From contig CM074807.1 in the NCBI GenBank assembly GCA_037447605.1, forward strand, positions 2,552,327 to 2,616,326: a DNA stretch of 64,000 nucleotides, written 5' to 3'. Both the position numbers and the translations under genes were made by a program. This DNA comes from Zygnema circumcarinatum SAG 698-1b. Its lineage: Eukaryota > Plantae > Zygnematophyceae. Position 1 is the stretch's first letter, and each line of letters starts with the position of its first letter. Shown here in pieces: positions 1-64,000 of this stretch. The notes under the pieces are model-generated. The model was given only the letters and a program-made list of their open reading frames with translations, had not been told where the DNA came from and searched no databases.

Positions 1-55
1 GCCAATTGTAAGGTGATGCCTCGTCTAACTCTGTTCGAAACTTCCTTGCTTGCAG

Positions 56-3000
56 GTTATTCCACCTGGAATGGATTTCAGCCATGTAACCGTCGAAACA
101 GGTGACTTATCAGGAAACACTGATATGCTTACTGAAACGCCTACCTCTCCCAGGCCTGACCCTCCCATTTGGGCGGAGGTATGTGCTAGATAGAGACATT
201 ACTTTTTTTTCCAAAAAAAGTAATTGAACAGTTTTTAGATGCACTACACTGGCGCTTCTGTATTGGGTATCAACCAGAGGAAGTTGTTTTAGACGAACTG
301 ATGAGGTTTATCCACCGACGACGAGCTTGTCGTAGACATGGTCTATTGACAACTTGGTTCTATTGAATGTTGGCACAGGTGATGCGCTTCTTGAGCAACC
401 CACACAAGCCAATTATCTTGGCACTCGCCCGGCCAGACCCCAAAAAAAATCTGGTGGCACTTGTGAAAGCTTACGGCGAATGCAAGCCTTTGCGTGAGCT
501 TGCAAATATGGTATAATTTTCACCCAAGTAATCTGTCGAGAATCTTTCTGAAAGCAATGTTGTACAGCTATTAGCTACTGCTGTGCATGTTGACCTTCGC
601 ACCCAACATTGGTGGAGCGTTACAAATTAATTTCTTGAGCATTCTGAGTGTTATGCAGGTTCTAATCATGGGCAATCGAGATGACATTGACGAGATGTCA
701 AGTGCCAATGCTGAGGTGTTGACAACGGTGCTGAAGCTAATTGATCGCTATGATATGTACGGCCAAGTATCTTATCCTAAGCACCACAGGCAGAACGATG
801 TCCCAGAGATATATCGACTCGCAGCAAAATCCAAGGTCCTTCCCTCAATGTCTCCCTCGAACACTGTTTCCAGCATTGTTCTGCTCGGCTCGCTACGCAG
901 CACTACCTTTTTTTTTTTTTAGACTGGAGCTAAGCAAATTTTGCATGCTTTGAGCAGGGTGTTTTTGTGAATCCCGCTCTCGTGGAACCATTCGGCTTGA
1001 CTTTGATTGAGGTAAGCCTGAGATCCCTGAGCGCATTGGTCATCACAAAGATCTCAAAGGGGATGCATTGATCCAAGAAGGCACTGAAACAAGGATTCTG
1101 TGCCAAAAAAAGGGGGCAATTTCTAGTGTACTTTCCCGGCCTGTCTTATCTCCCTGTCTTCTCGTGATCCTTATCAAACCGTTAGCATCTGTATGCCTCT
1201 CTGTTGACTGTGGGACTGTCCTTAGTACCTGCATTTGCTGTCTTACATACTGCGTTCTTCCTGCACTGCCCGTCTGCACAAGCGGCACACATTGGGCGAG
1301 GTGCTCCTGTGGCTCGGCTGTCGTTTAGTGATACGATGTTTTTTGGGAAATGGGATATGCAGGCAGCTGCTTACGGCCTTCCTATGGTGGCTACTAAGAA
1401 CGGAGGTCCAGTGGACATTGCGAAGGTGCGGTTAACAAAAAACAAACGCTAGTTTGTTAGAACGCTCTAGTATCACCCTTGAAAAGAGTTGCTTAATACC
1501 CGGTAACTGAATGTGCTGCACCCTCGTTAGCTATGATATTCATTCATTTGCAATAGTATATAACTGTGATCTGGAATCTCATCGACATTAACTCTCGCCA
1601 GCTGACTCAAGGTCAAAGGTCGAAATACAGCCAACAGACCAATGGAAGAGGGAAGACAGATTCTCAGACCCAGACCGAAAGATTTCACTCAATTCTGAAA
1701 TGGTGCTGTGCTGCAGGCCTTGAGCAATGGAGTGCTCATAGATCCTCACGACCAAGCTGCTATTGCAGAAGCTCTGCTGAAACTCATTGGTGATCGTGCA
1801 ACTTGGGATACATGTCACAAGAACGGGCTCCGCAACATCCACCTGTACAGCTGGCCTGAACACTGTAGAACCTATTTGTCAAAAGTGGCCATGTGTCGAC
1901 TCCGTCATCCAGTTTGGCGAGGGGATGCGATTTGGGATGGGGGGGATGCCGAGTCACACGGGGACTCTTTACGAGATGTTCGCGACTTGTCGTTGGCCCT
2001 TTCAGTGGATGGGAAAGGTCTGAACGGATCCCTCACGAGTGGCGCAGATCTTGAAAAGTTTCTATCAGAGCGAGAGCAAGCAATTCAGCAACCAGGGCTC
2101 TCTCGCAGGGCAGCCGGGTCGAGGAGCACGGGTTTGCAGCCCATGCAAGAGGAATCTGAAGCAGATGGCTTTCCTCAACTCAGTGGAGTATCACCTGGAA
2201 GCTTCATGAGAAGCAGGAAAGGGCTGATTGTTGTTTCAGTTGACAGCTATGATAGCTCAGGAGAAGCAGGAGCTGCCTTCACAAAAGTGATCAAGGCTGT
2301 CGTTGACTCTGTCAATTCCGGAAAACTTGATAAGAGCAGAGGATTGGTTGTATCTACAGCGCTCTCAGGAACCGAAGTAGTTAAATGGTTGAGCTCTAGT
2401 GGCATTGGCCTTGGCAGCGTAGATCTTATCATCGCAGGAAGTGGAAGTGAGCTTTATTACGTGTGCAACGGGCAACTTGTGCCTGACAGCGACTATGAAG
2501 CGCACATTGAGTATCGGTGGGGAGGTGATGGGGTCCGAAAGTCGATGTCTCGAGTAATTGCTGCTTCAAACAACTCAGGAGAAAATGGTAATTTCCAGCA
2601 ACATGGACTGGTGGAGGACTCACAGAGAAGCGGATCTCGCCGATTGGCCTACAAAGTGCTGGACCCGTCTCAGGTATACTCCCAACCGAATTTGAGTTTC
2701 ACTCAGCACCTGTGAGCCATCTTCATGTTTAATGCTGTGCTGCTTTCATCACGATGTTTAGCACCTTCAATCTGCTGTGGAGGTTAAAGTTGGAAGCATA
2801 GAGGGTTGACGCTGCGGAGGCTGTGGCTGTGAGGCAGGTCCCGGCCGCACTCGAGCTGCGAAAGCGTCTGAGAATGCGGGGATTGCGCTGTCACGTCGTG
2901 TACTGCCGTTCTGGAACAGCGCTGCACCTTCTTCCCGTGCATGCGTCACGAGCACAGGCGCTGAGGTGAGTACTCCACGAGCTGCTTTGTGGGATGAACC

Positions 3001-3860
3001 CGAACATTCAGGCTAAGAAACAAGCTTGTTTATTTTGGTCTTTGCTGGCTCTGAAATGCTTTTGGCTTGAATGGGATGGATTTCCCATTTGATCCCTGAT
3101 CTTTTGAACACGGCAAGTTGAGTGGCCGAAGGAGCGATGGATTTTGTGCAGGTTATGATTGCAGACTCTGTGTCTTGTTTTTCTTGCGTTTCAAATAAAC
3201 TTGTCAGTAACCAATTTTGCACAAGACAGGTTGAGACACCCTCTGTGGAATATGGTTTACTTAATAATACATACAATACTTGAGATTTCATGGGACTTCT
3301 TGAAGTAGTGTGATGCAACCCAACCTCCATTTTTCATTCTTAAATTTGTTGATTTTCACGAACCAGTAAGTGGATACTCATTTGCTTCCTCCAGAGTCAT
3401 GCATGTCGTCCCAACAGTTCTACTCACATAATGTGCGAAATGCTCTTCACTATTTCTATCAGAAAGAACTGTGCTTCTTATCATGTTCCCTTACGAGACA
3501 TTCTCGGCTGATAAGAGAAGGCTTCTTGTATCCCTTTGCTTAAGTTGAGCGCTGACTGGTTGATAACGGCTTGGTTTGGGCCGCAGATATCTATTCGTCC
3601 GATGGGGCATCGATGTGTCCAACATGACCATGGTGGTGGGCTCCGGCGGAGACAGCGACTACTCAGAGATGCTGGCGGGCGTGCATCGCACACTGGTGGT
3701 AGACGTGGATGGCTGCCTCGCGGCAGGGCCTGCACGCTCGCTGCTGGGCAACCTCACAGACGAGGAGTCCCAACACGCGGCAAACTTACACAAGATTGAG
3801 CTGAAGGATGACGTTGAAGGAGCCCTAATCAATGCCTTGGGAAAATCCAACAAACAATAG
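56..3860 (+). CDS. SPS: Sucrose-phosphate synthase (5'-partial; C-terminal glycosyltransferase and SPP-like domains)
   Basis: GT-AG exons 56-178, 379-510, 659-835, 958-1011, 1363-1425, 1717-2673, 2838-2965, 3587-3860 join in frame. Motifs [84 protein letters not shown] are characteristic of plant SPS. Confidence 0.96.
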
Positions 3861-4333
3861 CATGAGGCGAACACGGCACTCCGTGCATCATAGAAAAACA
3901 AAATGCGAACTGCAGGACTCTGTACAATACTCTCATGGTAGGTGAGGCTTGTGCGGCCCCATGCCTTTAAGCGCAGTTTTTTGAATCGGCAATTGCTCTT
4001 GAGGTCGGTCGTTTCTCATTATTCAGGCGCAGGGTCAAACGAATGGAGGCGTTAAGCAGAGGGAAATGTTCTGAGATGTCATTGTTGTACTGTAAATGAA
4101 CAAATTTTGTAACGAAATTGTAACTGTAACATCTCTGGCTCGCACAAGTCAACGCCGAGGACGATGTATGCAAGTGGTTTAACCTTCTGCTAAACTCATT
4201 TATTTTAACATCCAACCCACCCTTCTTGGCAGCCCTGAAATGAACCACCCTCAGGCAAAGCAGAAAACCAGAGGGACACCACGCCACCACTCGGTCACAG
4301 CTTCAAAAGAAAGACGAGATCCGCCCGGTGCAC

Positions 4334-7025
4334 TCACGGCAACAAAACATTGGCCTTTAATATCGTGCTCTGAAACTCCGTACAGAAATCAAAAACCACG
4401 AGTGGAGACAGCCCCCATAAGAAACAAAAATCTATAATGCATTTGCGGCCCTCTCCCCTGTACAGCTGCACCTCAAACCGCAGGTCTGCCGCCGCTGAAG
4501 CAGTACTGCTCTCCTCGTCCCGCACGCCCTCCAATTCCGAGCTCCCATTGTCCACGCTAAGTCCCTCCACCCGCCGCATGGGACTATGCAGATCAATGTC
4601 AGCCTCTCTAGCGGGTCGCTTTCTAACTGCTCCCCTTTGTCTGCCTATTAAAACCCTAAGATTGGCCTCCCTCTGCCAGGGTCTCCTGCATTTGAGACTG
4701 TAGGGCCCAAGCCGCTTCCAACTCACTCTCAGACTCTTTAGGGCAGAAAGCACCCGCTGCATGGCTTCCTGCCCCGAGGCCTCCACTGTGATCCCCGGAT
4801 CCCACCTGGCCTGTCCCCATATGCGGTGCTGTAGCTGTCCATCTTCTGACCATGGAGTGACACCCCACTGCTCCGCTCTGCCACCTGACATGCATCCTCC
4901 CTCTCTATCACCGACAGGCCCTGCTGGGGAGGTTCCTTCCTCCGGCGACGACATCCCCCTCACACCGTCGGCACGATCGTCTCTCCTCTCGCTGGGACTG
5001 GCCTGCTGTGCACTGCTACTAGATACCGCCTCCCCTTCAGCAAGGTCGGTCCCTCGAAGCTGTATGATGTCCTGAGGAATGAACCACGGCAGAAACCATG
5101 GATGCCGCCGCACTTCGGGAATGGTGGCCCGCAGCGTGGGGTCGACCACCAGAAGGCGCGCCAAAAGGTCCTGAGCAGCAGGAGAGGCGTGGGCTGGTCG
5201 AGGATATGCAGCTACCTTTATTTTCTGGTAAAGTGCGGCATGGCTCTTTTCGTCAAAAGGCAGGCGCCCACAGAGCAGTGTGTAAAGCACCACTCCACAG
5301 CCCCACAAGTCTACTTCTGGCCCACAATATGGGCGTCCGCATATAACTTCTGGAGCAGCATAATTAGGGCTTCCGCAACTAGTCGTAAGGAAGTGGCCCT
5401 CACGCATGATGTTCCCGAGACCGAAATCAGCAATCTTCACAGTCCAGTGGGCGTCCAGGAGGATGTTCTCCGGCTTCAAGTCGCGATGCGCCACCATGCG
5501 CCTGTGACAGCACTCAAGCCCTGCAATCATTTGCTGAAAGATGCGGCGAGCTTCACCCTCAGATAATCGGCCTCGCTCTGTGATGTACTCGAACAGCTCT
5601 CCATTCTGTGCGTACTCCATCACCAGCACGATGTACCTGAGAGCCATAATGAGAGAAACCCATTCAAAGATTGTGGGATGTAACCAGACAGTTCATGCTT
5701 TGCATTCAGAAATTATCTTTCCTGTACATTCCGTAAACCACAAGCGCAGTTTCATTCCATATATATCAAACCCACGACCAGATGAACAAAAAATGAAATG
5801 TTCCAGACAATTTTAATACACAACAAGCCAAGCGTAGTCATCTTACATGTGTGTTGCAGCCTACAGCCCGAACATAATCATCCCCGCTACATGTGAGGTT
5901 GCCCAGGACTCCAAAAAGCTCAAATTACCTGTGACAGGCTAAAATCAAACTATAAACCTCGTGTCACGTCGTTATACACTCTAGTGCTGCGTTTGGTTTC
6001 ACACTCCAGAGCTAACATGCCTGTTGTAGTCTAAAGAGGAAGGGCGAACCTCTCCTTCGAATACAGATGCAATGAGCTTAATGAAGTCATCCAATGCCAT
6101 TCTCAGCTACTGGAGTTGGCTAGGTAGTATTAAAAGTCCCAAACAATAATTCAGGAACAACCTCGGCAAAGAGGAGAGGGGAACACTAGAGGAATGGAAG
6201 CCTAAACTTAGACATATTTGTCGGATTTGGAGAAGGTTTTTTGAGGAAGAATGAGCTTGCAATGACAGTTGGCATGCAAACATTACAGGTTACTAGACAC
6301 GAGGGAAAAAATGTTTGTTTTCTAACTTTCAAGCAACGACCGAAGAAAAACAGACAGTTTGGCAACGTGTTTAATCCTTCGACCCACTTGCTCTAATACT
6401 CGCAGGCAAACAAGAACCTTTCCGATAGAAAAACCTACTTAATCAAACTGCAAGTTGCGAGGATAATCCGCATTTCCTGTTTCAGCATAGAACGAGAACA
6501 GAGCTCCCTCGTACCAACTTAAAATCCAATCCCCTCTCTCCTCCTCCACTCCCCTTTCCTTCCGTTCCCTTTCCTTCCAACACGCCACTCTTTTCCAAGC
6601 TCATCCCTCCACCGTGGAATCTTAGTAGACTCCCAACTCTTACTTGATTCCTCCCCCTTTTCCCTCTCCCACCCCTCCCCGCTCCTACCGCTCCTCTCCA
6701 ACTCTCCCCCCAACCCTCTCCCTCCCTTCCCTGCTCACCTAGGCGTCTCCCGCACGTCGTACAACCTGATGATGTTCGGATGCTTCAAGCGCAGCAGAAT
6801 GTCGATCTCCCTCCGCACCTTCTCCTCCATGCCGAGCTCCACGATGCGCTCCTTCTTCAGCGTCTTCACCGCCACGCGTGCGTGCGTCTCGCGGTGCTCC
6901 ATGAGGAACACGCGCCCAAAGGAGCCCGCGCCGAGCTGCAGCCGCGGGCCGTACTGAGGGAGAGCCTCCTCCGCCGCGCGCAGAGAGGGGGGCCGGCTCG
7001 CGGCGATGCGGCGGGAGTCCGCCAT
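4334..7025 (-). CDS. SnRK1-alpha/SNF1-like Ser/Thr kinase, divergent, two coding exons
   Basis: Exons 7025-6739 and 5636-4334 (AG|G forms Arg in ETPR-YIVLVMEY). Intact LGAGSFGRV, VAVK, HRDLKPENILL, DFG, GHFLTTSCGSPNYAAPEVI; C-terminal KA1-like segments (RVSWKRLGPYSLKCR, RFEVQLY). Confidence 0.88.
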
Positions 7026-8315
7026 GGCTGGTGGAGAAGGAAGGGAGAGGGAGCCCGGAACTTTAACAAGGGGACTGACTCATTTTTCCAGGAAAGCCTG
7101 TCTGTACAAATAATAGGGTTTGGAGGAGTGTCGGCGAGGAAGCCTCTCGCTGACGGAGAGGGAGAGAGGGGAGGAGTGCTTTATTTGGAGTGGCATAGGT
7201 GCCCGAGGACACGGGAGGGAGAGGGAAGGGAGGGAGGGGGAGGGAGGGAGAGGGAGGGAGGTAGGGAGGGAGAGGGAGGGCGGCAAGGAGGGAGAAGAGC
7301 TGACGAGAGCGGCGGAGGGCGCTGCCACGTGGCCGCCTCGCTCCCACTTTCCAGCAGCGCCTGTCAGACGCAGAAGGGTCCCGCTCCCGCCGTCAACTTG
7401 GGAACGGAACTGAGCGGGGGTCTATGTCTAAGCGCTCCGTCGCGCGATGGAAACGGTCAAGTCGAACAGGCTGTGAACGGGACGCGACTACACTTCAACA
7501 AAAGGAGCCGCTACATGTGAAGAATCCAGACCAGTTTCGTCAGTAACCACGAGAGCGTAGATTTTCGCAGGGAACAACGCTCGCGAGCACGATGTTGGAC
7601 CACTCAGCGACGATCACGTGTCGTTTCCCTGCCACTCCGTTGGTGGAAGCTTTTGAACATGCCACGTGGCGGGAAACCATTCGCCGGAACAAAAAAGTGG
7701 ATAAGGATCGGCCACGTCACCCCGAGGCTTCTAAGCACTTTCCTCTCCCCAGCCCGCCATTGGCTGAGCCCAAAACCGTAACTGTCCACGTGGCGTGGCA
7801 TTACGAAAAACCGTAACGCCACGTGGCACTGCACGGGCGGGATGGGGGACACCTTCCCCAGGAGGAATCGAACCCGCGACAGCGACCGGCCAGGCCGGTT
7901 TTTGTTTAAAACCTGTCGTGAGGGCGGCGACCGCAGCCGTCGATGCGGCCGCCATCGACGGCTGCAGAGGCTGCGCTTTGAGCCGCCTCGGTTCCTTCGC
8001 GGCGGAGGACGCGAACTGAGCTCGCTCAATACGTTCACAGATGGGGGGTTGGCACGGAGTGGCGAGGCCCAACCATTGGAACAAATGGGGGGATTACGGG
8101 CCCACAAACTGCATGCAAATTAGAAATGGAAGTGGCGTTGATCTCACGTATTGATCTCTCATGCAAAAATTCACTTTGGCGAGACCATAAACATGCCACT
8201 TTCCTTCCCATAATCATGGCTCCAATCCAATTTCGATGCTTCCAGTCCAAGCCAACCTCCCCCTGAACCCTCCCCCACCCCACCCCGAACCTTTGTACAC
8301 CAAGCCTCCCCCGCA

Positions 8316-11300
8316 TCATCTGGCCGCGCCCCCTTCAAGCAGCAGGGGGGGCTCTTCCCCACTTCTGAAGTCGTGCCCTGTCACTGGGCACACGTACTCC
8401 CCGACCCTGGCAAGGCACTGGACCCATCCCCCCACCTCACTAGTGAGAGACAACCTCAAATACCAAACAGAGGGAGGAACGTGCGCTCAACACAAGCGAA
8501 TGAGACGGAGCCCCGAGCAGCAGCAGCAGCACCTGATAGCAGACGAGCAGGCCGTGCGGGTAGAGGGCGAAGAGCCGCGAGCCGATCCTACGGCTGCAGG
8601 CGGCGCACTCCGCCTCCTCCGTGATCACGGCCGTCCGCGTCCGCTCGGCCACGCGCGCCACCCGGGCGCTCAGATTGGTGGCGCGCGCCAGCTGGCGGAC
8701 AATCTGCACAGGGCCTCTCCTTGTGCGTTACCAACCGTTGGCCACGACGGTCGTGCAACAGGTCTGGCAGCAGCATGTAAACAGTTGAGTTCGCGGTTAA
8801 GGGGGCGGACCTGGCCCTGGCGATGGCGGTGCGCGAGGTGGCGGAGGAGGCGGGCGAGGCTGCTGCAGGCCTCCTGGAGGGGCATGCTGCTGGAGAGGGC
8901 CTGCAAGGGATGGTGCCGCCCAGAGGGAGCAAGATGGAACTAGGTCTAAGAACATCTAGAGAATAAACATCAAGCAGCGGCACGTAACATAGCATGCACT
9001 GTCACATTACAGATAGGTTCTATGCTGCAGTTAATCTCTTCTGAAGTCTGACTTGTGGGGTTTTTGACTGAAAAGTCAGTCATGGGGGGGGGGGGGCGGG
9101 GAGGGGGAGAGCAACCAACCACCTCCAGCAGAGCTTCCCAGACAAATGCGTCAGCGTGACATAACAGCAGCATAACTGAGAGATCAAGAGAGGAAAGACG
9201 CATGTCGAACCTGCTTACTGTCTTCTATATCAACATTACAACTGCAATGGTGGCTCCTCTCAGGATGTAGGATAAGCAAATGTTATACCTCCACAACACG
9301 CAAGGAGTCGAGCTTTTCCCCATGTCTCAAAAGCAGGCGTACAGCTTCCCTATGCAAAGGCGGCTGGTTGTCTCCTGGGTGCAGGTAGAGGTCCAACAGC
9401 CTGCACCATCCCAACCAACACATCGCTCTCCAATCAGCCATTGAACACCTGAACCTGCAAGCAGCGCAGTGCAGTGTGTGTGTGTACAAAACTGCGACAT
9501 ACTGCAGAAGTGCTTCCTCTTCCCGACCGCTACCGCCCGCTTCCCCGAGCTCCATGCAATACAGTTCGGCAGCCTCAGGGTCTCGTAGTTTCCTGCGTAT
9601 TCCCCCCACAGCCATCCGTCAAAACCCTGCTCCTCTCTCTGCGGCCCTAAAGGAAGAGGCAGAGGGGGGTTTAGAGAAGGGTTGTGCTCTCACAGTGCCA
9701 GCACCTGGAGGGCCGCCGCATGCTTGCCCTGCCGACGCAGCACAATTGCCTGTCCTCCCCGCAAACTTCTCCGCCTTTCAATTCCGCAAACGTCAACAGC
9801 TTCATGTGGTTGCATTCCCGTTCCATTTCCCCATTTCTCTTTAGAATACTAAACAGTGTGAGCCTCACCTGCTCCTGCCAGAGTTCTGAGCCGTTGATGC
9901 GTTCCATGATCACCGCAGAATCGTATGCATCTGACTCGCGAAGAAACCTGACCAGCAGCTCCCTTGCAGCAGCTTGCTGTCTGCCTCTGCCCTCTCCCCC
10001 ACCTCCTCCTCCCTCACCTCCCTCCTCCAACAGCTCCATTACCACACCTGTCAGAGCCGTTGCATACTGCGTGTGCTGCTCCGGTGGTGGGCTGCGTTGG
10101 CCCTCCACTAGCCAACGCAAACCGCTGCACGTTCCAAAGTCACATTTCAGGACAACACTGCAAAAAGATATCACCCTGCTGTCATGTTCAGGGAGAGAAT
10201 CAGTAGGTGGGTGTTCGCCTCTCACCTGAGGCGAACACTGGTGGGGAGAGATGGAAGCACGTCCAACGCTGTGCCTGTTCCCACAGACCCACCCTCCCTT
10301 AGAACATTTCCCCTGCAAATAGCTGCTGTATATGGCGCACAAAAGGCATGAAAAGCAACATGAAACATGTGAAGGATGGGCAATCAACCCGGTGGGAGCT
10401 GTGGCGAGGTCAGGGCCGCCAAAGCTGCTTCCTCGTCCAACTCAGCCATCTGCCCTGCCCAACTGCCCTCCACAATTGGCATAAAGAAGACGGCACCCTG
10501 CCATAGACTCCTCGACCTCGACAGACTTCATCGTTCCTTCTTTAACAGCACATGAGCACACGTGCAGCATGTAAACAAGTTTTAGCTAGTCTCGTACGAT
10601 TTGACTTTCAAACATCAAGAGAATCTCCAAGGGTTAGGGCAAGGACAGAAGCTTACCCATGGCACGTGCTGCTTCACAAGGAGTGGTGTTGGCGAGGCTT
10701 GCAGCAAGCGGGCCACCTCCCATACAGCTCTCCCCTGCGGCCCCTCCTCAGTATGGCGAGGACCTTCCGCCAACCGTTGGCGCGCAATGTCCGACCACAC
10801 AGCCAACGCCTGCTCCGGAAGGGTTCGGGCCTCCAAAAGCATTGCAAGGGCACAATACCTTCCGTTCGCCCTGAGGGCCTCCTCTGCATCATCCTTCAAA
10901 ACAAACAGACATTCAAAACTGCCCAGTCAGGACCTTGGCTGCTGAAGAGCACGTGCAGGAGGACTGTGGCTTCATTTGAGCAGAAGGAAAGACCAGCATC
11001 TTAATGTTTGAGGATACTCTTTGGCTCACCAGCAAACAGCTACATGGCTTCTGTACAAAAGCCTCTAGAGACTGTACGGCCTCGGCTCCGAGCTGCAGGT
11101 ACAGGTGAAGCAGCAAACTATCAACACCCTCCTTCTTCCAGGCATCCATCTGTTTTTCGCGTGCTCCCTCCAAGTACCTGTACGTCCGAAAGAACGGCAC
11201 TTCACACTGCTGTGCTGATAATGAAGTGCTGATAATGAAGTGGAAAAAGACTGGGCAGCAGACGGAGAACGAACCTTACTATGCACCTCACGGCTGTTAT

Positions 11301-13340
11301 TAACAACCTCTCCTCTTGGCCCTCAAGGGATGGGTCCGCTTGCAGTCCAGCACGGATCATTTCGGGTAACGCTTGCAAAGGTGCATGCAGGCCCCAGTGC
11401 CGCTTACGAGGCACCTGCATCTCCGCAAAAAATATTGGTCAAAATCATGCTAATGAAAATTATCAACAAAGGCAGTATTCATCATTCGCCAATTGAGTGC
11501 AATTCGGAAGCGCTAGTGACGTAAACATAACCTATTCTACTTGCAAAGAATGCGTTGGCAATCGTCAGCCTCCAGTACTGGCAATGCTCGTGGTTGCAGC
11601 TGCTCAGTGCAACCACACCAGCCATGTGATTTCCTTCACTCGCTGAGAGACCTTCCCCTGGCCTTCTCCTCTGGTGAAAAACTCCCAAAGGCCATCTCTT
11701 TAGAAAAATCCAGCAAGCAAAAACACCATTTTGTGCCCTCGTCAAGACCATAGACATAGACATAGACCATAGACATTGCATCGACTACTTTGAGATCGTC
11801 TAAGAGCAGCTCACCTGGGCTCGCCACCGAGCTGTCAGATATGGGAACAAAGGAAAGAGCTCCGCAGGTTCAATGCTGCTGAGCGACAGGTGGCTCTCTG
11901 CTTCCTCAAACCGCAGCAAAAGCAGCAGCAGCAGGGCCGCCTGTGCATGGGCCTGAGCAACCCGCGCCTCGACTTCTTCAGAGGACTCCCCGGGCTGCAC
12001 CTCTGATGCAACTTCAAGGGCCTCTGAGTAACGCCGCGCTCGTAAGAGCTCACGCGCTTGCACCTCCGCCGGTACCCTCTCCAGCGCCCACAACTGCATC
12101 GTTCACCCCCAACATGGCTTACTAAAAATTGCGATCTAAAACTAAGTTTGGCTCACTCCGTTAACGCTGCAACACACTCCAGGTAAAAGGTGACAAATGT
12201 TTCAGAATAAAGGGGAGGAATTTATTTTCCGCCTAAAAAAAAGAATCTTAATGAGCAGGGGGTTAAGAGAGCAAAATAAAAGTGCACCTGACCGGTCGTG
12301 GCGACCACAACGAGCTCGCCAGCATCGTCGTCTGCAATGCACGCTGCTATTTTGACTCCCGTGGGAAAGGACAAAACCTGCAAGCGGGCTCCGGTGGATC
12401 TATGATGTACCTCCAGCCCTCCTGCAGGATCTGCACTAATAATATAAGGGGGAGTCTGTCCCAAACCCAGCGGTGGCGCAGTAAACAACAGACTGCTTCC
12501 CGACGGCTGCCCCGTAGGATTTACCACTACACCCGCTCGCTCTGCTACTAAAATTGCTTCAGTGCTACTCGGAAGCACTTTGATCAGCGGCTTTTGCAAG
12601 GAATCAGGAGGAAGGGCAAACAGCGGTGACGCATTCTTATCTTTTAAAGAAATGAGAACGTACTGCCCCTTCACCGCCACAATCAGAGCCTCTCCTACCC
12701 AAGCCAAAGCTTGCAAACCGTCCAAACCAGACCATTCTCGCAAAATTTTTGCTCCTATAGAAGAACTAGGGTTGCTTCTTCCACTGAAACTACTAACGCG
12801 AGGGCCATCCTGCACACTAGTTCGCTGTGGAATGGCATTCCCTTGCCGTAGTTCCAATAATAGTAGCCGTGTTGCAGTAGCCACAGCCAGCCTGCAGCCC
12901 CTCCCTACTGCTGCTCCTCCCCTGCTGCTCTTATTATTCCTCTGCCTACTCTCTCGGGCCATACACAGTATACCCTTTGCAGGCAGCACCACATGACCAT
13001 CCAGAGCCTGCATGTCAAGCAGCTGGACTTGACCACCACATAACACGGCAACACGCCGCAGCTCTGCAAGAACTAAAAGAGCCTGAACGGCTTGCTTGCC
13101 TACCACCACCTTCGCCCTTGCATCTGAGCCTGCATCTGTGGCTGCAGCAGACCCTCGTACTGCCAAAGAATAGCGCAGAAGAGTGCCCCCATCTGTGCCT
13201 GCAAAAACCTGCATCTCTCCCTCCTCTCGCACGTCTCTCCCCACGGCCAGGCTGCACACAGCTCCCTCCTCCTGCTCCGCTACCAGGCGCCATTTCAGCG
13301 GTGCTCTCTGCTCCGGCAGCCGGGCCCCTCCCACCCCCAT
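8316..13340 (-). CDS. VPS3/TGFBRAP1-like (Vps39 family) CORVET subunit: CNH domain, clathrin-repeat region, Vps39_2 C-terminus
   Basis: Large first exon from ATG 13340 with CNH-like beta-propeller sequence; internal LQLWALERVP, ALAMLLEAR, WKKEGVDSLLLHLYL; C-terminal TAVITEEAECAACSRRIGSRLFALYPHGLLVCYQ; last exon 8417-8316 (CLARVGEYVCPVTGHDF...TGA). Not all internal exon borders resolved. Confidence 0.82.
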
Positions 13341-13456
13341 CAGCCGCTCCGTGCGCGTAAGCGCAGAGGAGAGGCGGGGAAGAGGGGGAGGCGATGTGCG
13401 CTTTTAGGGTTAGACGATTGATCCCTTTTCTAATTCCTCGCCGCCTGCTCGCATCC

Positions 13457-16400
13457 ATGGCGGCGAAGGAGGGAGAGCTTCCCGCGGGCTTCACCTCGCT
13501 GAGGGAGGGAGAGGCGGTTATCCTGCAGCGAGGGAACGACGTGTTCTACAACAACGCTCAAGTAGAGCACCTCCTCTCCTCCCCTGCCTCCTGCTCGTTG
13601 AGGGGTATGCCGAAACTCTGAGGAAGCTGCATCGGCTGACAGCCATGGGGGAGCGTGGCAGGTTGTGAGCAGAGACCTCTCCGTCGCTGTGCTGCGGACA
13701 TTCGTGGAGGTAAGGAAGGAAGAGCGAGCTGCTGCACCGAAAGGGAAGAGAGGGGGCGGCAGAGAGAAGGGAAAGGAGAAGGAGAGGGTAGAGGGAAAGG
13801 AGGAGGGTAGAATTGAAGGAGGAGGGGTGGCAGTCGCAGAAGCGGGGGTGGTTACTGAGCAGAGTAAAGAGGAGGGGGTAGAACCTGAAACAGATGCTGA
13901 AGGTCCAAATGCACACAGTGGGGAGAATGGAGATGTTGGGAATGGAAGAGCAAGCCTGCCAATTTCTGAAGGTAACGCTCAGGAAGGGAAAGGCAACACG
14001 GGAGAATCGAATTCTCCGAGGCCTCTGCGAGTATTGGAGGTAGACTGTCTGCCCATGCTATGCTAGTTAAGAGGATAGGATCTAGCAGTAAATAGAAGCA
14101 GCAATTCAATAAGTCGTAAACAAATACGCTTGTAATTTCTTACACCAGGAGCACCTGGTTTGGGTTGCATTCCTGAGCAGGCCCTTGCAGCATCAGGTCT
14201 GCGCTCCTTGAGATATGCATTAGAGGTTGAAGGCATTGAGAGCATCATCGCGTTGGACCTCGATCCAGGTGGGTGCTTGCTTGGACTATTCTGCACCCTT
14301 GTCCTGAAAAACCTCCGGACGGTTGAGGGTTTACGACTTAGACTTCTGAAGGTGGATGAATTGGGAACTGCAGTGGCTGTGGACGCTTGCAAACGGAACG
14401 TGGAGTTCAATGGTCCCGGGGCTGCTGCGGTGCACCCAGAGCAGGCGGATGCGCGGGTGCACATGCTGATGCATGAAAAAGAATATGATGTGGTGCGTAC
14501 ATGAACTCCAAGCATTGGTTTTTCCGCTCAAAATATTTAAGCATGTCTGTTTTTCCCTTTTGTCTTCGCTGCTCGAGGACCTTCTCATGATGCTCCTAAG
14601 TGGTGGTTGATGTGCAGAATAGTGTGGCTTGCTCTGAATTGCAAACTTACGAGTCATGAGAAGTAGTTTTTTTTTCTTAAGCAAATGACAATCTTCCTTG
14701 CCGTCAGTTTTTGAAACCGCTGGGTTGAAAGGGCAGAGGAACTGTTCCTCAGAATTGGTGACAAACTGAAACTATGCGTCTCAGATTGCAATCAATCCTA
14801 TAGCTCCCGAACTCACCTGATATCTCTTTGAATTTCAGGACTAGCTCTGACAAAATTAGGTGAGGTTGATCAGACGCGATGATCAGCTGAAGCTGGAAAT
14901 GGTTTTCAACCCTTCATAACCTGCTAGACATGAAGCTGAAAGTAGCGCCTTCAATTGACACTGCCAGCATCAGTGACCATCACGAGTACTAGGATTGTTT
15001 TGAGAAACCCTTCAGCTGACATAGCCGACTCTTGAGTTCAAGAAAGGCACTGAGGAAGTTGCCGTTTGCTTCGATGAACTCGAAGGAGGTTAAGAAGGCA
15101 GTTTCCTTTCAAGCAATATCCGTAAACTGTTGTTATCAGCCATTCTAGGCCGAAGAATGATAAGGAGAATGCACATGGGATCACAAAAGCCCATAGAATG
15201 CTCATTCCCGCAAGCAAGCCAGTTCTTCTATCTAGTAGAATTGAGGTTGAACGGCCGTCTGTCTATAAAGCTCTCAAGAGCTGCTCAGATTCACAGATCA
15301 ACATGTCCATTCGTAATGTTTTATGTGTATGGAGGAAGCAAAGAGACCTCCCCTTTCTGGTAAATGGAATTCATTGATAGGCCAATCACTTCTGACGTTC
15401 GGCTTTGTTGCCTTTATGACGATTGATACTTCAATTTAGCATGTAGTATGGGCTTATTGCAGGTGGACCTCGACCCTTACGGATCTCCCTGCACCTTTTT
15501 AGACTCCGCTGTTCAATCCGTGGCCGACGGCGGCTTGCTCATGTGCACTGCCACCGACATGGCGGTGCTCTGCGGCAACAACGGCGAAGTCTGCTACTCC
15601 AAGTGAGGCTTTAGGAAGCAGCTGCCGCTTGAACGGAGCAGTTCTTTGTTCAAAATCAGTGTTCTGATTTTGTTTGATTTCTCCGGGTGCAGGTATGGGG
15701 CCTATCCCATGCGGGCAAAGTATTGCCATGAAATGGCTCTGCGCATTCTGTTGGCCTCCATTGAAGTCAGTTTTCATATTCCTTGGCCCTTGATGTGTCC
15801 GATTGCTTTGTTTTTTGTTTCTCCGGTTTTGACCTCGACCTTTTTATTCCCTTCTAGCTATCCATATATTGCCAAAGCTGACTGCTATTGCTATTGTTAC
15901 ACTCTGTGCAGAGCCACGCGAACCGCTATAAACGCCACATTGTGCCAGTTCTCTCGCTTTCCATTGACTTCTACATCCGGGTGTTCGTGCGTGTTTACAC
16001 GTGCGTTCCTCTCCTTCTTTCGCTCGTGTTTTTCCTTCCCATAAGATGTCCCCACCATCCAATCGACTGTCTAGTTTCACAATCTGATTGGCAGCCTCCT
16101 TTCCGCATGCAGCTCAGCCATAGCCATGAAGGCGAGCCCTAGCAAACTGGCCCACGTGTTTCAGTGCGTTGGCTGCGACGCCTTCCACCTTCAGCCAGTG
16201 GGCCGCATAGCCACAAAGGTAGGCGGCCGGCTGCATTCGAATACAGATTGCACACGACCTTCACTCGGTCTGACTTTCACACTGCGTTTTGTCCGCTGCA
16301 ATCTCGACCCGTCGATTGTGGGAATAGCCTTCTATACGACAATGGGGGCTCCTCAAGTGCTCTCAATCAGGAGGTGATCGTTGTTGCAGGGCAGCGCTCT

Positions 16401-17492
16401 GCGTTACATGCCGGGTTTGGGCCCTCCTGTGAGCCCCACGTGTGAGGAATGTGGGAAGTCTTTCCATTTAGGAGGGCCAATGTGGTCGGCTCCAATCCAT
16501 GACGCTCACTGGCTAAAGTCAACCCTTGCCAGTGTGCGGCAGAATGCAAAACGCTATCCTGCCTACAATAAGATTCATGCCATTCTCACTGCTGCCTCCG
16601 AGGTATGCTCAGCACCTCACTGCTTGAAGCCCCCTCTCGTAAATCGTTCACCAGGTTTTCCATTCAATGGAGATATCCGACCGACCTTTGACAAAGAGGG
16701 TGAAATGGGGCCGTGCTTTCTGCAGGAGTTGCTGGATGTGCCGCTTTTTGTGAGCCTTCATGGCCTCAGCGCAACCCTCAAGTGCACTCCTCCCGCTGCA
16801 ATCATTTTCCGCTCAGCCCTCGCCAATGCCGGCTTCCGTACTTCCGGCTCACATTCAAACGCCCTTGCTCTCAAGACGGATGCCCCCATGCATGTGCTGT
16901 GGGACATCATGCGCTGTTGGGTCAGTGCTCTCCTCTTGCTAGGGGAAAAGCAGCGTGGGGGGGAATGCCGGTCCGACTGCAGGCTTACATTTGGTGTTGG
17001 TGAGAGTTGAGTTTGCAGGTGAAGACTCATCCTGTGAAGCCTCAGCCGGAGGAGAGCCCGGGGTTCGCCATTCTGAAAAAGGAGCCTCAGCTGCAGGTGG
17101 GTTTCAATCCTTTTTGCCAGCAGCAGTCCAATAGATGATCGTCCGCAGCAATTTGATTGGTTCACGATCCATGCTGATGTTGGGACATACAAAACGGCTG
17201 ACAGTTCACACACTGCGCCTGCCTCCTGCAGGCCAACTTTGCTCGTTCGAGTGCCGCCATCAGCTATGCGCAAGCCAACGGAGTGCCTCGCTTCCTCCCC
17301 AACCCGCAGCAGTTTTGGGGGCCAAAACCACGAGCTGGGCGCCACCTGTCAGCGAAGCACCGCCCTTCCACGGGACTCACTCCGAAAGATGGGTCGCCAG
17401 GAGAAGCAGGAGCGCCTCCTGCCAAGCGTGCCAGAGGGGAAGGCAGTGCGGATGAAGCTGTCCCAGATGTCATGGAGCCCTCAGGAAATTGA
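13457..17492 (+). CDS. TRM1: tRNA (guanine26-N2)-dimethyltransferase; possible upstream in-frame ATG at 13394
   Basis: Spliced motifs [78 protein letters not shown]...[47 protein letters not shown]; stop ends at 17492. Confidence 0.95.
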
Positions 17493-18947
17493 AAGCAGAA
17501 GGCCTTTTTTTTTGGTTCGGTGGTCTTGCAACGTTTGTTGGACCTGTGGGATATGCGCTTTCTTTCCTTTCCTTTCCTTTCTTTCTCGTTGGCCCCTCTT
17601 GAGCTGTTGTGTCTTGCTTCAACAAGTTCTTCGCCTCCTCGTGAAGCACCTTGGGGCATCGACGTGGTGCGGGAGTGGCTGGGTTCCTGAAACGCTTTCA
17701 ACAACTAAAAAGGAAGAGGCGTGTTTGCAACCGGTGTGTGCTCTCGAGATGCAAAACCGCACACCGTGCACCAAGTGTGTGACGGCGAGCAGGCTGCGGC
17801 TCATTCACACATACCGCCGAGTGCACTGCAATTGGTCGAGTCCAAAGTGAGAGGGAGAAACGAACCCAGAGTCAAAACGGTTCATTCGACGATTCTCATT
17901 CTCGTGCACTGCACTGCGACGCTCACAAAATCAACTTTGTCACCGCCGCAGGGTCCATTTTGAAATTGACAGTAGGATCCCTCGCAGAGCGCACTCGCGG
18001 TTTGACGTGACGTGACGTGACTGCATCTGCCCCCCTTCCGGTCTTCGGTGCGACGCCATGATGGCCTGCCGCGACCTGTTGCGCTTGCGACCGTACGTCT
18101 CTGTACGGCATTGTACGGCCTGTCTTCCCCACCACGAGGACAAGGGCGCCCAAAGGCGCCAAGGAAGAAAGTCGCAGCGCGCGCCCACCGGGAAGGGCCA
18201 CCCGTAAGGCAGAGGCAACGAGCGGCCTCCTGCCGAACGAGCCGACTGAAGGAAGAAAGGAAGTGAACCAAACCAAGCAGTAGGGCCCAACACGGCTTGG
18301 AGGGATCCCCAGACGATGGCTCGGCTGCTGGGCTGTGCCCTCCGCTCGTGGCTCATGCTTCTTCTGGTTCGGAGAGGCAGCAGAAGGAAGAAGGGCCACC
18401 GACCATATGGGAGTTGAGGGTTTTAGCACTGCAGGATTGTAGGTGTGTTGCTGATACGAGCAATGTACATCACTCAAAACGCACTCAAAGGCGATAGTCT
18501 CTCGACCGGCATACTGACTGCACTTGAGAAAAAACGTGAACAGAGAGGACGATCATGAAGTAGCACAAAGCCCCAAAGCCGCGACTCCGATATTATGCAC
18601 TCACAAGGACAGGACGCAGGGAACCGCCTGACCGCTATTGCCTCCACAAAGTGTCTTATCACAAGGGGAGCTCTACTTCTAGTCCACGTAAATGGGCACC
18701 AAAAAACTAAAAAACGCAATTCATATCAGAAAGCTACGTTCCACTTAAAACGAGGTAAATGCGCCCTTATGCGCTCTATGAAGCCTACTCCTTTTTCTTT
18801 ATCTGTTGGCAGCAGTGCACCACATCTGTAAAGCAAACCTAAGCACTCAGATCATCCTACAATTCACAGCGGCAAACACCAGCAGTACAAGCACTACTGT
18901 AGCAGCAAATCACGCGATTACCTATACTGCCCTACACCTCCTGCATG

Positions 18948-19254
18948 CTACCCGCCATTGCTCCCGGGCGATGTGCCCTTTGTTCTCGCTTTCTTTGACC
19001 CTGGACGCTCCATGGCTGGCCTCGAGCTGGAGGCCTGCGACGCCTCCCCGGGAGACATCAGAGACTGCGTCTGATGGGGAGGGGGTGAAGGGGAGGCTTG
19101 GTGCCCAAAGTGATGCTGAGATTGTGACTTCAAGTGTAGGGGCATGGGCTGTGCTAGAGAACCCGGCATGCCTTGCGACATGGAGAGGGGCATGGGGTGA
19201 GATAGGGGCACCGCGAAGCCTGAATGCATGCTACCTGGCCCCCCCTGCTGCTGA

Positions 19255-19287
<33 letters not shown>

Positions 19288-20501
19288 GGACTCATTCCCT
19301 GCGCATGCTGCTGGTTAGCCTGCTGCTGCGACCCCACCAGCATTCCATTGCTGTTGCCGTGCTCCATGCCCACACTGCCAGGAGGGAGCATCATTCCTGA
19401 GCCATCGTCCTTGGAGAGAGGAGCCTGCCCTCCCTGCCCTCCACCTGGAAGCATTCCTGGCGGCAGACCATGCGGGAATTGGACTCCATTCCCTCCCACC
19501 ATCATGGGCTGCATCTGCATCTGATTCTCTGAAGCATGGCCTGCACTTCCTGAGAAACCTCCAGCAGATGTCCCTCCGTATGAGCCCGTAGTGCCCATAT
19601 TGCCATACGATCCCGCCATGGAGGCCCCATAAGTTCCTGCAGAAGTTGCTCCAAATGTTCCTGGACCTCCCTCTCTTGGCGGAAGGCCATTTGCTATGGG
19701 AGATATGACAGAAGTATGGAATCCTTGCACAGCCGGAGACCCTCCAAGTCCTGACATTCCATTGACTCTGGTATGGCTCGACATTTGTCTATGTAAGCCA
19801 GGCGGCTGGGAACCCTGCAACGAGAAATATAACACACACAGGGGCCACGCATTAGTGAATACAAATTTTCACCAGGAAGTAGATTAAACTGGCATTGCCA
19901 CATTGTGCAAATGACATAGATTGTCCACTAGAAGGAAAGGTAAGCCAAAGTTCGTCGCTCAAGCCATGCATTTTTCTGTTTGCGGAATGAATCATTATCA
20001 TAGGCAAATGGAACAGTCGCCACGCGCAACAACGCCCTTGAGAATTCATTGCCGGCGAAGTTTTGACACAGCACAAATGTACACAAATAATAGCAAACGC
20101 AGATACAGACAGCCCAGATGATTCAACTTTCCAGTCTTAAGATTCCCTTCGCACCCAATTTGCCAACCTCCAAGCATAAAAAACGGCCTCCGAACTTTCA
20201 CATAACTTGCGTAGCCATGCAAATTCCCGCAGAGGGAATGGTCCCTCACCGGTGCTCGATATGTTGTACCATCCGTTTCCACAACCCAGCCAGCTTCAGC
20301 TGCCAGAGCCCGCAGCACATCATTGATGTCTGCCCTGGGTGGAAGGTTATAACCGCCATATTTTCTCAGCCCAGCAAAGATTTTTGTTGTTATGGCGCGG
20401 CGCTGCCTTTCTCTGAGCTTCGTCTTTTCCTTCTCACTAGCACTAAGCTTCGCCATCTCCTCTCGACTCATTTGGGAAGTCCGAAATATGGGCTCCTTCA
20501 T
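18948..20501 (-). CDS. BZR/BES1-family transcription factor, non-canonical (type-B/BAM7-8-like) DNA-binding domain; true 5' end uncertain
   Basis: Exon ~20504-20250 encodes [60 protein letters not shown] (BES1_N domain); exon 19814-18948 is Gly/Met/Gln-rich with C-terminal basic PGSKKARTK. Upstream donor-like sites near 20828 and 21517 suggest additional 5' exons. Confidence 0.88.
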
Positions 20502-23401
20502 CAACTAAAGGAGGCCTTCGTTAAACCACTGGCAACACAAACGCCAGCACAGGTCAGCATGAGCCCCAGCTGCACAAAGGCCTGAGAAGACCTGCGACAT
20601 AGCAGATACACAGGCAGCATTTCACAGGGGACGCTATGCACTGACAGCAGCATGGCATAATCAATTTCTGAGACACAGAGAATGATGAGAGGCAACGAAG
20701 TAGAAAAAAAAAACAAAACAAAACAAAACATCCGCGATAACCAAACTATCTGTATACCAAAGCGTTTCGTTACATCTAGCCTTACAAACACAAACTAAAT
20801 TAGACCAAACAAGGGAGAAGAAAATTACCCATCATCCATCATACGGTAGTCGCTTAATCAAGTTAGCATTCAAGCAAATGACGAGAAATACACAATACAA
20901 CAAACACACAATGCAGCAGCATGTTGTATGCAATCGAGCATGCCCTAACAAGCATCCTCCCCTCCTTTGATCCTCGTCACACACCAATTCCAACTCCCCA
21001 CTCCTATCGGCATGTCAGGTATCACTTGAACCAATTGTCACTCGAAAAAAAGGGGACTTTCAAGCAGCTACTCCAAAGAAATCGGGTCGGCTACTAGCGA
21101 AAATATCCAGCATATCACGGAGACTTGTATTATAAGTAGGACAGGCAACCCCGGCGCTGAATTCAGGGAATTAAGACCTTCATCGACGGAGGTTCAGACC
21201 TTGTCCTACTGAAAATCCGAAAGGTTTGAGGAATCGGCCTGAGAATCGAGCAAAACATCTGCATGCTTGAAGCACAATTACGTTTTTAATGTTTGTAAAC
21301 CGACGAGGTCGGTGCACCTAGCCCTACAAATCCCCTGATAGCAGGGCTCCAAAAGTAAAGGGCAGACTCAAAATTTGAACTGCCAGAAATGTATGGACGC
21401 TGAGCTTCCGGTTCCAGTGAGTCTCTTAAACTATTCCTCGCCCCTACGGCTCCATTGCCTTCTAAAAAGTCGCAAACGGAGCTGAAATAGATATCAGGAG
21501 TAAGACGAAACCTTACCGGAGCGACGGCTTTAGCAGTTCGAACCCTTGAAGAGCGGTAACTTCGTCGCCTTCACCTCTTGCAATGGTAGGCCGTAAAGCC
21601 GGACCAGCAAAAGCGCTCGCTGCAGGCTTCCTCCTACTCTGTACTCCGCGTTTCTCACCACATCGGCTAACTCTCCTCCTCGGACCGTTTTCAAGCGAAA
21701 GGCGAAATTTAATGGACAGCTTACCTAGAGCATCCCTAGTATGATCCAGGAAGGGGAGCACTTGCAGAAGTAGGAGCGCCTATTTTCAGCGTGAACCCTA
21801 ACTTACTACCTCCTAGCAGTCTCCTGCTCTCTACCTACCTGCAAACCTACCGTCCACGCTCTCCAACATTCCTCCTCCCTGCAGTTCACTGCCTCCACCA
21901 AACCCGTCCACTACCCCCACTCACCCTTCCTCCTGTCACCTGCCCCGCTCCCTCTACCCCCGCCACGCCCCTATCCGTTCCTCCGTCGCCATTCCTCCTT
22001 CAAAGCTGCCCTTTCACACACCCTTCGCCCTCCCCGTAACTCTCCCTCCCCCTTTTCCTCTCCCTTTTCCTCCCTCTCTCCCTCCCTCCCTCCCTCCCTC
22101 CCGGCGGTCCCCTCCTCTCCCCCCCGCTCTCCCTCTCCCTCTCCCTCACCGTCCTCCCCCAACCCTAGCCTGCAGCCTTCGCACGTGCGGTCCGGCTTCC
22201 TCCTGCCCCCCCCTCCCCTCCACCCCTCCGCCCTCCGCCGGGCAGCGCCCGAAACTTTCCCGCGCGCTACCCGTTTCGGGGACCATGCAAGCAACGTAAA
22301 ATACGTACTCCGTTACCTAGAATAACAATACGTACGGGCCCTTGCGAAGTACGATATCTTCCTCAGGAGTGGTCCGATGTGCTCCTCACCGTCAGATCTA
22401 CAATCAATGGTCCAGATGCGAACTTGACACGTGCCACAATATTTCACACGTGCGAGTCGTCTCAGCAGCCCGCGGTCCCTCGTCACATCTTCGCAGATTG
22501 CGCGGGCGCCACGGTGGCGCAAAACGACAGGCTCTGACACGTGCGGGGGCGGCGCCGCGCTGGCGCGGATAAGGCGATAAGTGGCGCGCGCTCATTGGCT
22601 GCCGAAGGGGACGGAACTGGACGGAGCTCCATGGAATGGCCCCGTCTCTGTGCCGCCGCTAGGAACGGCGTTGACCGGAGGGTGAAGGGGACAGCTGGCG
22701 CGCCGGGATTGGCGGGCGAGACCGTACGGACAAGGGGACCGGCCGGCCGGTGCAGGTCGAAGATTTTGGCGGCGGATTTGGGGCCGGAGCTGGGACGGCC
22801 GGATTCGGAATTTTGAATTTTGGGGATTCGGGCGCTCGGTCGGGTTCAAATTTACTTTTGAAATTTAGGGTTCGGTTCGGGCTTCAAACTGGGGCGGGAC
22901 AGGTTCCATGCTTGGCAGTCGGCAGTTGGCCCGGACGCAGGACGCTGGAACTGCAACGGTCGATGTTTCACGGTGGACATGGAACGGGGTGGGGCCACAT
23001 GTCAAGGGGATGTACTGTATGTCGCCTCCTCTGAGAGTGCCACATACGAGCGGCAGTTTCAGCTCAGTTCCATGTACCGTGTGCCTCCACCCCCCACAGG
23101 CCTTTCTGATTCATTCACATGATTTCCAAGGACGGCAACTCCACTTGACAATGGATGGCACCCAGAGACAAATGCACGAAGTTAAATAGATACATGTAAA
23201 ACGCGCATGTTACAGTAGTGCGTACCCCTGCCACAGTGCTATGTCCAGAAGACATGCCCTCCACTGGATGGCCGGTACAGCCTCGTTCGAGCTTCTAAAG
23301 GAGGAGAAGGGACAAGCACGAGAGGATCAAATAACTGAGACGAAAGCCTAGGACGAGAACTCTGGAAAAATTCGAATACAGAAGACATTGACCACCTTCC
23401 C

Positions 23402-26400
23402 TCACGCCAAAATGTACACCAAGTCCCCTTCATACACGAGAGACTCCGCAGAGGGATTGGTAAAAGCGTAGGCTGTGGGAGCCCCGAGAGTCCCCTCCTT
23501 CCTGTACAGCCCGAGTGCGAGAGCTCCGCGATCACAGAGGAGTCCCACGAACATGTCTCCGAAAGTCTTCTCCACAAACTCTGCGGGTGCCGCTATCTGC
23601 TGCAGCTGCACGCGCCGCCCCTCCGCTGCCTCGTCCAGCCCGGCAGATGGCCCTCCCAACAGAAGCTCCAAGATGTTCCCAGTGTTGCGGTTGTAAAAAG
23701 TTTTGTACCTGGGAGGTGGGATGCGATTCGAAGAGTCACCCTCACAGCATCAGCTCACTCTCCCCTGCCTCTGGGCTGCAGCATATCCCTCTACAAACAT
23801 GGGTCGGAGTGAAACTCACAGCAGAAACTGCAGGGCGAAGGAGCAGAAGAGCTTCCCCTCCATGTATGGCGGCGTGAAGCTGAAGAGACTGTCCCGGTTC
23901 CGTTCGTAGATGCGCATCTGCAGGCGGGCGCGGTCGAGGAGGTAGTGAGGCCGCACGAAGGCGAAGGCCGCCTCGTGCTGCAGCTCGCAGAGGACCCGCC
24001 CCGCCGCGTGGGTGGTGCCCCTAAGCATGCGCTCGGCTGTGGCCACAACGGCGATGTTCTTCACATCGCTGCTGTAGCTGGAGGGGCTGTGACTCGCGGG
24101 CCGGTCCTCGCTCTCACTTCTCACTACTCCGGGGGGGTCGTTTAAGGCGTCCGGAGAGAGAATGACAACCTTCACTGCATGAAGCAGGACCATCATGTGC
24201 CCTCCTGGGATTAGGCTGAAATCGATAATATCACACGAGATGCAGTATGCAAAGAGGGAATTTTAAATAATCTCATTCGAATAATATAGACACTGGGTTC
24301 ACCTGTTCCAGAAAAATCACTGTTGTGAGTGTATTTCACGGAGGTGAAGATGTCAGCTTTGACTTTGCTACTGTAGAGATATAGAAACGTTCTCAATTTC
24401 CAAAATCAACAGGGATCAGGCATGCTGTCGTCCATTGATGATTATTGTATTGATTCTTCCACTTCCGACAACGGACAAGCAGCGGTCTGTGTCGACCAAG
24501 CAGAGAGTGACGAATCACACTTACATGAACGGAAAATGCCCGCTCTCATGAGGTCGAGCTCATAGGATGGAGACCCCTTCACAAAGTACACTTCCGGAAA
24601 GTAACCCACAGAGCCCCACTGATGGTGGTTGGGCTCCTTTGCTTGCAGAATAACAATGGGAGGATTAGAGCCCCCTGCCCCCCTCAAAGCAGCTACAAAA
24701 CTGAACATGTTTTCCGGCCACTCGTGAGGGATGGCCACCAAAATGTGCGGACGGCTATGCTGCATGGCTGGCAAGGTGCGTTCCGACAAACTCTCAAGAA
24801 TTTCTCTCTCCTTCTTCACCAGAGCAGCTGGGTGGGGGGGGGTGTTCAGATCAGCAGGTGGGGGCCACGTCAGCACCGCCTCTACCACCTGCTCAAGAGT
24901 GCTGCCTCCGCCAGTAATGGAATTGAGACAGGCAAGTGCAGGGCCGGAGTTTTGGCTGCCATTCACTGCTTTTCCTGCCCCACTTTCACCATCCTCTGCT
25001 CTCCCACTCTCTCTCTCTCTCTGGTCACAACCAGCAACAATCAGGGGAGCGTTTGTCAATCACACGGCACGGGTCATTCATATGCAGACATTCCCAGTTC
25101 TGAACATCTCACCTCACCTGCTCAGATTGGCTGCTTACCGCCACTTTGATGCCTTCCGAATCTCTACCGCCACCAGTGGCAGACTTTGATTTAGCAGCGT
25201 TGCTTGTCGACTCTTTGCCTCGCCATTTTGCTCGAACTTGAGCGAGCAGGAGAGTCTCTCTCCCTCCCCCCCGCCGCCCTGTCTGCTTGAACTTGGACAC
25301 CATCTGCGCTGTTTGGAGGTCCCGAGCGACGACTAGGGCCACATCTGTGGGTAGGACCACGTGCCCGGCGGGGAAGAGAAGGACCTTCCTCCCTCCCTCC
25401 CTGGCTACGTCGAGTGCAAATATGAGCACGCCAAAGCAGCGGAAGACAAACTCCACCACCTGCTTTCCCCAGCAGCAATCAGTCTACTCTATATAGCCAA
25501 CTAGTAATCTGATTTTGAACTACCCTGCCTACCCTGTGCGATTATTCTTTCAAAGCGCGTCCGTGTGATGCATGAGGTCCTCTTTCCGCATAATAATGGC
25601 AAGTGCAGGGGGAGAGCTACTCGCCTCTTCGAACAGCAGCTGCTGCAATGCAGTTGGAAGGAGCATGGGGTAAATCTCATTCTCCTGACCACTGCTGTAC
25701 TCCGAAATCCATCCCGGCAAACTCTCCCCTTTGGCGAGCATGACGCCCGTCCGGAAGAGGTTGGTACAGAAAGTAGTGAGTCCCTTCACGAAGCAGCTGC
25801 AGTTTCCCCCCCCCTCCACCAACACGCGCAGCTCCAACAAATGTGAGCAATAACATATTCAATACCATACACGATTGTCGCTGCAACAGCCCCGTGTCAG
25901 AGCTTTTGATCGTTGACTTTTAGACCAGAGTGGACTTTCCGACCTTTGAGATAGGCTTTCTGCAAACCATCCAAAGTGAAGTTGCTGGTCAGCACCTACC
26001 TGCGAGCGAGCAGGTGGAAGCGCAATGTGTCCGTACAGACGACCTCCACCTTTGTGGTGTCGTCCCATATGGCCCCGTTCTTGTTGCGTGGACGCAGCAT
26101 CTCCACGACTACGGGCACATCGCTGCCGCAGTGGCGGTGTGCGGCCAACGCGTGGATGAACTGCAGAGAGTCGACTGCGTCGAGGTCCTGCAACACAAGC
26201 TTAGGAGGTCATATAATCTCCTACCCTTCGGTTGGTCACATCTTTCTTCTTCTCGCATTGACCTGCCAAAGCTCTGCCTTGAATTCAAAGAGTGAAATGG
26301 TGGGAAGAACACCGTCACACAACACGAGCATACCGTGGTTTGCTTATCAGCAAGAAGGAAGAAAGCTGATGCGCTACGAGAGGCTATTCGGTCGAGATCG

Positions 26401-29400
26401 CCGGTCTTCATGAGATGGCCCTCGAAATACTCAACAAGCCCCTCGTAAAGATCGATCATTGCCTTCAGCTCAAATCTGACACAAGTCAAACTCACACATC
26501 CCACAACAATAGTTGGAGCATTCAACTCTAGTCATTCTTGGTCACGTGTTCTACCCTCTCGCCGGTCCCATACACTCACATGAACCCACATCTACACAAC
26601 AGGTCTCCATCACTTACGATGGTTTGAAGGGTGCCATGATGACGACACGCAGAGGAAAAGCCGCCTGCTCTGTTCTCTCCAAAAGCAAACAGAACCAGAA
26701 GGAGGTTCACAGTTAGGCACTGAACGATGCATGCTGCTGCCCTGCGTACTAACTCCACTATGATGATAACTCGTGATGACTGATCATGATGGTGACTGCC
26801 AAAGCTGCCTGAATACAGAGGAGGGCAAGCCGCATCTTGCCTTCTGTATGCAGCGGATGGTAAAACTGCGAAAGAAATTCCTGCAGAGTGCGTAGTGAAG
26901 GGACCCCCCAAATGATCACATAACGCGATCCCAAACCCTCACGGGCAGAGAAGCGACCTCCGTAGGGCCTGCAACCGGCAGCAACCCCAAAGGAGGGAGG
27001 GTGGGGGGGAGGGGATTAGCGGAATGAAGAGCAGTGTTCAATACATAAAAGAAACTCCGCAGAAGGCAGAATCACACAGGGAGCAGCACTTACCTCCGGC
27101 TAGTGAGATCAAGGATTCCATTGATTTGAGCTGGGATGTAGGTGAGTGCCAAAATGAGTACCAAGATCACAACAGCCCTTCCCCAGTTGGAGTTTGCTGT
27201 GATTTCTCCATATCCAACGGTTGACACCTGCCATGCAGCTTTTGGATCAATGGCGAGCAGGGCCCATACAATAAGAGGCACTATCTCCGGCCCTCTCTGT
27301 AAAGCCCCCAAGACAAACCCACGTTTTTGAAGGTATGTAACGCACCGTGACCACCATAAAATAGAAGGAGTCAAAGTATGTGTAGCAGCCTTTCCGCCCG
27401 CACCCGTTCTCCTCCTGTACTGACTTCGAGGTAGTGTTCGTTTCAATCCACTGGAACACACCGGCGGCAACAAACACTGCCGGCACAGGCCGGCATCTTC
27501 AGGGCAAGCAGCTTTCAACAGTAAAGGGGGAGGTTTCAGGGGTCTATTGTTAGGGTTAGGTGAGCCGCAGCAGAGCAAAGGGAGGGAGGGACTGCTCACA
27601 TATGCCCACCACCCAAACACAAAGCGAAACCAACTGCTGGGAAACAGCATCGTTGAGAAACCCTTGTTGCCGAATCAGCGGCAGAACGCTATTCCCGGCA
27701 TTGCCCCAACATGAAGATCAGGGCACTATACTTTCCAAAGCCAGATTTCATTCGGCAAAGATACGCACGCAGGAGCTGCATGAATCGCTCTCACCGGAAT
27801 ATTCTGAAGAAGATGAAAATCTGTGGGGCGCCTCCATTTCCTGATGCGATTCTGCAGAGCACTCAGATTAGCAGTCTGTGAGGGAAAGATAGCCAGCAGG
27901 TGAGGATTTTTTTTTGAAGTAACTGAGCGTATTTTTCCAACGGAGTTTTGCGGATACTCCCGAAAGCAGGCAACAACAGTACTTCTCAACGCCCTGCGGC
28001 ACATACTCGGAAGCCGGAATGGAAAAGAGGAGCACGTACACAGGGAGGAAGATGATGGGCAGAGTGCTTATAATATCGACGATGCCTCGCAGAGAGAGCA
28101 GGTATGCTATGCGAATAGGGGCGCTGCACGGAAGGCCATTCACTTCTCATGTCATCGCGGGGCCCATACAGTGAGCAGACTCTATGCCAATGATAGCCGT
28201 CATTCTGCTTCTGCATGATAGGGAAAGAAGTACCTGTACAGTTTGAGGGTGAAGTCGATGAGAAAGTAAGCAGTGACTATTAGCTGAAGGAGAAGCATCC
28301 ACGCGGGAGTGTGGAAAGCATATCTGCATCCTCTCCGCAAGCAGCATCAGCACACAGAGAGAGGAACACAAGAAGGAAGAAGGACAGCAGGCCTTACTCG
28401 GTATTGAGGAGGAAAAAGGAACGAAGAAGAGGCAAAGGGATAGTAGGAGAGCACAGTGCAGCTTACGTGAAGCGCACATAGAGCACAATAGCCAGCAGGG
28501 TTGCCGATAGGTCAATCTGAGCCAATGGCAACAAGTGCATATTCCAAGTCAGTTACCAATGCAGCCTGCCTATCTCCTGAGCTTCTTGCTCGTCATTTGT
28601 GAATGAAGAAATATGAAGACTTACGATATTTAAAAGATTTCCTAAATAACCACAGCGAATGGCGGTTCGAACCCGAGTATTTAGTGAGAGCTTTCCGTAC
28701 AGAAAAGAGTCGTTGTACGTGTCCAGCACATCCTGTAGAAACAGCAGTCACTTCTCAACTTTGTAAGCCCTCAATTTCACACATACTCCTATCATGTCGT
28801 GAATCCAGACTACATATAAACATCTATTGCAGGATGAGGAACGAAGCAAATGTTCAGCTTGCACGATTATTCTAATTTCTACAGACGTGTAGGCTGCTCT
28901 CACATCCACAAGCTGACGAACTACTTGCCCCTTCAAAATGCAAGATTCCCAAAACATTTGCGAAATTCTCAGGCGATAAAACAGAACTTCTACCTTGCCA
29001 GCTTTGATCTTCTTGCGGGACTTCCATAGTCTAGAATTCACCCAGTTGTGAAGAGCCCAAGTTGCGAATCCCCAAGGTCCCGGTAGGTGCCCAATGCTCC
29101 CCCTTGTAAAACTCTTGAGCAATCGTCTTCTTGACGTTGCTGACCGCCTTCCGTTTCCATCCAGCGCCGCCCCTGCATAGCCATCTTCCTCTTGCTGCAG
29201 GGCCGCTTCCTCCTCCGCCTGAACAGCTTCACCATCTTCTCCATCTCCGTCATGCAGCAAACTTTTCCCTGCTCCCTCCCGCTCCCTAGGAGCAGCGAAA
29301 CTCCTCCCAGCAGGCCCTTTTTCCGGCTCGTTTGTAATCAGTTTGCCAGTCGGTCCAACGCGGAAGGCCCTTCCGTGATTGGAATCACTGTCCAGACTCG

Positions 29401-30478
29401 GGAGGGACACCTCTACAACGGCATCTTGGAAAGGCCTGCCAGTTGAACATGCAGAGTCATACCCAAAGTCAAGGCAACTTCACGACTATGCCGCTTCAGA
29501 TTATACTTGGTTCTATTCACCACAATCGGCAGACTTATCCTTTTAGAAAGAGATTGAATCTACCGTTTCCTATTGGTGTCCCAGCTCCCATTACTCTTGG
29601 CGAAAATTAAGAAAGAAAAAATATTTTTGAGATATTTTTGAAGTCAAAAATATCTCAAAAATAAATGATGTCTATGTTCTGAAATGCCACTCGGCTCAAG
29701 GCAAATGCTGCCTTAGGCAAAACTGTGGTCTTCCACTTGCCTATATTCCTCCTAAAGCAAGCAAGCTGACATGGCTAGTCGTGCATTTTTCAGCGCATGT
29801 AATGTGGAGCTCAAGAAGTGACTCCCTCTCTTATTTGGATTTAATTAATCTAGTTTGATTTAATTTTTAAATCTTCACTTTTACAGCAATACGTGCTCTC
29901 TTGTTTCCCATAAACGATCATTGGCTTAAAGTTAAAGAAGCATTCATTTACAGCTAGAATACTTCTTTCGTTCCTTGTAAGCGTGGTTAGATTGTTCAGA
30001 ACACTGAAATATGCCGATTGTGCTTCAAGTATGCTGCATTCATAGCAGCAATTAGGGCTTGTGCCAGCAGAACACTAGCCTAATGACTCGTAAAACATTT
30101 CGGGATGGGAGAAACAAAAGCCAAAAGTGTGCAAGTGACGACTAACCCTCTAATGCAAGGCCTCTTTCTCTCTTTCCCTCTCTCTCTCTCTCTCTCGCTC
30201 TCTCTCTTTCTCTATCCCTCTACTTTCCCTCCGCCTCTCGTCTCCATCTCTTCATTCATCTTTCTCTCTGACGTTTCTCTCTCCCCTTCCCTCTCCTTCC
30301 CCGTTCTCCATCCCTCCACGCTCCCATTTCCAACTCCATGCCGCCGAGCCAACCAGCTGGCAGTCTCCTCCCTCGGCCTCTAACCACCTCCATCGCCCCC
30401 CCCCCTTGGAGAGTGCCTTGACCTGATGAGGCGCTGCTGCCGCAGCACCTTCTCCCCCGCCAGCCGGAACCGCTCCAT
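23402..30478 (-). CDS. Slo/BK-family potassium channel (6TM plus two RCK domains)
   Basis: ATG 30478; exon 1 30478-30423 splices in frame to exon 2 at 29435. S1-S3 (IDLSATLLAIVLYV, FLIDFTLKLY, GIVDIISTLP), S4 (IFFRIFRVLPLIR), pore YFDSFYFMVVTVSTVGYGEIT, RCK1 (YFEGHLMKTGDLDRIASRSASAFFLLADK, SCFVKGLTTFCTNLF), RCK2 (HILVAIP, YFVKGSPSYELDLMRAGI, TPPYMEGKLF), C-terminus FTNPSAESLVYEGDLVYILA. Confidence 0.9.
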
Positions 30479-30664
30479 GGCCCGCCCCGCCCCGCCCCGC
30501 CCCGCCCCGCAGGCAAGCAGCCTCTCAGGCCCACTCCGTACGGCCCTGTACGATACGGCCCCGCCACGCGGCAGGCAGCAGCCTCGCCCGCTGCTCCGCG
30601 CGCCACGTGGCATTCAAGTTTGGACATTCTCCACGTGGCATACTCCCATTGGCGGATGCGGCGC

Positions 30665-32215
30665 GGGCACGGGCATGCTGGGGGCACGGGCATGCCCGGG
30701 CGATAGGGCTGGGGGCACGGGCATGCCCGGGCGATAGGGCTGGGGGCACGGGCATGCCCGGGCGATAGGGCTGGGGGCACGGGCATGCCCGGGCGATAGG
30801 GCTGGGGGCACGGGCATGCCCGGGCGATAGGGCTGGGGGCACGGGCATGCCCGGGCGATAGGGCTGGGGGCACGGGCATGCCCGGGCGATAGGGCTGGGG
30901 GCACGGGCATGCCCGGGCGATAGGGCTGGGGGCACGGGCATGCCCGGGCGATAGGGCTGGGGGCACGGGCATGCCCGGGCGATAGGGCTGGGGGCACGGG
31001 CATGCCCGGGCGATAGGGCTGGGGGCACGGGCATGCCCGGGCGATAGGGCTGGGGGCACGGGCATGCCCGGGCGATAGGGCCACGGGCATGCCCGGGCGA
31101 TAGGGCTGGGGGCACGGGCATGCCCGGGCGATAGGGCGGGGGCACGGGCATGCCCGGGCGATAGGGCTGGGGGCACGGGCATGCCCGGGCGATAGGGCTG
31201 GGGGCACGGGCATGCCCGGGCGATAGGGCTGGGGGCACGGGCATGCCCGGGCGATAGGGCTGGGGGCACGGGCATGCCCGGGCGATAGGGCTGGGGGCAC
31301 GGGCATGCCCGGGCGATAGGGCTGGGGGCACGGGCATGCCCGGGCGATAGGGCTGGGGGCACGGGCATGCCCGGGCGATAGGGCTGGGGGCACGGGCATG
31401 CCCGGGCGATAGGGCTGGGGGCACGGGCATGCCCGGGCGATAGGGCTGGGGGCACGGGCATGCCCGGGCGATAGGGCTGGGGGCACGGGCATGCCCGGGC
31501 GATAGGGCTGGGGGCACGGGCATGCCCGGGCGATAGGGCTGGGGGCACGGGCATGCCCGGGCGATAGGGCTGGGGGCACGGGCATGCCCGGGCGATAGGG
31601 CTGGGGGCACGGGCATGCCCGGGCGATAGGGCTGGGGGCACGGGCATGCCCGGGCGATAGGGCTGGGGGCACGGGCATGCCCGGGCGATAGGGCTGGGGG
31701 CACGGGCATGCCCGTGCGATAGGGCTGGGGGCACGGGCATGCCCGGGCGATAGGGCTGGGGGCACGGGCATGCCCGGGCGATAGGGCTGGGGGCACGGGC
31801 ATGGGGGCACGGGCATGCCCGGGCGATATAGGGCTGGGGGCACGGGCATGCCCGGGCGATAGGGCTGGGGGCACGGGCATGCCCGGGCGATAGGGCTGGG
31901 GGCACGGGCATGCCCGGGCGATAGGGCTGGGGGCACGGGCATGCCCGGGCGATAGGGCTGGGGGCACGGGCATGCCCGGGCGATAGGGCTGGGGGCACGG
32001 GCATGCCCGGGCGATAGGGCTGGGGGCACGGGCATGCCCGGGCGATAGGGCTGGGGGCACGGGCATGCCCGGGCGATAGGGCTGGGGGCACGGGCATGCC
32101 CGGGCGATAGGGCTGGGGGCACGGGCATGCCCGGGCGATAGGGCTGGGGGCACGGGCATGCCCGGGCGATAGGGCTGGGGGCACGGGCATGCCCGGGCGA
32201 TAGGGCTGGGGGCAC
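30665..32215. repeat. GC-rich minisatellite, 31-bp unit GGGGGCACGGGCATGCCCGGGCGATAGGGCT, ~49-50 copies
   Basis: Read directly from sequence; the 31-aa periodicity of the overlapping ORFs equals three 31-bp units. A few indel/substitution variants (near 31080, 31140, 31290, 31600, 31715, 31800-31830). No spacers. Confidence 0.98.
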
Positions 32216-32470
32216 CGGGGGGGACCTTGCATTCTGGCTAAACGATGTACCTTCTGAGCTATAGTGGGCTCTACCCGGGTATGAAAATGATACAATCTCG
32301 CCGTAGCCCTTTGACACAAGCACAAAGGGAAAACCCAATGCTAAAACACCTCTTGCAATCATCAGTTTCATATTGTGCCACTTCTTGCACGGCTATCCTG
32401 ACCTTAACATGTTACAGCATCAAAAAAGCACAGTGCAGCATGTAGATCCATGAAGTGGGGTCATGCTGAC

Positions 32471-34462
32471 TAGGGCTCGACCCAAAGCAAAGACCGGAAT
32501 CAATACTTTTCCTCCAGGTGAGACAAACGTGTGCACCTGCAGTAAAATTCAAGACCATGAAAAGGTGGCCGGAGAAATACGGCTACGATGGAAGTGACAA
32601 TGCACTGCATCAGTAGGCAAATCTAGTGAGGAGTCTAAGTGAGGAAAGTGAAGCACCTGCTTCACCGATGTTTCTTAGCTGAATGCTTGAACAGATGGTG
32701 TTCCAGGTCTTCGCACTAACAGCAGCGAAGCACTCTGTCATAATCTAGAAAATGGAAGGGAGCCTTCTGCTATATACATGAACTATTGTTTACGGAATGC
32801 ACACACTGGGACTTAGAAGGTTGACGAGAAGCTCGTGTATGTGGGCTTTGGAAAAAAGCTCTTGTTATGTGTCATGACAGTGGAGTGAAACGTTGCCTCT
32901 GTAAGCACAACAGTAAGGCTGAAGACCGGCAGAGGTTGGAGATGAGATGAGATGAGAAGAGATCAGCAATGCGTGCACCGCTACTGTCATCAGCCAGCTC
33001 CTTTGGAACCTCACCGCATTCAAAAAATCCCTTTTCCCGAGCTCTTTTCGACTCGCTCACTGTTGTGGCATAAGTTGATTTGCTCAGCCCACGCAAAAAC
33101 AACAATTCATGAGTCGATAAACCTATTTGACGTTGACTAGTCGCCCACACTTTTCAAGTCTATCGAACCTGCCAACAAGCCCCAAGTTATTGCCTCGTTG
33201 CAACGACTGCTCCCGTTCAGCGTATACGAATCCTGAAGAAAAGACTTGCGACTTTTGCAGTTGATGCCCCTCTCTGTGCTATCCACGTCACCGTCACCGC
33301 AATGCGTACTGTCCTCTGTGATGAGAATATCAGGTTCCAAACGATCGGTGTGCGCCTATCGGGGGTCATGTTGTAACCACCTGTGTGTGTAGACAACGGA
33401 GGCACCGTTGGCAGTTACATGGAACATTGCCGCTCCTAACACCTGCAGATGTTAAAAAGGGCGACGGATTAGTGTCAACAGACAAATGCAAGGTATAACT
33501 ATGGCCTGCAAGGCTTGCTTCCTTGCTTATCACAGCAAAGAAGCAAGCAAGCAACCAGCAAGCGATATGGAAAAAAACTAATATTGAAGGAGCACGGCAT
33601 ATAACTGATAATCAGGCACAGCAATAAGGGTAACTTAAATATGAACCCCGCCAAAATGTGAGGCTTCAACAGCGTGTCTGTGAAGTAGTTGTGAAAATAA
33701 CTACTTCCTCTGTCAGCGAGACAGAGAAAAATGATACTTCATCGTTCTGCCTCTTCATTTCGTGATCATCAAAAAGGAGTTTAGACTATCAATATGGAAT
33801 GCTCACATGTCCTGCGTAATAATCACAAATCTGCAACTCCTTGTCGACTCTCACAAGTTGATGCACGTCCACAGCTGTAACTGTCCTCCCCAAAAATACA
33901 AAACAAGGGGATTGGATCATGAGGTACAGAACAGTCGGAGTAAAGCCTGTGACAAATCCGGTCAACAGAGACTTGGTAGTAGTTCAAGGAGGCAAAACTC
34001 CTATTCGTTCAAGAGGCTACGCCATAGAGAAAAATGGCACTATCTGGCTTTGTGATAAATTGCGGATTAATCAACTCTTTAAACCAAAAAAAAAAAAAAT
34101 CACAAAAAATCATACTCCAAGATATTTTTTAAACAATGAAAGGCACGAAGGAGATCACCGTTACAGGTGATTCTGCCCAGAAGAAATCCCCAAACGTGAA
34201 AAAGTGAAGCGAACAAAGAAAAGGGCTTCAAAATCTTCAGGAACTCTGAATTTTGAACCAAAGCACACCGAAGAAAATAGTAGAAAGTAATTAATAGTGG
34301 ACTAGGGAAAGCTATAAAAAGCTGTTGGGATAAGCACGAGGACAAACTACCCGTCTACATGACTAGTCCATGACTTTGGACCTACCGTCATGTAAATGGG
34401 TCGGTCCTTCGTAGCCACAAACTTCAGTGAAATATGAGAGGGCTCCGCAATGGTCCAAATGA
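32471..34462 (-). pseudogene. INTS11: Integrator subunit 11 / CPSF73-II (metallo-beta-lactamase/beta-CASP) gene fragment, decayed, introns retained
   Basis: Collinear exon remnants: 34462-34386 HLDHCGALSYFTEVCGYEGP[fs]IYMT; 33880-33807 TAVDVHQLVRVDKELQICDYYAGH; 33442-~33310 VLGAAMFHVTANGASVVYT(HT)GGYNMTPDR[fs]AHTDRLEPDILITE; 33079-33015 STYATTVSESKRAREKGF[fs]; 32536-32471 VHTFVSPGGKVLIPVFALGRAL. Frameshifts, an acceptor reading AA instead of AG (33081-33080), GDY>GGY and RAQ>RAL changes. Confidence 0.88.
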
Positions 34463-35374
34463 CTGCAGCAACTCCATCAGAAAAATATGAGAGCCAAAAA
34501 GGACCTTACAGAGGAATGCCCACTACATGCCACTTGAACAGTCGTGGTGAGCTTCTAAAGATGCACGCAAATAAACAAGGGGTGAGGCTCATAACCTGGA
34601 TATATCCCCACAATCGTCCATTAAAAGACTAGGTAGGTCGCATGTTTGACCCAATACTAGGCAATGGACAGTCAAGTGGCCCCTCCACCCATAGGCACGC
34701 GGCAATCCGCTGGCTTGACACGTGGCGCTTGCATGCGCGAACCTCAAAACGCATGCCGGCTGCCATGCACAGAGCCGCCTGGCGAGACGCGTGGCGGGCC
34801 TGAGCGAAGGCCGAGTTCACGATTAAAAAATTCAGCGTTGCGATACTTCGCGATACATCGCATTCCGATATTGGACGATATATCACATGTCGATACGCAT
34901 CGATACGCTGGTCGGCATGCCAAACCAGCTTCAAGTATCGTCCTACCTTATCGAGGTTATCGTATATCGAATATCGTTGTATTTCGAATCACGATACGTT
35001 TCGATATTTCGATATACAGTATATCGATACCGTTACCCGTTATTCTTGACTCTTTGTTTCTTTTGCGACTGATCATAGGGCTGCGGGTCACACGAGCAGG
35101 CTGACACGTGGCGTGTGGCCGTAGGCCACGGCGCCTTTTTTGCCTCGGAACATTCAGTACCTGCCACGTGGCATAAGGCAGCACCTTCAGGCCTGCCAGC
35201 TGGTGAAACGACTAGCCACGTGGCAGAAGCCCTCCTTTCAGGCCTGCCAGTTGGCGCTGCGACGACCCATGTGACATGGGCAGGATCAGGGGCGCTGACA
35301 CGTGTCAGATTCGGAGAGCGAGCGAGCGAGAGGGAGGGAGAGAGAGGCGGTGGCGCTCGTCCACATTGCAGTCC

Positions 35375-35745
35375 CTGAATCCTGAACCTTAACCCTAAAA
35401 TCCCAAAGCTTGAGCTCTAAACCCTTCAGGCCAAACCATAACCCTGAACCCTAAACCCGAAACCTCCAAGCTTAAACCTCAAATTCTACACCATGAAACC
35501 CAGACCCAAAACCCTGAACCCTAAACCCCACCCCCGAAAGCCCAAACTTTCAACCCCACATCTCAAATCCTAAACTATAAAACGCAAACCCTAAATCCGA
35601 GTCCTTCATTTCTTATCTCTAGTCCCCAAACCTTCAAATTTAAACCCTACACCTTAAACCCTAAAAAGCCAAACCCGGAACCCCAAATTCGAAACCTAAG
35701 CCCTAAGTTTTAAACCCTCCACCCTAGACCCCAAACCCTAAAGCC
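35375..35745. repeat. Degenerate interstitial telomere-like repeat (AAACCCT / TTTAGGG type)
   Basis: Many variants such as AACCCTAAA, ACCCTGAACCCTAAACCC, TAAACCCTA, AAACCCTAAA over ~370 bp. Confidence 0.8.
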
Positions 35746-36260
35746 CATTAGACCCAAGTTCTACTCCACCACAAACCGAGACCGGAGAGATCCATCACTG
35801 GAAAGAGAACTAACGATTGGTAGTACATGGTACAAATGTTACATTTAGGCAGACTACTTGTGAAAATTCTTACTATGTTATTGAAAGAGGTGCGCCCCCG
35901 GCCCTATTCTCTGAACCCCGGCGAGGCTCGCCTTTGTGAGCCATACGAACTTGCTTTTGTCCATGGCGGACTTGATGCAGAAGAAGGTGCAGGGCGGCTG
36001 CTGGGAATCCACCTCCGGGTCGTCGCAGACCGCAAGGGGCGAGGGAAGGCCGGGGGGGGGGACCAATATTGCTCTGCATGTGAAGGACAGACATCATCAG
36101 AAGAGGACCAAAAAACAACAATACCTCCACAAACCCTAAAAGCTGCACATTCTCTATGCAGAGAGTGAGAGAGAGAGAGAGGCCTCTCTCCTCGCCGCTG
36201 CATGACTGATTTCATCCGAAGGAAGAGAGGTGGTGTGGTTTGAGCTGCTGGCAGGTTCAC

Positions 36261-39200
36261 TCACTCGTGGGGGCATATGTTGGTTGGACGAGTGATGAGA
36301 GCAGGGTCGTACATGGCCTCCGCATACTTGACCAGGAGCACTGCCCAGTAGAGGGTGCGGCCCCCCCAGGAGCATACCCGCTCTGCCAGAGCATTGGCTG
36401 CCTCGACTATCTTGCGAGCATGCGCATCATGTTTCTGAGCCCATCTCACTTTGGCGGGAAGGTCGGTGAACCTGCAAGAGGAGGGAGGGAGGGAGGGAGG
36501 GAGGGAGGGAGGGAGGGGCTAATCAGCCAGGAAGAATAGGAACGCTACAAGAGTGCCTTCCGGCAGCAGCACACGATTGGAAAGATTGATCTGCAAATAG
36601 CAAAGAGTGTCCAGCACAGCTTGACGGAATCTATGAGGTGATGGAAGGTGGGAAAGAGAGAGTCTTTGTTTGAGACATACGTGCGCTTCACTTGCAGAAT
36701 GTGCACCTTGTCCTCGAGCAGCGGCTCATAGAACTGCAGCACAGCAGGAGTCTGCCTTATTGTGAGCTGGTTAGAGAGCAGCACTCCGCAGGTGCGGCAA
36801 CTACCTCCGCCTCCATCTACAACCACCTGCACATGTACAGTACGATGAAACAACGGGTCAGCATGGAAATGCTAGGAAACTTCAAGCCTTTGACGAACCA
36901 CAGGTCCCATATGGAAATAAGTGACTGGTCAAGATAAAAGGGAGACCAGTCAGATAACGACATGTGAAAGAAATCCCTGTGAATGATCCATGAGCCATAC
37001 GCTTGTTGCAGAATGCGGGTTTTTGAAACAAAAGAAAGGAATCCCTTCCCTTGTGCAAAAAAACAACAAATCCACCTCTGCTTGAAGGTGCAAAAACATC
37101 ATCACCGTCATGCAGGGCATCTTGAGCATGCATGTAAATGATGCAAGATTGCAGTTTACTGGTCGAAGGCATGCGGAGCTCCTCAATGCACAGACACTTA
37201 TCTGATCATGTTGCAAACAACGACGCTCTGTGACCCCTGAGCAGTGTGATGACAAAACGATGGCTGCTGAAACACAAGGAGAGTGGCTGCACCCACCTGA
37301 TACTTAAAATCATTGTAAACGGTGAAGTTCATGTACGTCCCCAACTCCACCCCTTCCTTCTGCATCTCCTCCTGCTCGGGGGGCTCCACGTGGCTCCATC
37401 TCGTGATCCTTGCATCCAAAAGGTCCGGATGTGCATCCGTCAGTCTGTGCAGGCGAACGCGAGGGTTGGCCCCCCAGTTGCCCTCCTTCAAGTGGTAGTT
37501 GGTGGTGGCTCCACGGAACACTGCTCGAGGGGTTTTCAAATCCCATGGTCTCTGCATTTGAACCGCAACGTATGCACTTTCTCATTCAATAGAGGCAGAT
37601 TTCAACTCCGGTCGATGAGGAGGAGCGTTCACCCACAAGTTTAGTTAAGTTTTTTTTTACATGAATAAGGAGGAGGGTTATGTTTTGGGGTGCAGGCAGC
37701 ACACACACCCACCTGCTGGCTGAAGTCGGGAGTATATGAGGGAGTGAGGTCAAGCGCATCGGGAACAAGCACATCCATTGTGTCTGCAGTGGCCCCTGTG
37801 GAGAAGACCGGAAACCCTCCCCGCCCGGGCCAATGCGCGCTGTAGAAGCTCATTGGATGGTCGCAGGTGTTGATGAAAAACTCTACTGTCAGGTCATGAA
37901 GACCATATTTTTCTATGGCGTCCTGCACAGAACAAACCCAAACACAGTTAAGAACATTAGCTTTTCTGTCTGTCTTTTCTCTAATGAAATGGGATTACAC
38001 TTCAGTACAAGAGCAATAGAAACAGCGAACATGGTGTCTCCCAATTTAGTAACAGACAAACATGCTCATGGGCATATATCATTATTTGAAAGCTTCAATC
38101 TAAAGATTAGCCTTTCCAGAAAGGAATGATACGACTTCAAATGAGATTCTGCAAGAGTGGCGGCTCACTTGGATCATTCGGAGGCTCTGCATGAAGCGCA
38201 GAAGTCGATACCAAACAGTGTAGAAGCCGCCATAGCGATAATATAACTCGCCTTGTACGATTTTCACATGGCCACAACACGCCATAAAGAGCCACAGTCT
38301 GCTGACATGCTCCGTTGTTTCAGGCTGAATTGAACCAAATTTGCCTTTCCCAAACGGCTTCGCTCCCTGAAAGCGAAGGCTGAATCTGATTATGAGAACT
38401 TGGGCATCAAACCAACTGCTCTTAAGAACTTAGAGAGCCAAAATTTCTGCAGCTAATCAGCGTTCACAGAATTCTTTTCTCTGCTGCTTTATACCTTGTT
38501 AAAACCTTGACTCTCCATTCAGCTAGATGCGCTTCTCCAACTCCCTGGGCCACAATTCTATCGTGGATACCCCCAAGTATCCAAGGTTCCCTCAACTAGG
38601 TCAACACTTTCTTTGTCAATCCCATTCATACGCCTAGCAACAGTGACGTTTCTGACTCGACTGAAATTCATCACACCAAGACCATGCTATGATAAGAAAG
38701 TAAACTTCCTGCACTAAATGCTTACTGTATCCTGCAAAGTCTGCATTATCATGTTTGCTGTACGGAGGGGCATATTCAGAAAGCGATGAGGCTTAAAACT
38801 AATTACGCTACTTCATGTCGCGAGATAAATGAGTTGTAGAAGGGAACTAGCTAGTTAAGCTCCCGTGAAGGGTATGAAGGCCATCAAATGACATGCCCAG
38901 AGTTGCCGTCTACTATCGGGATAGGTCATATGCACCAGAAAATCACCTTCAAGTCAAACACGAGCCGTCGAACATTATCAAGGACAATAAATGACAGTAT
39001 CTGGTATTGCTTGAAAATGGGAAAGAAGCTCATGTAAAATGGTAGTAAGTCTAGAGGAAATAGACATTCGCTTTCCTTGTGTAGGAGTGAAATCGATGGT
39101 GCATTTGTCCATAGCTACACTAAAGACATACAAATATCATATCGAGCAGTTTTCAAGCCCAGTCGACCTATCAGTTGCAACCAATCGATTAAATCAGCAT

Positions 39201-40227
39201 TATTAACAGAGGTAGCCTTCCATGATTCAAAGTGCAATCTGTCAATGACCAGAGCCTAGCTCCTTTACTCCCGAAAATTGATGCTGATTTAGGGCGTTCA
39301 GCTGACTTCTGATAAATTTATGATATGCACACTATGCAGAATCAACATGAAAAACCCGCGAGAAGTCTTAATTCAGGTTCCCTTTTATAATGCACGCAAA
39401 TGGTTTTGCGAAATAGACTAGCAAAAGTCATACAGAAGAGCGCTTTCCAATAGCAATTCCACTCTGAACTAAAAGTGTGTAGGGCAGCAAGTAGCTTCTA
39501 TACCCTAAACGGAAATGACGAGGGCGTTGCTACTTGGGGAACAGTAGAGTCCGAAACAGAAAAGTTACTTCACAGCTCACTTCCATGACTTATGCGCTGC
39601 TTGCTTCTACAATGACTGACTCATCTGAAGGATAACGGCAAAGAAGCTGTTGCCGCGACACGCGCACTTCTCCTCTCTTTCATTTCCCTTTTAGAAAAGC
39701 CTCCGCTTTGCTGCGTTTACTGCACTTTTTATTCTTTAAATAGCGCTTACGTTCACAGTATTTGCTCATTGACGAGAGTTTGGCGAGAAACGAGGCTATT
39801 TCGATGCAAAGGAGTCCGGCGTCACCTTGACAGGAAGCCACGGCGCCAAGTAGTTGTTCAACAGATTCGCATAATCCAGGACCATCGCCTCTGACTGATT
39901 GAAATACCGCGAAGCCGCGCCCATAATCTCGCCAACGTCCTCCTCCAAATCGACCTCCGCCTCGCACGACTCCTCATCATAATCGTATAAAAAACTAATA
40001 TTTCCGCGCGCAACAAACTCCCCAAAGCCTATATATACAAACATCACTGCAAGCAGCACGAACAGAGCAATTGTAACTAGCAGGGAGCTCCTTCGCCTCC
40101 TACTCGGCCCCCATGTCCTCCCTGCCCTCTCTGCTGCCACATCACTATCTTCTTCTGTGCTAAACTCTAAGTCTGTATCCTTAACAACTATGCCATTCGC
40201 TCGCATCTGCGGCGACCCGATCGCCAT
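36261..40227 (-). CDS. Glycosyltransferase family 90 (CAP10/KDELC/Rumi-like) type II membrane protein
   Basis: ATG 40227; N-terminal TM (LLVTIALFVLLAVMFVYIGF) after a basic RRRR; exons encoding HVKIVQGELY, VEFFINTCDHP, FPVFS...DVLVPD, PWDLKTPRAVFRGATT, PRVRL...PDLLDARIT, FKYQ...DGGG.SCR, FYEPLL...H, RWAQKHDAHARKIVEAA; stop at 36261-36263. Confidence 0.78.
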
Positions 40228-41001
40228 TCCCCCTCCCTTCCTCCCCTTCCCTCACCCCTCGCCCTCTCTCTCTCCAGAGTGCTCTACCCTCCTACCCTCC
40301 CTCCCCACAGTGCAGGCCCGCGTGGTTTCTCCGGGCACCCGATGACGTCAGCTGACAGCCCCAAACACTAACGATCCCTCCCCAAAAGGCCCCGTCCGTA
40401 CCGTACAGAGTTCTTGGACAGGCTGGTCACCAGCTGGCAGACCCGCAAGCGACAAAACAGGGACACGCGCATTCTCACTCGCTAGAAAAGGCGGAACTGA
40501 GCCCTGCCTGTCGGCTGACAACGTGACAAACTGGATGTACGGAGAATCGTAAACATAATTTCTTGTCCTTTTCTCCCCGCGGCTCGCTGGGCGGGTGGGG
40601 GCAGGCGCCGGGCCCAGCCCGCCGCAGGTCGCGGTGACGTCACGCGGGCGGGGATTGAGCGCGCGCTGGTGCAAGCGCCGCCGAGTCGAGTCGAGTCGAG
40701 TCGAGTCGGAGTCGCGGTACCCTGCAGTGCAGGGTTTTGCGCTTTAGGGCAAAACTTTAGGGCTCGCGGGCGTCAGAGAGGAGAGGACGAGAGGAGTGGG
40801 AGAGGGGAGAGAGAGAAAGAGAGAGCGAGGGGTGGATGGGGGAGAGGGGGGAGAGAGGGAGTGAGAGAGAGTAGAGAGAGGAGAGATAGAGGAAAGAGAA
40901 CGCGGGGGGGAGGGAAGTGAGTGAGAGAGAGGAGAGAAGAGAAGAGAGAGAACGAAGGAGAAGAGGGGAGATTGGGAGAGCGAGAGTGAGAGAGAGGGGA
41001 A

Positions 41002-44605
<3,604 letters not shown>

Positions 44606-44879
44606 GTTCTCCTTCATTGGTTGACAGAAGGGATGAGGTCATATCAGATCAGTTGAGGGAAGGGAAGGTTTGGAAGCAGAACAGTAGGACAGGTGTACGT
44701 AGACCCGTTACATTGTACAGATTCGTAATTCCTCCATGAACTGACAACTGAGCTCAACATATACCACCGAATTTGCGGCATTGTACATTGCTTTTCGATA
44801 AGCTCGCTGTCCATTAAAGGTTCTTTGATATTGAGGGCTGAGAGTCAGAAGGTAAAAAATTCAGAATTTACAGAATTTT

Positions 44880-44991
44880 TTGTCCTTTCTTCCCGCGGCT
44901 CGATGGGCGGGCGGCGGCGGAGGTGACGTCACGCGGGCGGGGTTTCAGTACGCGCTTGTGCAAGCGCCGCCGAGTCGAGTCGGAGTCGCGG
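44880..44991 (+). promoter_or_regulatory. Copy of the RAE1 upstream module (homologous to 40563-40717) upstream of the glycosylase-like gene
   Basis: Shared blocks TTGTCCTTT..CCCGCGGCTCG.TGGGCGGG, GGTGACGTCACGCGGGCGGGG, GTGCAAGCGCCGCCGAGTCGAG, TCGGAGTCGCGG in the same order and orientation. Confidence 0.8.
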
Positions 44992-45001
44992 AGGACCATT
45001 A

Positions 45002-45208
45002 GGGGGGGTCAGACTTAACACATGGCCAAATCGATAATTTAGTAAGCCTTTCGGGCGAATTAAGCATTGGCTAGGTACGCATTTCGGTACGGCTAACTTA
45101 GGCAAAGCTGCGGATCCCAACTCGAAATTCGTACACGAAAAAAAAGTGACTTTTCGTATACTGAATTCGGGAATTTCGTACGCTCCACGCCTAAGTCTGA
45201 CCCCCCCC
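45002..45208. mobile_element. MITE-like element 1, TIR G7-8TCAGACTTA
   Basis: GGGGGGGTCAGACTTA at 45002 and TAAGTCTGACCCCCCCC ending at 45208; TA on the left, TT on the right; internal TTCGTA motifs. Confidence 0.75.
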
Positions 45209-45220
45209 TTGTTATTATTA

Positions 45221-45377
45221 GGGGGTGTCAGACTTAAAAAATTTCAGTACGCGTGTTCGTAAGTTTGACATCAGAACGAGTACTCCAGTATAATCGCGAT
45301 CCTCCTGCGGCGGAGTACTTTCGTAACCTTTTTTTTCGTAACGCTTTTCGTAAGATTTTGTTAAGTCTGACACCCTC
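45221..45377. mobile_element. MITE-like element 2, TIR G(G/A)GGGTGTCAGACTTAA, TA flanks
   Basis: GGGGGTGTCAGACTTAA at 45221 and TTAAGTCTGACACCCTC ending at 45377 (16/17 match); TA on both sides; internal TTCGTA motifs. Confidence 0.8.
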
Positions 45378-45738
45378 TATTGTTGGAGTCACATATAGCG
45401 TGCGGGTGGGCGGGCGTCGCGGAACGAACTTGCAGTTGGAGAATGTAGGGTTGAATTTGGGGCGGGCGGGAATGGGCGCGTGGGCGAGCGGTGAAGGGGA
45501 GAGAGGGAAAGGAAGCGGCGCAGTTTCAGAGTTAAGGGAGCACCCATGCATTCATGTATGCATGCATGCATGCCCTGGGAGGGCCCAGGCTATGTAGGGT
45601 TTGGAAGTCTACACCTTTTCAACTTTGATGCACTCTTATGAAGTGAAGTTGCGCATAAACTTTGATGATTCTGGCGTCGCTTTCGTAATAGTCAACGCCG
45701 ATGCGCAGTCACAGGCATTCGTGGAAACAGCAGAAGCC

Positions 45739-47492
45739 ATGAAGCGCATGTCCATGCCAGCATCCTTAACATCATCATCATCATCATCATTCGTTCCATT
45801 AAAAGCAGCAGTTTTATCTCCTCGGGAATCATCTCTATCGCCATCAACATCACCAACCTTACCCGCATTCAGATCATCGTCATCGTCTTTTCGGAGCCCT
45901 TTCTTAAGGGCTCGATTTGCAAAAACCATGGCCCATTTTGGTCAAAAAATTCTTAAAGAAAAAACGGCGAAATATTTGCCGGATTTCACTGTGAGGTCTT
46001 TGAACACGTTCCTTCCGTACGAAGATTTCAAGCAATCCGTGAAGTGCTTGGACAGCAGGCGTCTTGGAAAACAGGTACGCGTGTTGTGCTGCTTGAACTT
46101 CAACGGAAGTTTGCAGTTTTTTTAGGGTTAGGGTTTCGCCCATACCCTTTTCTTTCTCCTACTTTTTATCGACTCCGGACATCCCTCGGCAAACCTTGAC
46201 ACACTTCTTGCCGAAAACCTTATAATGTGTTAACAAATAGCGAAATCCTGAAAAATCGAATACATCACTTAACCCTAAAAATCGGAGATATGGAGGACCC
46301 TAAAGACTGAGGAAGTGTCAGATGGAGCAGAGTGCAGTTCTGCTGCTCTGCAGCAAAACTGAAAACGGACATGGAACCGTGCAGAGCAGCGCGTAGAGGC
46401 TCGACAAATTCTGAATGTCATCACGGAGGCTTCTAAGAGCAACGCATGGCGCAACAGCCCTGCGGTCAGTGCTCCTCTCTCTCTGTCTCTGTCTCTGTCT
46501 GTCTGTCTGTCTGGTCTCTCTCTCCCTTTTCCCTCTCCTTTCCCTCCTTTCTCCAATTGTCTAGTCCCCCGATCCCTCTCCCCCTCCCTTCCTCGCTTTC
46601 TTCTCTCTCTCTCTCGCTCTCTGTCCCTCCATTTTTTTTCTCTCTTCCGCTCTTTCTCCCTCTCCCGCCCACTCATTCTACACTTCCCTCTCCCTTCCTA
46701 TTCCCTACATCCTCGCTCTCCCTGCGAACCCTTAACAGTCTCTCGATCCTTCCCCTTCCCCTTCTCTCTCTCCCTCTACTTTCTTCCCCTCCCTCCTTTC
46801 GCCTGCGGTTCCCTCGCCTTCCTTCCTCCTCTCTCCTCCCTCTTTTCTGCTTTTCTCTATATACCTCCCACTCCCTCTCCTCCCCTCCCCTCCCCTCCCC
46901 TCCCCAAATCTCCCCCCTCCGAGCCCCACCAAAACAAACTACTTTTGGATCTCACCATTTCTTTGGTGATCCACGGCCTTATGAAATCACAAAACGAACT
47001 GAAACAGTAACAGAGAACGTGGAACTGGGCCTGCAGGTCAGAATGTGGCGAGGCCACCCCCTGGCTCTCATGCTCTACTACAACGAGTGTTTGCAAGAAT
47101 GGAAAAATCGCGGATTTCGAAACATTCTCCTCCTCCCTTCTGAAGTAGAGGAGAAGGACATCTCTATGCCCCCATGGCTGGGTACGTCACAGTCCACATT
47201 TTCTCAGAGTTGATCCATTTCTCCCCCCTTTTCTTCTTTTTTAATAAAATTTGATTGTATTCTTACCACGCGGCACAGGCTGGCATGATATGATGTGTGA
47301 TCTGATGCATGTGCAGGAGATGAGCGTCTACATGCTTCACATCGCTCGAATCTGCTCCGTAAAGATCCGTTGTACTATGCGCAGTTTGGCTGGAAGGAGC
47401 CTCCAGATTTGCCTTACGTCTGGCCCGTGCCCTTGAATCTCCCCCCTGCAAAGCAAGGCAAGGCGCTGCAAAAAGATGAAGAGAAGAAGTGA
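45739..47492 (+). CDS. Pyrimidine-dimer DNA glycosylase / endonuclease V-like protein (MSMEG_6728-type) with N-terminal organellar presequence
   Basis: Exons 45739-46074, 46390-46464, 47037-47181, 47317-47492 give 243 aa. Core LNTFLPYEDFKQSVKCLDSRRLGKQRVEARQIL...WRNSPAVRMWRGH...EWKNRGFRN...MPPWLGDERLHASHRSNLLRKDPLYY...DLPYVWP matches the recalled MQTFLPY..D.RRLGKQRVE..HPA..MW.G..PPWLG...H.SH.S.L.RKDP..Y..LPYVWP pattern. The first 87 aa are Ser/Pro/Arg-rich. Confidence 0.85.
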
Positions 47493-48110
47493 GCGGGTTC
47501 ACGGAAATGTCCTGAAACGTAAACAAGTGTACGGCACGTTTTTTTCCTGTATTTGTAATTTTTTAGATATATATGGTCCCTCCCTCCGTCCCTCATTGAC
47601 TATAAGATAGGCACTCATATGAGCAGAGGCTTTGTGTAGAACAGGAACTGAGAGGCGAGCAGAGGCCATTTGTGCAAAGTATCTCCTCGACTTTGTGTTT
47701 TGGATGCGCCGTGTTCTCTCCTTTTCCTCTCCCTCTCCCACTTTCCCCTTTCCTTTCTCTCTCCCTACCAAAATTGCTACCTTCCAATATCCAATACACG
47801 GCGAATCCTAATCTTGAAACCTCGCTGTCTCCCAGCCAAGTGTCGATCATCAGGTTCGACTGAATTTGGATTTTTGAATGATCGGCGGCTTCACCTTCGC
47901 AAACCCTCCCTCTCTCTCTCTCGCTTTCTCTCTGTCTGTCTGTCTGGTCTCTCTCTCTGTCTCTCTCTCTCTCTCTCTCCCTCCATTTTTTTTCTCTTCC
48001 GCTCTTTTTCCCTCTCCCGCCCACTCATTCTGCGCTTCCTCTCCCTTCCTATTCCTTACATCCGCGCTCTCCCTGCGAACCCTTAACATTCTCTCGATTT
48101 TCTCCCTTTC
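46490..48110 (+). repeat. Two direct copies of a pyrimidine-rich dispersed repeat (46490-46760 in intron 2; 47930-48110 downstream)
   Basis: Shared complex core CCCTCCATTTTTTTT...CTCCCGCCCACTCATTCT...CCCTTCCTATTCC.TACATCC.CGCTCTCCCTGCGAACCCTTAACA.TCTCTCGAT, roughly 125 bp at high identity, preceded by (CTGT)n-CTGG-TCTC in both copies. Confidence 0.85.
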
Positions 48111-49069
48111 CTCTCCATCTCCCTCTTCCTCTCCTCTCTCTCTCCCAATGATATTTTCTGAATTCTGCTATAAACATTTTTCCATGTTTCAGCCATTGTT
48201 TTGAATCATGAATCTGAATCTGAATCATTTTCGGAATTATGCAATGAGAATATTCCATGCTTTAGCTATTTTTTAAACTATCCTCTGAAAATCTTGCATG
48301 TTTGAGCTATTTTCGAAATTTCAAGTCCTTGTTCAGTGTTGGGCTGAAAAACGCTTATGTGTCCATTCTTTTCTTGGATTGTAAGCTGAAAAAAGAACAC
48401 GAAACGCCTAAAATATGAACCATTTTCAGAGCAGAGATGAAGAAACGGGCTGAACGGCTGCCGTCCTGAAAGTCGTCCTCCATGTTAATTTACATTACAA
48501 AAAAATGAAAGTTATGAGTTTCAATTATTGAGAAGGGTTGGCTGCCTGAAAGTCCGCCATGTTTACGCCAATGTTTGAAGTGTGCGCTGCCATTTGGTAC
48601 TGAACTGAACCACGCGTTCAAGTGCAGCCTTTCCTGCCCTCACTCACTCTGAATGGGCGGAGAGGCGTCCCCGCCCTGCCCGTGTTGCGGCTTCGGCTCC
48701 ACCGCGAGGCCGAGAGGGAAGGCAGGAAGCCGTGAACCAAAGCGAGCCGGCAATTCGGCATACGCCGCAGGTCCTGGGCCTCGCCACCAAATGGGGCCAA
48801 GATCGTAAATAATAAGTAGAAAGTAATAGCACCAGCAATAGAGGGGGGCGCTAAAATTAGCGGAGGGAGGGGCGGAGGGAGGGAAGGCAGAGGGGAGGCG
48901 GAGCGGGGAGGAAGGGGAGGGAAGGGAGAGAGATACCGACTGGGGGAGGGGGAAATCGCGGATCGGAACGGGTCGGAAAGAACGGAACGGAACGAAACGG
49001 CGGAGGCCTCAAGAGTCGTCCGTACGGCTAGCTCATGGCCGGGAGGGGGAAGGAGGAGGAGCAGGCGCC

Positions 49070-52000
49070 ATGGCGGAGGAGGGAGGCGACAGGTCCAGCG
49101 AGGACGGCTCGCTGAGTGTTGAGGAGGACGAGGAGGTGCGGTTCTTAGTCAGAGAGGGAATTGAAGGTGGAGCCGTTGGAGGGGGCCATCTTGGCCCTGC
49201 TCGCACGCAGGCTTGCTCCCGGAGTGGGAGGAGTAGGATGTGCTGGAATATAGAAATTATGTCAGATACCTGTCGAAGTGGTCAGGGAAAAATTGTGGTA
49301 AAGATATTGACGGAGTGTTTGATGTTTTTTTTTTAGGGTTGGTCTATTACAGGAGGTCGTAAACGAGCAGGTGAATGACGCGCCGTTTGAAGTTCTTCAA
49401 AAACTTCGCAGTCTCGGGGAGAGTGGGAGGGCAGCGTGGAACCGCGCGGGCTCGCGTCCGTTGAAGCGTGATAACAAAAATAGGTGCGTTTGTGCATTTC
49501 TGAGGGCTGGCAAGGCTATGAGGATGCGCAGAGCATGAATTTTCTCATACTGTTTGTCTTGGCGGCTACAATTATTTTAGGGTTTGTACTCATAGGAGCA
49601 TTTTTTTTTGTTTCAGGAGCATACAAATGCATGTGGAGTAGTGGGGTGCGGACAGGCATGAATGAACAATTCGAGATAAGAGAGACAGTGAACACTCTCT
49701 ACTGCTCCTTTGGCTTGCCCTAAGCATAGCCAGCGATTTTAGGGATCACGGTGGGAAAAGTGGAAAAAGCTTCCACATCTCGGAAGCTGAATATTTTGGA
49801 ATAGGGCGTGTAAACCTCTTCGAGAATCATTTCGAACACAATACTTTCGGATAGGAATCTTACTTCGAAATTCGCTGGAGTCCTTGTACTAGTTTCGAAT
49901 ACTGCATTTTCGGGAAATGTCGGAGCTTGACACGCCCTAATGTGGAACACCACTGCTGTTTCGTGGCATCTAATAAATGTCTTAAGGTTCTGTACTCGAT
50001 GTGTATGCATGCCGTTATGGGACTGACACCATGCATAGATGCTACCGTTCAGAGTTTTCATAGGCTCTCGTCATGAAGCATCAACGCGAAATTATGGCTT
50101 TTCTTTTGTTAGGCCTACTTGTGACTTAATTTTCTTACCTCTCGTTGGTGAAATTTGTTCTCTCCTTTATCCCTAGACCAAACTCTTGGAGCATATTCCG
50201 TTCCGTATGTTCCGAGCGTACTTAACATGAGCGTAGCTTTGGAGTGCTATCATTATCGATCGTTCACTTTTCTCATAGAACTCTGCTACCCGTCAGCTTC
50301 AATGTGAAGCTGCCCTTATATACAGGGTTCCTTCAATTGTTAATCGTATTCACTCTTTCTATGAGTCCCCTGTTGATTCAACAAAAGTTGTTGTTGACAT
50401 ATTCGATCTAGGATCTCTCAATTTTCCTTCCACTCAATTTTCCTGATTTCTGATCTTCCTGATTTGAGGCTTCTTTTGCCTCTTTGAGAGGACGTTTCAA
50501 CGCTTGAGTGACTAAGTGGATTGTTTGAAGACTTAATCAGCCTTTTATGGTGAGGGCCCTTATGACAGGCCTCAGGAGCTGCCTTCAAAGCGACCTGTCC
50601 CTCGTCTCCGCAAAGTGATTGAAGCCCCTTCAAAGGTGCAATTTGACCAATGATTTCTTGCACAACTCACATGTCCCGTGGAAAGCTTCGTGTGTGTTGG
50701 ACGCTGTTTTAGACCTCACAGAAGCTCTGTCAAACTGCTGCTTTTCTCAAACCTCGCATGAAACATTACTCACAGGGAATCTGTCGTTGAGTTCAGTATT
50801 CATGCACTGTTTTCACTTCTTCCTTAGGATTGTTACAGAGAGTTTTAGATATTTGGCATGAACTTGAGGAATATTTTCTCACTGTTATGTTTCTAGTTGT
50901 GGTGATGCCAAACACTGAGATAGGATGTCCACCTTTTTGTCAAAACTGCTTGACACACACCTACATTCAGTCTGTTTGTATCACCCGTTACAAAAGTGAA
51001 GCCCGTCGGTTTACACGGGTTTCATCAGATTTCTTCTCTCTGTTGTCTTGTCTGTCAAGCTGCTTGATAGGGATCAAAATTCATGTTGGCAGTAGAGACT
51101 CCTAGATACATGAAAATATTTCTGGCGAGTTTTGTTGATGACAAGGAACGAGAAAGCCTCTGCTTTCTTTCTGTTTGTATGATGGACTCACGAAGCCTTC
51201 ACTGCAACTTTAGCATAGGGATGATGACGTCAATGGTCTGGACCTCAATCTCTTTCTCTATCTCTTCCTCGTCTCTTTCTTCTTATCTCCCTTTAGATCG
51301 CATCATAAGCGCATGTTTAGTTACCTCCATTCCATGAGGGTGCAATGACCTCCTGTTCCACTCCTCAGATGTCGAATTTCTGAGCGAAGGCTGGGCGGGA
51401 GTGCTTCATTCAGGTTGTGCGAGATCCACGTTTTGAGAGCCTTTGTGGAGAGCTGGATGAGAGCAGGTGAATGAATAGCAGACATACGCTGCTTCTTTCT
51501 GTTAACTGTTCTCTCTATGCAACTCTGCAAGCACAACAGATTCCTCCTTGCTCATTTTGTGCTATTGGCTGGGGACAACAGGTTTAAGGCAGCGTATGGG
51601 TTCCTGTATACAGAGAATCTGCCTGAAGAGCGGCAGGTGTGAAGTTCAACCCGCTTTAACTTTGTTTCCTTATGGCTCTATGAGTTGTGTTGAGTTGCAC
51701 GTGCAATTAGCGTGGAGCATTTTTTGCTGTGTGGGAGTTTTGCTTGAGCTGTCTCCCTTTCAGGTTGTATTGCAATGTTGCTGATATTTCCAGCCTGATG
51801 ATTATCGGGCCCTTCCTTTTCTGCTTCTCAGAAGCTACAGAAGCTATTGAAGAAAGAGAAGGACGCTACACGACGAGAAGAACATAAGCTCGCTCTCAAG
51901 AGCATTGTGAGTGTCACTCGAGGGCCCTCATGGGGGATGAGTCTTTGAAAGTAGCAGAAGAGGATGCTTCTATAGTCTGCGGATGTTGTTGGTCAGCATT

Positions 52001-52716
52001 GTGATTATTGTAGTAAAACAGGTTATACTCAAGGCTCTCTGTCTTCTTCCGGGCAGCAGCTTGACCATGTAATGGCCGTGACATTCACAAGGGCATACAG
52101 CTCGTTTTATGAGGTAGGCGAAGATTAGCTGTTTTTTTTATTACTGACAATCTAGTTAGTGGTCGATGCTTTTGGGTTGCAGGATCAGCAGCTCAAGGCA
52201 CATGAAGCACAAGCGAAGAAGAAGCAGAAGGAAGCTGAGCAACGGCAAAAACAGAAGGCAACCGTGAAAGAAGGGAAAACTCCGTTCTTCCCGAAGAAGT
52301 GTGAGTGACAACTATGAGAGAGCGGGTGCAATGAGTTTGATCAGACAGTCACTACTGTTTTTCTTCCTCGTTTTCTTACCCTCTTCCTCAGGAAGCATTC
52401 CGTAAACAAAACCAGTCAATGAGGAAGCACCTGACCATCTCATTGGCTTTTCGGAGTGGTTGTACAGCGGAAAAACGCAAGCAGGCGCTGATCGAGAAGT
52501 ACCAAGAGTTGAAGGTATGGTCTCTGATGGGGGGGGGTCCCATATCTCAGGCTGTCGGCTTTGTTTTCATGGCTGCCCGAGGACTGGGTCAGTGGTTGAC
52601 ACATTCCGGATCTGCCCGTGCAGGCTGCAGGTAAGCTGGAGGCTTTCCTGGCAAAGCGGAGAAAGAGGAATGCATCGAAAGAGCACAAGAAGCTTCCCGA
52701 TAGGCGCTCAGTGTGA
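49070..52716 (+). CDS. RRP36: rRNA biogenesis protein RRP36 (DUF947)
   Basis: Exons include 49070-49135, ~49352-49482 (APFEVLQKL...LKRDNKNR), 50569-50635 (PQELPSKRPVPRLR), 51414-51466 (VRDPRFESLCGELD), 51582-51636 (FKAAYGFL), then GKTPFFPKK, LIEKYQELK, GKLEAFLAKRRKRNASKEHKKLP; TGA 52714-52716. Confidence 0.9.
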
Positions 52717-54458
52717 GCTATTGAGCCGCTTCCTACATAGAGTTGAGCTCTGGGTAGCGCGCGCACATGCCCATGTCGGAGGCCGCCCTTGTACAGCATT
52801 CAATCCTGTTGAATTTTCCCTTCATCTCCTCTCTGCCAAGACCGAGTTTTCTTCTTGTGATTGATGAAAGTCTGCCTTTGTCAAATGTAAAGTGCAGTGA
52901 AATTTCCATCCTGGACAACCTGTGACCTCCTTAGCTTCCACCACTTGTGAAATCATTCCGAAGTGCGGGAAAATGGCATTGAACTCACGATGGCGAGGCA
53001 TCAAATGTACATGGACAAAAGCAGAAAGTGGAACCACGAGGGACTGGTCGCAAAGGACCTAAGCATAAAAGAAAAAAGCTAAGAGCGGAAAACTACGCCT
53101 AGAAGCCGTTCAGAAGCCGTTGACCTATTTCGAGTGATTACGAGTAAGTGCCATCTGACAGCCAAATTAACCGTCTCCTCTCCAACGGTCACGTAACGGC
53201 ACTGTCCAACAGACCGTTAACGGTTATAGCGGCGCCTGTCGCGCCCTCCAACCGCTTCCCGAGGCCGTTTGGACCGATAACGTCCACTGAAGCTGGTACG
53301 GTACGGCCGAATATTCCGTCGGCAGATCCTCGCACGTGTGGGACAGTTAGGCCGCCGCTGCCATCCGTACGCCCATTGACCGAGCAGCCGAGTCAACTGC
53401 CGGCAGTTCAAGTCCGTACGATATGCTGCGCTCGGTGGGCCGTACGGTACAAACCGTACAGGTTACCGACGCAACGGCCCTCGGGCCTCGGCCCGTTCCA
53501 ATAAGGGACGAGGGAGGGAGGGCGTGGCGACATGGAGGGCGGCGAGCGCAGAGCCGTCGGATAGATCCGACGGCTGAGGGTCGTTGCAAACCCTAATTTT
53601 GAACGTGCAGTTGTGCGTGGCGATATGTCCTCAGGGCAGGGAAGATTGTTTTTGGCTGCTCAGCGTTAGCGATCATTCATTCATTCCTTCGTTACTTAGC
53701 CTTCAATTTGTGAGTACGTTGGAGCTACTGACCTCGAAAAGATTTGAGGCTGGACTGTTTCGTAGTGGAATTGCGCCTGTGCCTCCTCACTCGAAGCATT
53801 CGAGCAACAAAAAGATTAACATGCGCACATACCCAATTAATTGCGACATTTTGCACATTGACAGAGCAAACCCGAGACAACACCTTCTGCGGATTGTAAG
53901 AGAGGAAGTGACCTCACTCTGCCTTAGCACTCGCTGCTGCAAATTTTGACGCGCAACACATTGCTGACAATTCGAACCACCCAGTCGCTTCCTTGGGAGT
54001 TCAATAGAAGCAAAAAATATCCGCAGAACTTTATTGCAGAATTAAGATGATACAGATAAAAACCTGTTTTTCTCAATTTCCTGCTGAATTTCAGCAGAAT
54101 TCCTCCTAACGCTGACCTGCTGCTGCCCCCCCCAAACCCAATCTATCGCTTTCCCTACCCCTTGTTCTATGGCTGCCCCCCGAGCATCCTGCATGCTCAA
54201 GATAACCCCCCCCTGTCTGCCCCAACCATCCCTGCTGCCTGCAAAAGCTCGGGGATTTCGCTTATCCCCTCCGACTTTTTATTGCAAACAATTTTCCGCC
54301 GCCAGCCGTCTCCGCTTACATAATACACTAATATAATTAGCCCTAAATCAATTCATAGAATATTCATATCACGCATACTCCCACCAATCCCTGCAAAAGC
54401 TGTACAAATATCATCATTACCCCCTTCCCAAAAGCGCACCCAGACACTCTTCGAGTCT

Positions 54459-56520
54459 CTAAGCCGCTGCAACCGACACCAAATCCGCCCGCTTTGCGTC
54501 CTTCTCCAAGGGCCCCTCCCCCTCCACAGACTCCTGCCTCTTGTGCTCCGCCCTCTGCCCCTCCCCCTCGAGGGCCTCCTCCACCTCCTCCTCCTGATGC
54601 CTCTTGTGCTCGTTCACAGCCTCCAGCACCTCCTTCAGCTTCTCCACTCCCTCCTGCACCGCGGGAGGGGAGAGGTGGGCCGCCGCGAAGCAGCGCGTGG
54701 GTACGGGCACATCCCCGACCGCGAGAGTGGGCTCAGTGCCCACGCGGGATGTGCGCACCATCGCCTTCCAGAAGGCATGGGTTTGCGCGACCATGTTCAG
54801 AGTGTACTCGCGGGGCATCGCCTTCTCCTCGAGGGCAAACTTGTTCAGAGGCTTGCCGTCGAAGGTCTTGTATGTGCGGAACCACTCCCTGCAGGACGAA
54901 TGAGCGAATGACTCAGTCACAGTCTGAAAACTCCTGTATGAGACTAAAATCATCCGCAGAATCTCCGGAGTCCAGAGTTTAGCAGAAAAGCTACGGACGA
55001 TGAGAACTACAGGAATTGCTGCGATGTAAATCTCTCCCCCATAACTGAGTCAAAATATCTGGTGAACGAAGTTCATGCAGTCATGCAAAGGGCCAGAGAG
55101 ACTTCCTAACCTTCCCGAGACCTACAAACATCCACCTTGCCCCAGTCTGTGCCCTATGTTCGCCCTTCTGTACCATTCCCTCCATATCACTCTCCTACAG
55201 TCCCGTGCCACCCACAGCTCCACACTCACGCAAGGGACGCAACCCGCCCATTCCTGCTTCCGTTGCCAGTCCAGCACTCCCTACTAAACCACAAATCGTC
55301 CTCTCAGCAACCCCTAAAATAGCCCTCCATCTCTCGACCGCGCTCTTACCTGATAGCAGAGAGAGTTCCGGGGAAGTGCTCCTCCATGTCCGTGACGTCA
55401 TTCACGAGAGCCGCCCGTGGGTCGGAGGCGGCGATGGCAACCACCTTCCAGTCGAGCTCGCCCTCGTCGATCATGGCGAAAGCTGCACTCACAACCACAT
55501 TCGACCCATCCCCTCAGCCCTCCTTCCCACTAACGAATCTTCCAGCCTCTCCAACAAATCAAAATGGCGTCCTTTACCGATAACTTTCTCAATTCCCCTA
55601 CCCCTCCTATCTCTCTACTACCCTCTCTCCCATCTCCAGGGCCACCTACCTCCAATGGGCTTGACTTCATAGATTCCGCCGGAGGTAGCGGTGTGCTGCC
55701 CGATCTCCACAACATCGACGGGATCGTTGTCGCCAATGTGGCCGTCGCAGTCCTCGCTCGCATGCGTTGGGTCCTCCCACGTCTGCACGCGCACAACTCG
55801 CCATTAGTCTCTCCGCCCATCCGCGAAGAGTACAGCACAGCACTTCGTTCAAGTCTCCAGACCTAACTCCCTCCACCCTTTTCTGCTTCTCCTCCCTCAC
55901 CTGGGGCAGCATGCCGTAGTTCCACAGAATGTCAATGGCGTAGGAGCGCGGCTTGCCCTTCTTGGAGTCCTGCTTGATAGGGTTTCCGGGCTCATTCGTG
56001 GCAACCTGCACAGGGAACATCAAATTCAGTGAGCCCCTCAATCCTCCTCCTAACTCCCTCCTCCCTCCTTTATTCGCAACCAAAGGAGGCAATGTTCGGC
56101 CGGTTCAGAGGCAGCCCGGGGGCGCACCTCATACTTGGCGCGCGTATTTTTAGGGATCTCGCAGACGAAGTTGAGGAGGCCCTGCCCCGCGTAGAGCGGC
56201 ACCGAGTGCCAGGGCGAGATGGCGCGGCCCTCCGAGTTCTTGAAGTGCAGGCGGTAGTCCAACGTGCCCACCTCGCCGCTCTCCAACACCTGCAGGCGGC
56301 CGCAAGCACTGTCAGAAGAGGTTTTGAAAGTCGCCGGACGGCAGCCCGTCTCCACGCACACACACAACGCAAGCTTTGACGGATTTTTCTCGAGGGACAG
56401 AGACGAGAGGGGGGAGGGAGGAGGGCTGCAGCTCACCTTGAGAGTGTGGTTGGCGACGTCGCGCGCAGTGGCGCACTCGCACTTGTGTTGCGTGTTGCGG
56501 TTCGAGCTGACGTTCACCAT
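54459..56520 (-). CDS. Soluble inorganic pyrophosphatase, family I eukaryote/PPa6-type, with short N-terminus and acidic C-terminal extension
   Basis: ATG 56520 (GGCGCCATGG context); motifs ISPWHSVPL, NFVCEIPK, IKQDSKKGK, WNYGMLPQTWEDP, GDNDPVDVVEIG, AMIDEGELDWKVVAI, WFRTYKTFDGKP. Confidence 0.92.
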
Positions 56521-59500
56521 GGCGCCGGCGGAGGGAGGGAGGGAGGGAGGGAGGGAGGGAGGGAGAGAGGTAGAGAGGGAGAGAGGTAGAGGAGGGAGGG
56601 AGAGGGGGAGGAAAGAGACTGAACGCAACGCACGTAACGCACTACAAGGAGGGGCGCAAACAACGGCTCTGTCTCTCGGAGGGCGGGGGGGGCTTCTAAT
56701 ATAGTGGCTGAGATGTCACGTCACGCAGGGGCCGTACGGAAGGAAGGGGCAGTGGCCGCCACGTGGCAGATTCCGGGTCCCATCGCGAGCGCATCGGACG
56801 GCCTCGCGCGAAGTTCGGACCGACAGCGATGCGGGGATGGCCGCGGTCGCACGTGCGAGGGCCCGGAAGGGGACTCCGCCGATGGCTCCGTCGACCTCGC
56901 GGGCGGCATCTCACGCGCGGCATCGCGCGATGCTTTTCTTTTTGCGGGCAGGGGCAGGGCCGGGGGCACGGGCAGGGGCGCGCGGTCCCTGGGCGGCCAA
57001 CCTGAGGCCGCCACGTGGCGCACGGAGCGGTCCCGGGGCAGTGTCAGGTTTCGCGCCGATTGGCCGCGCGCATTGGAGATACCACGCGGCCTGCGCGCCG
57101 CGGCCCGCGCCAGCTGGCGCACTCCCCGCAAACCGCGGGATCGCGCCGGGCAGGATCTCCGCCCTCGCAAGTGCGAGGACGAAACATTTCGAGGTGCGGG
57201 CAGCCAGATGTTTTGGGCGGGCAGCCCGGCGGCAATGATTTCCGCCCAGTAGCCGGAGGAACGCCCGCGCGGCGACGTGGCGGTGGTCGTACGGACATAT
57301 GGTACGAACGGTACGGACGGGGCGGGCGAGGCGGGGAGCTCCGGGAAACGTTCACCAACCGACGGCAACGGCGCCGACCGCAACGGCGGACACGTGTCAG
57401 CGCCGGCGGGATGTGACGCCCGCGGAGTGACGCGGTTTTGACTCTTCTTATGACGTCACAGTCGGCCAGCGCGGTGCCGGCTGTCGGAATGCGACGGCCG
57501 GCGGCGGGGGGCAGGAGATTTCAACATTGCCGGCGGCGAGCGCGACGCGTGCCAGGGCCCGCCGGGAGGCCGTACAGCCTACGGAACCTACAGCCTTGTG
57601 TGTTCAAGCAGTTCTATGCTTCGTGAGCCGCCCCCGTTCCGTTCTGCCGAGGGGGGCCGGGGAGGCTCCCCCGTCAGTGGCTCGCGGGCCGCCGCCGACG
57701 AGCGCTCGGCGGCGCGCCACGTGGAGGGATCTGCGCCGCGCTGGGCCGCAGACGCGGGGACTCGCACGTGTTATAATTTCACTCGATTGGCCCTCAGGGC
57801 GACAGGTCCGCGGATCGCGGACAGCTCGGCCAATCCGAGGGAGCCAGGCGGCACGCTAGCCCAAGAGGCCGATCTTTCCAAACGACCGGCCGGACTGCCG
57901 GGAGGGCCCCGAAGGACTGTCACGTGTCGATCTGTGAGTGGCTGCGGTGCTGCCGAGCTGGCCCTCCGAGTGGCCGTGCCTTGACCGCGAGCGACCGCCC
58001 GAGATCTGACAATTGCGAGGCGGCGGAGGCGCCGCGTTCCGTGCGCACAGTTGCGCGTTGCGTTGCGCGCGAACGGCGCGCGGGGCCGGAGAGGGGCGGA
58101 GCGACCCGGGCGGCACAGTCAACGCTGGTCAACGCGGGCGGCTGGCGCGGCGGGAGCTGCCACCTCGGCGACCTCGCTGAGGGGGGTCGGGTCACACGTG
58201 GGAGCCGTACGGCGCGGCTGCACGGGCGGGAGGGAGGGAGGGCGGGCGGGTGACCGGTGACGGCCGGCCTCGCCCTTCACTTCCCTCCCGAAGGCTTTGA
58301 CCCGCCGCAGGCTTTGACTGACTGCCGAGCGGCGGAGAGTGAGGTGGCTGGTTGGTTGCGAAGGCCGAGGGCACAAGGCGGCCGCGGTGGGGCGCTTGAT
58401 TAAAAAAAAAAAAAAGGAAAAAAACACAATGAACGCGGCGCGTCATTGCGCCACTTTACTGCTTTAGTCGGCGGTCGCAGGAAGAGGGAGTCACTCGCTT
58501 GCGCGAAGTGCCTTCCCCTTTGAGGCCCGTCCATGGCAGAGAAAGGTGCCGCATGACAAAAAGTTCAAAGCCATTGATGGGCCCGCTCTAGACTTCACCA
58601 TTTGGACTCAATTGTGCATGACTGCATGCACAACAATACGACAACATGTCAAGAATTTGTGACCGCTTGACCCTGTCAATTTGTTCTTGTTGCCTGGCTT
58701 CCTGTCGTACTATGAGAAACGTACGTCTAAAGCAACAGGAGGTGAGGGGGCAAGCGGGAGTGAGAATAGGCGGGAGAGAAAAGGAGTGAGGGAGTAGAGG
58801 GAAGTGGGAAATAAAAAACAGAGCAGACTCGTGGGAGTGTAGAGGGGAGGAGTGCATTCTGAGGAAGGTTAGTGAGGTCGAAGAAAAATCGAGGTAGAGA
58901 AAGATACTAGAGGGGGTGAGGAGGAAGTGTGAGGAGCGGAGAGAGAAGGAGAGAGTGAGAAGAGCACATGTGATTTTCTCGCTGTTCAAAGACCGAAATG
59001 GAATTAGGGGAACTTTTTCTTTTGTAAAAAAAAGGCTTTTGATGTACAACACTTCCCTCCACTTCCCTCCACTTCCCTCCACTTCTTCCCACTTCTCTTC
59101 CGAGCAGCTACTGTTCTGTAAGGCGCGGGGGCTATCAAAAAGGGCACATTCAAGAAACGTGCCATTGTGGAGGCCGGGCAGAGCCTCAGCTCTCCTCACA
59201 TATGAACCCTTGTCCCAAGTTTTCCTTCTTTTTTCTTCTTTCTTGTGCCTCTACCAACTACTTCCACCCCCATCGTTCCTCTATTCCCAATGACTTTCCC
59301 TCGAGAGGAACCCCCGAGCTTGTAGTGAAGCAGCATCAGATTCCACCTTCTGAGTCGAAAGAACCCTTCCGCAAGGCTGCAGCCCGAGTGGCCTAAAGCC
59401 GCATGTCCTGAGAACGAGACAGTTGGCAGCCTTACACGATGTCTCCACCTTTCAAAAAAAGCAGTGGTATTTGCTAAGCAAGCGGATGAGCTCGACCCTT

Positions 59501-59573
59501 ATTGTCTCGTCCTCAGTATGCGACTCCATTCTGATTGTGGTTCATTAGAAGAAGATAAGAATAGATAGTACGA

Positions 59574-61823
59574 TCATAGCCAGGCCCCCCATCCTGGAAA
59601 CATGACACAGAGGCGTGTGGTATCCTGTGCACTCTGTATGAGGTGCTGCACCTGCAAGGGAAGGAAGGACAGCTTAAGAATCAGTTTCATGCCATGCCAG
59701 CTCCTGTTCTTATCAACATCTGTACTATGAAACCCATGACCGGCCATTCCTTACGCGTGAACACTCTCACCTGTCCTTGCAGAGAGTGCAGTTCTCCCTC
59801 CTCATATCCGTCCAACTTCTGCTTCACGCGCAGCAGTGCTCGCGCTGCATCTTGATTGCCCTCAATGGCGTCTCCGGTACTCTCTAACTCTTCACTCTCC
59901 TCTTCGTCCACTCTTCCCTGCAAACGTCCGATTCACAGACGGACCCAAGTTTGACTTTTTGGAGACAGGAACATGGGCAGCAGAAAATGGAAACAATTGA
60001 GGTACTTGGACCCATAAGCGGATGCGAGATTGAGAGTCATCGCATAACCATACCTCCTGCAAGTGCAGAGCCTTGAGCGGAGAAAGGGCCCACTTGTAGA
60101 GGGGATCGTGGAGGAATACCTGCAATGCCCAGATAGTGTGCAGAATGAGCAAATGCTCTCTCTCTCTCTCCCTCCCTCCTCCCTCCCTCTGATTATCAGT
60201 GCTGAGGAGAATTTTCTACCATGACGATGGTGAGCAGTGCCTCCTTATTGGCTCGCAGAACGGCGAGAGTGGCCTCACAGCATCGCCGGAACACTCCCTC
60301 CACGCCGCACACTCCCAACGCATCGACCAGATCGCGAGTGAGACGAAAGGGAACCTGCACATAGCACACATAGCGACTGAAGGTCAACAACACATGGAGG
60401 GAGAGGCAAAATCTCTATCACAAGGACACAGCGACACTAACATTGCAGAAGTGCGTCCGGATAAAGAACTGGTGGCTGATAACTCAGAGAATTAATAAGA
60501 ATTACGATGAAAAGCAGCCCCATGGTTGGTTTCCGAATTGGGGTGAGATTCGTGTTGTGTGCAATCTACAAGGTGGGCCAGTTTGCAACTCACCCTTTCT
60601 GGAGTCTTTAGCATGAGGCCCTGTTCAAATGCCACTCCAAGGTCTATGTGAACCACTTCTGCAGTCGCTGTATCCAGCAGGATATTCATGCTGTGCCTGT
60701 CCCCTAACCCCACAATGTATCCCACCTGCATGGAAAAGCAGCTTGTCGGGATAAGAAGCTTGCCAACTCAAGTATGGATGCATGCATGCGAGAGGAAAAG
60801 AGGCAGCAGAGGGCAGCACCATTGAGGCAGCTGCCAAACTGCGCGAGTACGCGAGTCGCTTTTCAAACCACGTTTCGGGCTGCGCAAAACGCTCGGTGAA
60901 GAAATGGCGCATGACAGGTCTGCAGGGAAAGCAGGAAGTCAGTCAAAGCAAAGAAAGCAGGAAGGGATGGGAAGGGGGAGGGATGGCAGGAGGTTCACAC
61001 TTCACCTGAAATTATCGTACACTTTGGAAAAGGCTGCAAACTTGTCTGTTTCCTGCACCGGCTTACAATGAGTGGTATCAGGGGCTGCTTTTCCACTTTG
61101 TCACGCAACAAAAAAGAAACACAACATCATACTATGAGAGTGGTGAACGAGAGGCAGGCAAAAGCGGAGGTCATGCGACATTGCAAAACCAAAATGACAA
61201 AGATAGTTCAACATGCAAACTCACTCTTGTCATAACTTCACGGCACTTCAAGTACGTCCACTGACCAATCCCGTAGCGTGCATGTGCGCCAGAATCCTTC
61301 TTGCTGTCAAGTACAGCACATTTGTCAGATCATAAACTACGGGCAAACGTCGACCACCTAAGAATCTTGTTGTTCATTGTACCCTCCACAGATGGCCTAC
61401 TTCACTGCTGGCAAGCCTAATGAAAGCGGGAAGGAACGCACGGTCCATGGAGGTAATCGCCGAGTGGAAGAGTGCCGTTGACCCACTCCAGCACACCCGC
61501 ACTCGGAGTGAAGGGCACAACCTGAAACCCACCAATTTAGAAAGATCAGCTTCAAATTCTACAATGCAAACTACGATTGCGCATGCTTTTCATGGTTTCA
61601 CAGCATTACTGCAGGGCCAACACCCTGCCTTGTAGGTTCGGATATGCAGTTGGCGTGTGCGAGTATCGGGATGGTCCTTCAGAAGTGCATTGACGAGACC
61701 GAAAAGCTGCTCCATGACCTGCATCTCCATGCTCCGATGGCATCAGTTTCACCTGCCCCTCAGCGGTTCAGAAAATCCTAAGCCTGCCTCTGCTGCTGCC
61801 CATCTGCTGATACCCATTTGCAT

Positions 61824-61878
<55 letters not shown>

Positions 61879-63900
61879 AGCACTGGAGACACAGAGAGAG
61901 TCACCCACCGCATCTTGACGCAAATCGTCGTTGCCGGATTTGGCGAGCTGCTTGTAGAGGCGGCCGTCGGATCCGAGGCACTCCACTACTTTGGGGGCGT
62001 TGATGCCGTTCATCACTCTGCCTCGTAGCAGATCAAAGACCCACTGTCAAAGACCGACCAAATGAGCAGGAAAACGAAACGAAACGTGAAGAAGCGTGCA
62101 GACAGACATATTGTAGATCTGCAGTGATGCACTTGCAGTGAGAGAGCAAATTAGGCAACAGAGGGGAGGCTTACATTAGCTTATCGGTGAAACTGCAGAA
62201 ATGGGGAAAAGATCCTGGAGAGTATGTACAGGTAGGATCAACTGGCAATTCCGCAGTCACAACGGGAACCTGCCCAACACCCTCTACCCGCCCGCATCTC
62301 AAACTAACTCTTCTAAACAAAATAGTGAAGGTAGAGAAAACAATCGCGGCTCTGCTCTCACGAACAGAGTAGAACCACCCTCATCATCCTCATCTCTGAA
62401 TCACGAATGTGGTGGCAGTCGTCCACTGCGACAACAACGAATTCAAGGCCACGACGATCAAAAGGACTTTTCACGATTGCAAGGTCTCACCAAATTCAGC
62501 TCTCGAATGGACCGCACATCACGGGGCATCGTTAGGGCTGGACCGCCAGTTCCTCTCTGTCAAGATCACTCCACATAAGGAACAGAAGCAGCATATTATC
62601 GCCAGATGTTATTGAACTACATTTTGCACTCCAACCCTGCCACTAATCTCCGTTGAAAAGTAAAGGGAAGCTTTAGTTTGGAGAACATGGCTGTTACCGT
62701 CTCAAGCTCCGCCAACCGAATGTACACCTCGATCATCTGCTGCATCTGCACATTCACACCATTCTCTGCCTCCTTCAGCTGCCGAAAGCAGCAATCCCTG
62801 CTTGAGTGCGAGGGCTTTCAGACCCATCAAGCTTCTCATCAGGCCTGTAGGGAGGGAGAGGGGGAGCGAGAGAGAGGGGAGGAGAGAGAGAGGGGTTCAC
62901 CTGTGCAAGCAGTGGGGCGTGGCGAGAGCGCAGAGAGCGCAAGACAGTGAGAGCCGCTTCCTTTTTTTCGGGATCGACCACAAAAGCACTTCTAGTCATG
63001 CGCTTGTCCGGAACGCGGTCACCATTTGCCAGGGCGAGCAGCTGTTCCCAAGAAGGGAGGGCCCTTTGGTGGGTCGGATATGAGTCTCACACAGGAGAGT
63101 GAGGGAGGGGTCTCTTTCTGCAGCTTTGGAGTTACTGTCAGAACTTACCTGGTTGAGTGTGTGGTAAGGATGCTCGTTCGCCATTTTGATCACGAGCTTC
63201 ATAAGGACGACCTGGAACGGGAGACGGCCATTTGCTGATGTCAAAACCTTCTAATGACAGAGGCGTGTTCAGCAGCTGCGCTCTGCCTTGTTTCAGCTTT
63301 TTCAGCAGCATATCATTCTCAAGGGTAGAAAAGGCATGCTTTGACTTTTAGGAGATACGGACCCTCACCTGAAATTCACTGTTTGTTGAATTGGCCATGC
63401 GTGAGGCAAGCTGATAGACCAATGGAAGGAACTTGCGAGAGGCAACCTACAGTCACACACCAGCGAAAGGTCATACAACATGCAGAGGATTGTCGCAGTT
63501 CTGAGAGAGGTACAGAGACGTTGTCAATGCCCCCACCTGCTCAGTTGTCCTCAGCATCGCCTGCGCCATCTCCGGAGAAGCTGCTAACTCGAACCAAATG
63601 GCTACGAGTCGAAACATCTGCCAAACATTCGGCTCAGTGAGCTTCCAGTACGAAGCTCGATCAAGCATGGCTCTGTGTAGGTGTTTTAGGCATTACTAAT
63701 TTACAGTTGAGGAATATGTAAGGCATGGCAAGGCAGCAGACTTACAGCTCGGATGTCATATTTATCGCCGGTCATAAGACTCTTGCGATAGCTGCTCACT
63801 GCCTGCAGCAACACGGCATCTTTATCTTCCTGCCCTCCCAGAATGGGCAGCCAATATTCAACGGCCTCAGAATTTGCCTCGGCTGCTGTTATCAGTAAGA
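59574..63900 (-). CDS. ATM: ATM serine/threonine kinase (5'-partial; FAT end, PI3K-like kinase domain, FATC)
   Basis: Exons encode [68 protein letters not shown]...[77 protein letters not shown]-stop (59574-59576). Confidence 0.96.
61826..61873. repeat. (AT)n microsatellite in an ATM intron
   Basis: About 24 AT units read directly. Confidence 0.95.
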
Positions 63901-64000
63901 ATTCCTCGTTTGCAAGCCCGTTCGAATCACAATTTCCACTCCAGTTCGAAAGGCGGCAAAGGAATTATAGTAAAGTATGTGAAGCAGAGCTTAAAGAGAA

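Follow-up and report, generated by a model that had tools for sequence, protein, structure and literature searches.

The window analysed here is a stretch of 64,000 nucleotides from Zygnema circumcarinatum SAG 698-1b (contig CM074807.1, positions 2,552,327 to 2,616,326 of the forward strand). A gene of four exons lies on its plus strand; the spliced frame of 732 nt encodes 243 amino acids followed by a stop codon, and all three introns begin with GT and end with AG (Table 1). This structure agrees with the four exons and the 243-residue product that had been read from the sequence earlier, and the motif RRLGKQRVE, noted at the same time, is likewise found, interrupted by intron 1 as RRLGKQ/RVE. 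Exon 4 encodes the conserved stretches HASHRSNLLRKD and LPYVWPV. The setting is eukaryotic, with a multi-exon RAE1-like WD40 gene upstream in the same orientation. The repeat within intron 2 (46565-46775) has a second copy at 47917-48126.

Table 1. Features of the four-exon gene, in positions of the window
Feature	Positions	Strand	Content or basis
5' untranslated leader	45484..45738	+	RNA contigs, four runs
Exon 1	45739..46074	+	aa 1-112, with the leader (aa 1-87) and then the start of the glycosylase domain; ATG with purine at -3, GT donor at 46075, RNA-confirmed joint
N-terminal extension, candidate organelle-targeting peptide	45739..45999	+	absent from prokaryote and phage homologues
Candidate processing site, V85-R86-S87 / L88	45991..46002	+	conservation in eight sequences
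Invariant motif, first half, D105-S-R-R-L-G-K-Q112	46051..46074	+	121-member alignment
Intron 1	46075..46389	+	315 nt, phase 0, interrupts RLGKQ/RVE
Exon 2	46390..46464	+	aa 113-137, includes invariant R113 and E115
Intron 2	46465..47036	+	572 nt, phase 0, CT-rich, with dispersed repeat
Exon 3	47037..47181	+	aa 138-186, ends on first base of the Gly186 codon
Intron 3	47182..47316	+	135 nt, phase 1, within the Gly codon of PPWLG/D
Exon 4	47317..47492	+	aa 186-243 and TGA stop
3' untranslated region, end not defined	47493..47879	+	RNA contigs reaching 47755-47900

Spliced transcripts of this gene were found in four RNA runs (X1 to X4). A single contig of 960 nt from run X1 spans the four exons (45484-46071, 46387-46463, 47036-47180 and 47316-47465), and its joints are all three predicted junctions, within a placement ambiguity of 1-3 nt. 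The same joints are present in runs X2-X4, some contigs of which retain intron 1. The joint of intron 1 was placed at 46071/46387 (+3) in all four runs, and that of intron 3 was likewise present in four of four; the removal of intron 2, joining 46463 to 47036, is seen in X1 record 1 and X4 record 22. In one X2 contig exon 2 is skipped, and 46071 is joined to 47034. The gene is real and nuclear, and it is spliced and expressed. At the 3' side, the RNA contigs could overlap the transcript of the neighbouring gene.

The RNA contigs of the four runs start at 45484-45514, with zero depth upstream. Since the transcripts begin near 45484, the 5' leader measures about 255 nt. Of its 11 upstream ATGs, one (45628) is in frame, stands in a weak context and would add an acidic extension of 37 residues. 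These upstream ATGs, with the in-frame one among them, leave it uncertain where translation really starts and how efficient it is. The better context is that of the ATG at 45739, which also agrees with the beginnings of the orthologues, and for these reasons it is taken as the best choice, favoured rather than proven.

By comparing the exons with the profile NF038085 (MSMEG_6728_fam), collinear matches were obtained: amino acids 89-112 of exon 1 correspond to model positions 2-25, exon 3 to positions 49-77 and exon 4 to positions 113-148 (42.7 bits). The pieces add up to 90.9 bits without exon 2 (27.9 + 20.3 + 42.7), the cutoff of 100 being one for a whole protein; the streptophyte orthologues, which are 53-64% identical to the window protein, score 119-142 bits on the same profile. 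On the Pfam profile PF03013 (Pyr_excise), exon 3 alone reaches 24.6 bits against a cutoff of 23, the orthologues reach 65-73 bits and T4 endonuclease V (DenV) reaches 53 bits. The best non-eukaryotic match, P0059, aligns over its full 134 residues with amino acids 88-223, at 58% identity and gapless at the splice junctions. A local family HMM built from 121 family members gave the spliced protein 184.5 bits, end to end over positions 1-140. In the alignment of the same 121 members, 15 of the 15 invariant columns (F, L-D, R-L-G-K-Q-R, E, W, L, Y, W and Y) are matched, and the D, R, L, G, K and Q of D105-S-R-R-L-G-K-Q112 are invariant in 121 of 121. In general, the NF038085 members, proteins of 134-150 residues, align with the window protein over their entire length, and all invariant residues are kept in it. 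Judged from these comparisons, the window protein is a member of the MSMEG_6728 subfamily of Pfam Pyr_excise, as the sequence-only reading had proposed from the motif series, and the PF03013 search suggested there has come out above its cutoff.

The family itself is large. A word-index search seeded on the window retrieved about 8,000 members, and an exhaustive profile search retrieved 4,799 representatives at E ≤ 0.001; the short exon-2 piece was left out of one window-derived search profile. Word-index searches seeded on exon 1 returned two proteins, P0001 and P0121, and did not recover an annotated protein of the window gene itself. Cluster look-ups for ten longer family members led to metagenome proteins only. 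In the searched literature, MSMEG_6728 appears merely as a SigF-dependent 'conserved hypothetical', and no activity is reported there for any MSMEG_6728-type protein.

Structural comparison was made with an AlphaFold model of the homologue P0059, not of the window protein (pLDDT 95.6). By superposing this model on known structures with VIA-align, Z scores of 9.7-9.8 to 1ENK, 2END, 1ENJ and 1ENI were obtained over 104-105 residues, and the next-best match after T4 endonuclease V had a Z score of 4.6. Residue 1 of the model superposes on chain residue 2 of T4 endonuclease V. The identity in these structural matches is 12-18%. Foldseek, taken alone, gave a weak result (E about 2-4, TM up to 0.56), and sequence searches of the PDB with P0059 and with the family profile did not return T4 endonuclease V. 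PF03013 matches both proteins from profile position 1, DenV over residues 1-87 and P0059 over residues 1-82. Because this profile covers both proteins and the P0059 model superposes on T4 endonuclease V, the assignment of the T4 endonuclease V fold to the family is sound.

The residue-by-residue correspondence with DenV is looser. With hhalign, the match was 14-27 residues long, whether the target was DenV alone or a set of 60 DenV homologues, and confident over 14 only; the stretch EW..RGF in exon 3, facing EC.KRGF in DenV, is the only one aligned with any confidence. A greedy profile-profile alignment places Glu115 (of RVE) on T4 Glu23 with near-zero confidence, and a local pairwise alignment takes another register, in which DYRRL is paired with EYREL; both Asp105 and Glu115 are invariant among the 121 family members. 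In the tentative alignment, the invariant Lys of RLGKQR has no DenV counterpart. On the whole, T4 endonuclease V (DenV; 2END, 1ENK) has, by the model, the same small all-helical fold, belongs to the same PF03013, shares the motif E-x-x-x-R-G-[FY] and is of similar size (134-138 aa). It begins with M-T-R-I-N-L, whereas the family begins with M-Q-T-F-L-P-Y and the domain of the window protein with L-N-T-F-L-P-Y; unlike DenV, the window protein comes from a eukaryotic gene interrupted by introns and has a leader of 87 residues.

DenV-type chemistry uses the free N-terminal alpha-amine as nucleophile, together with the catalytic Glu23. In the free-standing members of the family, the N-terminal M-Q-T-F-L-P-Y reaches a conservation of 90% or more, which suggests that the N-terminus matters in this family as it does in DenV. 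These near-invariant first seven residues make processing at the junction between leader and domain an attractive idea.

The leader of the window protein consists of 87 residues, of which 27 are Ser or Thr (31%), 14 are Lys or Arg and 3 are Asp or Glu; its first 63 residues contain 32% Ser and one acidic residue. As to the presequence proposed earlier, there is indeed an extension at the N-terminus, and its composition is that of an organelle presequence; the same character is found in seven related proteins. Across the eight streptophyte sequences, the leaders are 31-87 residues long, contain 4-14 Lys and Arg and 0-3 acidic residues, and are rich in Ser, Thr or Ala. They are mutually unalignable, except for the last three residues: in eight of eight, [V/I]-R-[S/G/A] stands before L-[N/Q]-T-F-L-P (T-V-R-S / L-N-T-F-L-P-Y in the window protein). 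The position of Leu88 is that of the initiator Met in 220 of 267 other family members. In a model of the Marchantia protein the leader is unstructured (pLDDT 52-70), and the domain has a pLDDT of 91-98.

Stromal processing sites follow the motif V/I-x-A/C / A, and mitochondrial presequences are cleaved with Arg at -2 or -3. By analogy, the junction [V/I]-R-[S/G/A] / L resembles both the stromal and the mitochondrial processing motifs. From its conservation, it looks like a presequence-processing site, at which cutting would expose an N-terminus matching the start of the free-standing enzymes. The leader might direct the protein to plastids or to mitochondria, or to neither.

N-terminal extensions are common to all the closest matches of the window protein. 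These matches include two proteins of Spirogloea muscicola (64% and 53% identity), two of Adiantum nelumboides, one of Marchantia paleacea and a further related pair, P0121 and P0276; the plant orthologues are annotated merely as hypothetical. An AlphaFold DB cluster representative of 212 residues, with the domain at 60-196, also matched, and from its accession we take it to be from Physcomitrium patens; further matches in the same database look eukaryotic by accession. In a maximum-likelihood tree (158 sequences, 142 columns, quick search), from which the eukaryote-looking AlphaFold DB entries were left out, the streptophyte proteins and the window protein form one clade with an SH-aLRT support of 96. 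The phylogeny called for earlier supports the unity of the streptophyte proteins, while their sister group has a support of 58 only.

Gene structure tells the same story in several of these organisms. The Marchantia paleacea gene has a single intron, in phase 1 and within the Gly codon of PPWFG/D, which equals intron 3 of the window gene in both position and phase. P0121 likewise runs into an intron at that Gly, and the Spirogloea protein P0145 has an insert of 20 residues exactly at the site of window intron 1. Taken together, the sequence comparisons indicate that this is an old gene family, common to zygnematophyte algae, a liverwort and a fern, and not peculiar to this alga. A recent, alga-specific transfer is ruled out by the Spirogloea, Marchantia and Adiantum orthologues and the shared intron. 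Since the orthologues share the leader type, the junction motif and an intron, any transfer would have been ancient and followed by vertical descent.

Outside eukaryotes, the members of the family are found in bacteria and viruses, chiefly phages. The free-standing bacterial and phage members have no introns and begin at Met1 of the domain; bacterial genomes with the family include Gemmatimonadaceae and Desulfovibrionaceae, 70 phage records carry it, and giant-virus clusters of it exist. The closest relative, P0059/P0274, lies on a phage-like contig that also carries NAMPT, RtcB, RNA ligase and NUDIX genes. The streptophyte clade differs from bacterial and phage NF038085 proteins in having Leu for Met1, the leader, the [V/I]-R-[S/G/A] junction and a C-terminal motif VWPVPL. 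Because the domain is otherwise bacterial and phage-borne, there was probably a single ancient acquisition from a bacterial or phage source, followed by vertical inheritance. As to the earlier claim of a horizontally acquired gene, a foreign source is probable, the family being overwhelmingly prokaryotic and phage, but the acquisition is not lineage-specific, in view of the orthologues. The sequence-only reading had also named broad, vertically inherited and already characterised orthologues as evidence against itself; vertical orthologues do exist, and none of them is characterised.

Based on the results presented above, we consider it fairly probable that the gene encodes an organelle-imported, leader-processed glycosylase with the DenV fold, belonging to an old streptophyte family of ancient bacterial or phage origin. 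After the acquisition, introns and a leader would have been gained, and the initiator Met would have been replaced by Leu. The precursor would be imported into plastids, mitochondria or both, where a processing peptidase may cut at the [V/I]-R-[S/G/A] / Leu junction, so that the mature enzyme would begin where the free-standing prokaryotic enzymes begin. Without needing light, it would then excise a damaged base in organellar DNA, in all likelihood the 5' base of a cyclobutane pyrimidine dimer, and nick the strand. The analysis shows the gene model and its expression, the membership and fold of the family, the orthology and the conserved junction; we infer that the protein is imported, where exactly it is cut, which residues are catalytic and what the substrate is.

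A further and considerably more doubtful step is that import and activation are coupled. With its N-terminal amine buried in the leader, the precursor may be catalytically silent until an organellar peptidase, cutting at the conserved junction, frees the catalytic N-terminus. If this were true, a DNA-nicking glycosylase would be kept off nuclear DNA and would be active inside plastids or mitochondria only, and non-seed streptophytes would possess a light-independent excision of UV dimers for organellar DNA that is not reported in Arabidopsis.

Among the alternatives, the one that survives best keeps the targeting of the favoured explanation and changes the substrate: the enzyme would act on some different lesion or modified base, for instance abasic sites, ring-opened purines or phage-type base modifications, and serve general organellar base excision repair. 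Such a role has a minor, though appreciable, chance of being correct. The MSMEG_6728 subfamily is uncharacterised, it is distant from DenV (in the low identity of the structural matches and the lack of a sequence-level PDB match), many of its members are found in phage genomes amid nucleotide-metabolism and RNA-repair genes, and the unpaired invariant Lys in the tentative alignment points in the same direction. On the other hand, the match to the DenV fold is unique and covers the whole domain, Pfam and NCBI both place the family with pyrimidine-dimer glycosylases, and the conserved N-terminus of the free-standing proteins fits a DenV-like N-terminal amine chemistry.

A nuclear or cytosolic role is less likely than a different substrate, and we regard it as improbable. 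In that case the extension would not be an import signal, or translation would start at Met64 or at an upstream ATG, and the folded domain would begin with the conserved [V/I]-R-[S/G/A]-Leu as its first turn. This would suit the in-frame ATG at 45628, which would give an acidic N-terminus, the possible internal start at Met64, and the annotated Spirogloea proteins, whose long C-terminal tails contain basic clusters, PRRKR for example. However, eight leaders that are basic, hydroxylated and acid-poor, unrelated in sequence and variable in length bear the hallmark of import peptides; the model of the Marchantia protein shows a disordered leader; and the prokaryotic members need nothing before Met1, where 220 of 267 begin. 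That the gene is a bacterial or phage contaminant of the assembly, or a dead recent foreign insertion, is suggested by its phage or bacterial closest non-plant relatives, but its chance is negligible, being excluded by three spliceosomal introns removed in RNA, eukaryotic genes on both sides, an intact frame with every invariant residue, and orthologues in three other streptophytes with a shared intron.

The dark handling of UV dimers in plant organelles is an open question, for which the streptophyte gene offers a concrete candidate: a DenV-like gene that is conserved, expressed and leader-bearing, with copies known from a zygnematophyte, a liverwort and a fern. Knock-outs would be feasible in Marchantia or Physcomitrium, the uncharacterised MSMEG_6728 family would gain its first functional handle, and the gene would serve as a clean test case of whether leader processing can create a catalytic N-terminus.

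The pyrimidine dimer glycosylase A50L of chlorovirus PBCV-1 is of the DenV type and associated with green algae, and this fold works in a eukaryotic cell. A50L is a close relative of DenV that lies outside the MSMEG_6728 subfamily and lacks a leader, and it is encoded by the virus rather than by the host. The repair of pyrimidine dimers in plant organelles has been described as poorly understood or controversial (PMC6981420, PMC7761550), and a review of plant base excision lists no glycosylase of a DenV-like kind for Arabidopsis (PMC10573277). No such enzyme is mentioned in reviews of plant base excision, of dark UV-lesion repair and of mitochondrial DNA repair; in the text of a survey of horizontal gene transfer in Physcomitrella the words glycosylase, pyrimidine and endonuclease are all absent; and the searched literature holds no description of the streptophyte family. 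The kind of enzyme is known; what is not described is its streptophyte form, bearing a leader, split by introns and with Leu in place of Met, and the role that this form might have in organelles. A precedent is the land-plant DNA-3-methyladenine glycosylase MAG, a bacterial glycosylase gene that became fixed early in plants and is discussed in relation to UV and terrestrial life (PMC5570899). MAG differs from the window protein in having another fold and another substrate, in being kept in seed plants, and in having no proposed dependence on leader processing.

In one RNA contig of run X2, exon 2 of the glycosylase gene (75 nt, in frame) is left out, the joint running from 46071 to 47034. As a consequence of this skipping, residues 113-137 of the protein are lost, and the invariant residues R113 and E115 are among them. 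The depth of this contig is 24, compared to 58 at the normal joint. The skipped transcript may represent a minor isoform of the glycosylase, and this isoform is presumably inactive.

The nearest non-eukaryotic homologue of the glycosylase lies inside a phage-like block (2067-11873 of L004, a Logan contig from SRR33375180), whose gene content includes nucleoside deoxyribosyltransferase-like, NUDIX, NAMPT/NAPRTase, RtcB and RNA/DNA ligase genes. A Pro/Arg-rich insert (residues 81-100 of P0131 and approximately 68-85 of P0125) is present in the land-plant orthologues and absent from the window and Spirogloea proteins; it follows the first long helix, precedes the W-x-N-x-P motif and is disordered in the predicted model.

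The direct upstream neighbour of the glycosylase gene, on the same strand, is a RAE1/GLE2-like gene, and the introns between its ORF fragments are rich in CT microsatellites. One copy of a direct repeat, inside which the palindrome TGACGTCA is found, is located upstream of this gene, and the other precedes the start of the glycosylase transcript by approximately 500 nt. In the glycosylase 5' leader, overlapping ATGC/ATGCA repeats form a run at window 45546-45575; 6 of the 11 upstream ATGs of the leader come from this run, and after it come small upstream ORFs, 11-31 codons in length.

Repeat features and neighbouring gene in the window
Feature	Window position	Strand	Description
Direct repeat	40633-40693; 44922-44982		61 nt, 92% identity
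RAE1/GLE2-like gene	41046-44050	+	multi-exon WD40 gene, similar to an mRNA-export factor; ORF fragments
Telomere-type motifs	46120-46140; 46270-46282; 46297-46306		plant type, glycosylase intron 1
CT-rich dispersed repeat	46565-46775; 47917-48126; weakly also 43849-43971		75-84% identity

The telomere-type motifs of intron 1 read TTAGGGTTAGGGTTT on one strand and AACCCTAAAA and ACCCTAAAG on the opposite strand, and they resemble telo-box elements. One copy of the CT-rich dispersed repeat lies in intron 2 and another just beyond the 3' end of the gene; cut reads were reported within these stretches.

Follow-up and report, generated by a model that had tools for sequence, protein, structure and literature searches.

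Ntn hydrolases and proteasome beta subunits gain their catalytic N-terminal residue when an N-terminal propeptide in front of it is cut away. In T4 endonuclease V (T4 endoV, or DenV), the alpha-amine of the N-terminal threonine forms an imine beside a catalytic glutamate (PMC3285167), and the works cited as references 64 and 66 of PMC12499884 attribute loss or alteration of activity to methylating or repositioning this amine. In an engineered form of the chlorovirus enzyme cv-pdg, the nuclear signal is placed C-terminally (PMC5768739). The preliminary description of the present locus had taken a free alpha-amine to be a need of DenV-type enzymes in general. That statement stands for T4 endoV (PMC3285167; references 64-67 of PMC12499884); as a rule for the MSMEG_6728 subfamily, it does not follow from these sources.

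The window analysed here is a stretch of 64,000 nucleotides from the alga Zygnema circumcarinatum SAG 698-1b, and all positions refer to it. Its forward strand holds, at 45739-47492, a four-exon gene for a protein of 243 aa, in which a leader precedes a domain assigned to the MSMEG_6728 family and to Pyr_excise (PF03013). The features of the gene are collected in Table 1.

Table 1. Features of the gene, with positions in the 64,000-nt window.
Feature	Position	Strand	Basis
5' untranslated region, minimum extent	45484..45738	+	Spliced cDNA contigs; 11 upstream ATGs
Leader, 87 codons, candidate organelle-targeting presequence	45739..45999	+	Composition; without counterpart in bacterial homologues
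Met64, internal ATG in strong context AAAACCATGG, possible alternative start	45928..45930	+	Start context
Val85-Arg86-Ser87 (GTG AGG TCT), candidate processing-site determinant, positions -3 to -1	45991..45999	+	13/13 conservation
Leu88 (TTG), aligned with bacterial Met1, proposed mature N-terminus	46000..46002	+	Profile, BLASTP, orthologue alignment
First 25 domain residues (LNTFLPY...RLGKQ), to the end of exon 1	46000..46074	+	NF038085 profile positions 2-25; GT donor, cDNA joint
Exon 2, 25 codons, with Glu115 (46396-46398)	46390..46464	+	cDNA joints, family alignment, model helix 19-36
Exon 3 (VRMWRG...PPWLG)	47037..47181	+	PF03013 match for the exon alone; cDNA joints
Exon 4 and stop codon (DERLHASHRSNLLRKDP...YVWP)	47317..47492	+	NF038085 positions 113-148, E 5e-11; cDNA joint

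Gene model and family membership

According to the cDNA contigs, the gene is expressed and spliced as modelled. All four exons are joined in a single 960-nt contig at the predicted GT..AG borders, and contigs from other runs have the same joints. Exon 1 opens at the ATG at 45739 and is followed by a GT donor after 46074, with the cDNA joint connecting 46074 to 46390. The intron before exon 4 coincides in position (PPW[L/F]G^D) with the only intron of the Marchantia polymorpha gene.

The upstream ends of the spliced contigs lie at 45484, 45485 and 45504, with one at 45360, so that the transcript extends at least 255 nt upstream of 45739. Within this mRNA, 11 ATGs precede 45739, including an (ATGC)n cluster at 45546-45572. 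A pyrimidine occupies position -3 in 10 of the 11, and the eleventh (45592, G at -3) is directly followed by a stop codon. Since the upstream ATGs are in poor context or stopped at once, the first well-placed start is the ATG at 45739, with G at -3 and A at +4. The N-terminus of the precursor is uncertain because the ATG at 45628 is in frame; starting there would add 37 residues, 6 of which are acidic.

Assignment of the domain comes from two profiles. Exon 3 alone matches PF03013 (Pyr_excise) with 24.6 bits, above the cut-off of 23, and the streptophyte orthologues match with 65.6-72.7 bits over profile positions 2 to 75 of 81. On NF038085, the exon pieces score 27.9, 20.3, and 42.7 bits on positions 2-25, 49-77, and 113-148, exon 2 being too short to score; the curated cut-off of 100 bits applies to the whole 149-position model, and the spliced protein was scored here as exon pieces only. 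Exon 1 alone reaches an E of 2e-6 on this profile. Word-index protein searches with exon 1 in its 174-aa frame and exon 3 in its 255-aa frame gave no matches; the collection searched apparently lacks the protein of this gene, and the scores of short pieces are too low.

Relatives were collected by an exhaustive search with exon 4 and also with the Marchantia protein as query. The spliced protein has 58-62% identity over 136-147 aa (BLASTP) to the bacterial ones among them, and two of the fetched relatives carry the NCBI name MSMEG_6728 family. All 36 conserved columns of the family (16 invariant and 20 nearly invariant) are kept in this protein. Glu28, which is invariant in 36/36 aligned family members, corresponds to Glu115.

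In a quick tree, the streptophyte proteins cluster as a single group among the bacterial sequences (SH-aLRT 96). As this tree and the intron position shared with Marchantia indicate, the streptophyte genes are one horizontally acquired family of bacterial origin. Its members have been filed as “hypothetical proteins”, among them Mp2g12340 of Marchantia, PHYPA_016582 of Physcomitrium, and entries from Riccia, Adiantum, and Spirogloea, and annotation gains from naming this set of plant proteins as one family. The bacterial MSMEG_6728 proteins themselves appear to be uncharacterised. The literature searched contained no biochemistry or assays of the subfamily, no account of Pyr_excise in plants, of Mp2g12340 or of PHYPA_016582, and no paper describing plant genes of the family; a pyrimidine-dimer glycosylase is not listed in Yue et al. 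2012.

The N-terminus, the leader and their junction

The family motif is at the extreme N-terminus in bacterial members, and a downstream LD..RL..Q motif lies exactly 16 residues from the first residue in 170 proteins of the fetched set. Bacterial and phage proteins annotated with extensions keep Met at motif position 1 in almost all cases, as expected of mis-called starts. The PF03013 matches of T4 DenV and of the family alike begin at profile position 1. In a model of a bacterial member (pLDDT 92.9), Glu28 lies in a helix of residues 19-36, the first long one, and by this position it is the counterpart of the catalytic glutamate of T4 endoV. The best structural match of this model is T4 endoV, with a Z of 8.0 and an rmsd of 3.7 over 111 aligned residues, while the next unrelated match has a Z of 5.5. 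The top matches, 1ENK, 1ENI, 1ENJ, and 2END, span Z 7.6-8.0 and rmsd 3.7-3.9 over 111-113 aligned residues (VIA realignment).

In the structural alignment, residues 1..127 of the model correspond to residues 2..138 of the T4 chain; because this alignment is known by its two end residues only, the equivalence of the N-termini is approximate, and the catalytic glutamate has number 23 in T4 and number 28 in the family. Comparison of the family model with T4 endoV by Foldseek was not significant (E about 1), hhalign of the family profile with T4 DenV returned a probability of 1.4%, and a search of PDB sequences with the family profile did not detect T4 endoV (chance match to NepR, E 0.25). With Foldseek E-values of about 1, the model supports a T4-endoV-like fold with moderate strength, and helical folds at Z 8 can match by arrangement alone. 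Indirect support for a role of the domain N-terminus comes from the extreme N-terminal motif, the match from PF03013 position 1, and the structural alignment from residue 1.

The leader was first described as 87 residues long, serine-rich, acid-poor, and ending in T-V-R-S, and counting bears this out. Residues 1-87 contain 21 Ser, 6 Thr, 14 Lys/Arg, and only 3 acidic residues (E30, E74, D82), for a net charge of +11, 31% Ser+Thr, and 3% acidic residues. The last 25 residues (AKTMAHFGQKILKEKTAKYLPDF) are Lys-rich and hold two of the three acidic residues. Leaders of the orthologues have net charges of +3 to +11 and 0-8% acidic residues. In a model of the Marchantia precursor, the leader has a pLDDT of 52-65 and forms no helix or strand, with confidence lowest at residues 34-39, just before the junction. 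The traits of targeting peptides that are present include an extension without prokaryotic counterpart that is basic, acid-poor, hydroxyl-rich, and, in the Marchantia model, unstructured. Simple composition and helical-moment figures do not discriminate between plastid and mitochondrial targeting among the leaders. The second ATG, at 45928, had been singled out earlier as a strong start that could give another isoform; its context is indeed strong (AAAACCATGGC, A at -3, G at +4), and the isoform starting at Met64 loses ground, the orthologues having no equivalent Met.

Leu88 had been placed opposite Met1 of the bacterial proteins in the preliminary description, and this alignment is confirmed by BLASTP, which pairs query residue 88 with subject residue 1 in 6/6 bacterial top matches. 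NF038085 positions 2-25 correspond to residues 89-112, and Leu88 therefore falls on profile position 1. The codons for LNTFLPY occupy 46000-46020. Conservation of the junction among orthologues had been set beforehand as the test of the cleavage hypothesis, which has survived it: the tripeptide [I/V]-R-[A/S/G] stands directly before L-[N/Q]-T-F-L-P-[Y/F] in 13/13 streptophyte proteins found, a count inflated by shared ancestry because all 13 belong to one clade. These proteins represent at least six lineages (this alga, Spirogloea, Marchantia, Riccia, Physcomitrium, Adiantum, and one further contig). Arg at -2, Leu at +1, [I/V], and [A/S/G] are each found in all 13, giving a recognisable processing-type motif at every leader/domain boundary. 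The 13 leaders range from 31 to 96 aa and cannot be aligned apart from positions -3 to -1.

The tripeptide is encoded by GTG AGG TCT in this alga and by ATT CGA GCT in Marchantia. With codons that differ between alga and liverwort, the constraint lies at the level of the protein. On the same ground, an explanation of the Arg/Leu conservation as the remnant of a bacterial ribosome-binding site plus a TTG start was considered and rejected.

Compared with the stromal (V/I)-x-(A/C)|A pattern, [I/V]-R-[A/S/G]-L fits except for Leu at +1, and it also fits the mitochondrial patterns with Arg at -2 or -3. Since the junction fits both, the organelle cannot be read from the motif. A stromal protein that starts with Leu would be unusual. 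A search of the Physcomitrella N-terminome supplements for the junction peptide gave no match.

That the leader always ends in the same three residues before the first residue of the enzyme suggests that the working end is freed when this address label is removed. The best-supported reading of the sequence and model evidence is a cut at Leu88 or no more than one residue away from it, owing to the conservation of the junction, the N-terminal motif in bacteria, and the T4 alignment from residue 1. If this reading is wrong, the conserved I/V-R-A/S/G-L junction is still in need of an explanation.

Proposed activation and alternative readings

The mechanism that is slightly favoured is that of an organelle-targeted precursor of the glycosylase superfamily, bacterial in origin, which is cut at the junction and stays inactive until then. 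A streptophyte ancestor would have gained, once, a bacterial gene of the pyrimidine-dimer glycosylase superfamily. The disordered, basic, acid-poor leader probably targets the precursor to an organelle, where a processing peptidase would cut after import between [I/V]-R-[A/S/G] and Leu, the presumed scissile bond. The mature protein would then start at Leu88, where the bacterial proteins have Met1. If T4 endonuclease V is a guide, glycosylase/AP-lyase chemistry would need both the freshly exposed alpha-amino group and the invariant Glu115. The uncleaved precursor is predicted to be inactive, and UV dimers are the presumed substrate. With a general import peptidase as the cutter, activation would be tied to location.

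A further-reaching proposal is that this bacterial-derived UV-dimer glycosylase of streptophytes is a location-gated zymogen, activated by an import peptidase at a site fixed for about half a billion years, with nicking confined to plastid and/or mitochondrial genomes. This is tentative and rather doubtful. If it is true, these plants have a light-independent base-excision route for organelle UV damage, and the invariant Leu, which stands at +1 in place of the usual plastid Ala/Ser, would keep the amine free of the N-acetylation that is common on plastid proteins. The slightly favoured mechanism, if right, makes the gene a testable candidate for dark (photolyase-independent) UV-dimer repair in organelle DNA of algae, bryophytes, and ferns. 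An ordinary import peptidase would then double as the activating protease of an amino-terminus-nucleophile enzyme, at a site that streptophytes have kept to the residue.

The tripeptide could instead be part of the mature protein, with cleavage upstream or no cleavage at all, and with catalysis that dispenses with the Leu88 alpha-amine by using a side-chain amine such as Lys111 or that lacks a lyase step; this is judged unlikely. Its conservation may also stem from a role in the folded protein, 11/13 proteins have a hydrophobic residue at -5 and 11/13 have Q/E at -4, and a cut before [I/V] would give an I/V-R- start reminiscent of T4 Thr2-Arg3. However, nothing precedes Met1 in the bacterial enzymes, three added residues would shift the N-terminus from a conserved pocket, and the residues before the junction in the Marchantia model are those without structure and of lowest confidence. 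Lys24 (Lys111 here), which is at least 90% conserved and one helical turn away from the invariant Glu, could be an alternative nucleophile, but several members have N, M, or G in its place. An in-frame N-terminal extension of 72 aa is present in phage protein P0098, although an RBS-like GAGGAA lies 10 nt upstream of the internal ATG and would also allow the short form. The lack of any link between the subfamily and T4 endoV in direct sequence searches also speaks for a mature tripeptide.

A second alternative, considered quite unlikely, moves the mature end one residue further in. Mitochondrial processing peptidase (MPP) would cut after Arg-x (R at -2) and the aminopeptidase ICP55 would remove the destabilising Leu, leaving Asn89, the counterpart of bacterial residue 2, as the working N-terminus. 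ICP55 removes N-terminal L/F/Y/I in mitochondria, a preference known in Arabidopsis and yeast (PMC6460961). The succession R-A/S/G-L and then N/Q-T fits the plant “-3R” pattern, R-x-[F/Y/L] before [S/A/N], and the invariant Leu would be accounted for as a trimming signal. The Pfam profile pairs T4 Met1 with the family's Met1 and hence the catalytic T4 Thr2 with family residue 2. Against this stands the sequence of the bacterial members, which start M-Q or M-N. Methionine aminopeptidase does not trim such starts, and the bacterial enzyme therefore works with residue 1 in place. The change from M to L is, moreover, conservative, as expected if the side chain stays in the mature protein.

Very unlikely is a leader that is no organelle address but a disordered tail with another role on a nuclear or cytosolic protein, possibly made from Met64: of the ATGs in the exon, that at 45928 has the best start context, and the Lys-rich last 25 residues with their two acidic ones are less typical of presequences, but all 13 leaders are basic, acid-poor, and free in length and sequence, as targeting peptides are, Met64 and the Lys-rich stretch are kept in no orthologue, and three ATGs at 45739-45754, two of them with G at -3, lie 5' of 45928.

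Comparison with known systems

The streptophyte proteins resemble T4 endoV and chlorovirus cv-pdg in their match to PF03013, in a glutamate within the first long helix, and in a conserved sequence at the very N-terminus. They differ in the place of that glutamate (Glu 23 in T4 endoV, Glu 28 in this family) and in the first residue, which is a Thr exposed by Met removal in T4 endoV and Met or Leu in this family. The MSMEG_6728 subfamily is further set apart from T4 endoV by a conserved C-terminal block of its own, HxSHRSNLLRKDP...YVWP. The viral enzymes have no leader, whereas the streptophyte proteins do.

The likeness to the bacterial MSMEG_6728 family (NF038085) covers the whole domain: the 58-62% identity runs from residue 1, the conserved columns are kept, and the streptophyte clade is nested within. 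Unlike their bacterial relatives, the streptophyte genes have introns and a translated N-terminal leader, and Leu replaces the initiator Met. A precedent for a bacterial repair glycosylase entering plants is land-plant MAG (DNA-3-methyladenine glycosylase), the gene of which was reportedly transferred horizontally from bacteria near the origin of land plants; it has another fold and belongs to another family. Ntn hydrolases and proteasome beta subunits share with the mechanism proposed here an inactive precursor and a catalytic amino terminus freed by cleavage. Those enzymes cut themselves or are cut within their assembly, whereas the proposed cutter of the streptophyte precursor is a general organelle import peptidase.

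Domain boundary and junction conservation

The predicted protein can be classed as a Pyr_excise-family enzyme with a candidate targeting leader, in which the putative processing site coincides with the N-terminus of the family. Residues 1–87 form a leader with 21 Ser, 6 Thr, 14 Lys/Arg, and three acidic residues, which ends in T-V-R-S directly before Leu88 (TTG at 46000–46002). Residues 89–112 match positions 2–25 of the NCBIfam profile NF038085 (MSMEG_6728 family), with positions 49–77 matched by exon 3 and 113–148 by exon 4, and the exon 3 match to Pfam PF03013 (Pyr_excise) exceeds the gathering score. When the spliced protein was compared by BLASTP with the fetched relatives, the alignments to all six bacterial top hits began at query residue 88 and subject residue 1 (58–62% identity). 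The profile and BLASTP thus bear out the preliminary description, which had placed the end of an 87-residue leader at TVRS and aligned Leu88 with the bacterial Met1. All conserved family columns are kept, 16 invariant and 20 nearly invariant, and the invariant Glu is Glu115.

In the 13 streptophyte sequences (the window protein and 12 eukaryotic database entries), the leaders span 31–96 residues and, anchored on the domain start, are alignable only at their last residues. Arg at position −2 and Leu at +1 are found in 13 of 13, so that the junction is conserved among orthologues, on which the cleavage proposal had been staked beforehand. Position −3 is Ile (9) or Val (4), and position −1 is Ala (6), Ser (4), or Gly (3). 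Further upstream, −4 holds Gln (8), Glu (3), Thr, or Gly, and −5 is Leu, Phe, or Ile in 10 of 13, with Ser, Met, and Gly in the others; from +2 onward the sequence reads [N/Q]-T-F-L-P-[Y/F]. Because the junction codons differ between lineages (GTG AGG TCT TTG in Zygnema, ATT CGA GCT CTG in Marchantia), the constraint acts on the protein. The 13 sequences are one clade and not 13 independent events; they cover zygnematophyte-type algae, liverworts, a moss, and ferns, during whose divergence the adjoining leader positions diverged freely.

All the leaders are basic (net charge +3 to +11), contain 0–8% acidic residues, and show abundant Ser, Thr, Ala, Pro, and Arg. In the AlphaFold model of the Marchantia paleacea precursor, the leader has a pLDDT of 52–65 and no secondary structure. 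Confidence drops to its minimum (<50) at residues 34–39, directly ahead of the junction (residue 42), beyond which the domain is modelled confidently. Such composition and predicted disorder are the properties of a cleavable presequence. The junction motif is compatible with the stromal (V/I)-x-(A/C)↓A cleavage pattern, and no less with mitochondrial patterns that have Arg at −2 or −3; dual targeting is possible for the candidate leader. The conservation pattern is best explained by precise processing at the boundary between [I/V]-R-[A/S/G] and Leu, or one residue beyond it. The proposal that the leader is cleaved here is partly supported, through the fit of junction conservation to precise processing; the identity of the organelle, alpha-amine catalysis, a UV-dimer substrate, and an “activation switch” on import are put forward as hypotheses.

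Relatives and origin

A word-index protein search with pieces of the window as query returned no relatives. An exhaustive profile-free search with exon 4 yielded 806, and the Marchantia paleacea protein as query yielded more than 6,400. They are almost all short proteins of prokaryotes or phages that start M-Q-T-F-L-P-Y, and in 170 fetched proteins the downstream LD..RL..Q motif lies exactly 16 residues from the first residue. Most fetched relatives with annotated N-terminal extensions retain Met at motif position 1, the pattern that mis-called starts would produce. Three extended relatives have Leu there (P0194, P0201, and P0225); these are likely alternative starts or partial calls, the P0194 cluster including shorter forms of 128 residues and P0225 having a first residue other than Met.

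Separate from these are the 12 eukaryotic entries, from Marchantia paleacea, M. polymorpha, Riccia sorocarpa, R. fluitans, Physcomitrium patens (two annotated forms), Adiantum nelumboides (two genes), one further contig near fern sequences, and Spirogloea muscicola (three models). A truncated Mesotaenium model was also found. A quick maximum-likelihood tree places the window protein and 11 eukaryotic sequences together in a single group within the bacterial ones (SH-aLRT 96); the 11 comprise Mesotaenium but neither the second Physcomitrium form nor the third Spirogloea model. Spirogloea is nearest to the window protein (64–67% identity), and the sole intron of M. polymorpha, at PPWFG^D, occupies the site of Zygnema intron 3, PPWLG^D. 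The single group, the proximity of Spirogloea, and the common intron position indicate a single acquisition from bacteria in a streptophyte ancestor, followed by vertical descent. No description of plant genes of the MSMEG_6728/Pyr_excise family was found in the literature searched.

Two of the Spirogloea genes, P0029 and P0168, lie ~1.6 kb apart on the same strand (scaffold s154, 244796–249685) and the third is on another scaffold, an arrangement that points to tandem duplication. At 351 aa (P0029) and 345 aa (P0203), two of the three models far exceed the others in length, the excess in P0029 being a low-complexity C-terminal tail.

Gene model, expression, and start codon

The coding sequence of 732 nt encodes 243 residues in four exons, with the junction in exon 1. 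All four are joined at the predicted GT..AG borders in one 960-nt cDNA-like contig from public runs of the same organism, and cDNA-like contigs of three further public runs have identical joints. Unspliced intron-1 contigs are present in these public runs at lower depth. A minor cDNA form, seen in one run at a depth below the normal joint, skips exon 2 (joint 46071–47034). The skip of 75 nt is in frame and costs 25 residues; because these include Glu115, the presumed catalytic acid, the isoform would be inactive.

Exons of the gene (window coordinates)
Feature	Position	Strand
Exon 1	45739-46074	+
Exon 2	46390-46464	+
Exon 3	47037-47181	+
Exon 4	47317-47492	+

The cDNA contigs begin as far upstream as 45484, 45485, and 45504, and in one case 45360, where assemblies break at a high-copy repeat; the mRNA therefore has at least 255 nt ahead of ATG 45739. 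Eleven ATGs lie within 45484–45738; among them are an (ATGC)n cluster at 45546–45572 and one ATG, at 45628, that is in frame and would extend the protein by 37 residues. In ten of them a pyrimidine occupies −3, and the exception, ATG 45592, runs straight into a stop codon. With G at −3 and A at +4, ATG 45739 is most likely the start codon; the contigs cannot reveal the true 5′ end. The many upstream ATGs may reflect regulation of translation through upstream ORFs; alternatively, the transcript may in truth begin nearer to the coding sequence than the contigs imply. Met64 (ATG 45928) had been proposed as an alternative start; its context is strong, yet three in-frame ATGs precede it and no orthologue conserves it. 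The two Physcomitrium patens forms, P0160 (212 aa) and P0272 (250 aa), parallel the start-codon uncertainty in Zygnema, differing only at the leader start (58 versus 96 residues), and the longer leader opens with an acidic stretch.

Repeats occur in and around the gene. The one directly upstream (45300–45382) consists of TTCGTAAC-type repeats whose word depth is very high throughout the four runs; it breaks the transcript assemblies, many contigs exiting into unrelated sequence. Intron 1 carries plant-type telomere-like repeats, TTTAGGGTTAGGGTTT and the complement CCCTAAA, ~150 nt apart (46118–46136 and 46271–46300). A CT-rich element of ~300 nt in intron 2 (46475–46775) recurs just 3′ of the gene (47908–48126) at 75–84% identity, a low-complexity repeat that is either dispersed or duplicated locally; low-depth cDNA contigs cover part of it.

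The amino terminus and T4 endonuclease V

In T4 endonuclease V, the alpha-amine of the N-terminal Thr (second codon) forms an imine with C1′ beside the catalytic Glu (PMC3285167). The titles of primary papers cited in PMC12499884 say that activity is eradicated when the amino terminus is methylated and that catalysis is affected by where the alpha-NH2 is positioned. The need for a free alpha-amine, ascribed to “DenV-type enzymes” in the preliminary description, thus holds for T4 endonuclease V (PMC3285167) and would extend to the MSMEG_6728 subfamily by inference; no biochemistry of this subfamily was found in the literature searched.

In plant and yeast mitochondria, ICP55 acts once the first cut has been made and strips F, Y, I, or L from the N-terminus (PMC6460961); because Leu is among these, a mitochondrial form of the protein might start at Asn89. 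In Physcomitrella plastids, ~42% of mature N-termini carry an acetyl group, in most cases on Ala or Ser, and trimming of N-termini occurs often (PMC11450134). An alpha-amine nucleophile would be blocked by acetylation, which the invariant Leu, in place of the usual Ala or Ser, may avoid.

The relative P0098 (244 aa; 2001–2735 of a phage-like metagenome contig with many short same-strand genes) carries a 72-residue in-frame N-terminal extension. An RBS-like AAGGAG precedes its first ATG and GAGGAA the internal ATG before MQTFMPL, so translation could give a fusion protein, a nested short form, or both. P0098 would be a natural test of whether N-terminal fusions are tolerated in the family.

Direct sequence and profile comparison of the MSMEG_6728 subfamily with T4 endonuclease V gave no match, and Foldseek with the subfamily model gave E-values of about 1. 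Three lines of evidence support the link. The subfamily and T4 endonuclease V are both matched by PF03013 from profile position 1. For the high-confidence model of a bacterial member (pLDDT 92.9), four T4 endonuclease V entries are the best structural matches (Z 7.6–8.0, rmsd 3.7–3.9; next hit Z 5.5), with 111–113 aligned residues that place model residues 1..127 on chain residues 2..138. Prokaryotic members always carry the most conserved N-terminal motif at the very start of the protein. The position of the Glu, residue 23 in T4 endonuclease V but residue 28 in the subfamily, speaks against the link, as do the failed direct comparisons and the Foldseek values. By analogy, it is plausible that the subfamily works like T4 endonuclease V, with a catalytic amino terminus.
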